From NCBI GenBank assembly GCA_963812155.1, contig CAWETW010000003.1, forward strand, positions 928,001 through 992,000: a stretch of 64,000 nt of DNA, written 5' to 3'. Of the stretch, positions 1-64,000 are shown piece by piece (positions within the stretch are counted from its first letter, which is position 1; each line of letters opens with the position of its first letter). Source of the DNA: Vulcanimicrobiota bacterium. Lineage in GTDB: Bacteria > Vulcanimicrobiota > Vulcanimicrobiia > Vulcanimicrobiales > Vulcanimicrobiaceae. The notes beneath the pieces are model-generated. The model did no database searches, had not been told where the DNA came from, and saw only the letters and a list, made by a program, of their open reading frames with translations. A program made the translations under genes and the position numbers.

Positions 1-278
1 TGTTCCGTTACATGGACGACAAGTGGCTCTTCACGCGGAGCTACATGGAAGAGGCGGCGGCCGCAACGAACTTCTCGTCGCTGCGCATCGTTCCCCACGC
101 CCGCGACGGACACTTCATGCACAACTACGTCGTGCAGTTGCTGCGGCTCGGAATCAATGGGGATTCGAGCGCGCTTCCCGGATGGGCGTGGGAGACGATT
201 CAAACGTTCGACGGCGCATTCTCGCCCGAAATGAAAGCCGAGTTGTCGTTCGAGAACACGGTCGTCTTGCAAAAGTAA
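1..278 (+). CDS. 3' end of a CDS truncated by the window edge; product uncertain (possibly a methyltransferase C-terminus)
   Basis: Open frame from the window start to TAA at 276-278 with a protein-like sequence (DDKWLFTRSY...ENTVVLQK); no diagnostic motif visible. Confidence 0.4.
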   Translation, partial: FRYMDDKWLFTRSYMEEAAAATNFSSLRIVPHARDGHFMHNYVVQLLRLGINGDSSALPGWAWETIQTFDGAFSPEMKAELSFENTVVLQK

Positions 279-282
279 TGCG

Positions 283-852
283 TTAGCGACCGCCGGCGGC
301 GCGTTCCACCATAGTTACCGCAGAATTCATGCGTTCGCCACCACCGCTGCGAACCGCCATGCGCATCCACGCAAGGCCATCGATTTGCTGCACCGCGCTA
401 CGAATCATCCATTGGTCGCGTTCGCTGCCGTGCAACAGCGGGTAGATACCCGCCGCCTGACGCAGCGTTTCGGCGAAGTAGCCGGCGTCGAACCAAGCCG
501 CTGGACTTTCCGTGCCGGCAGCTTGAGCGTTTACGACGCGAGCCATCAGCGCGATCGTCAAGGAATCTGCGAGGGCGGACCCGCGTGCCGAATAAATGGC
601 GGCGCGACGCAGCGTTTCCATGCGCACGTCGAGCGGAGCGCTGGGTGCGAGCAGCGCGAGTGTGTCGCGCTGAAGTTGCGCCACGTCGTATGACGCGAGG
701 ACACCGTTCCAGCTTTGCGTGGCGGCCCAGGGCAGCGACGCCTGAGAACCGATCGGAATGGTATGGCAGATGAGCGGCGGTCCGGCCCAAGCCGGCGACG
801 CGGCGAGCGCGCTCAGGAAACCGAACGTAGCGATGAGGCGTGTGAGACGCAT
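283..852 (-). CDS. Secreted hypothetical protein (189 aa)
   Basis: Sec signal peptide (MRLTRLIATFGFLSALAASPAWA); AAAGGAGA RBS upstream on the minus strand. Confidence 0.8.
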   Translation of the reverse strand: MRLTRLIATFGFLSALAASPAWAGPPLICHTIPIGSQASLPWAATQSWNGVLASYDVAQLQRDTLALLAPSAPLDVRMETLRRAAIYSARGSALADSLTIALMARVVNAQAAGTESPAAWFDAGYFAETLRQAAGIYPLLHGSERDQWMIRSAVQQIDGLAWMRMAVRSGGGERMNSAVTMVERAAGGR

Positions 853-948
853 GTGCCGTCTCCTTTCTGCTATAATCCTGGCACGATGGAGCGCGTAAAA
901 CGAGTAACGGCCGGCGTTTGCCGGCGTAACTTACGGTAAAATCGCCGC

Positions 949-1809
949 ATGGAAGAGCCGGCAGACGCCGCCATCCGCGCTCACGTCGAGCGGATCACGT
1001 CGAGCGAACTCTTCGCGGCCGCCGAGCGGCTCTGCCGTTTCCTGCGCTTCACCGTAGAATGTACGCTGACCGGCCGCACCCACGAAGTGAAGGAGTACGT
1101 CGTGGGCCGGGAAGTCTTCGATCGCGGCGACGGCTACGATCCTCGCGTCGATCCAATCGTGCGCGTAGAGGCGCGGCGTCTGCGTTCGCGGCTGGCCGAA
1201 TACTACGGCGGACCGGGGCGCAGCGAGACGATGCGAATCGAATACCCGAAGGGCGGATACGTGCCGCTGATTCGCATTGCCGAACCGTCTGTGGGAACGG
1301 CCGCTCGCAGGTCACAGCGTTGGTTGATCGCGATCGCCGCTGCGGCGGCCGTGGTTATCGCCGCTTTTGTCGCGAGTCGCAAGCCGCCGGACGTCGTCGT
1401 CGCGCCGATTCCGACGACCTGGATCGAGCCGAACGACGGCACGCTCGAAACCGTCGACGTGGCGCTGGCCGAGAATCTCGATGCCGAGCTTGCAAATCAG
1501 CGCGGGACGCGCGTCGTCGCGTGGCCGGAGATCGTGCGCAGCAAGGGATTGCGGCTCATGGCGCTGCGCGATTTCGCCTCCGGATTGGCGGCGAACCGGC
1601 TCTTGCTGATCATCGTACGCGACCAAGGGAACACCAAGCTCGTTCGGGTTTTCGCCGTCGACGAGCCGTCCGGCCGGAAGCGCTTGGCGTTGACCTATGC
1701 CACGCCTGCGCTCGCGACGTTCGCGCAGCAGTCCGCGCTGGCCGCTCGCATCGCCATCGATCTCGGTCTGCAGAAGGCGGGCTCGGCCGATCCGGAGCGG
1801 CCCGACTAA
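949..1809 (+). CDS. Single-pass membrane regulator: N-terminal putative DNA-binding domain, one TM helix, extracytoplasmic TolB-N-like domain
   Basis: N-terminal motif RFLRF..E.....KEY.VG.EVFDR...YDPRVDPIVRVEARRLRSRLAEYY; hydrophobic helix WLIAIAAAAAVVIAAFVA. Confidence 0.75.
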   Translation: MEEPADAAIRAHVERITSSELFAAAERLCRFLRFTVECTLTGRTHEVKEYVVGREVFDRGDGYDPRVDPIVRVEARRLRSRLAEYYGGPGRSETMRIEYPKGGYVPLIRIAEPSVGTAARRSQRWLIAIAAAAAVVIAAFVASRKPPDVVVAPIPTTWIEPNDGTLETVDVALAENLDAELANQRGTRVVAWPEIVRSKGLRLMALRDFASGLAANRLLLIIVRDQGNTKLVRVFAVDEPSGRKRLALTYATPALATFAQQSALAARIAIDLGLQKAGSADPERPD

Positions 1810-3234
1810 TGCGCGGCCTGCTTGTATGGCTCTTACTCGCATTGGCTGCGATGGCGCGCGCTGCAATGGCCGCGGATCCCGATGACGCGTTCTTCGTTCG
1901 CGCGGGCAACGAGGCGATTTCCACCCGAGCGACGCCGGGCCTCGCGCTATCGGTCGTGCGTCACGGAACCATCGCGTTTGAAGGCGGATTCGGGTCCTCC
2001 GACACCGCCACGAATGCCGCGGTAACGGCAAGGACGCGCTTTGCGATCGGCTCGTTGACCAAGCAACTCACTGCTGCGGCTATCGAACTGCTTGCCCGCG
2101 ACGGCAAGCTGTCGCTCGACGACCGGCTCGCGACATTCGTACCATCGCTTCCGAACGCACAAGCCATCACCGTACGGATGCTGCTGCTGCAAAACAGCGG
2201 ACTGCACAACTACCCCGATACGCGCGAGCACGATTGGCCGATGCGCGGTCCGGTGGCGACTTCGTCGATTATCGCGACGCTAGCAACCGATAAACCCGAC
2301 TTCGCGCCGGGCACGCAATGGGAGTACAGCAACGCGAACTACGCAGCGCTGGCAGCCGTCGCCGAAAGCGCCGGAGCTCTGCCCTTCGGTGAACTGCTCC
2401 AACGGCGCATCTTCACACCGCTGCGCATGCAGCAAAGCGGTTACGGATATGCCGCGCAAATTTCGAGCTCGGTTGCGACGGGTTACCGGAACGGCGTCGT
2501 GGAGGAGCCGCTGGTTAGTCTCGATCTTTTCAGCGGCGCCGGCGGAGCGGTATCGACGGCGCACGACCTCGCGCTCTGGGACGAAGCGCTGCTGGCCGGC
2601 ACGCTGCTGTCGAAATCGTACCTCGACGACGTCTGGCGCGACGGCGTTCCGACCGGCCAAGGTGACGGCCGGTACGCAATGGGATGGTCGTTGACACATC
2701 TCGGGGGTCATCGCGAACTGTGGCACAACGGGCTGGCGCCGGGCGCCGGCGGCTACTGCTTCAATGCCGTGTTCCCCGACGACGCGCTGGCGATTGCCGT
2801 GCTCACCAACGGATTCGGCGCGGAAGGTCTGCCGGAGCGGATGACGCGCCAAATCGCCGCGGCGTACGGAATCGGCTCTCCGCCGCCGGCGCCGGCCGCG
2901 CCCTCCGCTACGCCGTCCGCCGCGCCGAACGATAACGCCGCTGCGGATGCGCTCGCGCGCGCGTTCTGGGACGGCCTGGCATCGGGCACGATCGATCGCA
3001 GTAAACTCACGCCGGAGTTTTCAACCGCACTGACGCCGGTCGCTGTTGGGCCAGGTAAAACAGGGCATTGCCTTGTTCGGCACGCTGCAATCTTTTACGT
3101 TCGTGGGAACGACCGCCGGGCAAGGTGGAACGATCTACCGCTATTCGCTCGTTTTCGCTGGCGGCGCCGTGCACGAGTGGGACGTCGCATTCACGACGGA
3201 CATGAAGATTGCGGGATCGCGGCTGGTGTCGTAG
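1809..3234 (+). CDS. Serine hydrolase, beta-lactamase/AmpC-related family, secreted; one frameshift near 3040
   Basis: ATG overlaps the upstream TAA; signal peptide; SxxK (GSLTK), YxN (YSN) and HxG (WHNG) motifs; C-terminus continues in ORF 3046..3234. Confidence 0.85.
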
Positions 3235-3249
3235 CGACGATCGCGCCGG

Positions 3250-3828
3250 TCACTTCTTGGAGATGCGGCGTTCGATGCGCCGGTCGGGAATAAGCCAAAG
3301 CGCGGCGACCGCGACGTAGAGCGCGTCGGAAATCCAGTGATTGACGAACGCGAGCGCGATGGCGACGGCGTAGAGCAGCAGCGAGATCCGGCCTTTGAGG
3401 TCGCTCCCGACGGCTTGCGCCAGGAGTGATTCCGAGCCGTTGGCGGCGATGAGCGCCCCCTGCAGTATCGAGTAGGCGATTGCTGCGAAAATCAGGACGC
3501 AGCCGTAGACCGCGGTAGGAATTGCGGCAAAGTGATTCTCGCCCATCCAGGCGGTCGTAAACGGAATCAGCGAAAGCCAGAAGAGCAGATGCAGATTCGA
3601 CCACAGCACCCGGCCGTCGACGCGCTCGGCCGCGTAGAGCATGTGATGGTGGTTGTTCCAGTAAATGCCGAGATACACGAAGCTCAACACGTAAACGAGG
3701 AAGACGGGCAGCGTGGCGCGCAGCGCGGCGAGATCGCTTCCATGCGGAGCCTTCATCTCCAGCACCATGATCGTGATGATCACGGCGATGACGCCGTCGC
3801 TGAACGCCTCCATGCGCCCCTTACTCAC
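3250..3828 (-). CDS. TMEM175/DUF1211 family potassium channel
   Basis: Signature RMEAFSDGVIAVIITIM, W.NHH and NL..LFW.SLIPFTT motifs; about 6 TM helices. Confidence 0.9.
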   Translation of the reverse strand: MSKGRMEAFSDGVIAVIITIMVLEMKAPHGSDLAALRATLPVFLVYVLSFVYLGIYWNNHHHMLYAAERVDGRVLWSNLHLLFWLSLIPFTTAWMGENHFAAIPTAVYGCVLIFAAIAYSILQGALIAANGSESLLAQAVGSDLKGRISLLLYAVAIALAFVNHWISDALYVAVAALWLIPDRRIERRISKK

Positions 3829-3916
3829 GCCGCAGCCTTTGCGGGCGGTGCGAAACCGCCCCTGCCCATCGCATGCGATGGGAGCGTTTTCGCTACACGC
3901 AGCGAACTGCGCCGCG

Positions 3917-4393
3917 ATGAAATGCTACTTCCTACGGCACGGGTTAGCGGCCGACCCCGCGCGATGGGAAGGCCGGGATGCCGACCGGCCGCTGACGCGC
4001 GAGGGTAAAGATCGCATGGCGCGCGAGGCGAAATCCATTGCCGCGCTGTCCCTGAAACTCGACGCAATCGTGAGCAGTCCACTGCTGCGCGCTCAGCAGA
4101 CGGCAGAAATCGTTGCGGCGCAACTCGGGATGCCCGTGCAGACCGATCCGCGCCTCGGCATCGGCTTCGACATCCGCGCGCTTGGCGAGATTCTTGCCGA
4201 ACGCCGGAGCTGCGACGCCGTCATGTTGGTAGGGCACGAACCGGGAATGAGCATGACGATCGGCGCCGCGTCGGGCGGGAGCCGCGTCGTGCTAAAGAAG
4301 GGCGGCCTTGCGTGTCTGGAGTTCGCCGACGTGGAAGGTTGCCACGGCGAATTGCTGTGGCTCGTGCCGCCGAAGATTCTCGCCGGTTCCTAA
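3917..4393 (+). CDS. sixA: Phosphohistidine phosphatase SixA family
   Basis: MKCYFLRHG, DADRPLT, SSPLLRAQQTA and LVGHEP motifs. Confidence 0.88.
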   Translation: MKCYFLRHGLAADPARWEGRDADRPLTREGKDRMAREAKSIAALSLKLDAIVSSPLLRAQQTAEIVAAQLGMPVQTDPRLGIGFDIRALGEILAERRSCDAVMLVGHEPGMSMTIGAASGGSRVVLKKGGLACLEFADVEGCHGELLWLVPPKILAGS

Positions 4394-5394
4394 GGACGCA
4401 GCGACGAGGCGTCCGCTGCCGCGAGCTCTTTCAGACGGGTCTGCGGACGCGCGCCGAAGTGGCTGATGGCTTCGGCGGCGGCGAGACTTCCGAGCTGCCC
4501 GCACTCACGCAATCCCGCACCGTGTGTGAGCCCATAGAGGAAGCCCGCGGCGTAAAGATCGCCGGCGCCGGTCGTGTCGACGACCGGACCGACACGCACG
4601 GCGCGAGTTTCGATCACGTCGTCGCGGGCGATCACGAGTGAGCCGTCGGCGCCGAGCGTCAGCGCGGCAAGGTTGGTGAGTGCCCGCAAGCCCGTAACGA
4701 CGTCGTCGAGATCGTCGGTTTGCAGCAATGCCGACGCCTCCGCGAAATTGGCGAAGAGGACGTCGACGTGGCGCTCGACGAGCGTCAGGAACGCTTCGCG
4801 ATGGCGGTTGACGCAGAACGGGTCGGAAAGACTCAGCGCGATCCGGCGGCGCGCGGCGTGGGCGAGGCCGGCAGCGACGTGAAACGCGCGCTTGGCCGAC
4901 GCTGCATCGTAGAGGTATCCTTCTAAGTACGTGATCTCTGCCGCGCTGACGAGATCGGCGTCGACGTCTTCGGCGGCGAGCTGTGCCGAGGCGCCGAGAA
5001 ATGTGTTCATCGTCCGCTGAGAGTCGGGCGTCACCAGGACGAGACAGCGCGCGGTCGCCGGCCCGCTCGACGCCGGCGGCGTCGTGAAGCGCGCGCCGGC
5101 TGCCGTGATGTCGTGACGGAACGCCGTCCCTAGCGCATCATCGCGGACTTTGCCAATGAAGCCCGTTCGCCCGCCAAAGGAAGCAATGCCTGCGATCGTA
5201 TTGGCTGCCGATCCGCCCGAACTGATGACGGCGGCGTTCATACCGGCGTAGATCGCCTCAGCGCGCTCCTCGTCGATCAGTGCCATCGCGCCCTTATGCA
5301 TGCCGTGCGCGATCAGAAACTCGTCGCTTTCCGAGGCGATGACGTCGACGATGGCGTTCCCGATGCCGACGACGTCGAGCGAGGCCTTTCCCAT
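4390..5394 (-). CDS. PfkB-family carbohydrate/adenosine kinase
   Basis: GIGNAIVD, GGSAANT and DTTGAGDLYAAGFL signatures. Confidence 0.9.
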   Translation of the reverse strand: MGKASLDVVGIGNAIVDVIASESDEFLIAHGMHKGAMALIDEERAEAIYAGMNAAVISSGGSAANTIAGIASFGGRTGFIGKVRDDALGTAFRHDITAAGARFTTPPASSGPATARCLVLVTPDSQRTMNTFLGASAQLAAEDVDADLVSAAEITYLEGYLYDAASAKRAFHVAAGLAHAARRRIALSLSDPFCVNRHREAFLTLVERHVDVLFANFAEASALLQTDDLDDVVTGLRALTNLAALTLGADGSLVIARDDVIETRAVRVGPVVDTTGAGDLYAAGFLYGLTHGAGLRECGQLGSLAAAEAISHFGARPQTRLKELAAADASSLRP

Positions 5395-5531
5395 GCGGCC
5401 CCGGTTTCCGAATCTTCCGCCCTTCTCCCCGTGGGCGCGCCACCGAACGAAGGCTGGAGGGGAGGGGGTGTGCGCTCGAGCGAACGGTCATCTTCAGGGT
5501 TGCCGCCGCGTGGCGGCAGAAGGAGCCAGCG

Positions 5532-5993
5532 ATGAAGGTTCGCCTTTTACGCTTTTCGGTGACGGCGCTTACAGCCGTCGCCCTCTTCACGTTCTCGTCG
5601 ACGCTTGCCGCGCGCGCCGAAGGTACGGCGCGCATTCAACAGGCCGACGGAACGGTGAACGTCTATCAAGACGTCAAGATTCAAATCGTTCACAATACGC
5701 TGGCGATGACGACGGCGGACGGAAAGGGCACGCTGATGATTTATCGTGCCGCTTGCGCGTACCAAGGTGACATCTACGTCTGCCTGCCGACCGGTGCGAC
5801 GCTCGTCCAGGGCGGATCGGTGAATCCGATCAATATCGTCCGCGGTACGGTGTACGCAAACTTGACCGACGAAATGCATCAGCTTTCGCTCTCCACCATG
5901 CAGATGGCCGCGCACAGCATCATGATGGCGATAAAGACAAAGCGCGGGACCTATGTGACCCTGAGCGGTACGATCGACAAGGTGAAGAAATGA
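5532..5993 (+). CDS. Secreted hypothetical protein (153 aa, two Cys)
   Basis: AAGGAG RBS; signal peptide ending ARA; stop overlaps the next ATG (ATGA). Confidence 0.8.
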   Translation: MKVRLLRFSVTALTAVALFTFSSTLAARAEGTARIQQADGTVNVYQDVKIQIVHNTLAMTTADGKGTLMIYRAACAYQGDIYVCLPTGATLVQGGSVNPINIVRGTVYANLTDEMHQLSLSTMQMAAHSIMMAIKTKRGTYVTLSGTIDKVKK

Positions 5994-6907
5994 AACATGT
6001 AGCGGCTCTTCTCGCTCTCGTAATGCTTTTGGCGCCGATCTCCGCCTCCGCCGGACGCGGCGGGGGTGGAGGGCGAGGCGGTGGCGGTGGTGGCGGCGGC
6101 GGACGCGGCGGCGGCGGTGGCGGCGGCGGGCGATCGGCTCCGGCCGCGCGGTCGGCCCCGCAGCGGTCCGCCGGCGGCGGCGGTGGATTCAACATGAGCA
6201 ACGACGTTCGTTCGCGTCCTCCGCAGGCTTCGCAGCGTCCCGCGCAGCCGGCGCAGCGACCCGGTAACAGCAACGTTCAGCGGCCGAACAACGGCAACGC
6301 GAATAACGGTAACCGTGGCAACAACAACGTCAACGGTAACCGCGGCAACAACAACGGCAACGGTAACCGTGGCAACAACAACGGCAACGGTAACCGCGGC
6401 AACAATAACGGCGGCAACCGCAACAATAACAATAGCGGCGGGAATCGCAACAACGGGAACAACAACGGCAACCGCACGAACGTCAACACCGGTAATCGCA
6501 ACAACGTCAACGTCAGCGGAAACACCGTAAACCGCAACGTCGTCGCTAACCCCGTGTATGGCGGCGGCGGAGCCTGGGGATGGAACCATGGCGCCGTGTG
6601 GGCCCCGGCGGGAGCGTACTGGGGCGGCGGATTCTGGGGTGCGCTCGCGATCGGAGCAACTTCGGCTGCGATCTACGGATCGATCGTTTCGAACGGCACA
6701 ACGTACAACTCATATCACGTTGAGCCCAACACTCCGGGCTCGACGTTCCTTTCAAGCTATCAGCTCGTGCAGGTAGAGTGCGGAGGGTCCGGCTTAGTCG
6801 TCGTGTACGGGCCGTCAAACAGCGTCATCTGTGCGAATCCGAACAACAACGTTTCCGCCGGGAGCTACCAGCTCAACACGGAGACGCTCGCGCTTAGTCC
6901 AATGTAG
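5990..6907 (+). CDS. Secreted Gly/Arg- and Asn/Gly-rich low-complexity protein with a small C-terminal domain
   Basis: Signal peptide (…APISASA); poly-Gly/RGG block; NGNRGNNN repeats; W/G-rich segment; two C-terminal Cys. Confidence 0.8.
   Translation: MKHVAALLALVMLLAPISASAGRGGGGGRGGGGGGGGGRGGGGGGGGRSAPAARSAPQRSAGGGGGFNMSNDVRSRPPQASQRPAQPAQRPGNSNVQRPNNGNANNGNRGNNNVNGNRGNNNGNGNRGNNNGNGNRGNNNGGNRNNNNSGGNRNNGNNNGNRTNVNTGNRNNVNVSGNTVNRNVVANPVYGGGGAWGWNHGAVWAPAGAYWGGGFWGALAIGATSAAIYGSIVSNGTTYNSYHVEPNTPGSTFLSSYQLVQVECGGSGLVVVYGPSNSVICANPNNNVSAGSYQLNTETLALSPM
6305..6412 (+). repeat. Four 27-nt in-frame tandem repeats encoding NGNRGNNN(V/G)
   Basis: Unit AACGGTAACCGYGGCAACAAYAACGKC starting at 6305, 6332, 6359 and 6386. 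Confidence 0.9.
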
Positions 6908-6924
6908 CGTCAGCACGGCGCCGG

Positions 6925-8694
6925 TTAGTACGCCGGCGCCGTGTCGGTCGACATGTCGTTAAGATGCCAGCGCGCGTCGTCGAACAGCGTGCGCTGCGTC
7001 ACGTTCGCGGCTAGAGAGCGGAACGTCGGATCCGAGCGATTCCAATACGCGATCAGCGAACCGGCGTATTCGTACTCCTTGACGATGTCGGAGTGCTCGA
7101 CGCCGGCGGCGTCGGTTCCCAACAAGCAGCGCACGCGCCGCTCGAGCAGGAACTTCAGCGTCGCATTTCCGAGAATCGGCCCGACGCTCAAATCGTCGTT
7201 GGGATTCGAAACCAGCATGCGCAGAAGGTCGTTGAGTTCGAAGTTCGTTCCCTCGGTGCGCAGCAGCGGCGAAATGACACTCATCACGGCGGCCTGGCCG
7301 AGCGGCATGCGCGAGATCGGGTAGGCGCCGGTGGCCACGTTGCTCTCGAGACTCACATCGGCTTCGACGCCCTCGTCATGCATGGCGACGGCCTGCGCGT
7401 CGTTCGCCCACGTGTCGTGTGCGAGGCGAAAGACGACATAGTTCGCGGCATCGGGATGATTGCGTTCGAAGGCTGCAATCGCGGTGAGGAGCGTTGAGAT
7501 GTTGGTCGCCGCCTGGCCGGAATTCGTGAGCGTCGCCGGCAGCGAGGAGAATGCGTTGCCGAAGCTCCACGGCTGAACCGGGGGCGCCGGCGCGTAGTTG
7601 ATCGTTCCGCCTTCCCCGACGTGGGTGTGCACGAGCAGTTTACCGTGCCAACCCTCCGAGCGTCGCACTTTCGCCGCATCGTAGACCGCTTGCACGAGCT
7701 GCTCGTAATACGCCATGCCGTCGGGCGTGAAACAGGTCGTTTCCGGCCCGGCGGTGTCGATGCCGGCGACGCTTTGGAAGAAGGCTTGCCGGCGATCGGC
7801 ATCGACGACGCTGTTCCCGTTGTCGTCTAGTCCGAGCAGTGCATGGTAGATTGTAGACGGTGACGTTTGCAGCGCTGCCGGAAGGGGGACGGGCGCGCAC
7901 GCGCCGGTTTTCGACCACTCGCTATACTCTGATCCGCCCGGAAGCGTCGCGAGCTGCGACGTGTGCGTCATCAGAACGAAGGTCACGACCGGCATCGATT
8001 TTCCCATCGCGCGCAGTCCGGCAGCGACGTGCGGATCGCTCCCGGCGTTCATCGCACACAGGATCGTGTTCAACTTCGTGGAGCGGCCGTCCGCGAACCC
8101 CCATCCGCCGATGAACGGAAGCGACTGCTCCGAAACGTCGATGTTCGTGGCAGCGAGATCCAGGATTGTGGCGTGGCAGAGATCGGTCTCGAGTTCGTCG
8201 TCGTTGCCGGAATAGAAGCGCTCCTTCAAATAGTCGTACGCCGGGCCGCCGCGAAACGCGTAGGCGCTGTCGAACTCGGTCCAGGGTGTGGCGGTGAGGA
8301 TGCGTTCGAGCGCTCCGTCGAGTGCGATGACGCTGCCGACTACCTCATCGCGATAGACGACGAGAGCGGCGCGCGCTCCGAGCGAGTAGCGCTGCCCGTC
8401 GGCGGGCGAAAAAAGACGGTTGCCCAACTCGCTGCGATGCTGCGGATACCACACGCCGGCGATGTACTTGTAGAGCGCCAGCCGGTCGTCGTACCCGACC
8501 GCTGTGGACGATTGGGACATGCGAGCGATGAACGCGGGCAAATCCGCATAGGCGTAGTACGGCAAGATCCCCGTGAAGTGATTGTGCGCGTCGAAGTAGG
8601 TTTCCGTCTGCGCGTGCGTCGCACCGGCCGTGCAGGCAAAGGCAATCGTCGCAGCGGCAAGCGCTGCAAGGTGCTTGAGGATGCGGCGTTTCAT
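6925..8694 (-). CDS. Secreted metal-dependent amidohydrolase, adenosine/AMP deaminase-like
   Basis: Signal peptide MKRRILKHLAALAAATIAFACTAGATHA; DAHNH, HTHVGE, RLAH, SN and GTD motifs in deaminase order. Confidence 0.7.
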   Translation of the reverse strand: MKRRILKHLAALAAATIAFACTAGATHAQTETYFDAHNHFTGILPYYAYADLPAFIARMSQSSTAVGYDDRLALYKYIAGVWYPQHRSELGNRLFSPADGQRYSLGARAALVVYRDEVVGSVIALDGALERILTATPWTEFDSAYAFRGGPAYDYLKERFYSGNDDELETDLCHATILDLAATNIDVSEQSLPFIGGWGFADGRSTKLNTILCAMNAGSDPHVAAGLRAMGKSMPVVTFVLMTHTSQLATLPGGSEYSEWSKTGACAPVPLPAALQTSPSTIYHALLGLDDNGNSVVDADRRQAFFQSVAGIDTAGPETTCFTPDGMAYYEQLVQAVYDAAKVRRSEGWHGKLLVHTHVGEGGTINYAPAPPVQPWSFGNAFSSLPATLTNSGQAATNISTLLTAIAAFERNHPDAANYVVFRLAHDTWANDAQAVAMHDEGVEADVSLESNVATGAYPISRMPLGQAAVMSVISPLLRTEGTNFELNDLLRMLVSNPNDDLSVGPILGNATLKFLLERRVRCLLGTDAAGVEHSDIVKEYEYAGSLIAYWNRSDPTFRSLAANVTQRTLFDDARWHLNDMSTDTAPAY

Positions 8695-8783
8695 CCGCGT
8701 GACTCGCGTAGGAACCAATCGAACGGCCTCGTGCGAAAGGGCGCGCCGTAGGAGTCGCGCTCGTCTTCCGTCAAGCAACTACC

Positions 8784-9605
8784 ATGCCCGACCCGTTGAA
8801 TCCCTCGCGCGTTACGCCGCCGGTCGAAGACGTCGTCGCCGACGTACCGGGCTGGCAGGCGATTAAGCCGCGAATTCCGGATACGCCGCAGCGGCGCACG
8901 CTCGAGAAACAGCGCAGCATTCGTGAAGTCGTTTTCGGCGTGCAGGACGGAATTCTCACGACGCTGGGCATCATCACCGGCGTCGGTGCCGCCGAGGGCG
9001 AACGCTCGGCGGTAATCATCAGCGGATCGCTCGCGCTTCTGGCCGGTGCGCTTTCGATGGGCGTCGGCGAATATCTCGGACGCAAAGCGGAGCGCGAGGT
9101 CGTCTCGGCCACCATCGACATGGAGAAGCGGGAGATGGCGGCCGATCCGCAGGCCGAGTTCGCGGAACAGGTCGCCTATTATAAAGTCAAAGGCTTCAGT
9201 GCGGACGAGGCGCAGATGATCGTGAAGCGCTTGACGCAGCACCCGGACATCTACCTCTACGAAATGGTACGCGACGAGTTCGGCATCGACCCGCGCGTCG
9301 CCGAAGACTCCGGGCTGCGCGGGCCGTTCGCGATGGGCATTTCGTATGCGATTGGAGCCCTCGTTCCGGTCGCCGCCTTTCTTCTGCCGCTTTCGATGCA
9401 CGTCGCAATTGCCGTGGCGCTTGCTTTTGCCATCGTCGGACTCTTCGCCGTCGGATTCTATGCTGGGACGTTGAGCGAGAAGAACCCGTTCGTCAAAGGT
9501 GCGGAGATCGTTGCATTCGGATGCTGCATCTTTGCGATCTCGTATTTGGCGGGGCACTTCATCCCGCCGCTCTTCGGGCACGCGCCGGTTTCGGTGGGAG
9601 GCTGA
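8784..9605 (+). CDS. VIT1/CCC1 family Fe/Mn transporter
   Basis: REVVFGVQDGIL, LAGALSMGVGEYL and GALVP motifs. Confidence 0.9.
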   Translation: MPDPLNPSRVTPPVEDVVADVPGWQAIKPRIPDTPQRRTLEKQRSIREVVFGVQDGILTTLGIITGVGAAEGERSAVIISGSLALLAGALSMGVGEYLGRKAEREVVSATIDMEKREMAADPQAEFAEQVAYYKVKGFSADEAQMIVKRLTQHPDIYLYEMVRDEFGIDPRVAEDSGLRGPFAMGISYAIGALVPVAAFLLPLSMHVAIAVALAFAIVGLFAVGFYAGTLSEKNPFVKGAEIVAFGCCIFAISYLAGHFIPPLFGHAPVSVGG

Positions 9606-9614
9606 CGCGGCGGC

Positions 9615-10736
9615 ATGACGGTGATCGGCGCACTCGAAGCGGGCCTACTGCAAGCGGCGAGCTTTTTCTGGGATAGTCTCTTCGGACTCATCTTCGGGTT
9701 TCTCATCTCGGCCGTCGTGCAGGTCGCGCTGACCCCCGAAGCGATGGATCGGTATTTAGGGCCGAATCTCAAAGGGGTTCTCTACGGCGCGGGTTTCGGC
9801 ATCATCGCGTCGTCGTGTTCCTATGGAGCCGCGGCGGCAATGCGCGGGTTTTACCGGCAGGGCGCCGATCTGCGCTCGATCTTTTCGTTTCTCATCGCCT
9901 CGACGAACATGAACGTCGCGATCCTCGTCCTTTTCTGGTCGTTACTCGGATGGCGGTTCGCCTTCGCGGAGTTCTTCGGCGGAGCGTTGATCATCGCGGT
10001 CGTGTCGATCGGATTTTCGTGGATCTTCGGTCGCGACGAACTCGAGCGGTTGCGGAACGCGGCGACCGCCGAGGCGGCAGCCGAGGACGAAGCCCACTGC
10101 CACCACCACGAATCCTCGACAACGGTGCGCGGCTGGAGCGCGCTCGCGCGCGCCGGAACGTGGCCCGGCATCGCCCGAACCGCGCTCGCGGACGTCAAGA
10201 TGCTGAGGACCGAACTGATCGTCGGCTACCTGATCGCGGGTTTTGCATCGGCACTCATTCCGCCGGGCTGGCTCGCAAGCGCACTTCACGCGGTCGGAGC
10301 GATTCCGTACGCCGGCTACGTGCTGCTCCTCGCCTTGGGTTTACTCATCGCCGTCGTTACGTTCGTTTGTTCGATGGGCAACGTTCCGATCGCGCGCTAC
10401 CTGGCGAACGCGGGCATTCCGCTGGGCGCCAATACGAGCTTCATCTACGGCGATCTGCTGGTGCCGCCCCTTATAGCGATCTACCACAAGACGTTCCCGC
10501 CGCGTGTCGCATGGACGTTCGTCGCGCTCTTTGCGGGCGGCGCGATGTTCGCCGGCGCCGTCATGGAGTATCTGCTCGGCAACGTCTTCGGCGGGACGCC
10601 GATGGCCTCGATGACGATGAACGATCGCTTCACGCTGACGACCAACATCGTGGCGATTATTGCGGTAGTCGCGGTCGCGGTGGCGGCGTGGGCCGGCGGT
10701 CGCCGGCCCGAGGGGACGCTGCCAAGCAGTCATTAA
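9615..10736 (+). CDS. Predicted metal/metalloid permease (DUF318/ArsP-like)
   Basis: Multi-TM; SSCSYG and FVCSMGNVP motifs; central His/Cys-rich loop AHCHHHE. Confidence 0.8.
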   Translation: MTVIGALEAGLLQAASFFWDSLFGLIFGFLISAVVQVALTPEAMDRYLGPNLKGVLYGAGFGIIASSCSYGAAAAMRGFYRQGADLRSIFSFLIASTNMNVAILVLFWSLLGWRFAFAEFFGGALIIAVVSIGFSWIFGRDELERLRNAATAEAAAEDEAHCHHHESSTTVRGWSALARAGTWPGIARTALADVKMLRTELIVGYLIAGFASALIPPGWLASALHAVGAIPYAGYVLLLALGLLIAVVTFVCSMGNVPIARYLANAGIPLGANTSFIYGDLLVPPLIAIYHKTFPPRVAWTFVALFAGGAMFAGAVMEYLLGNVFGGTPMASMTMNDRFTLTTNIVAIIAVVAVAVAAWAGGRRPEGTLPSSH

Positions 10737-10754
10737 GTAATTCACGCACCTCAT

Positions 10755-10790
10755 AGGTCGAAAGTCCCATAGCCTGGGAACTTTGGCCCA
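10755..10790. promoter_or_regulatory. Tandem NarL/DosR-like operator candidates
   Basis: AGGTCGAAAGTCCC (10755-10768) and GGAACTTTGGCCCA (10777-10790) match GGGACTWWAGTCCC at 11/14 and 10/14; starts 22 bp apart. Confidence 0.4.
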
Positions 10791-10881
10791 TGAGTCTGAC
10801 CGGATGACGCGGAAACCTTGCCTGGACTTGGATTGCAACCAAGCACCCTAGCTGCCGTCGGGATGCGGCATCGAGGCAAAC

Positions 10882-11874
10882 GTGGGTGTGCGCGTATTTC
10901 GGATTCGCCTCTTTGGGCTGGCGACCGCGGCCCTTCTCGCCGCCTGTTCGGGCGGTACGCCATCCGAATCGAACGGCCGGATACTGCCGGCCAATCCGAG
11001 CGGCCCGCGCCCGATGCACTCTTCATTTTACGGTTGTCCGGTCTTCCAAGGCACGTACAATCGTATAGTGACGAATGCGGACGTCGATCCGGACAGCAAT
11101 AAGTACATCAATTCGGTTATCCAGGCGGGCGACACCGAAGGCTTTTATGCGTCGACCGGGGTCGAGCAAGTCAATCTAGCCGACGATCGAACGCCGTTGG
11201 TCACCGTGCACCAAAAAGTCCAGTGGCATCAATTTCCCGTTCCGTACCCGTGGCAGTCCGGATTCTATATCGAGCCGCTCGGCGACGCCCACGCGATAGT
11301 CGTCCAGACCGACAGTTGTCATCTCTACGAATCGTACTCGACGACGTACAGCAAAGGGACGTTGAGCGCGTACAGCGGCGCGAATTGGGACATGACGACT
11401 CGGTTCGTCCCGCTACCTCCCGGCAATCCGTCGGCTATGGCGTCGGGTCTGTCGCTTTTTGCAGGGATGGTAAAGTGGGAAGACTACGAGTCGGGCTCGA
11501 TCGATCACGCGCTCGATTGGTCGGCGATCGCGCATACGGTCGCGGAGAGCGCGTTCGTTACGCCGGCGAGCGACACGGACCACTTGCAGTTCGACGGACG
11601 CAGCCAGTACCAATTGCCTTACGGAGCACGGTTGCGTCTGAAAGCCTCATTTAGTACGGCCGGTTGGGGACCTCAGGCGACGATGGTCGCTAACGCGCTG
11701 AAAACATACGGAATTTATTTGTCGGACACGGGCTCGAGTGCGAACGGCCTCTATTTTGCCAACGCGAGCGATGGGAGCGATCCCTGGAATTCGAGCGATC
11801 TTTCGGCGCTAGGGCAAATTCACGTCGGGGATTTCGACGTGATCAATCTTCCGCCGATTCAAAACGCTCCCTAA
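10882..11874 (+). CDS. Uncharacterised lipoprotein
   Basis: Lipobox LAAC; blocks GDAHAIVV...C.LYE.Y, SAMASGLSLFAG and LPYGARLRLK conserved with the downstream paralog. Confidence 0.8.
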   Translation: MGVRVFRIRLFGLATAALLAACSGGTPSESNGRILPANPSGPRPMHSSFYGCPVFQGTYNRIVTNADVDPDSNKYINSVIQAGDTEGFYASTGVEQVNLADDRTPLVTVHQKVQWHQFPVPYPWQSGFYIEPLGDAHAIVVQTDSCHLYESYSTTYSKGTLSAYSGANWDMTTRFVPLPPGNPSAMASGLSLFAGMVKWEDYESGSIDHALDWSAIAHTVAESAFVTPASDTDHLQFDGRSQYQLPYGARLRLKASFSTAGWGPQATMVANALKTYGIYLSDTGSSANGLYFANASDGSDPWNSSDLSALGQIHVGDFDVINLPPIQNAP

Positions 11875-11924
11875 GGCAACCGCCTAGAAGCATACGACGA
11901 GGTTGGCGGAGAAGTGGAGTCCGC

Positions 11925-12822
11925 GTGGCGTTAGGAAGTTCGACGGTTCTGGCGACGGCGCTGACTGCGTGCGGTTTGTTTGGAGCGGGCGGCTTCTACT
12001 CGAGTTCGGTTCTCAACGCTCCCGTCGACCCCGATAGCGCGCGCTACGTAAAATCGATCGTCGAGGCGGGCGATCGAGGCGGATTCTGGATGGCCGCCGA
12101 TCCCGCCGAGCGCGTCAACCTCGCCGACGACGCAACGCCGGCGTACCCGGTTCGTCAAAAGGTACCGTATCATCAGTTCCCGGTGCCGTATCCGTGGCGC
12201 CCGGATTTTTATGTGGAGCCGCTGAGCGACGCGCACGCGATGGTGGTTCAGACGCAAGCATGCGAAATTGTACGAGACCTACCAGACGACGTTTTCCGGC
12301 GGCGTCCTCTCGGCGTACAGCGGAGCGCACTGGAATTTGCGGCATCCCTTCGTTCCTCTGGCGCCGGGCACACCCTCGGCAATGGCATCCGGGCTTTCGC
12401 TGTATGCGGGCATCGTTCGCTGGGAAGAAGTCGCACGCGGCTCGATCGGTCATGCGCTAAACTGGGCCGCTCCGGCGGGCACCGTCGCCCAATGGAGTTT
12501 CGTTCGACCGGCCAGCGATACCGACGGTTTACCGTTCAAGGGAAGCGGCCGGTATCAACTGCCTTACGGCGCTCGTCTCAGGCTGCGGCCGTCGTTCGAT
12601 ACATCACGTTTTGGCCCGCAAAGTGCGGCCATCGCTCGAGCCATGAAGACCTACGGTGTCTACTTGGCGGATACTGCACGGACGAACGAGTTGTACGACG
12701 CACTGGCGTTTGACGGGTCGAACCATTGGAACGAAGCGGACCTGGCGGCGCTTGGCTCGATCCACATAACGGACTTTGACGTACTTTCTCTCGGAACGAT
12801 CGAGCGCGTACCTGGCCGATAG
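11925..12822 (+). CDS. Tandem paralog of the upstream lipoprotein; frameshift near 12267
   Basis: LTAC lipobox-like motif; shares VDPDS..Y..S...AGD..GF, HQFPVPYPW and SAMASGLSL.AG; extra A in TGCGAAATTGTAC joins ORFs 11925..12713 and 12268..12822. Confidence 0.8.
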
Positions 12823-12839
12823 CCGTTAACGGAGCTTCC

Positions 12840-13661
12840 CTAGCGGCCGCTGATGAGCGTGGCGCCGAATTCGATCAACATCGCGGCCGGCACGAGGACG
12901 AGTTGAGAGAGAACCATGCCGATGACCGCCGTCATCGAGAGTCCGGTGACGAGCGCTTTTACGTCGTCCAGCGAGCGCTCTCCGCGAACCGCGCGGTCGG
13001 TAATCAGCGCCGAGGCCGGATCGACGATGATGTTGTACGCGATGGTGGCGAAGCCGTTGACGAGGCCGCTGGAAAGAACGGCGGTTCGAGCCGCATGCGG
13101 GTTGAGAACGCTGGCGTAAGCGGCGGCCGCGATGCCCGCACCGTATATCGCCGTAACGATCACGTTCAGAAGGAGGACGTCTTTGGGAACGCGACCGAAC
13201 GGAAGATCGCGCCACCGCGTTGCGACGCCGAACTTCACTTCTCCGATCACGGCGGCAATCGTGGCCGGTCGAAACATCGCAAGCGCGGCTTTGGGAATGC
13301 TGCCATTGCGCTCGAGCGATCGAATCGCGCGCAGATAAAACATCACAAACGTCGGTATCGCCAGCGTACCGATAACGGCTCCGACGGTCCCCGAAATAAT
13401 GATCGAGCGTAGCTGCCATTGATAGACGCCGAGCGTCGCCGAAACCGCGCGGTCCGAGAGAGCACCGAGCATCGGCGTGTAGAACATCTGCGCGAAGCGG
13501 CTGCTGGTCGCAAAGATATTGAAGAGCGAAATGGCGGTGGCCACTCTACCGGAGCGCGCGCCTGCAAGACGCGCCGCGTATGCCGCGATCGCCAGCGCCT
13601 GGACGGCGCAATTGAGAACGATGGCGAGCAACAGCTGCCACGACCAAAAGTGGTGAGGCAC
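12840..13661 (-). CDS. amj: Amj (DUF2837) family lipid II flippase
   Basis: AYAARLAG.RSGRVATAISLFNI....SR, A.RTA..SSGLVNGFATI....VDP.SALITD and SQL.LVPAA match the Amj/YdaH family pattern. Confidence 0.8.
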   Translation of the reverse strand: MPHHFWSWQLLLAIVLNCAVQALAIAAYAARLAGARSGRVATAISLFNIFATSSRFAQMFYTPMLGALSDRAVSATLGVYQWQLRSIIISGTVGAVIGTLAIPTFVMFYLRAIRSLERNGSIPKAALAMFRPATIAAVIGEVKFGVATRWRDLPFGRVPKDVLLLNVIVTAIYGAGIAAAAYASVLNPHAARTAVLSSGLVNGFATIAYNIIVDPASALITDRAVRGERSLDDVKALVTGLSMTAVIGMVLSQLVLVPAAMLIEFGATLISGR

Positions 13662-13771
13662 TTAGGTAGTCTAAAGCGCACGGTGGGCCAGGCAATCTAT
13701 CCTTTGCCCCTGTCTTTGGGACTTTCGCTTCTCGACGCGGCGGCACACGCACCGTATATTCGAAGGACCGG

Positions 13772-15232
13772 ATGCCCACACTAACGACGACGCAAATCGA
13801 GCCACGAGCCGCGCTCGCAGCTATCGCGCTCATGGGCGCGGCGGCCCTCCTTCTGCTCGTCGGAAATGCGGGGGCTGGGACGCTCGTCTTCGCGGCGGTC
13901 TTAGGAACGGCGGGGCTCTATGCGGCGCTGCGGTGGCCGCTCGATTCGTTGTTCGGCCTGTTCGTCTTGCTCGTACCGTTCGACAACGTGCTGAACACCG
14001 GCTCGTTCGGTACCCTGACGAAGCTCCTCGGTGTGATTGCGGGCGCATTTTTGTTGTTTTGGGTCGTGCGCCGGCGGCATTTCAGCCTGGCGAGTAAGCC
14101 CTTGCAAGTGTTGTGCGCACTCGTCGTTTGGATGCTCGCCAGCTGCCTGTGGGCCGTCGACCAGAAGGCCGCGTTGCAAATGATTCCGACGTACGTCGGA
14201 CTGATGCTGCTCTATGCGGTGCTCACTATGGTTCCGATTTCACGGGCGCAGTTTCGAATGCTGCTGTTTCTAATCGTTATCGGCGGCGTGTGCGCGGCGG
14301 CTTACGGCGCGCAACTCTTCTATCACGACCCGTCTTTTGCCCAGCAAGCCCTCACGATGCGACGGCTCGTCATCCAGGTCGGTGACTATCACATCGACCC
14401 GAACCACTTTTCGGACGCGTTGTTGTTCCCGGTCGCGATCGTCGCGATGTGGGCATTGCGAGCCAGGCGATTCTTCCCCATGATGCTGAGCGTCGCGGCC
14501 CTTGCTTTGCTGATCGTCGCCATTCTGTTGAGCGGATCGCGTGAAGGCCTGACGGCCATCGGCGTCATCGCCGTTTACTATCTTTGGCGGTCGCGCTACC
14601 GGTTTCGGCTGGCGGCGGTAATGACGGTCGTTCTCGTCGTGATCGCCACGGTCCAGACCTCGGTATTCTTGCGCTTTTCAACCGCGCTGCAAACCGGCGG
14701 CTCCGGGCGAACGTCGATTTGGGCCGTCGCCATCGAGGCCGCAAAACACCGTTTTCTGCAGGGTTACGGCATCGGCAACTTTACGGAGGCCTTCGATATC
14801 TATTATTTGGGCGTCCGCCAGCCGTATCCTTATGGCTGGGACGGCCCCGCCCATAACCTCGTGCTGCACTATCTCGTCGAGTTGGGGATCGTCGGCGTCG
14901 TGCTGATCGCGGGCTTTTTCGTCGCGCAGTTTCGCTCTCTGCGCGACGTCGATTCGAGCAGCGAGTTTTACGACTACCGGATCGTGATGGAAGCGGTCCT
15001 CGTGGCGATCCTGGTCGTCTCGATGACGATCGACCTCTTCCAGTACAAGTACGCATGGCTCGTCTTTGCGATGGTAGCGCTGCTGCGAAGCGCCGCGGTT
15101 GCTCAGCAGAGCGCCGCGATGCGGCCGGCCAGATCCGCCATGATATCCGACCTGTCTGCTCGGCTCAGGACGAGCTCCTTGCCCTTGTCGCCGAGTTCGC
15201 GCAGCGCGACCTTATCGAGCAGCGAGATCTGA
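13772..15232 (+). CDS. O-antigen ligase / Wzy polymerase family membrane protein
   Basis: About 12 TM helices; DPNHF, LSGSREG, SGRTSIW, GYGIGNF and AHNLVL...ELGIVG motifs. Confidence 0.88.
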   Translation: MPTLTTTQIEPRAALAAIALMGAAALLLLVGNAGAGTLVFAAVLGTAGLYAALRWPLDSLFGLFVLLVPFDNVLNTGSFGTLTKLLGVIAGAFLLFWVVRRRHFSLASKPLQVLCALVVWMLASCLWAVDQKAALQMIPTYVGLMLLYAVLTMVPISRAQFRMLLFLIVIGGVCAAAYGAQLFYHDPSFAQQALTMRRLVIQVGDYHIDPNHFSDALLFPVAIVAMWALRARRFFPMMLSVAALALLIVAILLSGSREGLTAIGVIAVYYLWRSRYRFRLAAVMTVVLVVIATVQTSVFLRFSTALQTGGSGRTSIWAVAIEAAKHRFLQGYGIGNFTEAFDIYYLGVRQPYPYGWDGPAHNLVLHYLVELGIVGVVLIAGFFVAQFRSLRDVDSSSEFYDYRIVMEAVLVAILVVSMTIDLFQYKYAWLVFAMVALLRSAAVAQQSAAMRPARSAMISDLSARLRTSSLPLSPSSRSATLSSSEI

Positions 15233-16287
15233 CGCAGCGCCTCGGCTAACGCCCGTGCGTCTCCGGCCGGGGTACATATTGCACCGAGCGAAGCGCCTTC
15301 CGATTGGGCCTCTCCGCCGGCCGCCACGATGACCGGGCAACCCACCGACAATGCGTCGTACAGCTTGGTAGGGATGCTTTCCTCGATCCCCTTGCGCAGT
15401 GGAATGATCGAAACGTCCGCGTTCGCCACCTTCGCCATGGCGCCGGCGCGGGACAAACTTCCGATGAGATGGAGATTCCGTATTCCTTCGGTGCGCACGC
15501 GTTCGTCGAGGCGCGTTCGCTGGGCTCCATCGCCCACGATTTCAATACTGATGTCGTCTCTTGCGACCAGCTTGGCCGCATCGGCCAGGACGTCGATGTC
15601 GGTGGTGAGGCCGAGATTTCCGGCGTACACGGCGGTGAACCCGTCCTCGCGCGCTGGGAGAACCTGCACGTCGGGGAATCTTTCCGCTGCATTGCGCGCG
15701 AGAACGAGCCGGGACGACTCGACGCCGCGTCGCGCGACTTGAGACAGTGCCGTCGGCGTCACCACCGAGACCAGATCGGCGCGACTGTATAAGAAGCGAA
15801 CGAATCGTTCGAGCGTCCGGGCGAAGAAGCCGTCGGACTTCCAAACGCCCATCGCAATCGCGATGTCGGGGAATACGTCGCGAACGTCGACGACGAACCG
15901 CGCGCCGTGCCGCGCCGCCCCGACCAAACCGGGTACGGTCACCGTAATCGGCGGCGAGCTGACGATCACGACGTCATAACGCTCGCGTGTTCCGATCATG
16001 TATAACGACTCCGAAAGCGCGGTCGTGAGCCAATGCAGAAACCGGCCGCCGGGCATGCCCGGAATCAAGATCGAAAAGAGGCGGACGATACGAAACCCGT
16101 CGCCCTGGTCGACGCGTAGGACGGGTCGCCGCCGCTCGGCAAATCGGCCGCGAGGAAATGACGGATAGGTGGTGACGACCGTCACGTCGTGCCCCGCATT
16201 TGCCAGGGCTTTCGCAAGCGTTCCGACACGCAGCGATCCGGCCCCAGGCTCCGGGGGAAAGAAGTGGGTAATCAGCGCGACCTTCAC
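15103..16287 (-). CDS. Glycosyltransferase family 4 (WcaI/WbuB-like)
   Basis: HFFPPEPG, SSPP, DVRDVFPD, YAGNLG and PTKLYDAL motifs. Confidence 0.88.
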   Translation of the reverse strand: MKVALITHFFPPEPGAGSLRVGTLAKALANAGHDVTVVTTYPSFPRGRFAERRRPVLRVDQGDGFRIVRLFSILIPGMPGGRFLHWLTTALSESLYMIGTRERYDVVIVSSPPITVTVPGLVGAARHGARFVVDVRDVFPDIAIAMGVWKSDGFFARTLERFVRFLYSRADLVSVVTPTALSQVARRGVESSRLVLARNAAERFPDVQVLPAREDGFTAVYAGNLGLTTDIDVLADAAKLVARDDISIEIVGDGAQRTRLDERVRTEGIRNLHLIGSLSRAGAMAKVANADVSIIPLRKGIEESIPTKLYDALSVGCPVIVAAGGEAQSEGASLGAICTPAGDARALAEALRQISLLDKVALRELGDKGKELVLSRADRSDIMADLAGRIAALC

Positions 16288-17266
16288 GTAGTAGCTCCTC
16301 CCGATACCGTGTCGAGTTTGAAGAACCGTTCGGGAAGGCTGCCGAGCGTCTCGCCCAAGAGCCTTCTGCGGCTCGCACTGGTTTCGGTGTAGGCGGTCCA
16401 GCGCGCAGCCGCATCACCAAACGAGGGCTCATCGAACATTTTGGAAAGAACGCGCATCTGCGCGATGTGGAATTCGTGATACTTCAGGGTTGCGATGTGC
16501 GGCCGGCGCGTCGAGCTATGCAAGAGACTATACAGCGTCCACCAGCCCGTATCGAACCGCGGTAACCATCGCCGAAGCGTTTGGACGCACCGTTCGGAGA
16601 CTTCACCGAGCCAGGCCTCGCCGGTGAGTTGCCATAGCTCCCAAATTCCCACAGCGCGTAGACACATCCATTGAGAATGTGGGGCGCGTGCCGGTTTGCG
16701 ACCTCTTCGAAGAAGACGTTCTCGCCGCTTTTCCAGACGACGCCCCCGCCGTCGATGTCGGCTCGAAACGGTTGGGCAGCCCGAAGCGCGGCAGCGTCGA
16801 AACCGGCGTCCTTTTGCATTCCATGCGCCCGCAACAGCACCGAGATCGCTTCCCCTTGTGCCATCGCCGAAGACCATCCCACTCCGGCGCCGTACTTGTG
16901 CCACGGAAAAGCAAAACGGTACGTCCCGGGGATACCGTCGTTCTGTTGGCAATCTCGAAGCCACGCGGCCTGCGCGAGAAAGTCTTTACGCGCGACGACA
17001 TCGCCGGTACGGTGCCAGACGCCGAAACGGTGCAATGCAAACTGAGCGATGCGGATGGCGTGATAGTACCGTTCGTGTCCGCTCAGCAGCACGCCGCGCG
17101 AATCGCGAGGTGCGTTCGTCCAGTCTTCTCCGTACGCGCCATTCCCCGGATCCCACTCGATGAAATACGGGGATCCGCCGGGATCGCTCAAGGATTCCAA
17201 GCCGTACGCGCGACGATGCGACCACGTTAGCGGAAAGCCCAGCGCCACTCGGCGCAGCACGCTCAC
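16284..17266 (-). CDS. D-glucuronyl C5-epimerase (GLCE C-terminal domain) family protein; frameshift near 16650
   Basis: IAQFAL, WSSAMAQGEAISVLLRA, FEEV...HILNG, FDTG.W..YSL and YHEFHI.QM align with the GLCE pattern; GTG start overlaps the upstream TGA. Confidence 0.82.
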
Positions 17267-18540
17267 GCCACGGCCTGGCGCGCGAGCGGGACGAACTGGC
17301 GTCCCAATAGATAGCATTCGAATCCACAGCGCTGCCACTCTTCGACGGCAAAAAAGTTTCGCGTATCGATCAGCCGCGCGGTCCGCATCAGCGACGCCAT
17401 CTCCGCCGGACGGATGCTTTGGAATGCCGCGTGCGGCGTGATCAAAACCAAGGCATCCGCGTCGGCCGCAGCGAGCGCGAGCGATTCAGACAAAGGCTCG
17501 ACGAAGCGCGTGACGAGCGGGTCGTAGACGGCGGTCGCATAACCGCGTTCGCGCAGCAAATCGGCGATGCGAGCGGTCGGGCTTTCACGCGCGTCGTCGA
17601 CGTCGGCCTTGTAGGCTGCGCCGAGCAGCGCGATCTTGCGGCCCCGCGCGGGGCCCACCATTTCAGCGATCCTGTGCACGATGTGGTACGGCATGCGATC
17701 GTTGACGCGCCGGGCAGACTGGATGAGTTCGGTAACGAACGGGCTGGCATTTGAGAGGAATTGCGGATCGACCGGAATGCAGTGTCCTCCGACGCCCGGG
17801 CCCGGGCTCAAGATGTCGACCCGCGGATGCTTGTTCGCGAGCTCGATCGTTTCCCAAACGTCGACGCCGAGTTCTTCGGCGATAATCGAAAGCTCGTTCG
17901 CAAATGCGATGTTGACGTCGCGAAACGTGTTTTCCACGATCTTGACGAACTCTGCGCCGGACGTTGACGCCAGGGCGATCGGACCTTCGCAGAACGACGC
18001 GTAGAGATCGCGGACGATTTCACCGTCGCGCTGGGTGCGACCGCCGACCACCCGCGCGTTGCTACGCAACTCTTCGATAATTGCGCCCGGGATGACGCGT
18101 TCGGGACAATGCGCCACGTGATAGTCGTCGATCGATTTACCGGCTTGGTGCAAGGCTCGCTCGAAAATCCGCTCGGTGGCGCCGGGGGGAACCGTCGATT
18201 CCAGCACCAGCAGCGACTGGGGTTCGGCCACCGCGGCGACTGCGTCGGCCGCCGCCTCCACATAGCGAAGGTCCGGTTTTCCCTCGTGCGTCGGAGTGGG
18301 CAAGCACAGAATAAACGCGCGTGCGGTGGGGACCCGATCGACGACATGCAGGTTGCCGCTGGAGAGGGCTTCGAGCACTGCTTGGCGCACGGCGCTTTCG
18401 TTCGTAGCAATTTCGCGGCGCTGCAAACTGCGCCGCAGCTTTGGATTGGCATCGTATCCGTAGACTCGGTGGCCGCTGCGCGCAAAAAGCGCCGCCGTCG
18501 GCAGTCCGATATAACCGAGGCCGATAACCGCTACGTTCAC
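17263..18540 (-). CDS. wecC: UDP-N-acetylhexosamine 6-dehydrogenase (WecC-like)
   Basis: GLGYIGLPTA, ESTVPPG, CPERVIPG, ENTFRDVNIAFANE, GPGVGGHCIPVDP and YKADVDDARESP. Confidence 0.85.
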   Translation of the reverse strand: MNVAVIGLGYIGLPTAALFARSGHRVYGYDANPKLRRSLQRREIATNESAVRQAVLEALSSGNLHVVDRVPTARAFILCLPTPTHEGKPDLRYVEAAADAVAAVAEPQSLLVLESTVPPGATERIFERALHQAGKSIDDYHVAHCPERVIPGAIIEELRSNARVVGGRTQRDGEIVRDLYASFCEGPIALASTSGAEFVKIVENTFRDVNIAFANELSIIAEELGVDVWETIELANKHPRVDILSPGPGVGGHCIPVDPQFLSNASPFVTELIQSARRVNDRMPYHIVHRIAEMVGPARGRKIALLGAAYKADVDDARESPTARIADLLRERGYATAVYDPLVTRFVEPLSESLALAAADADALVLITPHAAFQSIRPAEMASLMRTARLIDTRNFFAVEEWQRCGFECYLLGRQFVPLARQAVA

Positions 18541-19751
18541 TCTTGATCCTTTCGTTGGAAAGCTGATGCGAGCTCGCGCATTTGAGTGCGCACGTCGTGG
18601 CGCGCCGACACGAGATCGTAGGCGCGTCCCGCCCGATCGCGGGCCGCGTCCGGATTGATGTAGACATCTAAGAGCGCTGCGGCCAACGCGTCCGGATCGT
18701 CCGGCTTTACGAGCAATCCGCAGCGGTCGTCGAGCAACTCGCCGACGCTGCCCGAATCGGTTGCGACCACCGGCACGCCCAGCGCCATCGCCTCGAGTAG
18801 CGCCGAGGGCACGCCCTCCATCATCTTCTCGCCCGCCGAACGGCTCGCCAGCACGACGGCCGAGAACCACCCGAGCCGATACGCATTGTGCAGCGCGTCT
18901 CGGGCGATGAACCCTCCGAAGCGCACGGCGTTTCGAAGTTGCAGAAAATCAACCTCGGCCTCGAGTTCGGACTGCATCGGTCCGGCGCCGTACAGGGTGC
19001 AGCGAATAGGGACGTTGGAACGGCGCAGTATCGCTAGCGCGGCGAGGAGCACCTTATGACCTTTCACGGGGACGAACGCCGCCGGACAAACGATGCGGAA
19101 CTCGGCATCGTTGGGACGCAGCGGCGTCGCACGATCGGGCACGACGGTCCCGAGGCGTACGCGGCGGATGCGTCCGTTCAGGGCCGGCATCCTAGCGCGC
19201 AGATCGCGTTCTCCGCGATCCGATATCGCTCGCACGAACGAAACGGTTCGCTGTTTTACGTCGAACGCGTTACGTTCGTAAATATCCCATCGGTGCGCCG
19301 TCGCGCTCCAAAGCGCGTCGCTTGCGAGCGCCGCCACCATCGCGACCGTAGACGGAGTCGACATCCAATACGCATGGATATGGTCGAAGCGATGTTCTCT
19401 CGCCCAGTGCGCCAGCGCCAGAGCCTTCACGAGGACCGTAGCGTTCTTTGCGAAGCCGGGATCGCGCGAAGCCATCAACTGTCCGAGCGCCCCAATCGTG
19501 GCGGCCGGCCGCTCGACCACGGTTCGTGCGGCGCGCCGCAGTAAGCTCGCGTTCACGAGCGGCCATGCAAGAACTTCGACGCCTTCGGGAACGCGATGCC
19601 GGGCCGGCTGCCGAGGCGGCCGAACCGGCATCACTACGACGCGATCGAAATACCGCACGAGCTCGTCAAGTTCTGACGTCAAGTACGCTTCCTGAGGTCC
19701 GAACGGAAAGCGCGAGGTGACGACGATCAAGCGTTTAGCGCGACCGCTCAC
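18537..19751 (-). CDS. Glycosyltransferase family 4 (WcaL-like)
   Basis: FPFG.QE, HIHAYW, TAH.WDIY and EGVPSALLEAMALG motifs; GTGA overlap with the neighbour. Confidence 0.88.
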   Translation of the reverse strand: MSGRAKRLIVVTSRFPFGPQEAYLTSELDELVRYFDRVVVMPVRPPRQPARHRVPEGVEVLAWPLVNASLLRRAARTVVERPAATIGALGQLMASRDPGFAKNATVLVKALALAHWAREHRFDHIHAYWMSTPSTVAMVAALASDALWSATAHRWDIYERNAFDVKQRTVSFVRAISDRGERDLRARMPALNGRIRRVRLGTVVPDRATPLRPNDAEFRIVCPAAFVPVKGHKVLLAALAILRRSNVPIRCTLYGAGPMQSELEAEVDFLQLRNAVRFGGFIARDALHNAYRLGWFSAVVLASRSAGEKMMEGVPSALLEAMALGVPVVATDSGSVGELLDDRCGLLVKPDDPDALAAALLDVYINPDAARDRAGRAYDLVSARHDVRTQMRELASAFQRKDQE

Positions 19752-20863
19752 GAGTTGGAACCACACAAACGCAGGTACATCGTTCGGTGCGCGTCGGCAG
19801 TGCGCTTGATATCGTACGCCTCGCGTGCGTGCCGCTCGGCGCGGTCGGCAAGGGCGCGGCGCAGGTCCGGATTTTTGTGGGCACGTTCGATCTGGGCGGC
19901 GAGGTGTTCCGGCTCGAAGCCGTCCGCGATGAGACCGAAGCGTCCGCCGGCGAGCATATCGGAGGCGCCCAGCCACGGTGTCGTGACGATCGGCACCTTG
20001 GCAAGCATGGCCTCGATCAATGCCAGCGGCATGCCTTCGAACCACGAACTCATCAGGAGCACGTCCGCTCCGGGCAAGATCGACGCGACGTCGGTCCGGT
20101 AGCCGAGAAAGCAAACGCGCCTTGCAATTCCCAAGGCTTTTGCAAAATCGCGCAGCATGGATTCGTTCTCGCCCGCGCCCACGAACAGCAAGACCGATCG
20201 CTCGCGCGTCGCGGTACCGAGCGCGGAAAAAGCGCGCAGCGCTAACGCGTGATTTTTTTGATATTCCATTCGACCGACGAGCACGATCGCGAACTCGTCG
20301 TCGCCGACCATCAGCCGCTCGCGAGCGAGAGCCCGGTCTTCGTGACCGTCGACTAGAGTTACGCCATTTTGAATTGCAAGCATCTTGCCGGGCGGCAGGT
20401 GCTCCTGGCGGCTTAGCGCTGCAACCTGATCGCTAAAAAATGTTACGACGCGCGCGGTCATCCGATGGAGGAGCCAATCCGCCGCTCGTTCGAGCCGCGT
20501 ACGGCGAACGTCACAGGGATTGTGCTCGGTGTGAACGATGCATCGCGCGCCGGCGAGTAAGGCCGCAAAACGTCCCCAGTACTTGCCTACGTGGGTGTGA
20601 GTGTGAACGATATCCGGTTTGAAGCGTCGTATTTGGCGCGCCATTTGCCAGATGAATGCTCGGTCGCGGCGATCTCTGCGGCCGGCGTGTATCAATCGAA
20701 AAGGCAGCTTTTGCCGCAAATCCGCCGGCGGCTCGTAGATCGTGAGAAGGGCGGCATCGATGTCCGGCGACGACAGGTGTCCGAGAAGATCGACGATGAG
20801 CCGCTCGGCGCCGTATCCGCGGATCGACGGTAGAATGTGGAGGACGCGTACCGCCGCGGTCAT
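19748..20863 (-). CDS. Glycosyltransferase family 4
   Basis: VLHILPS..GYGAER, DIVHTH, VGRMEYQKN and EGMPLALIEAM. Confidence 0.9.
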   Translation of the reverse strand: MTAAVRVLHILPSIRGYGAERLIVDLLGHLSSPDIDAALLTIYEPPADLRQKLPFRLIHAGRRDRRDRAFIWQMARQIRRFKPDIVHTHTHVGKYWGRFAALLAGARCIVHTEHNPCDVRRTRLERAADWLLHRMTARVVTFFSDQVAALSRQEHLPPGKMLAIQNGVTLVDGHEDRALARERLMVGDDEFAIVLVGRMEYQKNHALALRAFSALGTATRERSVLLFVGAGENESMLRDFAKALGIARRVCFLGYRTDVASILPGADVLLMSSWFEGMPLALIEAMLAKVPIVTTPWLGASDMLAGGRFGLIADGFEPEHLAAQIERAHKNPDLRRALADRAERHAREAYDIKRTADAHRTMYLRLCGSNS

Positions 20864-22299
20864 GCGGCTCGGTGGAAGAGAAATTCGCAAAGGGTTTGGA
20901 ACAACACCGCGACGTCGAGATAGGGCGACCAGTTTTCGAGGTATTGGAGATCGTAGGCGAGGCGTTCGCCGGCCGCCGACATGTCCACGTTGCGTTTCAT
21001 GTGGACGTGCGACCAGCCCGTGATTCCCGGACGTACCAGGTGACGCTGATCGTAACGCGGCAGCGTCGTCCGAAATAGATCGACGAAGATGGGCCGCTCG
21101 GGCCGGGGACCGACCAGCGACATGTCGCCGCGTAACACGTTGAACAGTTGCGGGAGTTCGTCGATGCTGAAACGCCGCAAAAAGGCGCCGATGCGGGTTT
21201 TTCGCGGATCGTTGCCGGTGGCCCACACGGCGCCGATCGTGCTCTCGGCGTCTTGTCGCATAGAGCGAAACTTCAGAATTCGAAAGGCTTTGCCGCCCAT
21301 GCCGGCTCGCTCTTGCGAATACAAGATCGGCCAGCCGGAATCGATGACGATGGCCACTGCCGCCGCGAGCATGACCGGCGAGAAGAGCATCAGGGCGAGG
21401 CTTCCAAACGCGACGTCCATCAGGCGCTTAACCAGCTGGGCGCGAGGCGAGCACGCGCGCAGGCGAGCCGGAACGATGAGCACTTGTCGTCCGTCAGTCT
21501 GAAGGCTGAGATCGTAGCAGTAGCGGATGACCGTGGGCGGCGCGAAGGCTAGACGAATTCGTTCAGACGCGGCGACCTCGAGAACGTGCGCGAGCAGGTG
21601 CGACGGAATCATCTCGGTGAGGATGAGCGCGTCGCAGCCCCATCTACGCGCGTGGTTGAACCATTCGATGCTCCGGAGTTCCGGATCGCGACTGAGGTCG
21701 ATCTGGCCGATAGCTTCGGCGATGTCGTCGACGACGATAAGTTGGGTTTCCGCACCGTCGGGCAGCTCTAAGCTTTCGAGTACCCGGTCGATATTGTCGG
21801 ACGTTCCGATCAGGCTAACCCTACGGCGGCCCTTGAACCATTCGGCGTGGCGAATGTGGTGGAGCATCGCACGGGACGAGCCGACCAGTACGATCGAAAA
21901 TGCCAAAGCGAAGATCAGTGCAATGCGTGAGGTCGAAATCCCCGGATAGATCGTGAAGAGCACGAGTTGCGGGATCGTTCCGAGCATCAACGCCGCGGTC
22001 GTATAGTAAAGCTCGTCCTTCATCGATAAGGCGTACGTCCGCCGATACAAGCCCAAACGGTCGAAAACGATCACCCAAAGCGCGACGTAGCAGATCTCGG
22101 CGATGAGAAGATGTCCGACGATCCTCGGCGATTGCCAGTGATGGAATCCGATGAGAGCCCCGAGACACGAAGCGACGACGAACAGCGTAACGTCGCTGAT
22201 CACTAAGATCGCGACCCACCTCGCTGGGAATGCGCGAGGAGTGCCCCGTGTAATCGATTTTAGTTGGGGAGCCGGGCGTTCGACTATGCGGGTAGCCAT
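20860..22299 (-). CDS. Priming polyprenyl-phosphate sugar-1-phosphate transferase (WcaJ/WbaP family)
   Basis: N-terminal TMs; KRLMD, KFRSM, DPR.TRIG.FLRR.SIDELPQLFNVLRGDMSLVGPRPE and RPGITGW. Confidence 0.93.
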   Translation of the reverse strand: MATRIVERPAPQLKSITRGTPRAFPARWVAILVISDVTLFVVASCLGALIGFHHWQSPRIVGHLLIAEICYVALWVIVFDRLGLYRRTYALSMKDELYYTTAALMLGTIPQLVLFTIYPGISTSRIALIFALAFSIVLVGSSRAMLHHIRHAEWFKGRRRVSLIGTSDNIDRVLESLELPDGAETQLIVVDDIAEAIGQIDLSRDPELRSIEWFNHARRWGCDALILTEMIPSHLLAHVLEVAASERIRLAFAPPTVIRYCYDLSLQTDGRQVLIVPARLRACSPRAQLVKRLMDVAFGSLALMLFSPVMLAAAVAIVIDSGWPILYSQERAGMGGKAFRILKFRSMRQDAESTIGAVWATGNDPRKTRIGAFLRRFSIDELPQLFNVLRGDMSLVGPRPERPIFVDLFRTTLPRYDQRHLVRPGITGWSHVHMKRNVDMSAAGERLAYDLQYLENWSPYLDVAVLFQTLCEFLFHRAA

Positions 22300-22375
22300 G
22301 AATGTTCAAATGATACGCGCCGGGAAGCCGCGCTCGGAGTGCCGTTAGCACTACGCGGCGTGACTCACGGAGAAA

Positions 22376-22404
22376 AGGACACAAGTCCCTCCATCGAAGG
22401 TCCC
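22376..22404. promoter_or_regulatory. Palindromic operator candidate in the divergent wcaJ-like/wzc promoter region
   Basis: AGGAC-ACAA-GTCCC (22376-22389) followed by half-site AAGGTCCC (22397-22404). Confidence 0.4.
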
Positions 22405-22465
22405 AACCTTTGAGCAGTGTCGTCCTTACGGAGCGACCTCTTCGCAGCGTACTATTTTCAGCACG

Positions 22466-24604
22466 ATGCCAAATATAGCGCCGTTCGGAGGCCCGGCCTC
22501 GTTGACGCAGTACGAAGCGCAACCGAACCGGGTAGACGACAGACGCGACGTTGAACGCCTGTATTCCGCCATTGTAAAACGTTGGCGCGTGTTTGCCGCG
22601 GTTGCGGGTGGATTCGTCGCACTCGTTGCGATCGTCACCATTCTAATGCCGAAATCGTACACGACGACGGTGCGAATGTTGGCGGGCCGGTCCGATACGA
22701 ACGTTGCGAACTCCGATAACAGCACGGCCCTTCCGGTCTTGAACGCCCTCGTGCTGCAGAGTGGGGTCCAGTCGGCCGAAACCTTCGCTGCGCTGGCGCA
22801 GCAGCGCGACATTGCGTCGACCGTCATCAAGCAACTCAACCTGTCGATGACCCCGAAAGAGCTGCTAGGCAGCGTAAGCGTACGGCCGATCGCCAATACC
22901 TCGCTCCTCAATCTCAACGTCAGCGGCAAGAGGCCCGACGAGTCGGCGCAGATCGCCAATGCGTTCTCCAGCGCCTTCGTCGACGAGGAACGCGATTTCG
23001 TGCGTTCCGAAGCGGTTTCGGCGATCGGGTATTTGTCTAAGGAGCTGCCGACCGCCCGTAACCGCATGCGGGCCAGCGCCACACAACTCGCGGAGTTTCA
23101 ATCGGCCCACGGTTATATGGATGCGACGTCCCACGAGCAAGACGTGGTATCGCGCGTCGCCACCGTGGATCAGCGCATCGACCAGTTGACCGTAGACGCG
23201 AGTGAGGCGAAGGCGCTTCTCAACAGCGCGTCGAGCCAAATGGGCGCGCTCTCCAGTACCGTCGACAGCGCAGAGCAGGTGCAGCGCAACCCCGTTTCTT
23301 CCGACTTGCGGTCGAAACTCGCCGACGTCGAGACCCAGCTCGCGACGGCGCGGCAAAAGTATACGCCGGCGCACCCGACCGTCATATCTCTTCAGCAGCA
23401 GCGCGCGGCGCTCATCGCGCAAATCGCGGCTCAACCTTCGGCCGTCATAAGCGAAACGACGGTGGCGCCTAATCCGCTTTATCAATCCCTGCAGCAACAA
23501 GCGGCGACCTATAGAGCTCGCATTCAAGGCGATCAGGCGCAAGTGCGGTCGCTACGAACGCAGCGGCGCGCTTATCACGCCGACGTCAAGTCGCTTCCGC
23601 AACAAGCCGTGCTGTTTGCCGCCATACAAGAACAAGCCAAGCGCGACGCAAACGTCTACAACGCGCTCGAACAAAAGTATAGCGACGCGCTGGTTGCCGG
23701 CTCGACGGCGATTAGCGACATCGTCATCGTTCAGCCCGCGAGTGCCGACGCGGCCATAAAGCGTCCGAGCTTGTCAATGAACCTAGCGATCGCGCTCGCG
23801 GTCGGCCTCCTTCTCGGACTGGCGGTCGTCTACGTTCTCGACGTGATCGAACGCCGGGCTGCCGGGGCCAACGTCGCCGGTCTCCTCGGGCTGCCGGTCG
23901 TCGCGCGGATTCCCGAGCTCGACGTCAAGAATCCTCGTATGTTGGCGTCGGCACAGGCGGTGACCATCGAAGCGTTCCTGCGTCTCTGCGTGACGCTGCG
24001 CCATTCGAACAGGCGCCGTTTGAGAAGTCTCGCGGTTCTGAGCGCCCGTCGCGGCGAAGGCAAGTCTACCATCGCGCTCAACCTCGCCAAGAGTCTATCG
24101 ACGCTTAGCCCGGGCGTTTTGTTGATCGACGCAGACCTCCGCCAGCCGACGCTGCACGAAAAGGCCAACTGCCCCAACACCGCCGGCTTGAGCAACGTGC
24201 TGGACGGCACTATGTCGATGCAGGAAGCGGTCCAGCATCTCGCGCCGGGCCTCGACATCCTCACGAGCGGTTCGGATTCGCTCGCACCGGTGCGGCTGCT
24301 CAACTCCCAATTCGAAGCACTGCTCGTAAAAGCGCGGATGGCCTACGAAACCGTGATCGTCGATACGCCGGCTCTCTCGGCCGTATCCGACGGCCTGATG
24401 GTCGCCGCGCACACCGACGGGTCGCTCCTGGTCGTCGCCGCCAACGCGACCGACGAGAGCGATGCGCGCAAGGCCGTCGATCAGCTGAAGCTCTTCGGTA
24501 TCGATAACGTCCTCGGCGTCGTCGTGAACAAGGACGTGGTGATCATCAGCGATTACGACGACTATTTCGTGCGCATGGGCGCGCTGATGGCGGGATCGGC
24601 GTGA
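22466..24604 (+). CDS. wzc: Wzc-type polysaccharide co-polymerase / BY-kinase
   Basis: Two TMs flanking a coiled-coil; Walker A GEGKST, LIDADLR.P and VIVDTP; short Tyr tail DYDDYF. Confidence 0.88.
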   Translation: MPNIAPFGGPASLTQYEAQPNRVDDRRDVERLYSAIVKRWRVFAAVAGGFVALVAIVTILMPKSYTTTVRMLAGRSDTNVANSDNSTALPVLNALVLQSGVQSAETFAALAQQRDIASTVIKQLNLSMTPKELLGSVSVRPIANTSLLNLNVSGKRPDESAQIANAFSSAFVDEERDFVRSEAVSAIGYLSKELPTARNRMRASATQLAEFQSAHGYMDATSHEQDVVSRVATVDQRIDQLTVDASEAKALLNSASSQMGALSSTVDSAEQVQRNPVSSDLRSKLADVETQLATARQKYTPAHPTVISLQQQRAALIAQIAAQPSAVISETTVAPNPLYQSLQQQAATYRARIQGDQAQVRSLRTQRRAYHADVKSLPQQAVLFAAIQEQAKRDANVYNALEQKYSDALVAGSTAISDIVIVQPASADAAIKRPSLSMNLAIALAVGLLLGLAVVYVLDVIERRAAGANVAGLLGLPVVARIPELDVKNPRMLASAQAVTIEAFLRLCVTLRHSNRRRLRSLAVLSARRGEGKSTIALNLAKSLSTLSPGVLLIDADLRQPTLHEKANCPNTAGLSNVLDGTMSMQEAVQHLAPGLDILTSGSDSLAPVRLLNSQFEALLVKARMAYETVIVDTPALSAVSDGLMVAAHTDGSLLVVAANATDESDARKAVDQLKLFGIDNVLGVVVNKDVVIISDYDDYFVRMGALMAGSA

Positions 24605-25578
24605 ACCGGGTAACGGTCGTCATACCCGCCTACAACGAAGGTCCCGGCCTCGCCGACGCGCTGACGGCGATCGCGACGTATTTCGCGTCGCACGGCGGGA
24701 CGTACGAGTTCTCATACCTCATCGTAGACGACGGTAGCAACGATAACACCTACTCGGTGGCCGAGGCATTCGCGCGCCGGTGCCTGCGTGCTCGCGTTCT
24801 CAGGCACTCGGTAAACCGGGGTCTCGGCGCCGCACTGCGCACCGCCTTCGAAAACGTTCGCACCGACTTCGCCGTCGTGTTGGACGCCGATCTGAGTTAT
24901 TCGCCGGCGACCGCCATGAAGCTGATCGAGGCTTTGGCAATCGAGCGCGCCGACATCGCGCTGGCATCGCCTTATGCCCTCGGCGGAAGCGTGCTCAACG
25001 TTCCGGGGCTGCGCCGTGTGTTGAGCCGCGAAGCAAACCGTTTTCTGTCGCTCGCGACGAACGGACGCTACGCAACCTTGACGTGCATGGTACGCGCCTA
25101 CCGCGTGGCCGCGATGCGCCGTTTGGACTTTCGCGGCGACCGGATGGTCGCCATCGTCGAGATGCTGTTGTGCGCGCTGCGGCAGAACATGCGAGTCGTC
25201 GAAGTTCCCGCAACCCTTGAGTGGAGCGATGCGCGACGCAACGGCGGCCGGCGCATCAACGTCGCCCGGATCGCGTCGCAGATAGCCGCAACGGTGCTTC
25301 TAGGGTGCCGCTACCGTCCGGCGCTCTGGTTTGCGCTGCCCGGACTATTTCCGGGATTGCTGCCGCTGGTCGTTGCCCTGTTGCTGGCTTTTCGCGTAAG
25401 CCGCGCCACCCTGGCAATCGGCACGACCGCAACGATCGTCGTCCAATACACGAGCCTCGCGCTCTTCACCGGTCAAATCACCGCGTTCATCCGTCAAAAA
25501 CTTAACCAAAGACGCCGCTACCGATCGAATGGAGTAAAGAACAATAATGGCCTTAACGTTCCAACCCACACCGCATAG
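24601..25578 (+). CDS. GT2 polyprenyl-phosphate glycosyltransferase (DPM1/ArnC-like)
   Basis: VIPAYNE, IVDDGS.D, N.GLG.A and DADL; two C-terminal TM helices. Confidence 0.88.
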   Translation: MNRVTVVIPAYNEGPGLADALTAIATYFASHGGTYEFSYLIVDDGSNDNTYSVAEAFARRCLRARVLRHSVNRGLGAALRTAFENVRTDFAVVLDADLSYSPATAMKLIEALAIERADIALASPYALGGSVLNVPGLRRVLSREANRFLSLATNGRYATLTCMVRAYRVAAMRRLDFRGDRMVAIVEMLLCALRQNMRVVEVPATLEWSDARRNGGRRINVARIASQIAATVLLGCRYRPALWFALPGLFPGLLPLVVALLLAFRVSRATLAIGTTATIVVQYTSLALFTGQITAFIRQKLNQRRRYRSNGVKNNNGLNVPTHTA

Positions 25579-26788
25579 AGCTCTCCCGTCCGATCAGGAC
25601 GCGTCGGGACGGACTCTGGGCGACGAAGAAATCGCCGCAGTCACCGCCGCTCTGCGAAGCGGTACCCTGACCAGCACGAAGGGCCAGTTCGTTTCACAGC
25701 TAGAGTCGCGGTTTGCATCCATGATGGGCGCAAAATACGCGTACGCGTGCTCGTCCGGGACTGCCGCCATCCATTGCGCGATAGCGGCGCTCGATCTCGA
25801 ACCCGGAGACGAAGTGATTACGACGCCGATTACCGACATGGGCGCGCTTTCGCCGATTCTCTACCAGGGTGCGATTCCGGTATTCGCCGACGTAGATCCG
25901 CGGACGTGCAACGTAACCGCCGCGACGATTTCGGCTCGTATGAGCGATCGAACCAAGGCCATCGTGGTCACCCATTTGTTTGGGAACCCTTGCGAAATGC
26001 CGCAGATCGTCGCGCTCGCCAAAGACGCCGGCATCCCGATAATCGAGGACTGCGCTCAAGCATTTCTCTCGAGCTATAACGGACGGTTCGTCGGAACGAT
26101 CGGCAGCATCGGCTGCTTTAGCCTCCAGCAGGGCAAACACATCACCACGGGTGAGGGCGGCCTGGTCGTCACCGACGATCCCCAGCTCGCCAGGCGGATG
26201 TTCCTTTTCATCAACAAGGCGTGGGGCTACGGCGATCAGCATCCCGATCATTACTTCCTTGCCTTGAACTATCGCATGTCGGAGCTGTGCGGAAGCGTCG
26301 CGTGCGCGCAGCTCGATAAGCTTCCGGCCGTCGTAGCGCGGCGCCGGATGCTCGCCGGAACGCTGACCGAAATGCTTGGGGACGTGCGCGGCATCGCGAC
26401 CCCGACGATTTCGCGGGGCGCGCAGCACAGCTACTGGAAGTACTGCATTAGGACGGACGCCTCGCTGCCGAAAGACGCGGTACTCGAGATGGCAAGATAC
26501 CTGAAGGAACGCGGTATCGCCTCTGCGCCGCGTTACATTCAGAAACCGGCATTCATGTGCGAGGTCTTTGCGCGCCGTAAGACCTTCGGCAGCAGCGGAT
26601 ACCCGTTTAACCTCGCGCGCCCCGAAGCGCTCGATTACGATCCGGCAAGTTATCCAGGGACGCTGGCCGCACTCGAGCGCATCCTCGTCGTTCCCTGGAA
26701 CGACCTTTACAACGAAGACGACGTGCGATACATCGCCGGCGCAATCTCGTCGGCCGCCGCCGATCTCACCTGTGAGGTAGCCTCTTGA
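25547..26788 (+). CDS. DegT/DnrJ/EryC1/StrS PLP-dependent sugar aminotransferase
   Basis: SSGTAAIH, GDEVIT, IEDCAQA and FSLQQGKHITTGEGG. Confidence 0.93.
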   Translation: MALTFQPTPHRALPSDQDASGRTLGDEEIAAVTAALRSGTLTSTKGQFVSQLESRFASMMGAKYAYACSSGTAAIHCAIAALDLEPGDEVITTPITDMGALSPILYQGAIPVFADVDPRTCNVTAATISARMSDRTKAIVVTHLFGNPCEMPQIVALAKDAGIPIIEDCAQAFLSSYNGRFVGTIGSIGCFSLQQGKHITTGEGGLVVTDDPQLARRMFLFINKAWGYGDQHPDHYFLALNYRMSELCGSVACAQLDKLPAVVARRRMLAGTLTEMLGDVRGIATPTISRGAQHSYWKYCIRTDASLPKDAVLEMARYLKERGIASAPRYIQKPAFMCEVFARRKTFGSSGYPFNLARPEALDYDPASYPGTLAALERILVVPWNDLYNEDDVRYIAGAISSAAADLTCEVAS

Positions 26789-27825
26789 AGAAGAAACGTT
26801 TCGCAATCGTCGGTGCCGGCGCAATCGCGCGTGCCTACGAAACCGCCTTCGCGTCCATGGACAACGCCGCCATCGTTGCGGTCTGCGACGTGGAAACGAC
26901 GGCCGCCAAGGAGTACGCGCGACGCGTAGGCTGCTCGGCCTATCCCACGACCCGGCACTTGCTCGCCGGCGCGGAATTCGATGCAGCGGTCGTATGCACG
27001 CCGCCGGTGTCGCACGAAAGCATCACCTGCGAGCTGCTTTCCAACGGCAAACACGTATTGTGCGAGAAACCGCTCGCGGTGAGCGTCACCGCTGCCCAAC
27101 GCATGGTGGCGACGGCGCACCGGAGCCGCGCCATTCTCACGATGGCTTCGAAGTTTCGGTACGCGGCCGACGTGCGTAAGGCGCGAGAGCTGCTGGCGTC
27201 GGGCGCCATCGGGGAGTTGGTTTTTGCGGAGAACGCCTTCACGTCGCACGTCGATATGCGCAATCGGTGGAACTCAAACGCCGCAGTGAGCGGCGGAGGG
27301 GTGCTCATCGATAACGGCACGCACGCCGTCGACGTGCTCCGGTATTTCCTGGGTAATCTGTGCGACATTCAGGTCGTCGAAGGACGCCGCATGCAGGGTT
27401 TGCCCGTCGAAGACACCGTGCGGCTTTTCGTCCATAACGACGACGGCGTCGTAGGGACCTCGGATCTCTCGTGGAGCATCGATAAGGAACTCGAGACCTT
27501 CTTGAGGCTGTACGGACGCCTGGGCACGATTCTGGTCGGATGGAGGGAGTCGCGATTCCGCCGGCGCGGAGAGAGCGACTGGCACGTTTTCGGGAGCGGT
27601 TACGACAAAATCCAGGCGTTTCGCGATCAACTCAACAATTTTTGCGACGCGATCGACGGCACCGACCGCCTCCTGGTAACGGCCGAGGACGGACTGGCCT
27701 CCGTTAAGGTGATTCAGGCCGCGTACGCGGCCCTGGAACGGACGCGCTGGGAGCGCATCGGTTCGCACATCGAAGATCTCGAGATCGCGCCGCTGCGGCT
27801 CACGCGCGAGGCTGCGGCGTCGTAA
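26785..27825 (+). CDS. Gfo/Idh/MocA NAD-dependent oxidoreductase
   Basis: IVGAGAIA, GKHVLCEKP and GGGVLIDNGTH. Confidence 0.92.
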   Translation: MKKKRFAIVGAGAIARAYETAFASMDNAAIVAVCDVETTAAKEYARRVGCSAYPTTRHLLAGAEFDAAVVCTPPVSHESITCELLSNGKHVLCEKPLAVSVTAAQRMVATAHRSRAILTMASKFRYAADVRKARELLASGAIGELVFAENAFTSHVDMRNRWNSNAAVSGGGVLIDNGTHAVDVLRYFLGNLCDIQVVEGRRMQGLPVEDTVRLFVHNDDGVVGTSDLSWSIDKELETFLRLYGRLGTILVGWRESRFRRRGESDWHVFGSGYDKIQAFRDQLNNFCDAIDGTDRLLVTAEDGLASVKVIQAAYAALERTRWERIGSHIEDLEIAPLRLTREAAAS

Positions 27826-27828
27826 AAT

Positions 27829-28440
27829 ATGACCGTCCACCCCACTGCGAACGTCGAGGCGGGCGTCATCATCGGACGGAACACGGCTGTTTGGGACAAC
27901 GTTCACATCCGCCACTCCACGCGCATCGGCGCCGACTGCATCATTGGTGAGAAGTCCTACATCGCCTACGGCGTCGAAATCGGCGATCTGGTAAAAATAA
28001 ACGCCTTCGTGTACGTCTGTACCGCCGTCACTATCGAACGAGGCGTCATGATCGCTGCGGGGGTCGTATTTACCAACGACCGCTGCCCGCGAGCGACGGA
28101 CCCTCGGTTCGATCGCTTGTTGTCTTCGGATCCCGATGAGAAGACGTTGAAGACGCTCGTATGCGAAGGTGCTACGATCGGCGCGCAGGCGACGATCGGG
28201 CCCGGCCTGAGAATCGGGCGCTTTGCGATGATAGGCATGGGCTCCGTCGTAACGCGCGACGTTCCGGATTTTTGCATCGTCGCCGGCAACCCGGCGAAGC
28301 CCGTAGGATTCGCATGCACATGCGGGCGCACGCTGATGCGCCTTACGACCGCGGAAGGGCGCCGGGAACTACGATGCCACACGTGCCTTGCCGAATACGT
28401 GCTCGAAGGGACGAAAGTCACCGAAACGGCGCTGATCTAA
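27829..28440 (+). CDS. Hexapeptide-repeat sugar N-acetyltransferase (WbpD-like) with a C-terminal CxC...CxxC
   Basis: VHPTA, VFTND..PRA, GATIGA.ATI and GSVVTRDVP....AGNPA; CTCG...CHTC. Confidence 0.9.
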   Translation: MTVHPTANVEAGVIIGRNTAVWDNVHIRHSTRIGADCIIGEKSYIAYGVEIGDLVKINAFVYVCTAVTIERGVMIAAGVVFTNDRCPRATDPRFDRLLSSDPDEKTLKTLVCEGATIGAQATIGPGLRIGRFAMIGMGSVVTRDVPDFCIVAGNPAKPVGFACTCGRTLMRLTTAEGRRELRCHTCLAEYVLEGTKVTETALI

Positions 28441-29768
28441 TGCGGTTTGGAATCGTCGGCGGCGGTTTACTCGGGATGACCCTCGCGTGGGATCTTTCGA
28501 AAGCCGGTCACGACGTAACGATACTCGAAGGAGCGCCCCGTTGCGGCGGCCTCGCCGGCCCGTGGCAACTGGGCAACGTCGTTTGGGACCGGCACTACCA
28601 CGTGACGCTGCAAAGCGATCTCGTGTTGCGAGAGCTCTTGCAAGAGCTCGATCTGGAGCCGGATCTGCAATGGGTCAAGACCGGAACGGGCTTTTTCGTC
28701 GATGGAAAGATGCACCCGTTCTCCGGGGCCGCCGATTACGCACGATTTCCGCCTTTGTCCCCGCTGCAAAAATTTCGACTCGCCGCGACGATCCTCAAGG
28801 CATCGCGAATCAAGGACTGGCGCCCCCTCGAGCGATTGACGGCGGTCGAGTGGCTCACGCGGCATTGCGGGCGTACGACCGTCGAGCGCATTTGGCTGCC
28901 GCTGCTACGCGCGAAACTGGGACCGCATGCGACGCGCGCGTCGGCAGCGTTCATCTGGGCCATCATCGCTCGCATGTTTGCGGCCCGCGGAAGCGGACCC
29001 AAGCGCGAAATGTTCGGTTACGTCCGAAACGGATACGCCCGGACGCTGCGCCGATTCGAAGAGAGACTCGCCGCACGTAACGTCGAGATTCGGACGTCGT
29101 ACCGGATCGAGCGAATCGAAGCCGCTCCGGACGGCGTCGCCGTGATTTCCGCCGGCGATTCGATTCGTTTCGACCGTGTCGTCGTTACGTTGGCGGCGCC
29201 GCTGGCCGCGCGGTTGTGTCCGGGCCTGACGGCTCGCGAGCGTGCGCTTTGCGAGGGCGTCGAATACCAAGGCATTATCTGCGCTTCGCTGTTGACCGAT
29301 GCGGCGCTCACGCCGTACTACATCACAAACATCGCCGATGCTACCGTTCCGTTTACGGCGGTCATCGAAATGAGCGCATTGGTGGACAGCAGTGAGTTCG
29401 CGGGCAAATCGCTGATCTATTTGCCGAAATACGTGTCGTCGGACGATCCGGCGTTCTGCATGACCGACGACGAAATCGAGAGCACGTTTCTGGCCGCCTT
29501 GGAGCGAATGCACCCGGCGTTTGCGCGCAGCTCCGTTCGCGCATTTCGAGTCTCTCGAGTACCTTTCGTTTTCCCCATTCCGACCTTGGGCTATTCGGAA
29601 CGCCTGCCTCCAATCAAGACGACCGTCGAAGGGTTATTCATGGCGAACAGCGCTCACATCGTCAACGGGACGCTCAATGTTAATGAGACCGTAAAACTCG
29701 CTCACGGCTTGGTGCCGTCACTTCTCGCGCCTGCGCGACCGTCCGGCTCGCCCGTAGCGGTCGCATGA
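28440..29768 (+). CDS. FAD-dependent oxidoreductase (amine oxidase/protoporphyrinogen oxidase-like family)
   Basis: GIVGGGLLG Rossmann motif, GGLA and DRHYH; ATG overlaps the upstream TAA. Confidence 0.85.
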   Translation: MRFGIVGGGLLGMTLAWDLSKAGHDVTILEGAPRCGGLAGPWQLGNVVWDRHYHVTLQSDLVLRELLQELDLEPDLQWVKTGTGFFVDGKMHPFSGAADYARFPPLSPLQKFRLAATILKASRIKDWRPLERLTAVEWLTRHCGRTTVERIWLPLLRAKLGPHATRASAAFIWAIIARMFAARGSGPKREMFGYVRNGYARTLRRFEERLAARNVEIRTSYRIERIEAAPDGVAVISAGDSIRFDRVVVTLAAPLAARLCPGLTARERALCEGVEYQGIICASLLTDAALTPYYITNIADATVPFTAVIEMSALVDSSEFAGKSLIYLPKYVSSDDPAFCMTDDEIESTFLAALERMHPAFARSSVRAFRVSRVPFVFPIPTLGYSERLPPIKTTVEGLFMANSAHIVNGTLNVNETVKLAHGLVPSLLAPARPSGSPVAVA

Positions 29769-30751
29769 GAGCCTCCCTATCGCTCGACCTCGACAACCAG
29801 TGGTCGTACATGAAAACTCACGGCGACGCGGCTTGGCAATCGTTTCCGTCGTACCTCAACCTGCTGGTTCCGCGAGTGCTCGACGCTTTGGATCGCCTGG
29901 GTTTAAAAATAACGTTCTTCCTCGTCGGACAAGACGCCGCATTGCCCGAGCACGCCGACGTATTCGCCGAGATCGCTCGCCGCGGGCACGAGATCGGCAA
30001 CCACTCGCACCATCACGAGCCGTGGATGCACCAACGCAGCGAAAACGCGATAGAAAGCGAGCTTGCGTGCGCCGAGGAATGTATCGAAAAGGCGACCGGG
30101 CAGCGGCCGCGAGGTTTTCGCGGACCCGGCTTTACCCGGTCCAATTCGATTCTGCAGACGCTCGTGCGACGAGGCTATCTTTACGATGCGTCGTCGCTCC
30201 CGACTTTCATCGGACCGATCGCGCGCGCGTACTACTTCCGCAGTGCGAAGCTCAGCGAATCCGATCGGCGCGAGCGAGAAGATCTCTTCGGCGGTTTCGC
30301 GGACGGGTTTCGGCCGAACCGCCGGCACACGATCGAGCTGCAAAACGGATCGATCACCGAGATTCCGGTCACGACGTTTCCGTTTCTCCGCGTCCCGATT
30401 CACGTTAGCTACGTCCTGTACGCTTCGACGATTTCGCCTGCGGCAGCTCTGGCGTATTTTCGAGCGGCCCTCCAATGGTGCAAGCTTACGCGCACGGAAC
30501 CATCGATACTCTTGCATCCGCTCGACTTTCTATCGGGCGACGAGTGCCGGGAACTGGCTTTCTTCCCAGCGATGAGTATGAATCCCGAAACCAAGCGACG
30601 CGTCGTCATGGAATCGATCGAGGCGCTGGCGAGCGGCTTCGACGTGCGTCCTCTGATCGAGATGGTCGGGCGCGCCGGGGACACGCACGGAACAAATGGT
30701 AAGGTTGCAACCGTTTCCTACAATAGTGGTATTACGACGAAAGTGGGATAG
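29765..30751 (+). CDS. Polysaccharide deacetylase (CE4/NodB-like)
   Basis: SLDLD, TFFLVG, GHEIGNHSHHH, GFRGPG, YDAS, EIPVT and LHP. Confidence 0.9.
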   Translation: MRASLSLDLDNQWSYMKTHGDAAWQSFPSYLNLLVPRVLDALDRLGLKITFFLVGQDAALPEHADVFAEIARRGHEIGNHSHHHEPWMHQRSENAIESELACAEECIEKATGQRPRGFRGPGFTRSNSILQTLVRRGYLYDASSLPTFIGPIARAYYFRSAKLSESDRREREDLFGGFADGFRPNRRHTIELQNGSITEIPVTTFPFLRVPIHVSYVLYASTISPAAALAYFRAALQWCKLTRTEPSILLHPLDFLSGDECRELAFFPAMSMNPETKRRVVMESIEALASGFDVRPLIEMVGRAGDTHGTNGKVATVSYNSGITTKVG

Positions 30752-30861
30752 GGATGGGTCGCTCCGCCCCTTGGTTTGCCCCACAACCAACCGTGCGTTA
30801 GAATGATGCGTCGTTTGGTGTGGGACCCGCGATGTACCTCGGCACTCAGGGGGCGTTGTAG

Positions 30862-31974
30862 ATGGCTGCAAGGACGGTCGGAGTTTCTCCGGTCGCGGTA
30901 ACGGGTTTCGAAGGGCTCCATCGATCGCGAAAAAAGCGCATCGAGACGCTTCTTCGGCGTTTGATTGGGCTCGTAAACGGCAAGGGCTGGGCCCTCGGTC
31001 TGTTCGACGTCGACGGCGACCTCGTCGATTACGACGTTTCGCAATCGGGAATTGGCGGGCGCTTGGCTCTCTCGCTCCTCTGCAAGGTGCCTTTTCCGGT
31101 CACTCAGGGGCCGGTCGTGCTGCAAGCCGGCGTAGTGCCGGGCGAAAACGAGCCGTGGGTGATCGGCGTTGCGACGTCTGCAGGCACCGGCCGCTCTTTT
31201 GCGTGGATCGTGCAACTGTCTTTACCTCCCGAGCCGGCTCCCGCCGAACTCGCCGACGAACTTCAGCGGCTTACGCACGAGATCGCACTCCTAATTACCG
31301 ACGCGCCGAGTCACAACGGCGAACGGCCGCGGCCGCTCGCGCGAAACGGCTTTCACGGGTTCTACCTGTTGGATCCGGAATTCCGCGTGGAGCGCGCGTG
31401 GCATACCCGCGAACCTCTATCGTGCGACTTTGCCGACCTGATCGAACCGCGCGACCATCGACTGCCTACCGTCGTCGAGCGTGCAGTGCGCCGCCTTACG
31501 GCATCCTGGAATTTCCTGAGCATCGGGGCTTGCGCGACCGGAGTCGCCTATCCGCTTCCCGATCTCATGCTGAAAGTCGTACCTATGTCTGCGATCGGGC
31601 CCGACGTCTACATCGGCGTGTTCGCGGAACAATGCGTCCCTACGCACGCGATCGAGCGTGCCGCAGCGACGTTCCGCATCTCGTCTCGCGAACGCGAAGT
31701 ACTGCACGCGTTGCTCGACGGCAACTCCATCGCCGAGATCGCCGCGACCCTCAATTTGGCCGAATCGACCGTGAACGACCACATTGCCCGCATGATATCG
31801 AAAACCAACGCGCGCAATCGAATTGAAATGGCTGCGATGCTGCTGGGTTGGCCGGACGTTGCGGAGCGCAACGCTAGCGCACCACGGAACGGACGCCCCG
31901 CCAGGTCGCGCGTACGGGTTGCGTGGCGCTATAAAATCGCCACGACGCCCGCAGGGCCCGAACCGGTCGGCTAG
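30862..31974 (+). CDS. LuxR-type HTH regulator with an unassigned N-terminal sensor region
   Basis: ISSREREVL..LLDG.SIAEIAATLNLAESTVNDHI.RM..K.NARNR. Confidence 0.82.
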   Translation: MAARTVGVSPVAVTGFEGLHRSRKKRIETLLRRLIGLVNGKGWALGLFDVDGDLVDYDVSQSGIGGRLALSLLCKVPFPVTQGPVVLQAGVVPGENEPWVIGVATSAGTGRSFAWIVQLSLPPEPAPAELADELQRLTHEIALLITDAPSHNGERPRPLARNGFHGFYLLDPEFRVERAWHTREPLSCDFADLIEPRDHRLPTVVERAVRRLTASWNFLSIGACATGVAYPLPDLMLKVVPMSAIGPDVYIGVFAEQCVPTHAIERAAATFRISSREREVLHALLDGNSIAEIAATLNLAESTVNDHIARMISKTNARNRIEMAAMLLGWPDVAERNASAPRNGRPARSRVRVAWRYKIATTPAGPEPVG

Positions 31975-32201
31975 AGCGTTAGCGCCGCCGGCGCAGATGA
32001 CAAGTTTTGACTAGGTGCGCGACGCCTGCCTTACTGCAAACGCCGCGTAAGCCATGCGAAGACCCAGGACTACGGGACCAAAAGACTCACGGGAAACCCG
32101 GGTTGTGGCGCAGCCGGCAATAGTGTCAGACTAGTTGGAGACCCGCACGACAAGCCTATCGCGGCGTCTACACTGCTTAGCAGCCGGGTGGTTTCTCTCA
32201 G

Positions 32202-32867
32202 ATGGAGTTTCTCAACAGAATGTCTGTATCAACCGCTGTATCAACCGCTGTATCAACCTTACCGCTTCGCGTGCTCGTTATCGAGAAGCAACTGCTTTTC
32301 GCCAAGGCCGTGGCTGCGGTGCTGTCGGCCGACCCGGATATCAAAGTCGTGGGTATCGCGAGCGGTCGTGATTCGGACGTTCCCAAAGATGTAGACATCG
32401 TCGTTATCGATATCGACACCGAAGAAATCGATGACGTGGTCGAGCACTATAAGGCTCGGGCCCCTGGGGCCCGCATTTGCGCGCTATCGGCCCATACCCA
32501 GGGCGAACTCATGCAGCATTGTTTGAGCGCGGGTGCCGACGCCTACATCGTAAAGGACTCATCGCTTCAAGAGCTCGTCACCGCCATAAAGACGATCGGC
32601 GAGGGCGCCAGCTACGTCGATCCGCGAGTCGCTGCATCGCTTCTGCGGCGCCGCGGTCCGTCCAACCGCTCGACGAATGAATTGTCTCCGCGCGAGCGCG
32701 AAATCATTCGTCTGATTGCCCAGGGCTTATCGAATCGAGACATCGGCCGGCGTCTGGTTCTATCGGAGAAGACGATCAAGAACCACGTAAGCCATATCTT
32801 TTCGAAGATTCATTGCACCGCGCGTTCGCAAGCGGCCGTTCACGCGATCAGGATCGGCCTCGCCTGA
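32202..32867 (+). CDS. NarL/FixJ-family response regulator (orphan; atypical receiver)
   Basis: Receiver (DIVVID, LSA, GADAYIVK) plus HTH LSPREREI...GLSNRDIG..L.LSEKTIKNHVS.IFSK. Confidence 0.92.
   Translation: MEFLNRMSVSTAVSTAVSTLPLRVLVIEKQLLFAKAVAAVLSADPDIKVVGIASGRDSDVPKDVDIVVIDIDTEEIDDVVEHYKARAPGARICALSAHTQGELMQHCLSAGADAYIVKDSSLQELVTAIKTIGEGASYVDPRVAASLLRRRGPSNRSTNELSPREREIIRLIAQGLSNRDIGRRLVLSEKTIKNHVSHIFSKIHCTARSQAAVHAIRIGLA
32224..32258 (+). repeat. 12-bp tandem repeat (CTGTATCAACCG x2.9), in frame, encoding VSTA repeats
   Basis: Directly visible: CTGTATCAACCG CTGTATCAACCG CTGTATCAACC. Confidence 0.9.
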
Positions 32868-34282
32868 TCTTGCGCCGGCAGCGAAGCGCGCGTCCGCGAA
32901 GGACGAAGAGCCGCCGCCACGGCCGTCACGAGCAGCCCTAAGAGGCCTAGCCACGCCGCCAGTTGGGGAGCAAAGGTGGGCCGGGTTAAAGCAGCTGTCG
33001 CGCGAAGATATCTCGCCCACGCAACCGGCGAAAGCTCGTCGGGCGCTGCACTAAAAGCGTGCGTCACGATTTCTCCGGCTGTCGGGCCGGGTTGGACGTG
33101 CACGAGGAGCACGACGCACAACGTCGTCGCAGCCGCGCCGATCGAGGCCACTGTAAGGCGTCGCCCTAAGCTGCCGCCGAGTACCGCAACGAGTCCTCCG
33201 AAAACGCCCGCGAAATCAAGCGCGATGGTGGTGCGCGAGATCTTCTGAGTCCATACGGCAATCAGAAGTCCCAAAGCAGCCGTACCGATAGCACGAAACA
33301 TCCGTGCCGGCACTCGCGACGCAATCGCTACGGCGGCCGGCAGAGCGATGAGAATCTGAATGTCGTGCAGGTAGACGCCAAAGAATAGAACGGCGGCTGG
33401 GGGCAGCAACGGCACGAGGATATCTTGGCGGTTGCGAGCCGAAAGCACGCCGGCTAGGACAACTCCGAAAACGGCCGCACAGGCAAACCAAATCTTTCCC
33501 AGCAGCAGTGCGAGCGGCGGCGATACGCCGGCAACGAAAAGTAGCCGGCTCAGACTGTATTGATCCGACGCAACGAGTTCGGCGTACGCCATCGACGGAA
33601 GCACCTGCGCGAAGTATTCTTTGTTTTCCGCCACGCCGAGAGCGGCGAGACTCAAAAGGGCCAACGCCGCTACGGAAACGATAACCGCAGCACGCGACCT
33701 GTGTACGAACAAGAACATTGCGACGACCGCCGGAACGCCGACGTTGGGTTGCAAGACGGCCAACGACGCTGCACACCCGGCGGCAATCCATCGATGCTTG
33801 GTCAAGAAATATGCTGCCGCGCAGATCGCCAGCATTGCAAATGGCGCGGTCTCTCCGTAAGCGACGTTGAGCAGCGTGAGCGGCGCAAAAGCAAGGAGGA
33901 TGCCGGTGGCGGAAGCGTTCGTGGGCGCGGCCAAAAAGCGGGCGCTTACGATGGCCGCCAGGGCGAGGGAAATGCAAAAGATTTCCGCAGCTAGCTTGGG
34001 CGGGAGCTTTGAAAGAATTGCGAACGGTAGCAGGACGTAACCCGGTAAGGGCGCGGGTTCCACGTAGCCTGCCGGCATCGCATCGCGTTCCAGGCCGCGT
34101 TCGCACGATCGCAACGGTTCGACGCGATAAGGATCGTGACGTTCCCGGACGGCGACGCCGGCGCAGTAGAAGGCCTTGAAGCTTTGGTGCTGCACGTCGC
34201 CTCGCGCGCCTAGCGCGAACGCCGCGAGCGTCAGCAAAAGTGAGACCGCCGCAAAGGCGGCGTTTCCGTACGATTTTCCCAC
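32840..34282 (-). CDS. GT87/DUF2029-like GT-C membrane glycosyltransferase
   Basis: F.AFYCAG......DPY, PAPLP and LQP.VG.P motifs; many TMs; GTG start 7 nt after TATGAT (ATG at 34294 also possible). Confidence 0.7.
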   Translation of the reverse strand: MGKSYGNAAFAAVSLLLTLAAFALGARGDVQHQSFKAFYCAGVAVRERHDPYRVEPLRSCERGLERDAMPAGYVEPAPLPGYVLLPFAILSKLPPKLAAEIFCISLALAAIVSARFLAAPTNASATGILLAFAPLTLLNVAYGETAPFAMLAICAAAYFLTKHRWIAAGCAASLAVLQPNVGVPAVVAMFLFVHRSRAAVIVSVAALALLSLAALGVAENKEYFAQVLPSMAYAELVASDQYSLSRLLFVAGVSPPLALLLGKIWFACAAVFGVVLAGVLSARNRQDILVPLLPPAAVLFFGVYLHDIQILIALPAAVAIASRVPARMFRAIGTAALGLLIAVWTQKISRTTIALDFAGVFGGLVAVLGGSLGRRLTVASIGAAATTLCVVLLVHVQPGPTAGEIVTHAFSAAPDELSPVAWARYLRATAALTRPTFAPQLAAWLGLLGLLVTAVAAALRPSRTRASLPAQDQARPILIA

Positions 34283-34438
34283 GACGTTCATCATAACGGC
34301 CGCTCGGCATCGCCGGCGAGAGGCCGCGGGACCATCTTGTAGTCGAACGGCTCACATTTCCGACCGGGACCTTCGGTCGGTGAATCATGGTTCGGTTTCA
34401 CGTTGGCCGAAGGCGGTTCCGAGAGTATAATCGGCCCG

Positions 34439-35956
34439 GTGACTTCAGCAAGCCGAATACCCGCAGTGAAAACGAATCGCCTTTCGATCGCCTGGATGGT
34501 GCTTGGGTTGAACCTCGTCATCACGGTTCCGCTTGCGGGCGTACTGAACATCTGGCAAGACGAAGCGTATACGCTGGAAACGACGAGCCGCGGTATCGGC
34601 TACGCGTTTGCGCAAGCCATAGGTTTCGAGCAAAACGCTCCCCTGTATTTCGTGGTCATGTCGATATGGCGGCACGCCGGCGACGGGATCTTTCTCTTGC
34701 GCCTTTTTTCGGTGCTTTGCATCGCGGGGACGGTCTTGCTTCTTCCGGGACTCGCGCGCAGGTACGTCCCTCAGGTGGACGGCGTCCTTGTCGCCGCAGT
34801 CGTCGCCTGCAACCCTTTCGTCGTTTGGGCGGCGGTCGAACTACGCGTCTACGCGTTGGTCGTGTTGATCTCGGCACTGCTGCTGCGGACGTTTTTCGAT
34901 GCCTTCATGGAGGAACATCCCGGTAAGGGGGCCGCGATTGCCTACGCCGTGTGCGTCGCCGGCGCCCTCTATACGCAGTATTATCTGGCGTTTATCGTTG
35001 CAGCACAGGGCGCAACGCTCTTGTTTTACAACCGGCGCGCGATACTGAGGTACGCGCTAGCGGGGGCGGCGGCCGCGCTCGCGTTCGTGCCGATGCTCGC
35101 GATCGTTCCGGGCCAGGTGCAGAATTTTAAAGGCATCTTCGCGCCGCCGTCGATCGCTCAGACGTGTATCACCCTCACCGGCATCGTGTTGCGGTACGTG
35201 CTGCCGCTGCCGATCTTGCATGCGAAGAATGCCTACGTAGTGTTGGTAGTCGTTGCGATTCTGGCAGCGGCCTTTGCGCGACCGTCGTTGAAAGCGATCG
35301 GAAGGAACCCAATCGTCGCCATGACGGCGTTTGCCTTTGCGTTTTTCGCCGTCGGTACGTATCTGTCGGGCGTACACGTCTTGGATCGCCACGCCGCCTC
35401 GCTCTACGTGCCCGCCACGCTTTCGATCTTTGCCGTTCTTGCGACCGTGCGCTTCGCGAACGGACGGCGCGCCGTGTTGGTGTGTTCGGCTTTGGTCATG
35501 GTCCTATCGCTGGTGACGCTCGTGGAAACCTATCGGCACCTTGCCAAGCCCGGCGACTGGGCGCGCGTCGCCGAGTATCTCCAAACTCACGAACGAAACG
35601 GCGAACCCATCGCCGTCTTCGAAGCCGAGAACGCCCTGCCGCTTGCCTACTATTACAAAGGGGCCAACCGGATCGTCCCGATACCTCACGGCGTGGATTT
35701 TCGCCGGTACGACGTTAGTCGGTTTGTGGTCGAGAATGAGGCGGAACTTCAATCGACGGTGCCGAGGGCAAGCCGGCTCTGGCTCGTGACGTCCGGCGAA
35801 TGCGCCTCCGCAAACGTACGGTTCGGCTGTAACCGGCTCGAGGAGTTCGTCGCCCAGCGTTATCGGATCGGCGCCGACCGGCAGTTCTATGGGACCCGAG
35901 TTCGCCTGATCGAGGCGATCGGGAGGCGCACGGACCACCGCCCCCTAAAAAAATAG
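34439..35956 (+). CDS. PMT/ArnT-like (GT39/GT83) GT-C glycosyltransferase
   Basis: IWQDEAYT, PLYF, LRLFSV, NPF......ELR.YAL and YTQYY; C-terminal soluble domain; GTG start 7 nt after TATAAT. Confidence 0.85.
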   Translation: MTSASRIPAVKTNRLSIAWMVLGLNLVITVPLAGVLNIWQDEAYTLETTSRGIGYAFAQAIGFEQNAPLYFVVMSIWRHAGDGIFLLRLFSVLCIAGTVLLLPGLARRYVPQVDGVLVAAVVACNPFVVWAAVELRVYALVVLISALLLRTFFDAFMEEHPGKGAAIAYAVCVAGALYTQYYLAFIVAAQGATLLFYNRRAILRYALAGAAAALAFVPMLAIVPGQVQNFKGIFAPPSIAQTCITLTGIVLRYVLPLPILHAKNAYVVLVVVAILAAAFARPSLKAIGRNPIVAMTAFAFAFFAVGTYLSGVHVLDRHAASLYVPATLSIFAVLATVRFANGRRAVLVCSALVMVLSLVTLVETYRHLAKPGDWARVAEYLQTHERNGEPIAVFEAENALPLAYYYKGANRIVPIPHGVDFRRYDVSRFVVENEAELQSTVPRASRLWLVTSGECASANVRFGCNRLEEFVAQRYRIGADRQFYGTRVRLIEAIGRRTDHRPLKK

Positions 35957-36003
35957 GCCCTTAGCGCTAGAATATTCGCGCTATTAGGAGTAAGCTGGTT
36001 TCG

Positions 36004-36023
36004 CCTGGTCAATAGGTACCAGG
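36004..36023. promoter_or_regulatory. 20-bp dyad CCTGGT-N8-ACCAGG upstream of the small peptide ORF
   Basis: Perfect 6-bp inverted arms ending 20 nt before the GTG at 36044. Confidence 0.4.
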
Positions 36024-36043
36024 TCCTTTTAGTTGCGGGAAAG

Positions 36044-36196
36044 GTGAGTTCGGTGGCGTTTTTATTCGCGGTTATCCTATTATTTACAAACATGCACCCG
36101 GCCGATACGCCGGGAGGCCCGCTCGATACGCCGGGCGGACCAATCGCCCACGCGACGGCGCCCGTTGGACCGGGAGCGTCAAGGCATCTGCATTAG
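36044..36196 (+). CDS. Small putative secreted peptide (50 aa) MSSVAFLFAVILLFTNMHPADTPGGPLDTPGGPIAHATAPVGPGASRHLH
   Basis: Hand translation; below the ORF-track cutoff; purine-rich GGGAAAG before GTG; hydrophobic core; DTPGGP twice with synonymous differences (GGA GGC CCG vs GGC GGA CCA). Confidence 0.65.
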   Translation: MSSVAFLFAVILLFTNMHPADTPGGPLDTPGGPIAHATAPVGPGASRHLH

Positions 36197-36326
36197 CGCG
36201 ACGATGTCGCTGGGTCTTTACGTTGCTCTGAAAAGGACCCCCGCTTCTCGGGTGTAACTAGCGCACCTTAACTTCGAGTGCGATCCGCGGCGCCGTTATG
36301 CATCGTGGTCAGGAGCAGTTTGCCAC

Positions 36327-37799
36327 TTGGGACCACGCGAGTTATTCAGTACGGGTGAGCTGTCCGCATGCGTTCGCGCTACCGCTCGGGCTACGTCTAC
36401 GCACGACCGAGTCCTACTTGTTCGCGCGCTGATGCGTCTGGACCGGCATCGCGAGGCACTTGAAGCGATCGCCGACACGCGCACGACGACGCTCGAGGAA
36501 GAAGCCTTTTTCCGAGCCTTAGAGGCATCGTGCCACGCCTTTCTCGGATCGGTGAATCTCGCGGCCCGGACGCTGCTCGGCATCGGGACTTACGCCTATG
36601 GCCTGGACACGCAGTACGAGATCGCCCACGCGCGCATGCTTACTTCCTGGGTCCAAGGCTCACCGGACTCGATGGAAGCCGCGCTGCGCGACGTCGACGT
36701 AAGTTCGGCGCCGCACCTTTACGGTCACTGGCTGTTCTCGCTCTCCTGGGTCGCATCGTTGCGGGGTGAATACCTCGAACAACTGCAGCTTCTCGAAGAG
36801 GCGGCCACACACGTCGCCGGCGTCCCCGAAGCGCAGGACATCAGCCTGCTGGCCAATGCGACGCGATCCATGATCCACTTGGTACGCGAAATTTCCGCGA
36901 AGCGAACGCTCGATTTTGCGATAAAGATGGCCGAATCGATCCCCTGGACGCACGATCTCGAAGTGGAACGGTTTCTAACGTTCCGCGGCCTCGCGTGGGC
37001 ACACGCACTGCGCGGCGAACACGAACGCGCCTTTCACTATGCATATTTCGCTCGCGATATCGCGCCCTCGGTAATGTGGATCACCGCCTCCTACGCAGAC
37101 CAAGCCTATCTTGCGAGAATGGCCGGCGAGAATTCGAGCGCCGATGCGCTCCTGCGCCACGCCGTGGCCTGCGCGCGCGAAACCGATTGGTCAACGATGG
37201 GCGAAGAGCGCGTGGCACTGCTGAACCTGATCGAACTCCTTTCCGACCAAGACGTGGAGACTGGAAAGGCGCTGCTCGCAATCTACGATGGGATCCCGAT
37301 GCGGCTGTCGTCACGCTTCGCACTTTCGCGCGATTGCCGGCTCCGTGCGATGGAAGAGTACGCGCGCGGTACTATTCTCGCCGTCTCCGGCGATCAAAAT
37401 TCCGCGATCGATCTCTTGATTAGCGCTTATTCGACGTTCCAATCGATTCACTACGCATGGCGGGCGGCCGCCGCGGCCCTGCGGCTCCATGCGATTACCG
37501 ACGATTCTTCTTGGATGCTGCGCGCTCGCGACGCGGTCGAGGCGTTTCCGGAGAGCTCGGTCGCGGATCAAATTCGCAAGACCGCATCGGTTGCCGAAGA
37601 CGAGCGCATTGCCTCGCTCACTCCGGCGCAGCGGCGGGTGTTCGGGCTCATCTGCGAAGGTCTCACCGACAAGCAGGTGGCTCAAACCCTGGGCATCTCT
37701 CCCGAGACGGCCAAAAACCACGCCGCCCGCGTTCGGGCTGCGTTTGGAGTTCACTCCCGAGCCGCGCTCATTGCCGCCGTTCACCGCGAGGCGGTCTAA
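36327..37799 (+). CDS. LuxR-type HTH regulator with a long alpha-helical (TPR-like) N-terminal region
   Basis: AGGAG upstream; Ala/Leu-rich helical segments; C-terminal LTPAQRRVF.LICEGLTDKQVAQTLGISPETAKNH..RV...FGVHSRAAL. Confidence 0.85.
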   Translation: MGPRELFSTGELSACVRATARATSTHDRVLLVRALMRLDRHREALEAIADTRTTTLEEEAFFRALEASCHAFLGSVNLAARTLLGIGTYAYGLDTQYEIAHARMLTSWVQGSPDSMEAALRDVDVSSAPHLYGHWLFSLSWVASLRGEYLEQLQLLEEAATHVAGVPEAQDISLLANATRSMIHLVREISAKRTLDFAIKMAESIPWTHDLEVERFLTFRGLAWAHALRGEHERAFHYAYFARDIAPSVMWITASYADQAYLARMAGENSSADALLRHAVACARETDWSTMGEERVALLNLIELLSDQDVETGKALLAIYDGIPMRLSSRFALSRDCRLRAMEEYARGTILAVSGDQNSAIDLLISAYSTFQSIHYAWRAAAAALRLHAITDDSSWMLRARDAVEAFPESSVADQIRKTASVAEDERIASLTPAQRRVFGLICEGLTDKQVAQTLGISPETAKNHAARVRAAFGVHSRAALIAAVHREAV

Positions 37800-37906
37800 G
37801 CAGGCTTCGCCTGCCCTTTCGCCCCCTAGCCCGAAGGACTCCCGGACCAGAGGTGCTGCGCCTGCCGGGACTTCTGGTTGGCGCGGCGTCGCGTTACCAT
37901 CGAACC

Positions 37907-38818
37907 ATGGGCCGAGCTCTCGCCATCGCTACCTTTTCGCTGCTGTGCGCTATCGGCGCGCAGGCGGCGTTTGCCGGCGGCGCCGCTGCCGCAGTTGCCT
38001 CTCAAACGGTCATTCACCCCGGCGATCAGCTTGGCGTCCTCGTTTTCGGGGATCAATCCCTTACGCAAAACGTCATGGTGCTTTCAGACGGAACGATCGA
38101 GTTTCCGCTGGTGGGACGCCTCGCGGTCGCTGGAAAAACTCCGACCGCGGCAGCGACACTGCTCGCGGAGCGGCTGGCCCGCTACGTGCGTCATCCCGTC
38201 ATTACTATTTCGATCGCCCAACTCGGCCAGCCCAACGTGCTCGTTCTCGGCGAAGTGAAATCGCCGGGCAAGTATCAGCTTCGCTCGGAAGCAAAGCTCA
38301 CCGATGCAATCGCGGCGGCCGGCGGCATCGCCGATAGCAACGGTGCCTTTCCGGAAGCGCGCGTTGCCGATGCGACGGGTAAGGTGACGCTCGTTTCTCT
38401 CCAGAGTCTTCTTCAACGCGGCGATACCTCGCTCGACATACCGCTTGCGGAGGGTTCGGTCGTATACGTGCCCGGTCCGATACGCTTTACCGTCAGCGTT
38501 GCGGGCGCCGTCGATCATCCGGGCGACGTTCAAGTGAACGAAGGCGACCGTCTTTCGATGGTGATCGCCAAAGCCGGAAACAGCCAAAACGCCCAGGCCG
38601 ACCTCAACCACATTCACCTGATTCGCATGGGACCAGACGGCAAACAAACGACCACAGAGGTCAACCTCTACCTCGTCCTCAAGGGCGCCGACCCGAGCGC
38701 GGACGTCGCGCTGGAGAAGGGTGACGTCGTCTACGTGCCCCAGGGCGTTCGACACTCGGATATATTCTCTGGGATCGGCAGCGGCCTACTCTACGTGCTC
38801 ACTCACTTCATCCCGTAG
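37907..38818 (+). CDS. Polysaccharide export protein (Wza/Poly_export plus SLBB domains)
   Basis: Signal peptide; IHPGDQL.V.VFG, DGTI.FPLVG...AGKT, V.VLGEV.SPG.Y, DAIAAAGG and GDVVYVP. Confidence 0.9.
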   Translation: MGRALAIATFSLLCAIGAQAAFAGGAAAAVASQTVIHPGDQLGVLVFGDQSLTQNVMVLSDGTIEFPLVGRLAVAGKTPTAAATLLAERLARYVRHPVITISIAQLGQPNVLVLGEVKSPGKYQLRSEAKLTDAIAAAGGIADSNGAFPEARVADATGKVTLVSLQSLLQRGDTSLDIPLAEGSVVYVPGPIRFTVSVAGAVDHPGDVQVNEGDRLSMVIAKAGNSQNAQADLNHIHLIRMGPDGKQTTTEVNLYLVLKGADPSADVALEKGDVVYVPQGVRHSDIFSGIGSGLLYVLTHFIP

Positions 38819-39046
38819 TCCCCTGGACAGTGCGTCCTGCCGCGTAGTTTTACGCTCTCGGCTGGTTAATCGCGGCCAAGACAAGGGGACAAACCGATGC
38901 ATGGCAAGGGGCCTCGCAAAAAAGACATCGCCACGCTTCATTGGGGCACCCCAAGCATCCGCAGTGCGACGGTCCCGACGTCCATACCGGGTTCGATCTC
39001 GGCCAGGGTTTCCACGTCTACGGTTGCCATTGGGAACCCAATGCCG

Positions 39047-39244
39047 TGTAAAATTCGACGGAACGTTAGCGCACAACGCCGTAGCTTGAGCGGGCGTTGG
39101 GAGGCGATAGGTGGTGGCATTCAATTCCACGGTGTCGAATCGTTCGGCATAGAATTCGAGCCAACGGCGCTGCGCTACGCCCGCGGGATAAAATCGCCCG
39201 CGCCAGTCGCCGTATACCCAGCCGCTCGTTCCGATGCGAATCAC
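39047..39244 (-). pseudogene. 5' fragment of a DUF72 (YecE-like) gene
   Basis: IRIGTSGW.Y.DW.G.FYP....RWLEFYAERFDTVELNATTYRLP; family-like sequence stops after about 66 codons. Confidence 0.8.
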
Positions 39245-39263
39245 CGTGACGATATACCCGCTC

Positions 39264-39329
39264 GTCCTTCGACTTTGCGTGCCTTCGACTCGCTTCGCTC
39301 CCTCAGGGGCGCTCCGCTCGGCGTGACAC
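39264..39329. repeat. Nested REP-like palindromic element
   Basis: Two CCTTCGACT starts (39266, 39282), inner end CTCAGG and outer end GCTCGGCGTGACAC; same termini as the element at 50001. Confidence 0.6.
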
Positions 39330-39356
39330 AAAGGGTCTGCGTTCGGGATGACCCGG

Positions 39357-40931
39357 CTAGTTGCCGAGCATGACGCGGGCGGCGTTCCATCCGGAGGCGC
39401 CCATGACGCCGCCGCCGGGATGCGCCGCGGCGCCGCACATAAACAAACCTTTCACCGGCGTTGCGTAGCTCGCGAATCCCGGTACCGGGCGGAACATAAA
39501 GAGTTGGTGCAGCGGCATCGCGCCCTGGAAGATGCTGCCGCCGGTGAGTCCGAACGTTTCCTCCAGATCGAGCGGCGTCAGAATTTGGCGATCGATGACG
39601 GACGCTTTGAAACCGGGCGCATATTGCTCTACGATGTCGAAGCAGCGGTCGGCGTATTCGTTGCGCAACGCATCCGTCCAGCCGCCGTTGGGCGCGTATG
39701 GCGCATACTGCGTAAACATCGACATGAGATGCTTGCCGGGCGGCGCGACGGTCGGGTCGAGCGATGACGGCATCGTGCATTCGACGACCGGCTGCCGTGA
39801 AATGTTCCCGTACTTTGCGTCGTCGTAGGCGCGTTCGATGAAGTCCTGATCCGGGCAGAGATGCACGGTCCCGAAGTGCTGGGGTCCGGGTTCGTGACCG
39901 GGCAGCGCAGTAAAACTCGGCAGCCGCTCCAGCGCGACGTTGATCTTGCACGAGGCGCTGCTATACGAAATGCGCTCGACGGCATCGTTAAACGCCGGCG
40001 GGAGCGTCGAAGGATCGAGCATGTTCTGAAACGTGAGCCGGCAATCCACCCCCGACGCAACGCGCTTGGCGGAAAACTCGTCGCCGTTGGTCAGAACAAC
40101 CCCGGTGACTGCGCCGTTTTTCGTGAGAATGCGCGCGACCTCGGATTCCGTGCGGATTTCGGCGCCGAGGTCGGTTGCGGCGCGTGCGAGCGCCTGCGTC
40201 AAGCCGCCCATGCCGCCTTTGACGTAGCTCCAAACGCCGCGCTTCCCGTTCGTCTCGCCCATGACGTGGTGGAACAACACGTACGCCGTGCCGGGCATCG
40301 ACGGCGCCATGAACGCGCCGATGATCGCATCGGTGGCGATTGTGCCCTTCAACTCTTCCGACTCGAACCAGCGATCGAGAATCGGACGCGCGGCGCCGGT
40401 GAGCACTTCGATCGCCTCACCCATTGCGGGGCCGAGCTTCTGCAATGCTCTGCCCATCTTGCCCATCTGGAGCAGTTGAGGAATCGACGGCCGCAGCAAG
40501 TTCGGCGGCACTTGGGTGAGCGTCGGCTCGACGACCGATGCAACGCGCTCCAGCATCGCTTCGTACTGCGGATAGCGCTCCGCATCTCGCTTACTGAACT
40601 TGGCGATCTCTTCGACGTCTTGGTGCGTGCCGGTGCCGAGAATGAGATAGCGGCCGTCGAGGAAGGGCGAGAACGACGCCGGATTGCGTTCGATCGGCTC
40701 GAATCCGTAGTCGCGCAGGCGCAAATCGGCGATGATCTCGGGCCGGAACAGACTGTTGACGTAGGCGGCCGTCGAGACTTTGTAGCCCGGCCACGTCTCT
40801 TCGGAGACGCAGGCGCCGCCGACGACGTAGCGCCGTTCCAGCACGAGCACCTTCCATTTGGCACGCGCGAGATAGCAGGCCGTCACGAGCCCGTTATGTC
40901 CGCCACCAACGATGATCGCATCGTAGGTCAT
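39357..40931 (-). CDS. Phytoene-dehydrogenase-like FAD oxidoreductase (PYROXD2-like, COG1233)
   Basis: YDAIIVGGGHNGLV, ERR..VGGA, GGMG and TP..GLF.CGA.AHPGGGVMGASG. Confidence 0.9.
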   Translation of the reverse strand: MTYDAIIVGGGHNGLVTACYLARAKWKVLVLERRYVVGGACVSEETWPGYKVSTAAYVNSLFRPEIIADLRLRDYGFEPIERNPASFSPFLDGRYLILGTGTHQDVEEIAKFSKRDAERYPQYEAMLERVASVVEPTLTQVPPNLLRPSIPQLLQMGKMGRALQKLGPAMGEAIEVLTGAARPILDRWFESEELKGTIATDAIIGAFMAPSMPGTAYVLFHHVMGETNGKRGVWSYVKGGMGGLTQALARAATDLGAEIRTESEVARILTKNGAVTGVVLTNGDEFSAKRVASGVDCRLTFQNMLDPSTLPPAFNDAVERISYSSASCKINVALERLPSFTALPGHEPGPQHFGTVHLCPDQDFIERAYDDAKYGNISRQPVVECTMPSSLDPTVAPPGKHLMSMFTQYAPYAPNGGWTDALRNEYADRCFDIVEQYAPGFKASVIDRQILTPLDLEETFGLTGGSIFQGAMPLHQLFMFRPVPGFASYATPVKGLFMCGAAAHPGGGVMGASGWNAARVMLGN

Positions 40932-43900
40932 AGTTTCACCTGTACGCTGAAGTATGCGTTGAACGGTTGCATGAGGGAGCTGGAAAGGTCGTTGTACGTT
41001 CCGAAGTACGGTTCGTAGGGATAGCGCAGGAACGTCTGCACGTTGTCGTGCGGATTGTAGGCGTTTCCGACCGGAGGCGTGCTGGGACCGCCGACCAGGT
41101 TGGTGTAGAGGCAGACGTTGTTGCCTTGCAGGTAGGTGAAGCCGGTCGTTTGTCCCCCGAAGCAGGTCTGCAGCAGATTCGCGAGCGTCACCGTCAGCCG
41201 GATGCGCGGCGTCGCGTCGTAGGTCATTTGAAGATGCCCGAGGAGTTGCGCCGGTTCCCGGAAAGCGCCGAGCGCATCGAACTGGCCGGTGTACGGATCG
41301 GGAACCGAAAGCGCCGCCGACGAACAGTCGTGCGCGTTGTAGGGCAGACCGCCGGACGAGCCATACGGATAGCGCGGATCGCCTCCGGTCGAGCCCGGCA
41401 ATGCGGTGCAGCCGGCTGCGGCCGGATCGATGCCGGGCGTCGTCAGCGGGGCGCCGTAGCGGTTGCCCGCCGAAAACTGAAACGACGGGGTGATGGCAAA
41501 CTTGTCGTGCTTGTAGTTGAGGATAAGGGTCGCGACGTATGGGTAGTTGTAGGCGTTGACGCCGGAGCCGACCGGTCCCGGAAAGACCGAGTAGGGAAGG
41601 TACGCCGCCGACGGATCGTAGAGCGAGAAGACCGGTGAGTTCCAGTAGGGATTGGCGATGTCGCCTTTGGCGCACGACGGATCCGGCGCGCCGCTCACCG
41701 GAACGTAACAGGGAGCCGCATACGAGTTCGGGCCTTGCGTCGTGTAACCGCAGACGAGTTGACCGAACTGCTTCTTTCCGTATTGCGACCCGCCGGGAGC
41801 GCAGGCCTTAGTATAGGCGTTGTACTGCGCGATGCCGGTATTGATCGGCGTGAGCAGCGTCGTTCCGTTCTGCAGCGTGCCGTATTTGAAGGTCGCATAC
41901 GTGTACGCAAACGAGAGCTGCCCGGAGATGCCGTTGCGGTTGAAGTCGCCTTTGTTGAACTGGAACTCGAAGCCGCGAGACGTCTGGTAGCCGGCGTTCA
42001 AGCCGGAGGTGATGCCGGTCGTATAGTTGATGTAGAAGTTCGAGACTTCGGCCTGCGTTTGGCGCAGGAAGGGCGACAGCTTGAACGACATGTCGGTGCC
42101 CTTGAAGTGGTGCTCGATCGAGAAGTCGCTGTTGAACGAAATCGAGGGTGCCACCGCGTGGCCCGGCGAGTTGAAACCGAGCGCGTAGAACTCGGTGAGC
42201 GTGTCGGGGAGATTTGCTTCGAGCCCGTTATACTGCTCGTACGCCGAACTCGGCTGTTCGTTGTATTTTCCGTAACTGGCGCGCAAAACCGTGTCGGGGT
42301 TGACGGTGTACGTCGCGCCGATGCGCGGCTGCACGATGTTATAGTCGAAGGCCGCGGGCGTGTTGTCGAGATGCGCGTTGACGTACTGCTTGCCGAGCTT
42401 CGGACACGGCAGCTGCGAGTTCGTGCTCCAGTCGCCGCGCGGGAGAAGCGCGGTCCGGTCGACGAGGGTCAGCGTCTGCGTATCGAAGCACGTGTCTTGG
42501 TTGAACGCATCGAACCAGAAGTTCCGGGCGGCGCCCGTGTCGGTATTCGAACCGACGAAACTGTAGTTGTCGACGCGTACGCCGGCGTTGACGGTAAGCT
42601 TGTCGTTCGGGCGCCACTCGTCGGTGATCGAGTAGCCGGCGAAGTGCGGCGTGACCGTATTGTTGAGGCCGTAGTCGCCGTTTTCGGCGACGTAGTACGC
42701 GCACGGACCGTTGCCGCAGCGTAAACCGCTGACGTTGGGCTGGCCGCTGCCGTTGAGGCCGAGATACGAGGGCAGCCGGTTGGCGCCGAACGAGACGCCG
42801 CTCCCGCCGCCGTCGTAGCAGGTGGTCGCAAACGTGCCGTTGCCGCCCCGCTTGATGCGATAGCAGGTGCCGCCGTAGATGTCGTTCGGGTTGACGAGCT
42901 GCGCGAACTCGTTGCCGTAGAAGCGGCCGAATGCGAACATCTGCTCGTTGTAAATCCGGGCGCCGGTTGCCGTGGTGTAGCTTCCTTCGGCCTGCAGCAG
43001 GTTTTGCGAGTTGATCTGATCGGTGAACGAGGCGCTGATGCCGCGCGTGTGGTTGTTGATTTCGTAGTCGCCGCTGTCGTAGTACGCGTACGACTGCAGC
43101 GACATCATCGGGCCGTTTTCGATCCAGTCGGAGTAGTAGGTGTAACCGTAGAGCCGCAGGTACGCGCTGGAACTGAAGTTTTTCTGGTATTGCAGCTTGA
43201 CGATCGCCTGGCCGTTGTAACCGCGGTCGCGCTGAAAATTCGGATCGGGGATCGAGCCTTGGAATGGATGGGACGGCGACGACGGATAGAGGTAGGGAGA
43301 GATCAGCGACTGGTAGTTGGCCGGGAGCAGCGTGCCCGTGGGACCCTTGTACTGATACGTGTCGAGATAGTAGGGTGGAAACGATCCGGTCGATGAGATC
43401 CAGTTTTGCAAGCCTTCGTCGGTCACCGAACTGTTAAAGGTCGTGAAAATCTCGTCGTTGTCGTAGAGCAGCTGCACGTCGTCGCGCAGCGAGTCGTGTT
43501 TGTGCGGGATCGCGATGTGGAAGTTCGCGACGAAGGTGCGGTCGGCGATGTTGACGGGATTGAGCGTCCCGAATCCGATCGGCCCGAGCACCCAGCCGGT
43601 CGTTCCGAGCGGCCCCACGTTCGGCTTTCCGTTGGTGAAGCACGACGGCAGCGCTTGGATCGATGTCTTGCCCGGACATTGCGCCACCTGCTGGCCGAAC
43701 TCGTTGGTGTAGGCCGCGCCCCCGAACTGATCGACGAAGACGTGATCTTGATTGTAGCCGTTGAACCCGACGTAATAGGAGAAGAGCCGGTCGGGCGTCG
43801 CGCCGCCGGTCTCCACGCTGAGGCTGTGGTAGAAGGTCGGCGAACCCGCCGCGAGATCTGCTTGCGCGTAGCCGGGGAACGTGCCGGTTTTGATGACCTG

Positions 43901-44635
43901 GTTGATGAAGCCGGCGAGACCTTGCGCTTCGGCGCCGGCGGGCGTCGCACCGGTGTAGACTTGCAACTCGAGCTGGCCGAGCGACGAAATCGATCCTGAC
44001 GGGTAGTTGTCGAAGGCGCGATTGATCGGAATGCCGTCGAACTCGTAGCCGACTTCGTAGGAGTCGCCGCCGCGAACGTGCACCGCCTGCAAGTATCCGG
44101 CTTGATTCGGCGGCACGTACGCGCCCGGTACGCTCGCGATGGCCGAGTAGGCGCTGTTGAGACTGCCGCCGCCGCCGAGCGCCGAGAGCCGCGCCTGCTG
44201 CGCCGCGTTGATCGAATAGATGTCGGCGGTCGTGCCGGGGCGCACCAAACTCGACGCCGAGCGCGACGAGACTTGCGCGATCGTCTTGAGCGCTTTGTGC
44301 ATGGCAAACGCCAGCGTCTGCTGCGCGTCGGCGAGCACCGCGATGCCCGGGTACGACACCGGGTCGTAGCCCGACTTTTCGAGCGACGCCGTATACTCGT
44401 CGGGAGCGAGCGAGACAAAATGAAAGTGGCCGCCGGCGTCGGTGAGCGTGCTCGCGCTCTGCGACGGACTGGCGACCGTGACGCGTACGCCGGCGAGCGG
44501 CGCCGACGTTCCGGCTTCGGTCACCGTGCCGCCGAGGCCGCCGGTCGTGCCGGCCGGCGCAAGCGAAGGGACGATGACGGCGCCCGCACACGCGAACGCG
44601 GCGAGAGCGGCGACGATGCGGCGATGAATGCTCAT
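40928..44635 (-). CDS. TonB-dependent outer-membrane receptor with an N-terminal carboxypeptidase-regulatory-like domain
   Basis: Signal peptide; GTTGG..GTV...; plug VRGG...E.GYE.DGIP.N; beta-strand-rich body (NAGVR.D, QPRIGATY); C-terminal YFSVQVKL. Confidence 0.85.
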   Translation of the reverse strand: MSIHRRIVAALAAFACAGAVIVPSLAPAGTTGGLGGTVTEAGTSAPLAGVRVTVASPSQSASTLTDAGGHFHFVSLAPDEYTASLEKSGYDPVSYPGIAVLADAQQTLAFAMHKALKTIAQVSSRSASSLVRPGTTADIYSINAAQQARLSALGGGGSLNSAYSAIASVPGAYVPPNQAGYLQAVHVRGGDSYEVGYEFDGIPINRAFDNYPSGSISSLGQLELQVYTGATPAGAEAQGLAGFINQVIKTGTFPGYAQADLAAGSPTFYHSLSVETGGATPDRLFSYYVGFNGYNQDHVFVDQFGGAAYTNEFGQQVAQCPGKTSIQALPSCFTNGKPNVGPLGTTGWVLGPIGFGTLNPVNIADRTFVANFHIAIPHKHDSLRDDVQLLYDNDEIFTTFNSSVTDEGLQNWISSTGSFPPYYLDTYQYKGPTGTLLPANYQSLISPYLYPSSPSHPFQGSIPDPNFQRDRGYNGQAIVKLQYQKNFSSSAYLRLYGYTYYSDWIENGPMMSLQSYAYYDSGDYEINNHTRGISASFTDQINSQNLLQAEGSYTTATGARIYNEQMFAFGRFYGNEFAQLVNPNDIYGGTCYRIKRGGNGTFATTCYDGGGSGVSFGANRLPSYLGLNGSGQPNVSGLRCGNGPCAYYVAENGDYGLNNTVTPHFAGYSITDEWRPNDKLTVNAGVRVDNYSFVGSNTDTGAARNFWFDAFNQDTCFDTQTLTLVDRTALLPRGDWSTNSQLPCPKLGKQYVNAHLDNTPAAFDYNIVQPRIGATYTVNPDTVLRASYGKYNEQPSSAYEQYNGLEANLPDTLTEFYALGFNSPGHAVAPSISFNSDFSIEHHFKGTDMSFKLSPFLRQTQAEVSNFYINYTTGITSGLNAGYQTSRGFEFQFNKGDFNRNGISGQLSFAYTYATFKYGTLQNGTTLLTPINTGIAQYNAYTKACAPGGSQYGKKQFGQLVCGYTTQGPNSYAAPCYVPVSGAPDPSCAKGDIANPYWNSPVFSLYDPSAAYLPYSVFPGPVGSGVNAYNYPYVATLILNYKHDKFAITPSFQFSAGNRYGAPLTTPGIDPAAAGCTALPGSTGGDPRYPYGSSGGLPYNAHDCSSAALSVPDPYTGQFDALGAFREPAQLLGHLQMTYDATPRIRLTVTLANLLQTCFGGQTTGFTYLQGNNVCLYTNLVGGPSTPPVGNAYNPHDNVQTFLRYPYEPYFGTYNDLSSSLMQPFNAYFSVQVKL

Positions 44636-47619
44636 GTTTGGTAAGCCTCGATGAAGGTATGGTAAGCGGACATGGCGCGGTTGAACTGGTCGCCGATCTC
44701 GGCGGCTTCGCGAAGATGCGGCGGAAGCGGAGGCCCTTGTGAGAGGTTCACGACGCCCAAGAGAATCGTCAAGCGCTCGCGCAGCGCGTCCGGTTTCCAC
44801 TGGTCGTCTTCGGAGTTCACGATACCCGACGTCAACTGTGCGTAGACGGCGTCGAACGCGTGCCGCTGCGACGCGTGCACGCGTCCACGCAGCGCGTCGA
44901 GCCGGTTGAGCGCGGTATCGACCTGCGAGAGTTCGCGATCGAGCGCCGCGATGAAATCGTAGCGCGCAACGTACTGGGCTTGCGTCCAGTGCGCGCGCGG
45001 ATCGGGGCGAACTTCAAGCGTTCGTTCGGACGCGCGGTCGCCGATGCGAAGCCGTACCGTATAGGTGCCGGGTACGACCTGCGGCGCGCTCCAGGCCTTG
45101 TTCCAATCGCGCGCGGCGTTCCACGGCACGATGGGTTCGGCGAGCAAATCCCAGGACGCGCGATCGATGCCGGCGTCTCCGGGTGCATCGAGATGCCGCA
45201 CGACCGCGCCGGAAACGTCGAGCAGGTCGATCGTGACGCCGGGCGTCTCGCGCGGCAAATAGTACGACAGCAGCGCGCCGTAGTCGGGATCGCTTCCGCT
45301 GAAGACGCCCGCCGGCACGCAGCATTCGTCGTCGTGCGTTCCGTATTGGCCGGACCACCAGATATACCACGCGTACGCCGGACGCGGCGCGAAGAGCGCC
45401 GGAACGCCGGCGTCGCGCGCGGCGGTAAACCCTTCCAGCGGCGTGAGATCGTCGAGGATGTAGATTCCGCGTCCGTGCGTGCCGGCGATGAGATCGACGG
45501 CCTCGGGCTGCACGCGCAGATCGCGGACCGCGGTCGGCGGCATGTTCAAACGGAGACTGCGCCAGGCCGCGCCGCGGTCGAACGTCACGAACGCGCCCTG
45601 CTCCAAGCCCGCGTACAGCACGTCGGCGTTGCGGGGATCTTCGCGAAGAACGTGCGCGGGCTGGTCGGGCGGCAGGCCCGCGACGACCGAACGCCACGAC
45701 GTGCCCCCGTCATCGGTTGCGAGCACGTAGGGCGTGCGATCGCCCATCGTTTGGCGATTGACGACTGCGTACGCGCGGTCGATCGAGACACGCGACGGCT
45801 CGACGGTCTCGACGCGCCCCCATTCCGGGACGAACGACGGCGTAACGTTGCGCCAGTGCGCTCCGCCGTCGATGGTGCGCCAAATCAAGCCGTCGTCACT
45901 GCCCACCCAAATCGTCCTTGCATCGATCGGCGACGGCGCGATGTCGAGCAGCGTGTCGTAGAACTCCGCGCCCGAAACGTCGGTGTTGATCGAGCCGCCC
46001 GCAACTTGCTGTTTGCTCGGATCGTTGCGCGTGAGATCCGGACTCATCGCAGTCCACGTACGCCCGCGGTCGCGCGTTTCGAAGAGCACGTTCCCGCCGA
46101 AGAACGCGACCCCAGGCTCGAGCCGCGAGAACGCCAGCGGCGATTCCCAGTTGAAGCGATACGGCAAACCCGCCAGCGGACGTCCGTTGGTGTCGCGCAC
46201 GTAGGGCGAGATGTCGTAGTTCTGGCGCGACGCGAGGTCGAAGATGCCCAGCTGTCCGTTGAGTTCGTTGATGCCGACGTTCCAGACCGATTGCGGATCG
46301 CCGGGCTCAGGCCAGACGGCCACGCCGTCGGCATCGTTGGCGACGTCCCGCCAGTCCCGTTCCGTCAAGCCGAGCGGGCTGAGCGAGAGATTCGGCGCGC
46401 AGTAGGAGTCGTCGTCCTGCATCGCCGCGCAGACGTGATAGGGATTCTGGTCGTCGAAGCCCACGTGATAGATCTGCGCGATATCCACGTTGAAGCGCCA
46501 GTCCCAGGTCGCGCCGCCGTCGATCGAGATCGGCGCGCCGCCGTCGTCGGCTTCGATGATGCGCCGCCCGTCGCGCGAGATCCAAAAGCCGTGATGGTCT
46601 TGGTGGACGGCGGTCGAGATATCGTCGAACGTCTTGCCGCCGTCGTGCGTAACGAGCAAATCTTCCGAAGCGAAGAAGACGCGATTGGGATCGCGCGGAT
46701 CGACCGCAAGACGGCTGAAATAAAATGGGCGTTGATCGATGATCGTGTCGCGCGACATCATCCGCCAATGCGCGCCGGCATCTTCGGATCGCCAGAGCAA
46801 TCCTTCGCGCGATTGAATCAGCGCGTAGACCCGCCGCGGATCGCTCGGGGCCACGGCGATGCCGATGCGTCCCATTTCACCCGAAGGCAGGCCGTTGCCG
46901 CGCAGGCGATGCCAGGTCGTGCCGCCGTCGGTCGACTTGTAAATGCCGTCGTCGGATCCTCCGCTGGTGAAGGTCCACGGTTTGCGCCGGAACTGCCAGA
47001 CGCCGGCATAGACGACGCGCGGATCGTGGGCGTTCCAGGCGAGGTCGGAGACGCCGCTGCGCGGCCCCGCGTAAAGCGTGCGCCGCCACGTTCGTCCGAA
47101 ATCGGTCGTGCGGTAGACCCCGCGGTCGCCGGAGTCTTTGAATGGATTGCCGAGCGCTCCGGCGATGACCGCACCGGGATCGTGCGGGTTGATCAGCAGC
47201 GCGGAGACGGCATAGGAATCGTTCAATCCGCGCCGGCTCCAATGCACGCCGCCGTCACGCGTAAGCCAGATGCCGTCGCCGTAGGACGCGTCGTTGCGAG
47301 GATTCGGCTCGCCGGTTCCGGCCCATACGACCTCTTGGTTCGAGGGAGCGATGGCGATTGCGCCGATCGCGCCGACCGCGTCGCGCGACCACACGTCGCG
47401 CCACGTCAATCCGCCGTCGGTCGTCTTGAAAACGCCGCCGCCTGCTGCACCGAAATAGTACAGGGAAGGATTCGCGTCGGTACCGGCTACACCGGAGGTG
47501 CGCCCGCCGGCGAGTGCCGGACCGATGTTGCGCCAATCGAGCCCAATCGCGTCGCTGCCTTGTGCTGGTGAGGTCGCACATGCCACGAACAGCGCGCAAA
47601 CAAAAGAGAAGAGGCGCAC
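44632..47619 (-). CDS. VPS10/BNR-repeat beta-propeller glycosyl-hydrolase-like secreted protein
   Basis: WRNIGP...GGR, multiple Asp-boxes (S/TxDGGxTW), HQDHH.FWI and AGTHGRG..ILDD; start approximate. Confidence 0.88.
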   Translation of the reverse strand: MRLFSFVCALFVACATSPAQGSDAIGLDWRNIGPALAGGRTSGVAGTDANPSLYYFGAAGGGVFKTTDGGLTWRDVWSRDAVGAIGAIAIAPSNQEVVWAGTGEPNPRNDASYGDGIWLTRDGGVHWSRRGLNDSYAVSALLINPHDPGAVIAGALGNPFKDSGDRGVYRTTDFGRTWRRTLYAGPRSGVSDLAWNAHDPRVVYAGVWQFRRKPWTFTSGGSDDGIYKSTDGGTTWHRLRGNGLPSGEMGRIGIAVAPSDPRRVYALIQSREGLLWRSEDAGAHWRMMSRDTIIDQRPFYFSRLAVDPRDPNRVFFASEDLLVTHDGGKTFDDISTAVHQDHHGFWISRDGRRIIEADDGGAPISIDGGATWDWRFNVDIAQIYHVGFDDQNPYHVCAAMQDDDSYCAPNLSLSPLGLTERDWRDVANDADGVAVWPEPGDPQSVWNVGINELNGQLGIFDLASRQNYDISPYVRDTNGRPLAGLPYRFNWESPLAFSRLEPGVAFFGGNVLFETRDRGRTWTAMSPDLTRNDPSKQQVAGGSINTDVSGAEFYDTLLDIAPSPIDARTIWVGSDDGLIWRTIDGGAHWRNVTPSFVPEWGRVETVEPSRVSIDRAYAVVNRQTMGDRTPYVLATDDGGTSWRSVVAGLPPDQPAHVLREDPRNADVLYAGLEQGAFVTFDRGAAWRSLRLNMPPTAVRDLRVQPEAVDLIAGTHGRGIYILDDLTPLEGFTAARDAGVPALFAPRPAYAWYIWWSGQYGTHDDECCVPAGVFSGSDPDYGALLSYYLPRETPGVTIDLLDVSGAVVRHLDAPGDAGIDRASWDLLAEPIVPWNAARDWNKAWSAPQVVPGTYTVRLRIGDRASERTLEVRPDPRAHWTQAQYVARYDFIAALDRELSQVDTALNRLDALRGRVHASQRHAFDAVYAQLTSGIVNSEDDQWKPDALRERLTILLGVVNLSQGPPLPPHLREAAEIGDQFNRAMSAYHTFIEAYQT

Positions 47620-47624
47620 ACAAA

Positions 47625-48749
47625 CTACGTAGACTGCGGACCTTGCATTGCGTGCAGGTAGTGGCGGTCGAAGGACCCCAACAATCCTTCGGCGTTCGAG
47701 TACGGCCCCGGCGAGTAGGCGCGCGAGCGCAATCCAAGTTGCGTGAATTCGCTCACCCGCCAATCCTGGCGATTGGTGACATCCCAGAAATCGACTGCGT
47801 CGCTCGGATCGAAGTGCGGCACCTCCATCGTTTGCGGTTCGAAGAGCCAGGTGCAGGCAATGCGCGTGCGATCGATGGCGACCGGCGTGACGTAGTGCAC
47901 CATGACGTAATCGGCGTGGAGGCTCAGCAGCATCGACGGAAAGATCGTGTAGTAGTAGATGCGGTCGAGATCGTCGCCCGAAACGGTTCCGAGCGGAGGC
48001 CGGTCGGTTTGGCCCGTGATGGTGAGGCTGCCGACGTGCGAGCGCAGCTCGGAGTAGCCGCCGAGCACCGGGCCTTCGGTGAGATCGTTCCGACCGGACT
48101 CCGAAGGCGAGAGTTTATCGAGTTGCGGATGGACGAGCGGGCAGTGATAGCACTCGGAGTAGTTCTGAAAAACGAGCTTCCAATTGCAGGCGATATCGTA
48201 TTCCACGGTGCGTCCGGTGCGCAGCCGCTCGAGATCCCATCGCGTGAATCGCCCTTTCAGCGATGCCAGCGCGCGTTCGAACGGTTCGGGATCCGGCGTG
48301 AGGTTCACGAAGATGAAGCCTTCCCACACCGTGACGCGCGCTTCGTGAAGCGGATAATCGGTACGCTCGAAACCCGGCACGTCGGCCATGTTACGCGCGA
48401 CGTTGAGCGCGCCGTCGAGTCCGTAGGTCCAGGCGTGATACGGACATTGAATCGAACCTTGAAACCGTCCGGTACGTTCGAGACACAGTCGCGTGCCGCG
48501 ATGGCGGCAGACGTTATGGAAGGCGTGAATGACGCCGGCGCGATCGCGCGTGACGATGAGGCTTTCGCCGGCGACGTCGCTCAAAAAGTATTCGCCGGCC
48601 GTCGCGATCCAATCGGCGCGGCCCACGCCAATCCAATCGCGCGCAAAAATCAGCTCGCGTTCGCGGGCGAAGTTCTCCTCGGAGAGATAGCGGAAAGCCG
48701 GAAGCGTCCTCGCTCCCGGCGTGACGACGGGCTTGCTGAAAACGGTCAT
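47625..48749 (-). CDS. Rieske non-heme iron oxygenase alpha subunit (choline/betaine/stachydrine oxygenase-like)
   Basis: CRH...CPYH Rieske motif; NWKL...NY.ECYHC...HP; FWD.TN.QD. Confidence 0.9.
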   Translation of the reverse strand: MTVFSKPVVTPGARTLPAFRYLSEENFARERELIFARDWIGVGRADWIATAGEYFLSDVAGESLIVTRDRAGVIHAFHNVCRHRGTRLCLERTGRFQGSIQCPYHAWTYGLDGALNVARNMADVPGFERTDYPLHEARVTVWEGFIFVNLTPDPEPFERALASLKGRFTRWDLERLRTGRTVEYDIACNWKLVFQNYSECYHCPLVHPQLDKLSPSESGRNDLTEGPVLGGYSELRSHVGSLTITGQTDRPPLGTVSGDDLDRIYYYTIFPSMLLSLHADYVMVHYVTPVAIDRTRIACTWLFEPQTMEVPHFDPSDAVDFWDVTNRQDWRVSEFTQLGLRSRAYSPGPYSNAEGLLGSFDRHYLHAMQGPQST

Positions 48750-48879
48750 CGCGCGGCTCTTCCTGGCGAAGCGAGATTTGCCCGAGGGTTCCCCGGCGTT
48801 TGACAGAATCCCGCAGCTAACAGCGATTTATTTGGCGTTCTTGGCGATAGACCGTCAAAGCCTTCGGGAGCGTCCCTAG

Positions 48880-50058
48880 TTGGCCGAACGAGAACCGAAT
48901 ACCACCGCCACTGCGACGGGCCCGCTCGAGGTCTCGCTGCCGCGCGACGCTTACCTCGACGCGACGTTTTTCGAGCGCGAACAACGTGCGATTTTCTGGG
49001 ATCAGTGGTTCTGCGCCGGACGAACCGAGGGACTCGAGCATAGCGGCGCGTACCGGGTGGTCGACGTTGCCGGCGAAAGCGTCATCATCGTCCGCGGCGC
49101 GGACGGTCTCTACGCCCACCTCAATCTCTGCCGTCACCGCGGCAGCCGTTTACTCTGCGGCGACGGCGTGTTGCGCGGCGCGATTCGCTGTCCCTACCAT
49201 GGGTGGGCGTATTCGCTCGAAGGCGACGTCGTCGCGACGCCGTTCGTGGACGAGCGCGACGTACCGCCGGACGCCCGTCGTCTGCACCCGGTAGGCGTGG
49301 AGTGCTGGGGCGGTTTCGTCTTCGTCCATCTCGGGTCCGAACGCGCTCGGCGTGAGGGGTTCACGCTGAGCGCGCAACTCGGCGCGATTGCGCAGCGCCT
49401 CGCGCGCTATCCGCTCGAAGAGTTGCGCGTTGCGCGATCGCTGCGTTACGAGGTCGCCGCCAACTGGAAGGTGCTGCTCGAGAATTACAACGAGTGCTAC
49501 CACTGCGCCGGCGTGCATCCGGAACTCTGCCGCGTGGTGCCGGCGTTCAAGCATCGCGGGGGAAGCCAACTCGATTGGGAACGGGGCATTCCGCACCGCG
49601 ACGGTGCCTGGACGTTCACGGCGAGCGGAACGTGCGATCGCTTGCCGTTCTGCGGACTGGACGCCGACGAACGCGTTCGTCACAAGGGCGAACTCGTCTA
49701 TCCGAATCTCATGCTCAGCCTTTCCGCCGATCACGTCGCCGCGTTCACGTTATGGCCGGAGGGTGCGGAACGGACGACGATCGTCTGCGACTTCCTTTTT
49801 CACCCCGAAGAAATCGCGCGCGCGGCATTCGATCCGTCCGATGCGGTCGAGTTTTGGGATCTCGTCAACACGCAGGATTGGACGATCTGCCAAAGCGTTC
49901 AGGCGGGAATGCATTCGCGCGCGTTTCGTTACGGCTACTATGCGCCGATGGAAGACGCAAGCCTCGACATCCGGCGCTACGTTGCCGAGCGATTGCGCGC
50001 CCCTTCGACTGCGGCGCTTCGCGCCTTCGCTCAGGGTGACACCAAGGATGATGACTGA
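48880..50058 (+). CDS. Second Rieske oxygenase alpha subunit, divergently oriented paralog
   Basis: CRHRG...CPYHGW; NWK..LENYNECYHC..VHP; FDPSDAVEFWD.VN.QD. Confidence 0.9.
   Translation: MAEREPNTTATATGPLEVSLPRDAYLDATFFEREQRAIFWDQWFCAGRTEGLEHSGAYRVVDVAGESVIIVRGADGLYAHLNLCRHRGSRLLCGDGVLRGAIRCPYHGWAYSLEGDVVATPFVDERDVPPDARRLHPVGVECWGGFVFVHLGSERARREGFTLSAQLGAIAQRLARYPLEELRVARSLRYEVAANWKVLLENYNECYHCAGVHPELCRVVPAFKHRGGSQLDWERGIPHRDGAWTFTASGTCDRLPFCGLDADERVRHKGELVYPNLMLSLSADHVAAFTLWPEGAERTTIVCDFLFHPEEIARAAFDPSDAVEFWDLVNTQDWTICQSVQAGMHSRAFRYGYYAPMEDASLDIRRYVAERLRAPSTAALRAFAQGDTKDDD
50001..50042. repeat. REP-like palindrome inside the 3' end of the Rieske CDS
   Basis: CCCTTCGACT-GC-GGCGC TTC GCGCC-TTCGCTCAGGGTGACAC; shares termini with 39264-39329. 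Confidence 0.6.
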
Positions 50059-51214
50059 GTACGATGCGATCGTACTGGGTTTGGGCGGCATCGGGAGCGG
50101 TGCGGCATACTGGCTCGCCAAGAGCGGAGCGCGGGTGCTCGGAATCGAGCAGTTCCAACTTGGCCACGCGCGCGGAGAGTCGCACGACCATTCGCGCATC
50201 ATTCGGCTATCGTACGTCACGCCGGCGTACGTGCGCCTCGCCAAAGAAGCGTATCGCGCGTGGGACGCGCTCGAGCGCGATGCCAACGAGCGCCTCGTTT
50301 TTCGCACGGGGGGGCTCGACGCGGGACCCGCCGGCGGCGCGATTCCGCTGGAAGGCTACGCCGATGCGATGGCCGCGTGCGGCGTTCCGTTCGAATGGCT
50401 GGATGCCGGGGAGATTCGACGGCGCTGGCCGGCGTTCGAAGTCGAGGACGGCGTGCGCGGCCTGTTTCAGGAAGATGGCGGCATCGTCGCGGCCGAGCGC
50501 GCAACTGCGGCGCATCAACGGATGGCGCGGACCTTCGGAGCGACGCTGCTCGAACGTGCGGAGGCGACGTTGCTCGGCGCGGACGGCGGCGAGATTCGTA
50601 TCGAAGCCGCCGGCCGGCGCTACACCGCGGGCCGCTTGGTCGTGGCCGCCGGACCGTGGACCGCGCGCATCTTGGAGTTCTTCGGCATTCGCATTCCGCT
50701 CGAAGTGACGAAGGAGCAGGCGATGTATTTCGCCGCGCGCGATCTCGAACGGTTTGCGTTCGGACGTTTTCCCGTGTGGATCTGGATGGACGATCCTTCG
50801 TTTTACGGTTTTCCGGTTTTCGGCGAAGCCGATGCCGTGAAAATCACGCAGGATGCCGGAGGCCGCGCCGTCGATCCGGATACGCGCGATTTCGACGAAG
50901 ACGCTGAAATCACGCGGCGCGTCACCGAGTTCTTGGCGTACCGGCTGCCGGCTGCGCTCGGGCCGCGCAAGGTGGTCAAGACGTGTCTCTACACGCTCAC
51001 ACCGGATCGAGACTTCGTCATCGACCGGTTGCCCGGGCACTCCAACGTGTGCGTCGCCGTCGGCGCCGGTCATGCGTTCAAGTTCGCATCCGTGATCGGG
51101 CGCATTCTCAGCGATCTCGCGCCCGGCGTTTCGGTTCCGCCGGCGATCGCGGACTTTTCGCTCGACCGCGAGATCCTGCACATGAAGACGCCGCCCAAAA
51201 CGTATATGGTGTGA
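50051..51214 (+). CDS. solA: Monomeric sarcosine oxidase / N-methyltryptophan oxidase family
   Basis: GLGGIGS, SHDHSRIIR, CLYT.TPD.DF.ID (FAD-linking Cys position) and GHAFKFA. Confidence 0.85.
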   Translation: MTEYDAIVLGLGGIGSGAAYWLAKSGARVLGIEQFQLGHARGESHDHSRIIRLSYVTPAYVRLAKEAYRAWDALERDANERLVFRTGGLDAGPAGGAIPLEGYADAMAACGVPFEWLDAGEIRRRWPAFEVEDGVRGLFQEDGGIVAAERATAAHQRMARTFGATLLERAEATLLGADGGEIRIEAAGRRYTAGRLVVAAGPWTARILEFFGIRIPLEVTKEQAMYFAARDLERFAFGRFPVWIWMDDPSFYGFPVFGEADAVKITQDAGGRAVDPDTRDFDEDAEITRRVTEFLAYRLPAALGPRKVVKTCLYTLTPDRDFVIDRLPGHSNVCVAVGAGHAFKFASVIGRILSDLAPGVSVPPAIADFSLDREILHMKTPPKTYMV

Positions 51215-51251
51215 ATGGAGCGACGCGGTCGCCGCAGAAGGGAACGAGAAC

Positions 51252-51773
51252 TTGAGAGGTACCCGCACCCTCGCTCTGGTCGTACTGCTGGCAATCGTCG
51301 CCGCCGGCGCGTGGTTGTATCTCTCGCACAAGCCGCCGGAACTCGGCGGCTCGCTGACCGTTTACTACACGAAACTCGACGGAACGACGCTCGGAACCCA
51401 GAGCGTCTCTTTACGTCCGCGCGAGCCGGGCGAGAGTGCGGCCGAGCATTTGCGAAATGCCGTGCTCTATGCGGCCGTGCAGGCGGTCGCCGGACCTCCG
51501 AGCGACGTGCAAGCGATTCGCTTTCCTCCGGGAACGCGCGTGCAAGATGCAAGCGTTTCCGGTTCGACGGCGACGATCGACTTGTCGAAGGACGTCGAAC
51601 GGCAACCCGGCGGGACGTTCGGCGAAAACGGAATGTTCAAAGCGCTCGTGTACACCGTCACCGCCGTCCCCGCAATCGCCGCGGTGAAGATTACGATCGG
51701 CGGCGCCGCGCTGCCGACGCTCCCGGGAGGACATCTTGAGCTGGACGAGCCGCTCCACCGCTCCGATTTTTAG
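51252..51773 (+). CDS. GerMN domain protein
   Basis: N-terminal TM; AGP......FP.GTRV.......ATIDLS, LVYTVT....I..V.ITI.G and P..R. Confidence 0.82.
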   Translation: MRGTRTLALVVLLAIVAAGAWLYLSHKPPELGGSLTVYYTKLDGTTLGTQSVSLRPREPGESAAEHLRNAVLYAAVQAVAGPPSDVQAIRFPPGTRVQDASVSGSTATIDLSKDVERQPGGTFGENGMFKALVYTVTAVPAIAAVKITIGGAALPTLPGGHLELDEPLHRSDF

Positions 51774-53664
51774 GGCGCTCCTGTGTTCGGGGCTGGTCGC
51801 GGCGTTCGCGCTGCCCGCCGCCGCCGACGCTCCGATCAAGGCCCTCTATCTGCAGCAGCCGATCGTCTTCACGCACGTGTCGGGTACGGGCGCGACGACC
51901 GCCGTCGGCGTCAACGACCCGGGTTTGCGCGCGCTGCTGCACGCGACCGGCGCCGCGATCACGTGGCGTCCCGGAGAACGTTACGTCCTGATGACGACGG
52001 CCGCTCCGGCGGTCGTGAGTTTCGCGGTGGGCGATCGCCGCTACGACGTTGGACCGGTCGTGCTGCAGGCCTCGATTGCGCCGTTCGTTTCGGGCAACGA
52101 AGCCTATCTTCCGTTCAACGAACTGCTGCGTTCGCTCGATTTGGCGATTCGTCCGGACGGCGCAACGTGGATCTTGCAGCCGCAGCTCGCATCGCTCGAC
52201 GTCCGTTCGTGGGGCAACCGCGCCGATATCGTCGTGCGCGGCGGCATCCCGTTGCGGCCGCGCATCGTGCAAGATGCGCCCGGCGCGGTCATTTACGAGT
52301 TCGACGGCCTCGGGACCGCGTTGACCGGTACGCGCAACGTCAATGCCGGCGGCATTCGATCGATTGCGGTTTCACAAAGCGGGCCCGCGCGCGATCCGAA
52401 GACCGTCGTCAACGTCCAGCTGCTACCGGGCGCGTCGCACGACGTGCCGCGCAGCGACGACGGCCGAGACCTCGTCGTTTCGTTCGGGCCGGCCGGATGG
52501 ACGTCGCAAGTGCCGTTCGGACAAACGCCGCCGCCGGGGGCCGCGGCGAACGGCGAACAACCCCAAACGCCTAGCGTAAACGCGTCCGGCGCGCCGGCTT
52601 CCGGCGCCGCGGCCGTGACGAGCGTGACGGTTGCGCCGTCGTCCGACGGCTACGCGGTGACGATCGCGGTCAGTGGGAACGCCGCATTCGAGTGGCACCG
52701 ACTGCGCGATCCCGACAACCGCTTCTGGGTGGACGTCAAGAACGCGCAACTGCAAACGGCCCCGATCGATCAAACCGAGCCGGATCCGCTGGGCGCGTTG
52801 CGCGTGCGGCAAATCGATCCAACGACCGTGCGCATTGCGCTGTCGCTGACGGGTCCCAAAGCGCTGGCGGTATCGCCCGCGACGACCGGATTGAGTGTCG
52901 ATATCGGCTCGAACGACGTCGCCGATGCGCCGCGCGCCGGCAGCGGCAGCGTCGGCACGACGGTCGCATCGAGCGAACAAACGGCGCCGGTGACGCCGGC
53001 CCCGGGCAGCGAATCGGCATCGTCGTGGAACGACGCCGGAAACGGGTGGAAGTTCGGGTCGCGCTCGTCGTACGTGGCGGCGAATCCGCGGCTCATCGTC
53101 ATCGATCCGGGACACGGCGGGAGCGACCGCGGCTCGTCGCGCCACGGCGTCGACGAAGCCGGCCTCGCGCTCGACATGTCGAAGCGGCTGCGCGACATCC
53201 TCGTCGCCCGGGGATGGCAAGTGCGCATGACGCACGACACCGACGTTGACGTCTATCAGCCCAACGACAGCGCGCACGACGAGCTGCAGGCTCGCGTCGA
53301 CGTCGCCAATCACGCGGGAGCGCGGATGTTCGTCAGCATTCACGCCAACGCATACATCAACTCGGGGCCGTACGGAACGACCTACTATATTTCCAAGCCG
53401 GGCGATCTCGCGCTGGCCCAGGCGATCGAGCGCGACCTGTCGTCGGACGGCACGAAGGACGACGGAATCGTCCGCGCCCACCTCTACGTCACGCTCCACT
53501 CGCTGATGCCGGCCGTGCTGATCGAAACCGCCTTTATCTCAAATCCGAACGATTTCGCGCTCCTCAATTCGTCCGCGTGGCGCCAGCGAGTCGCGCAGTC
53601 GATCGCCGACGGCATCGACCGGTACGCGGCGCAATACCCCGCATCGAATCAGCCTGCACAGTAG
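51736..53664 (+). CDS. N-acetylmuramoyl-L-alanine amidase (AMIN-like domains plus Amidase_3)
   Basis: Signal peptide; IVIDPGHGG.D, E, FVSIHAN and PAVLIE.AFISN; exact start uncertain. Confidence 0.9.
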   Translation: MSWTSRSTAPIFRALLCSGLVAAFALPAAADAPIKALYLQQPIVFTHVSGTGATTAVGVNDPGLRALLHATGAAITWRPGERYVLMTTAAPAVVSFAVGDRRYDVGPVVLQASIAPFVSGNEAYLPFNELLRSLDLAIRPDGATWILQPQLASLDVRSWGNRADIVVRGGIPLRPRIVQDAPGAVIYEFDGLGTALTGTRNVNAGGIRSIAVSQSGPARDPKTVVNVQLLPGASHDVPRSDDGRDLVVSFGPAGWTSQVPFGQTPPPGAAANGEQPQTPSVNASGAPASGAAAVTSVTVAPSSDGYAVTIAVSGNAAFEWHRLRDPDNRFWVDVKNAQLQTAPIDQTEPDPLGALRVRQIDPTTVRIALSLTGPKALAVSPATTGLSVDIGSNDVADAPRAGSGSVGTTVASSEQTAPVTPAPGSESASSWNDAGNGWKFGSRSSYVAANPRLIVIDPGHGGSDRGSSRHGVDEAGLALDMSKRLRDILVARGWQVRMTHDTDVDVYQPNDSAHDELQARVDVANHAGARMFVSIHANAYINSGPYGTTYYISKPGDLALAQAIERDLSSDGTKDDGIVRAHLYVTLHSLMPAVLIETAFISNPNDFALLNSSAWRQRVAQSIADGIDRYAAQYPASNQPAQ

Positions 53665-53665
53665 C

Positions 53666-54457
53666 GTGATCGGGCTATTCGATTCTGGATTGGGCGGCCT
53701 GACCGTGATTCGGCGTCTTCGGGAGCGGATGCCGGAGGCCGACATCGTGTTCTTTGCCGATCAAGCGAACGTGCCGTACGGCGATCGAGAGCCGGAGGAA
53801 TTGCACGGACTGCTCGCGGCGAATCTGGCGCGGCTCGACGATTACGGCGCCGATGCAATCGTCATGGCGTGCAACACGTCGTGCGCGATTGCGGAGCGTT
53901 ACGGCTGGCCGTCGACGCGCGCGCCGGTGCTCGATTTGATCGATTCGGCTGCGACGGCGGCGCAACGGGCCGGATACCGGCGTCTGGGCGTCGTTGCGAC
54001 GGCTGCGACGGTGAGCGCCGGTTCGTACGGGCGAACGCTGCGTTCTGCAATTCCGGGTGCGGAAGTGTGGGAGGTCGCCGCCCCGGCGCTGGTGCCGCTG
54101 GTCGAGTCGGGCGACGTACGCAGCGCGCGAGCGCGCACGGCGGTCGAAAGGGTCTGCCGCGAACTGCCCGGCGACCTCGACGCAGTCATCTACGGCTGCA
54201 CGCACTACCCGGTGCTGGGCACGCATTTTGCCGCCGCGCTCGGCGATCGCGTCGCACTCGTCGATCCGGCGGTCATGCAGGCCGAGCGCGCGGCCGCATT
54301 GCTCGACGCTCGGGAAGTGCCGCTCGAAGGCGGCGCCATGCGCTACGTGACGTCGGGCGATCCGGTTGCGTTTGCGGCGGCGGTGGCCCTGATTACCGGT
54401 GAGGCCGCCCCGCCGGTCGAGCCGCTCGCCGGGACGGCGGCGCCCGTTCGCTCATAG
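53666..54457 (+). CDS. murI: Glutamate racemase
   Basis: IGLFDSGLGGLTV, PYG, ACNT and GCTHYP. Confidence 0.95.
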   Translation: MIGLFDSGLGGLTVIRRLRERMPEADIVFFADQANVPYGDREPEELHGLLAANLARLDDYGADAIVMACNTSCAIAERYGWPSTRAPVLDLIDSAATAAQRAGYRRLGVVATAATVSAGSYGRTLRSAIPGAEVWEVAAPALVPLVESGDVRSARARTAVERVCRELPGDLDAVIYGCTHYPVLGTHFAAALGDRVALVDPAVMQAERAAALLDAREVPLEGGAMRYVTSGDPVAFAAAVALITGEAAPPVEPLAGTAAPVRS

Positions 54458-55087
54458 ACGCGCTACGTGGAAGAGCGAGAAGAAGAGCATCGTCGTAACC
54501 GTCGCCAAAGCGGCGCCCGCCACGACTTGCGCGACCGTGTGGGCTTTCAAGTAAACGCGCGCCCAGCAGACCATCGGAATCAGGACGAGAAACGGAAGCG
54601 GACCGCGGCCGTAGAGCAGCGTCAGCGCCACCAGCGGCGCCGTGATCCCCAGCGCGTGGGTGCTGATCTTCCAGTAGCGCGTGATGTAGCCGACGATCAG
54701 CGTCGACGCGACGTAACCGAGCATTGCGGCGATCATCAACCGCGGCGCGCCGATCAGCCACAACGCTGCGGCGCCGAAAAGATAAAAGACCACGAAGGTA
54801 CTGAAAACGACCTCGCGCTCGCTGCGCACCGACATGTCCAAGTCCGAGATGCGGTCCGTAGAGTAGAGCCAGAACACGTACAGCATCGGGCCGAGCGATG
54901 TGAAGAACGTCGAGAGGAAAAGCAAGCGCCAGAAGTCGAGGGTGCTTTTTGCGGTGATCTCGGCGAGGATCACGAAGAGCGCGAGCGCCGTGAGAAACGG
55001 ATTGAAAATCGTCGAGAGAATGCGTGCCAAGTCGCGCCAGACTTGACGATTCTTGATCGGGACGACGGACCGACCGGGCTCGACCAC
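54452..55087 (-). CDS. PAP2-superfamily membrane protein
   Basis: WKIS.H and WARV.L.AHT.AQV.AG motifs; about 6 TMs. Confidence 0.75.
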   Translation of the reverse strand: MVEPGRSVVPIKNRQVWRDLARILSTIFNPFLTALALFVILAEITAKSTLDFWRLLFLSTFFTSLGPMLYVFWLYSTDRISDLDMSVRSEREVVFSTFVVFYLFGAAALWLIGAPRLMIAAMLGYVASTLIVGYITRYWKISTHALGITAPLVALTLLYGRGPLPFLVLIPMVCWARVYLKAHTVAQVVAGAALATVTTMLFFSLFHVARL

Positions 55088-55182
55088 AGCGGCTACTCAC
55101 GTCGCAGGCGCGCCGACTCCTGCGGGCAGGCCGCGCCGGGTTGCCGGTCGTAGTGATAGCCGGCCCCTATAGATAGGAGAGA

Positions 55183-55608
55183 TTGATTCATTTGAGCTTG
55201 CTTCTGCTTGCCGCGACCCCCGGCTACTCGCTGCCCGCGCCCATTTCCACGTCGGTTATTTCCAACGGCGTCAAGGCGACGGCTCACGCCGCGCCTGCGA
55301 AAGCGGTGCCTTTCGTGCCGCCGGTTTCGACGCCGTCTTTGCCCGCGCCGGAGACGTGGGTTGCGCAGCACCTGCCGTGGCTGACCCATGGCCTCGCCGG
55401 AATTTTCGTCATCGCCGCACTCGCGCTGATTTTCTTGCTCGCGATTCAAACGACCAAACAAGAAGGCCTCACCGGCTCGATCGGCGGCCGCGTCGAGTCG
55501 GCGTATCGCGGCCGCCTCGGCGCCGAAGAACAGCTCAAACGCATGACCGGCGGTGTGGCCGTCGTTTTCGTCGTCGCCGCATTCGTGCTGTCGCTGACCG
55601 GAATCTAA
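55183..55608 (+). CDS. secG: Preprotein translocase subunit SecG with an N-terminal extension
   Basis: LI.LL.IQ..K.EGL.GSIGG......G.E..L.RMT followed by a second TM; AGGAGA RBS before TTG. Confidence 0.8.
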   Translation: MIHLSLLLLAATPGYSLPAPISTSVISNGVKATAHAAPAKAVPFVPPVSTPSLPAPETWVAQHLPWLTHGLAGIFVIAALALIFLLAIQTTKQEGLTGSIGGRVESAYRGRLGAEEQLKRMTGGVAVVFVVAAFVLSLTGI

Positions 55609-55626
55609 AGGGACGCGAAGGCTTCC

Positions 55627-56654
<1,028 letters not shown>

Positions 56655-56658
<4 letters not shown>

Positions 56659-57688
56659 GCGGGCTGCTCGTCGACGTCAACGACCTCTACAAGTACTTTC
56701 CGATTCACGCCGGCCTGATGTCCGCGCCACGTCGGCGACGTCAAGGCCGTCGACGGCGTCAGCTTCTCGATCTCCGCAAGGCGAGACGCTCGGTCTCGTC
56801 GGCGAGTCGGGCTCCGGCAAAACGACGATCGGCCGGCTGTTGCTGCGTCTCTTGCCCGTCACCGAGCGGCGAGATCATTTCGACGGCCAGTCCGTCGTCG
56901 CGCTCAAGCAGGCACGACCTGCGCCAGCTGCGGCGGAAGATGCAGATCATCTTCCAGGATCCGTTCGCATCGCTGAATCCGCGGATGACCGTCGGCGACA
57001 TCATCGGCGAACCGCTGCGCATCCACGGGTTCGCGCAGCGGCAAGGCGGTCGACGAGCGCGTCCAGGATCTGCTCAAGCGCGTCGGCCTGCAGCCCTACC
57101 ACGCCAACCGGTATCCGCACGAGTTCTCGGGCGGGCAGCGCCAGCGCGTCGGAATCGCGCGCGCGCTCGCCGTCGATCCGAAGTTCATCGTCTGCGACGA
57201 GCCGGTCTCGGCGCTCGACGTCTCGATTCAGGCGCAGGTCATCAACCTGCTCGAAGACCTGCAGCAGCAGCTCGGCCTGACCTACCTCTTCATCGCGCAC
57301 GACCTCTCGGTCGTGCGGCACATCTCGACCCGCGTCGCCGTCATGTACGTCGGCAAGATCGTCGAGATCGGCCGACCGCGACGCGCTGTACATGCGAACC
57401 CGCTGCACCCCTACACGCAGGCGCTGCTCTCGGCGATTCCGATCCCCGATCCCGCGCTGGAGAAGCGCGCGCAAACGCATCGTGCTCACCGGCGACATTC
57501 CGTCGCCGGTCAATCCGCCGTCGGGCTGCCGCTTTCACACGCGCTGCCCGATCGCGTTCGAGCGCTGCACGATGGAAGAGCCGCCGTTCAAGGACTACGC
57601 GAGCGGTCATTTCGCCGCGTGCCACTGGGTCGAAGAACACGGCGGCCAGGCGCCGAATCTGGCCGGCGGACCGATCGTCGTCGCGTAA
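56655..57688 (+). CDS. oppF: Oligopeptide ABC ATP-binding protein OppF/DppF (several indels)
   Basis: [42 protein letters not shown] and [11 protein letters not shown] split across frames. Confidence 0.85.
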
Positions 57689-57700
57689 ACCGCAGCAATC

Positions 57701-57738
57701 AAAATAAACGAAGAGCGGCTGCCTTTCGGCAACCGCTC
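57701..57738 (-). terminator. Intrinsic terminator downstream of the histone-like gene
   Basis: Minus strand GAGCGGTTGCC-GAAA-GGCAGCCGCTC followed by TTCGTTTATTTT. Confidence 0.8.
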
Positions 57739-57759
57739 GTTCTGCGTTGAATCCGGGCG

Positions 57760-58140
57760 TTAGCCCTTTTTCTTGCGTCCGCGTCTCTTGCGACGCACGA
57801 CTTTGCGGACGGCTTTCTTGCGGACGGCTTTGCGGGCGACCTTTCTGCGGACGACCTTGCGAACCGCCTTCTTGCGGGCTTTTCTGCGGACGACTTTCCG
57901 CGCGACTTTCCTTCGGGCGACTTTTCTGCGTACGGCCTTGCGGGCGACTTTCCGGCGCACGACTTTGCGGGCGACTTTCCTGCGTACGACTTTGCGGGCG
58001 ACTTTCTTACGAACGATCTTGCGAGCCACTTTCTTGCGCACGGCCTTCCTGACGATGGCCTTGCGCACGGCGCGTCTACGGACGGCTTTGCGGAGACCTT
58101 CCCCGCCCATTCCGCCGTTGTCCATCATATCCGAGTCCAT
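57760..58140 (-). CDS. Histone H1-like (HctB/Hc2-style) Arg/Lys-rich repeat protein
   Basis: GAGGAGG RBS; pentapeptide repeats K(A/V/I)VR(R/K) and KVAR(K); own terminator; varied synonymous codons. Confidence 0.8.
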   Translation of the reverse strand: MDSDMMDNGGMGGEGLRKAVRRRAVRKAIVRKAVRKKVARKIVRKKVARKVVRRKVARKVVRRKVARKAVRRKVARRKVARKVVRRKARKKAVRKVVRRKVARKAVRKKAVRKVVRRKRRGRKKKG

Positions 58141-58285
58141 TCATTCCTCCTCGTCCCCCGGGGGACGACAAGCCGTAAGTCGGATAGCGCTCGTTGGCGC
58201 TTTGAGCGCATCATAGTGGATTTCGTCGAATCGTGCAAATTCGCGCGCGCTGCCCACGCGCGTCACGCGCGCGAGCGCGAGACGT

Positions 58286-58315
58286 TTGCCGGGGCTTGAC
58301 CAGCGAGAGTATACT
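58286..58315 (+). promoter_or_regulatory. Sigma70-type promoter for a leaderless topA transcript
   Basis: TTGCCG-N18-TATACT, then 7 nt to GTG at 58323; no Shine-Dalgarno. Confidence 0.55.
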
Positions 58316-58322
58316 AGGGCCC

Positions 58323-60449
58323 GTGAAAAAGGCCCTGATCATCGTCGAGTCGCCGACCAAGGCGCGAACGATCAAGAAGTTTCTGCCGCCGCGCTACGCA
58401 GTGTCCGCGTCGGTCGGGCACGTGCGCGATCTGCCCAAGAGCACTCTCGGCGTCGACGTCGAGCACGATTTCACGCCGAAATACCTTACGATCAAAGGTA
58501 AGGGCGACGTCATCAAAGAGCTCAAGAGCGCGGTCAAAGGGGCGAGCGACGTCTATCTGGCGACCGACCCGGATCGCGAAGGCGAAGCGATTGCGTGGCA
58601 TCTCGCGGAGTTGCTGAAGCTCCCGAAACCGAAGCGCATCGAGCTCCACGAGATCACCAAAGACGCGGCGCTCGCAGCGCTGCGCGACCCGCATCCGATC
58701 GACATGGATCGCGTGAACGCGCAGCAGGCGCGCCGGATTCTCGACCGGCTGGTCGGTTACAAGATCTCGCCGCTGCTCTGGGCGAAAGTCCGCGGCGGCC
58801 TCTCGGCCGGACGCGTGCAGTCGGTGGCGGTCAAACTGATCGTCGATCGCGAACGCGAGATCAGCGCGTTCGTCCCGCGCGAATACTGGATCGATCACCG
58901 CGTCGCTCGCGACCGCGCGCGCCCCCGGCAGCCCTTTCCGGCCGAACTCGTCGCCGATCGCGGCGAGAAGGCCGAGGTCGCCTCGCAAGCGCGGGCCAGC
59001 GAGATTCTACGCGAACTCGACGGCGTGGCCTTCGCGTGTCGTCGGTGCGCAAGCGCGAGGTGCGGCGCAACGCGCCGGCCCCGTTCACGACCTCGACGCT
59101 CCAGCAAGAGGCGTCGCGCAAGCTGCAAGTTGCGCGTCCGCAAGACGATGCAGCTCGCGCAGGCGCTGTACGAAGGCGTCGATCTCGGCGGCGCCGAGGG
59201 CACGCTCGGTCTCATCACCTACATGCGCACCGACTCGACGCGCATCAGCGATCCGGCCCGGGAAACGGCGCGCGAGTACGTCGAGCGACCTACGGCGAAG
59301 ACTTCCACGGCGGCCGCGTCTACAAGGTCCGCGAGGGCGCGCAAGACGCGCACGAAGCGATCCGCCCGACCTCCGTGTTCAACACGCCGCAACGCGTCGC
59401 CGGCGACCTCAAACGCGACGAGCTGCGGCTGTACACCATGATCTGGGAACGCTTCGTGGCATCGCAGATGTCGGCCGCGGTCTTCGACCAAACGACGGTC
59501 GACGTCTCCGCCGGCAACTACACGTTCCGCGCGACCGGCTCGGCGATGCACTTCGCCGGCTTCACGCGCGTCTATGAGGAAAGCCGCGACGACGAAAAGG
59601 AGAGCGGCAAACGCATCGTGCTGCCGGAACTGCACGACGCCGACCCGCTCGACTGCCGCAAGATCGATCCGAAGCAGCACTTCACCGAGCCGCCGCCGCG
59701 CTACACCGAAGCGTCGCTGGTGAAAGCGCTCGAGGAGAACGGCATCGGCCGGCCGTCGACCTACTCGACGATCGTCGAGACGATTCAAGCGCGCGGCTAC
59801 GTGACGCAGCAAGAGCGCCGCTTCATGCCGACCGAGATCGGGATTGCGGTCAACGATCTGCTGGTGGAGCACTTCCCGAAGATCGTCGAGTCTGGATTTC
59901 ACCGCGAGCATGGAAGGCGATCTCGACAAGGTGGCCGGGGCAACGGGGACTGGGTCGCAGTGCTGCGCGGTTTCTACGGACCGTTTGCCGGCGAACTCGA
60001 GGCCGCGAAGAAGAAGCTGCCGCAGCTGGAACTGCGCGACGAGCCGACCGACGAGATCTGTCCGAACTGCGGGCGACCGATGGTCATCAAAACGGGCCGC
60101 TTCGGAAAGTTCATTTCGTGCACCGGCTATCCGGAGTGCAAGACGACCAAACCGATCGTCAAAGACACCGGCGCGAAGTGTCCCAAGGACGGCGGCATGA
60201 TCGTCGAGCGCACGCTCGCGCAAGGGACGCACGTTCTTCGGCTGCGCCAACTATCCGAAGTGCGACTTCGTCTCGTGGGATCGCGTCGTCCCCGAACCGT
60301 GCCCGGTCTGCGGCGTCTACGTCGTTGCGAAGACGCGCCGCGGCGGCGACCGTGCACTTCGAGTGCGCCGCCGATCAAGACGCACGACGTTGTCGGCACT
60401 CGCGGCGTGGCGCGGACCGGCCGAATCTGCGACCTTGAGCGCAGTCTGA
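58323..60449 (+). CDS. topA: DNA topoisomerase I (multiple indels; end approximate)
   Basis: [51 protein letters not shown] and C-terminal zinc ribbons. Confidence 0.93.
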
Positions 60450-61800
60450 CGCGGCTGACCGTCATCGGCGGCGGCCTCGCGGGATGCGAGGCGGCATGGC
60501 AAGCCGCGCGCCGCGGCGTCGACGTCGATTTGTACGAGATGCGGCCGCATCGCACGCGGTCCGGCGCACCAGACGGGCGATGCTGGCCGAACTCGTCTGC
60601 AGCAACTCGCTGCGCGGCGCCGCGCTCGAGAACGCGGTCGGGCTGCTCAAAGAAGAGCTCGCGCGGCTCGATTCGCTCATCGTCACGTCGGCGCGCGAAG
60701 CCGCGGTGCCGGCCGGCGGCGCGCTGGCCGTCGACCGCGAGCGGTTCTGCCGCTGCCGTCGAATCGCGCTATCGCACCACCCGCGCTTCGCATCGTGCGT
60801 GACGAAGTCCGCGCGATTCCGCGCGATCGGTCCGGTCATCGTCGCGTGCGGACCGTTGCCGTCGCAGCGCTGCTCGACGACGATCGACGCGCTGCTGCGA
60901 GAGGCAACGGGCCGGCCTCGGCGCGCGGCTGCACTACTTCGATGCTGCGTCGCCGATCGTCGCGACCGACTCGATCGACGAGACGCCGATGTACCGCAAG
61001 TCGCGCTACGATAAAGGCGACGGCGACGACTACCTCAACATTCCGCTCGACAAGCGAGCAGTACCTGCAGCTCGTCGCCGATCTGCGGACGCTGCCGACG
61101 CCACGAGCCGAAAGATTTCGAGGACGGCGACGCGCAAGGTACTTCGAAGGCTGCCTGCCGATCGAAGAGATGGCCGATCGCGGCGACGATACGCTGCGCT
61201 TCGGTCCGCTGAAACCGGTCGGATTGCGCGATCCGCGCACCGGCACGACGCCGTACGCCGTCGTGCAGCTGCGCAAGGAAAACGTCGGAGGGCACCGCGT
61301 TCAACCTCGTCGGCTTCCAAACGCGCCTGACGTGGCCCGCGCAAAAGGAAGCGTTCGGAAAACTCCCGGGCTTGCCAACGCCGAGTGGCTGCGTCTGGGC
61401 GTGATGCACCGCAACACGTTCATCGATTCACCGCGTCTGCTCGACGCGAAGCTCAGCTGCGCGACGCGACGGACTCTACTTCGCGGGACAGATCACCGGC
61501 GCCGAGGGCTACGTCGAAGCGGCCGCTTGCGGCGCGATGGCCGGAACGCACGCGGCGCGCGCGATTCTGGGCTATCCGCGATCGAGTTTCCGCGCGAGAC
61601 CGCGTTCGGCGCCGTCGTCGCGCATCTGCAGAACACGGCCACACCCGACTTCCAACCGGCCAACGTCACGTGGGCGTCGTTCCCGCCGCCGGCGAACGAG
61701 GTCCAGCGACAAAAGGGCGCGGCGGCGCGCGCTGGCGGCGCGCGCGCTGGCGGCGGTCGATGCGATGGCGCGTGAAACCCCGCTCGCGCCGCGGGGGTAA
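60446..61800 (+). CDS. trmFO: tRNA (uracil-5-)-methyltransferase TrmFO/Gid (multiple indels; start approximate)
   Basis: [44 protein letters not shown] and GVMHRNTFI. Confidence 0.92.
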
Positions 61801-61810
61801 TCACCGTACG

Positions 61811-62347
61811 ATGAGAATTCGATCGACGACGATTTTCGCGGTGCGTCGCGACGGCAAGCTCGCGATCGCCGGCGACGGCCAGGTGACGCTCGACAAGACG
61901 ATCGTGAAGCACGGCGCGCGCAAAGTGCGCAAGATCGCGGGCGGCAAGGTGCTGGCCGGCTTCGCGGGATCGGCCGCCGACGGCATCACGCTGCTCGAGA
62001 AGTTCGAGAACAAGTATCGGCGAGTACAAGGATCTGCACGCGCGCCGCCGTCGAGCTGGCCAAGGATTGGCGGCAAGACCGCGCGCTGCGCCGCCTCGAG
62101 GCGCTGCTGATCGTCGGAACGCCCGGAACATCTGTTCGTGCTCTCCGGTACCGGCGACGTGATCGAACCCGACGAAGGCATCGCCGCGATCGGCAGCGGC
62201 GGCCCCTACGCGCAAGCGGCCGCGGCGGCGCTGCTGCGCAACACCACGCTGGCCGCCGAGGAGATCGCGCGCAAGGCGCTCGGAGATCGCTGGCGAGATC
62301 TGCATCTACACCAACGACGACATCATCGTCGAAACGATCGAGGTTGA
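61811..62347 (+). CDS. hslV: ATP-dependent protease peptidase subunit HslV (indels)
   Basis: STTI..., [25 protein letters not shown] and AIGSGG.YA. Confidence 0.93.
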
Positions 62348-62348
62348 T

Positions 62349-63813
62349 TTGACGGCTACGACGCTACCGGCGGGAACGCTCGATCCAGGCACGCTGACGC
62401 CGCGCCAGATCGTCGCGGAACTCGACAAGTACATCGTCGGCCAAGGCAAGGCGAAACGCGCCGTCGCGATCGCGCTGCGCAATCGCTACCGGCGCGACAC
62501 GCGCTGCGCGAAGACCTGCGCGACGAGATCACGCCGAAGAACATCCTGATGATCGGTCCGACCGGCGTCGGCAAGACCGAGATCGCGCGCCGCTTGGCCG
62601 GCTCGTCGGCGCGCCGTTCGTGAAAGTCGAAGCGACGAAGTACACCGAGGTCGGCTACGTCGGCCGCGACGTCGAGTCGATGGTGCGCGATTTGGTCGAA
62701 GCCGCGATTCGCATGGTGAGCGACGAGCGCCGCGCCGAAGTGCGCGAAGCCGCCGAGCATCACGCCGTCGAGCGCATCATCGACGTGCTCCATCCGGAGA
62801 CGCGCCCACCGCCAGCGCAAGCCGGCGGCAATCCGTTACCGCGACGCTCGGCTCGATCTTCGGCGAACAACTTCCAACCCGCAGCAGCCGGCCCCGGCGC
62901 CGCAGCCGCCGCCGGCGGCGCACCGCCCGACAGCCGCAACGTGCGCGAACAGACGCGCGCCGAAATCGAGCGCGGCTTCTACGACGTGCGCTTGATCGAA
63001 ATCGAAGTCGAAGAAACGCCGAGCCTGCCGATCGGCATGATCGGCGGCATGGATCAAGGCGGGGGCGCCGACATCGGCGAGATGCTCGGCGGCATTCTTC
63101 CCAAACGAACGCAGCAAGAAACGCGTGACGGTCGCCGACGCGCGGCGCATCTTCGCGCAAGAAGAAGCGCAAAAACTCATCGACATGGATGCGGTCAAGC
63201 GCGAAGCGCTGCGCCGCGCCGGCGAAGACGGCATCATCTTCATCGACGAGATCGACAAGGTCGCCGGGCGCGAAGGCTCGCGCGGCGGCCCGGACGTTTC
63301 GCGCGAAGGCGTGCAGCGCGACATTCTGCCGATCGTCGAAGGCTCGACCGTCAACACGAAGTACGGCACGATCAAGACCGACCACGTGCTGTTCATCGCG
63401 GCCGGCGCGTTTCACATCAGCAAGCCGTCCGACCTGATCCCCGAACTGCAAGGCCGCTTTCCGATTCGCGTCGAGCTGGATTCGCTCACCGCCGACGATT
63501 TCAAAACGATTCTCACGCAGCCGAAGAACGCGCTGATCGAGCAGTACAAGGCGACTGCTCGCGACCGAGAACGTCACGCTCGATTTCCGTCCCGACGCCA
63601 TCGACCAGATCGCGACCTTCGCGATGCGAGTGAACGAAACCGGAGAAAACATCGGCGCGCGCCGTCTGCACACCGTGCTCGAGCGGCTTCTCGAAGACGT
63701 CAGCTTTGCGGCGCCCGAGGAAGCCGGCACCGTGCGTCATTGACGCCGCCTACGTCCGCGAACGGCTCGAAGACATCGTTGAGAACGCCGATCTTTCTGG
63801 GTATATCCTGTAG
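62349..63813 (+). CDS. hslU: ATP-dependent protease ATPase subunit HslU (indels)
   Basis: [51 protein letters not shown] and [11 protein letters not shown]. Confidence 0.93.
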
Positions 63814-63879
63814 AGCGTTCCTAATGGCTTTCACATCTGCTCAGAAGGGGACAGAGCAGACCCAAGAGGATTTTACGGC

Positions 63880-64000
63880 ATGAAGAAGTCAATCGGCCTC
63901 ATCTTCGCCAGCGTGCTGGCGGCCGCTCTCGTTGCCGGTTGCAACTCCAGCGGCAGCAATAACAACAACAACGGCTTCGGAACCAACTGCGGCGGTCCGC
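63880..64000 (+). CDS. Lipoprotein, truncated by the window end
   Basis: [29 protein letters not shown] lipobox. Confidence 0.75.

Follow-up and report, generated by a model that had tools for sequence, protein, structure and literature searches.

Comparative and structural analysis of a stretch of 64,000 nucleotides from a Vulcanimicrobiota genome (hereafter the window) points to a peptide-regulator module, in which a small precursor gene with a conserved DTPGG core is followed by the gene of a helical-repeat LuxR-type regulator. We lean, by a small measure, towards reading the product of the small gene as an exported and re-imported peptide signal with autoregulation, RRNPP-like in its working and different in architecture. 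Judged by codon conservation, the peptide gene is under selection for DTPGG; a palindrome is placed just behind the predicted peptide promoter throughout the family and moves with the peptide gene; and the receptor is, by confident modelling, a TPR-like superhelix joined to a LuxR HTH.

The peptide gene (36053..36196, plus strand) encodes a 47-aa precursor composed of a hydrophobic leader, a P-x pair, two DTPGGP cores and a variable tail. After a gap of 130 bp on the same strand follows the regulator gene (36327..37799), whose 490-aa product starts at a TTG behind AGGAG. On the 5' side lies a membrane glycosyltransferase of PMT_2/GT-C-like type (34403..35956, plus strand; Pfam E 1.9e-5, just under the cut-off), a glycosyltransferase being the usual 5' neighbor of the module, with PMT_2 seen in two relatives. 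Further upstream is a Wzy-type EPS cluster with a WbaP/WcaJ-type transferase, a Wzc kinase, GT4 enzymes and an O-antigen-ligase-like gene. On the 3' side lies a Wza-type polysaccharide export protein (37907..38818, plus strand; Poly_export and SLBB by Pfam), a candidate target. The layout given in the preliminary description, namely the small ORF, the DTPGGP pair, the 130-bp gap, the LuxR HTH, the dyad, the Wza gene and the EPS cluster, thus holds in its coordinates. At 0.59–0.62, the G+C content of the module is close to the window's 0.63 and gives no hint of a foreign island acquired recently. The host belongs to the Eremiobacterota/Vulcanimicrobiota and not to the Bacillota, and its diderm nature, assumed earlier, is borne out by BamA and LpxC encoded in the genome. 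Separately, a 4-kb contig labelled Rudaea (L002) carries the receptor at 95% identity together with wza and is probably mis-binned rather than a case of transfer.

The ORF first placed at 36044-36196 proved to be a real gene under selection, with its start shifted to the second GTG at 36053. This start is assigned because a Shine-Dalgarno-like GAAAGG (36039..36044, plus strand) stands 8 nt ahead of it, similar purine boxes preceding the starts of relatives, and because it leaves 17 codons to the motif, as in relatives (15–20). In locus L005 a 1-nt insertion between the two GTGs puts the first out of frame. A start at 36044, or farther upstream in the 80-codon open frame, was rejected.

Small hydrophobic ORFs adjoin the homologous regulators with great regularity, and the ORF is conserved across the close homologs. 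Among 36 loci at 56–100% receptor identity, one lacks upstream DNA and the other 35 all have an upstream [DN]TPGG ORF, a set that takes in the window's own locus and duplicates and in which one ORF is cut by a contig end. In seven of nine further loci at 50–58% identity the [DN]TPGG peptide adjoins the receptor; in the remaining two its gene lies 6–9 kb away. The spacing from ORF to receptor is 61–172 nt across the close loci. As a chance control, 15 of 1286 long ORFs of the same genome were preceded by a small ORF with a hydrophobic leader and a D-x-x-GG-P-like motif, which is looser than the [DN]TPGG used for the close homologs. No Pfam family matched the peptide, and no second DTPGG precursor was found in the window's genome.

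The earlier suggestion of selection on the peptide is upheld by 38 distinct ORFs, in which the first and second positions of the five core codons are identical in 37–38 of the 38 sequences and the third position carries 1.0–1.9 bits; the invariance of the core amino acids is partly built in by the motif search, the freedom of the third positions is not. In the window the two DTPGGP copies (36104-36121 and 36125-36142, period 7) differ at three third-codon positions only. The tandem arrangement is present as described and is not a defining feature, most relatives being single-copy: doubling occurs only in the window's group, and tripling only in L041, L045 and L159. The 38 precursors measure 41–64 aa, and the core is nearly invariant over the whole DTPGG clade, leaving little pherotype diversity. 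The window precursor has a leader of about 12 uncharged hydrophobic residues, then P-x before the cores. The missing basic n-region had been taken to leave the start site and export route uncertain; the absence is real, and it is a clade-wide property rather than a start-site error, since 37 of the 38 leaders have neither Lys nor Arg. The leader also has no A-x-A site, and P-x before the core is no signal peptidase I site.

The dyad noticed before the peptide gene (36004-36023; perfect 6-bp arms, 8-nt spacer) is likewise a real element and a family-wide site. Its core is the operator-like palindrome TGGT-N8-ACCA at 36006..36021. Of the family consensus, TRGT-N8-ACYA, a perfect copy lies no more than 90 nt from the peptide start in 15 of the 37 close loci and 21 of the 33 distant ones, against a mean of 0.2 and a maximum of 2 in shuffled controls; the consensus was read from the same loci on which it was counted. 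With a matrix built without the window's clade, the window site ranks second of 2,956,863 genome positions, and with one built from distant loci only it ranks ninth of the same number. Upstream of the operator stands a TAnnnT hexamer, its end 9 nt away in 13 of 26 close loci and 17 nt away in 14 of 27 distant ones; in the window this is TAAGCT (35991..35996, plus strand), a putative -10 element of the peptide promoter by its shared spacing. Because a -10-like hexamer precedes it at a fixed distance, the putative operator is placed over or just behind the likely transcription start, a position that fits a repressor. The site is degenerate or absent in some groups (L011, L015-L020, L029), and in L030, L033 and L034 about 10 nt separate the peptide ORF from the gene upstream, leaving no promoter region.

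Other identities for the dyad were considered. As an SOS (LexA) box it is rejected, the matrix giving 1–7 bits near lexA and recA against 13–15 at the window site; upstream of lexA the window genome has CGAAC-N4-GTTTG, which we take to be the Gram-positive type of SOS box. A generic sigma-70 scan gave no promoter in 35800-38000 and called the dyad a weak terminator-like stem (one found, 2.3 expected); a terminator is unlikely, the family site being mostly a palindrome with 4-bp arms just behind a -10 box. No strong operator copy was detected between receptor and wza, where the best scores were negative (mean -3.5 vs -6.4 in shuffles, maximum -4.25), nor between peptide and receptor (-1.1 vs -1.5 in shuffles). 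A genome-wide operator scan revealed no clear regulon, the other high-scoring sites being scattered and several of them intragenic. One further site (G000:C3:117023-117160) combines an operator-like sequence, GAAAGG and an ORF of 30 codons, possibly another small regulatory peptide; the genes after it look by eye like a GntR-like regulator and an ABC ATPase.

Natural variants separate the parts of the module. A peptide-profile search, partly circular, had hits in 32 of the 301 family genomes, with E 1e-5 or better in 27; of these 27, 25 have a receptor at 50% identity or more, G430 also has a receptor, and in G407 the receptor seems to be split. In G153 and G075 the peptide gene lies 6–9 kb downstream of the receptor with an operator of its own, and the interval holds an adenylation-carrier protein, a P450, a PPTase and a GT4 (families scanned mainly in G153). 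In each of the two 14–16-kb regions the peptide and the receptor are each preceded by a perfect TAGT-N8-ACTA site, the only two in the region, compared with five in the whole 2.96-Mb window genome. Displaced peptide genes that keep their own operator imply that the peptide works in trans and that the operator belongs to the module.

These displaced copies bear directly on one further reading of the small ORF, as a RiPP precursor or as a leader or arrest peptide that acts in cis on translation of the receptor. Its Pro/Gly-rich conserved motif, its co-oriented upstream position and the adenylation/P450 cluster adjoining some copies would suit such a role, which we nevertheless rate as very improbable: cis action is excluded in G153 and G075, the motif stands mid-ORF with 61–172 nt between ORF and receptor, and no modifying enzyme is a constant neighbor. 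On these comparisons the cis-acting leader reading appears largely refuted. Two more arrangements were noted among the variants. A cluster of adenylation-carrier, P450, PPTase, GNAT and GT4 genes bracketed by two operator copies (L154:1683-11197, L155, L036) is a candidate peptide-controlled small-molecule pathway, and G430 has two near-identical GT-peptide-receptor-wza loci on different contigs (L156, L157), reflecting either duplication or strain mixture (contamination 8%).

Precursors differ most in how they might leave the cell. In a sister clade of three genomes (L100-L102, ~38% identity) the DTPGG core and the operator go with a 34-aa peptide, acidic and Pro-rich, that is without a hydrophobic leader (L100:1266-1370; also L101 and L102); export is therefore not universal. 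There the leaderless gene sits between a divergent secretin-domain gene and the receptor, with a large secreted protein after the receptor. Among 56 distant receptor ORFs (~30–39%), 33 have a co-oriented small precursor with a core of D-x-x-GG(G)-x-P type, the filter having flagged 34 before L068 was removed as a wrong-strand reading, and the control being the same 15 of 1286 long ORFs; many of these precursors have a basic n-region, a lipobox and up to ten repeats. The other 23 comprise two with leaderless DTPGG peptides, two with precursors missed by the filter, four with divergent small lipoprotein-like ORFs, seven receptors in tandem arrays and eight without a visible motif-bearing precursor, one of these being the second family member of the window's genome. 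The subgroup with divergent ORFs (L068, L073, L074, L081) has them in place of co-oriented precursors, and three of them show a C-x-(x-x)-SHGG motif after the signal. In one distant clade (L058-L095) the operator and the precursor start are separated by a small hairpin with GAAAGGC at its end, which may gate translation.

This diversity of leaders (lipoprotein signal, uncharged hydrophobic, none) is one point in favor of a reading in which the DTPGG core binds the receptor inside the cell and the precursor is never released as a signal. The precursor would then stay in the cytoplasm or at the inner membrane face, where its hydrophobic N-terminus could tether or titrate the regulator as a feedback timer or envelope-state sensor, the clade having lost the signal of ancestors whose peptide was exported. 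Three genomes with leaderless DTPGG peptides under the same operator, a leader without a basic n-region or signal peptidase site and the near-invariance of the core all speak for it. Against it, several lineages of the clade have repeated their cores independently (two copies in the window's group; three each in L041, L045 and L159), as is usual where a processed signal is to be made in larger yield; export signals are clear in distant relatives, and at about 12 residues the hydrophobic stretch is short if it is to anchor the peptide stably in the membrane. On balance, we regard such an intracellular partner as unlikely, though the strongest of the alternatives to an exported signal.

The description of the receptor as a TPR-like solenoid with a C-terminal LuxR HTH was confirmed. 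An AlphaFold2 (AF2) model from 144 sequences is all helical and confident (pLDDT 94.9, pTM 0.87), with the TPR-like superhelix at about residues 1–425 and the LuxR/GerE HTH at 430–482, an assignment to which Pfam, the structure search and the PDB profile search also contributed. The wide structure search returned the MalT sensor domain 1hz4 at the top (Z 24.6, rmsd 4.7, 327 aligned), then an APC subunit (Z 20.9) and phage Rap (Z 20.4, rmsd 4.7, 325 aligned), with RapI (Z 18.8), AimR (Z 18.1) and NprR (Z 17.6) at lower ranks; helical repeats score high Z easily, so this ranking fixes the fold class and not ancestry or ligand. The NarL HTH matched residues 426–489, Foldseek returned generic TPR proteins, and the family profile matched consensus TPR proteins in the PDB at E 1e-35, with no RRNPP protein among the 60 best PDB sequence-profile matches. 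Pfam TPR models miss the window receptor, and each hits at most seven of 80 family members, while GerE/LuxR HTH is recognized in 79 of the 80. No receiver domain was found.

Among the columns conserved in peptide-bearing receptors, close and distant alike, are R187, E188, W207, R220, D258, W288, E293-E294-R295, D336, R338, W378 and R379, together with S-P-x-T-x-x-N in the HTH helix. They need not be ligand contacts, because most are also kept in peptide-less array receptors. No Asn is conserved family-wide in the TPR part, N300 being confined to the close clade. Co-variation of peptide and receptor, proposed earlier as a check, was sought between GGP and GG[M/L/I] cores and yielded no co-varying residue; L013, an independent GGM case, has GGP-type residues at five of six candidate sites and a third residue at the remaining one. 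Co-folding of receptor residues 1–425 with precursor residues 13–47, both entered as alignments and run without controls, scored 0.02 (mark 0.32) and counts neither way.

The top fold match raises the question of whether the regulator is a MalT-like sensor of a small molecule or oligosaccharide, with a sugar or EPS intermediate as its ligand and the peptide, secreted or at the surface, as a regulated output only. The domain order is that of the MalT sensor and DNA-binding domain, the MalT sensor domain binds sugar, the context is that of EPS genes, and family members without a peptide exist. We consider this improbable all the same: peptide cores track receptor clades, the peptide gene remains next to that of the receptor amid unrelated neighbors (tuf, Na+/H+ antiporter, helicase, adenylation enzyme), a conserved 5-residue core in a variable chain of 41–64 aa fits a ligand better than an effector, and there is no NOD/ATPase. 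Pfam and NCBIfam gave no NTPase family in the receptor, and the confident model contains no strand. TPR_MalT is not among the Pfam families hit by the 80 members. In a quick tree of 89 receptors, which omits four duplicate loci and L002 and takes in only some distant loci, all DTPGG cores fall within one starred clade of 48 rows; this shows association and not co-evolution, because kin share labels.

Within the phylum, the receptor is found mostly in the host's own family. Matches at E 1e-15 or better occur in 241 of 296 other genomes of that family and in four of 104 from the other families of the phylum, tallies that include five genomes marked unpublished (G213, G238, G246, G248, G359), which support no other result given here. 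A profile search of the class found it in 24 of 29 genomes inside the family and one of 32 outside. In the ESM Atlas, Vulcanimicrobiota clusters come first, followed by Actinomycetota TPR-LuxR clusters as look-alikes, and a search of viral contigs with a single protein gave no relative. The window's genome has a second member (G000:C3:576581-578100, minus strand, ~30% identity) with no precursor found beside it. L048 and L049 (G169:C5, G115:C6) are tandem arrays of 2–5 peptide-less sister-clade receptors, some broken by stops, with a priA-like gene (by eye) before and a beta-lactamase-fold gene after.

The link to polysaccharide export is one of position. wza stands directly 3' of the receptor in 21 of the 32 loci scanned for neighbors, after exclusion of 12 near-duplicates and L002; other loci adjoin tuf, a Na+/H+ antiporter, a Wzc-like gene, GT4, a helicase or an adenylation cluster. 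A -10-like box lies 6–9 nt before the wza start, in the window TACCAT (37895..37900, plus strand) 6 nt before the ATG, and a conserved GGAC (37836..37839, plus strand) is found at -71 to -75 in 18 of the 22 loci with a called wza start (six loci have none). With this -10-like box, wza probably has its own leaderless promoter. Control of EPS by the module is plausible from gene position alone. Two further LuxR-HTH regulators lie within the EPS cluster (30862-31974 and 32202-32867), one with an unassigned sensor region and one a NarL-type response regulator, with a weak operator-like site between their genes at 31997; either could be the factor for the GGAC element. Also near the module is a 1290-aa protein (40928-44800), by eye a large outer-membrane receptor-like protein with an N-terminal carboxypeptidase-regulatory-like domain.

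In the exported-signal reading, a one-component module would pair a MalT-like TPR sensor and C-terminal LuxR HTH with a 47-aa precursor that reaches the membrane through its uncharged hydrophobic leader. Export would probably resemble that of streptococcal SHP peptides, non-classical and with intramembrane cutting, rather than by signal peptidase I. A core of 6–8 residues (DTPGGP with one flanking residue, in two copies here) would be released, return through an Opp/Dpp-type ABC importer and bind in the TPR groove, where its Asp could pair with one conserved Arg (R187, R220, R295, R338 or R379). A receptor dimer would bind the palindrome, which covers or closely follows the likely transcription start. 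Repression of the peptide promoter by the free receptor is the most likely consequence, and the peptide would lift it, giving positive feedback. Further targets would depend on the locus, being the EPS cluster here and the adenylation-carrier/P450 cluster in G153 and G075. The host genome encodes 13 class-5 solute-binding proteins and M50 proteases; importers and proteases of these kinds are widespread among bacteria and are no specific evidence. Counting against signalling are the leader without a basic n-region or A-x-A, the leaderless sister clade, MalT as top fold match, the want of a family-wide TPR Asn and of co-variation, the little pherotype diversity, the peptide-less receptors and the need for the peptide to cross two membranes or act from the periplasm.

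A wider proposal, tentative and carrying less than even weight with us, is that intracellular peptide quorum sensing arose independently in a diderm lineage, assembled out of a STAND-type TPR sensor and a LuxR HTH after loss of the ATPase, with lipoprotein, uncharged-leader and leaderless precursors under one shared operator, and that in soil Eremiobacterota the DTPGG branch gates EPS export according to cell density. PMC10075063 treats one-component peptide signalling through a cytoplasmic TPR receptor as a trait of the Bacillota. A version from a diderm phylum on a different regulator would, if true, widen this picture and pose the question of how the peptide crosses two membranes. Roughly four in five genomes of a single large soil family contain the module. 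A search of open-licence literature found no paper on this peptide-receptor family. With receptor, 6–8-mer core and 16-bp operator all defined, it is testable without a cultured host, and the displaced, leaderless and peptide-less variants are natural controls.

With LuxR-type AHL receptors and solos the regulator shares the C-terminal LuxR HTH and, possibly, ligand-relieved repression near EPS genes, EsaR being a LuxR-type apo-repressor of EPS. The sensor differs, being a 425-aa all-helical solenoid and not an alpha/beta autoinducer-binding domain, for which Pfam gave no match at E 0.1. MalT and LAL-type STAND activators have the same order of TPR sensor and C-terminal DNA-binding domain (the MalT order as given in PMC6468293) and provide the best structural match, 1hz4; here, in contrast, there is no N-terminal P-loop NOD ATPase, and a palindromic site and an adjacent peptide gene are present.

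The Rgg-SHP systems (Rgg2/Rgg3-SHP2/3) resemble the module in a short hydrophobic precursor outside the classical Sec rule and an Asp-first core with GG. In SHP precursors the N-terminus is rich in Lys and the core C-terminal, and the HTH of Rgg is N-terminal; the present precursor carries its core internally, behind a leader without Lys or Arg. Sections of PMC4162386 describe SHP cores as starting with Asp and ending in GG, and Rgg3 as a repressor released by peptide. In the portion of PMC3763537 dealing with NprX, the cores SKPDIVG and WKPDTLG are internal heptapeptides whose conserved Asp binds Arg126, and RNPP receptors share a conserved Asn (NprR Asn275) that binds the peptide backbone; the present family has no family-wide Asn in the TPR part, N300 being a close-clade residue. 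The likeness of the DTPGG core to NprX and SHP cores in Asp and Gly content is best taken as resemblance only.

RRNPP systems (NprR-NprX, Rap-Phr, AimR-AimP, PlcR-PapR) have in common with the module a small precursor adjoining a 250–500-aa TPR receptor, an internal short core with a conserved Asp (as in NprX), repeated cores and the receptor fold (Z 17.6–20.4). Of the five features by which RRNPP systems are delimited in passages of PMC10075063, namely a propeptide of 10–100 aa, its export by Sec (PptAB for SHP/PrgQ), a receptor of 250–500 aa, TPRs in it and adjacent genes, four are found here (47 aa, 490 aa, TPRs, 130 bp). For the fifth, export, the window leader is hydrophobic without a basic n-region or A-x-A, and distant relatives have lipoprotein-type signals. 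The preliminary description was right in setting the architecture apart: the RRNPP HTH is N-terminal or, in Rap, absent, whereas here it is C-terminal and LuxR-type, in a diderm Eremiobacterota host rather than in Bacillota or on a mobile element, and with an uncharged leader, lipoprotein signals being the form in relatives. Set apart by HTH type and position and by host, the module is thus best described as working like RRNPP without being filed as a member.
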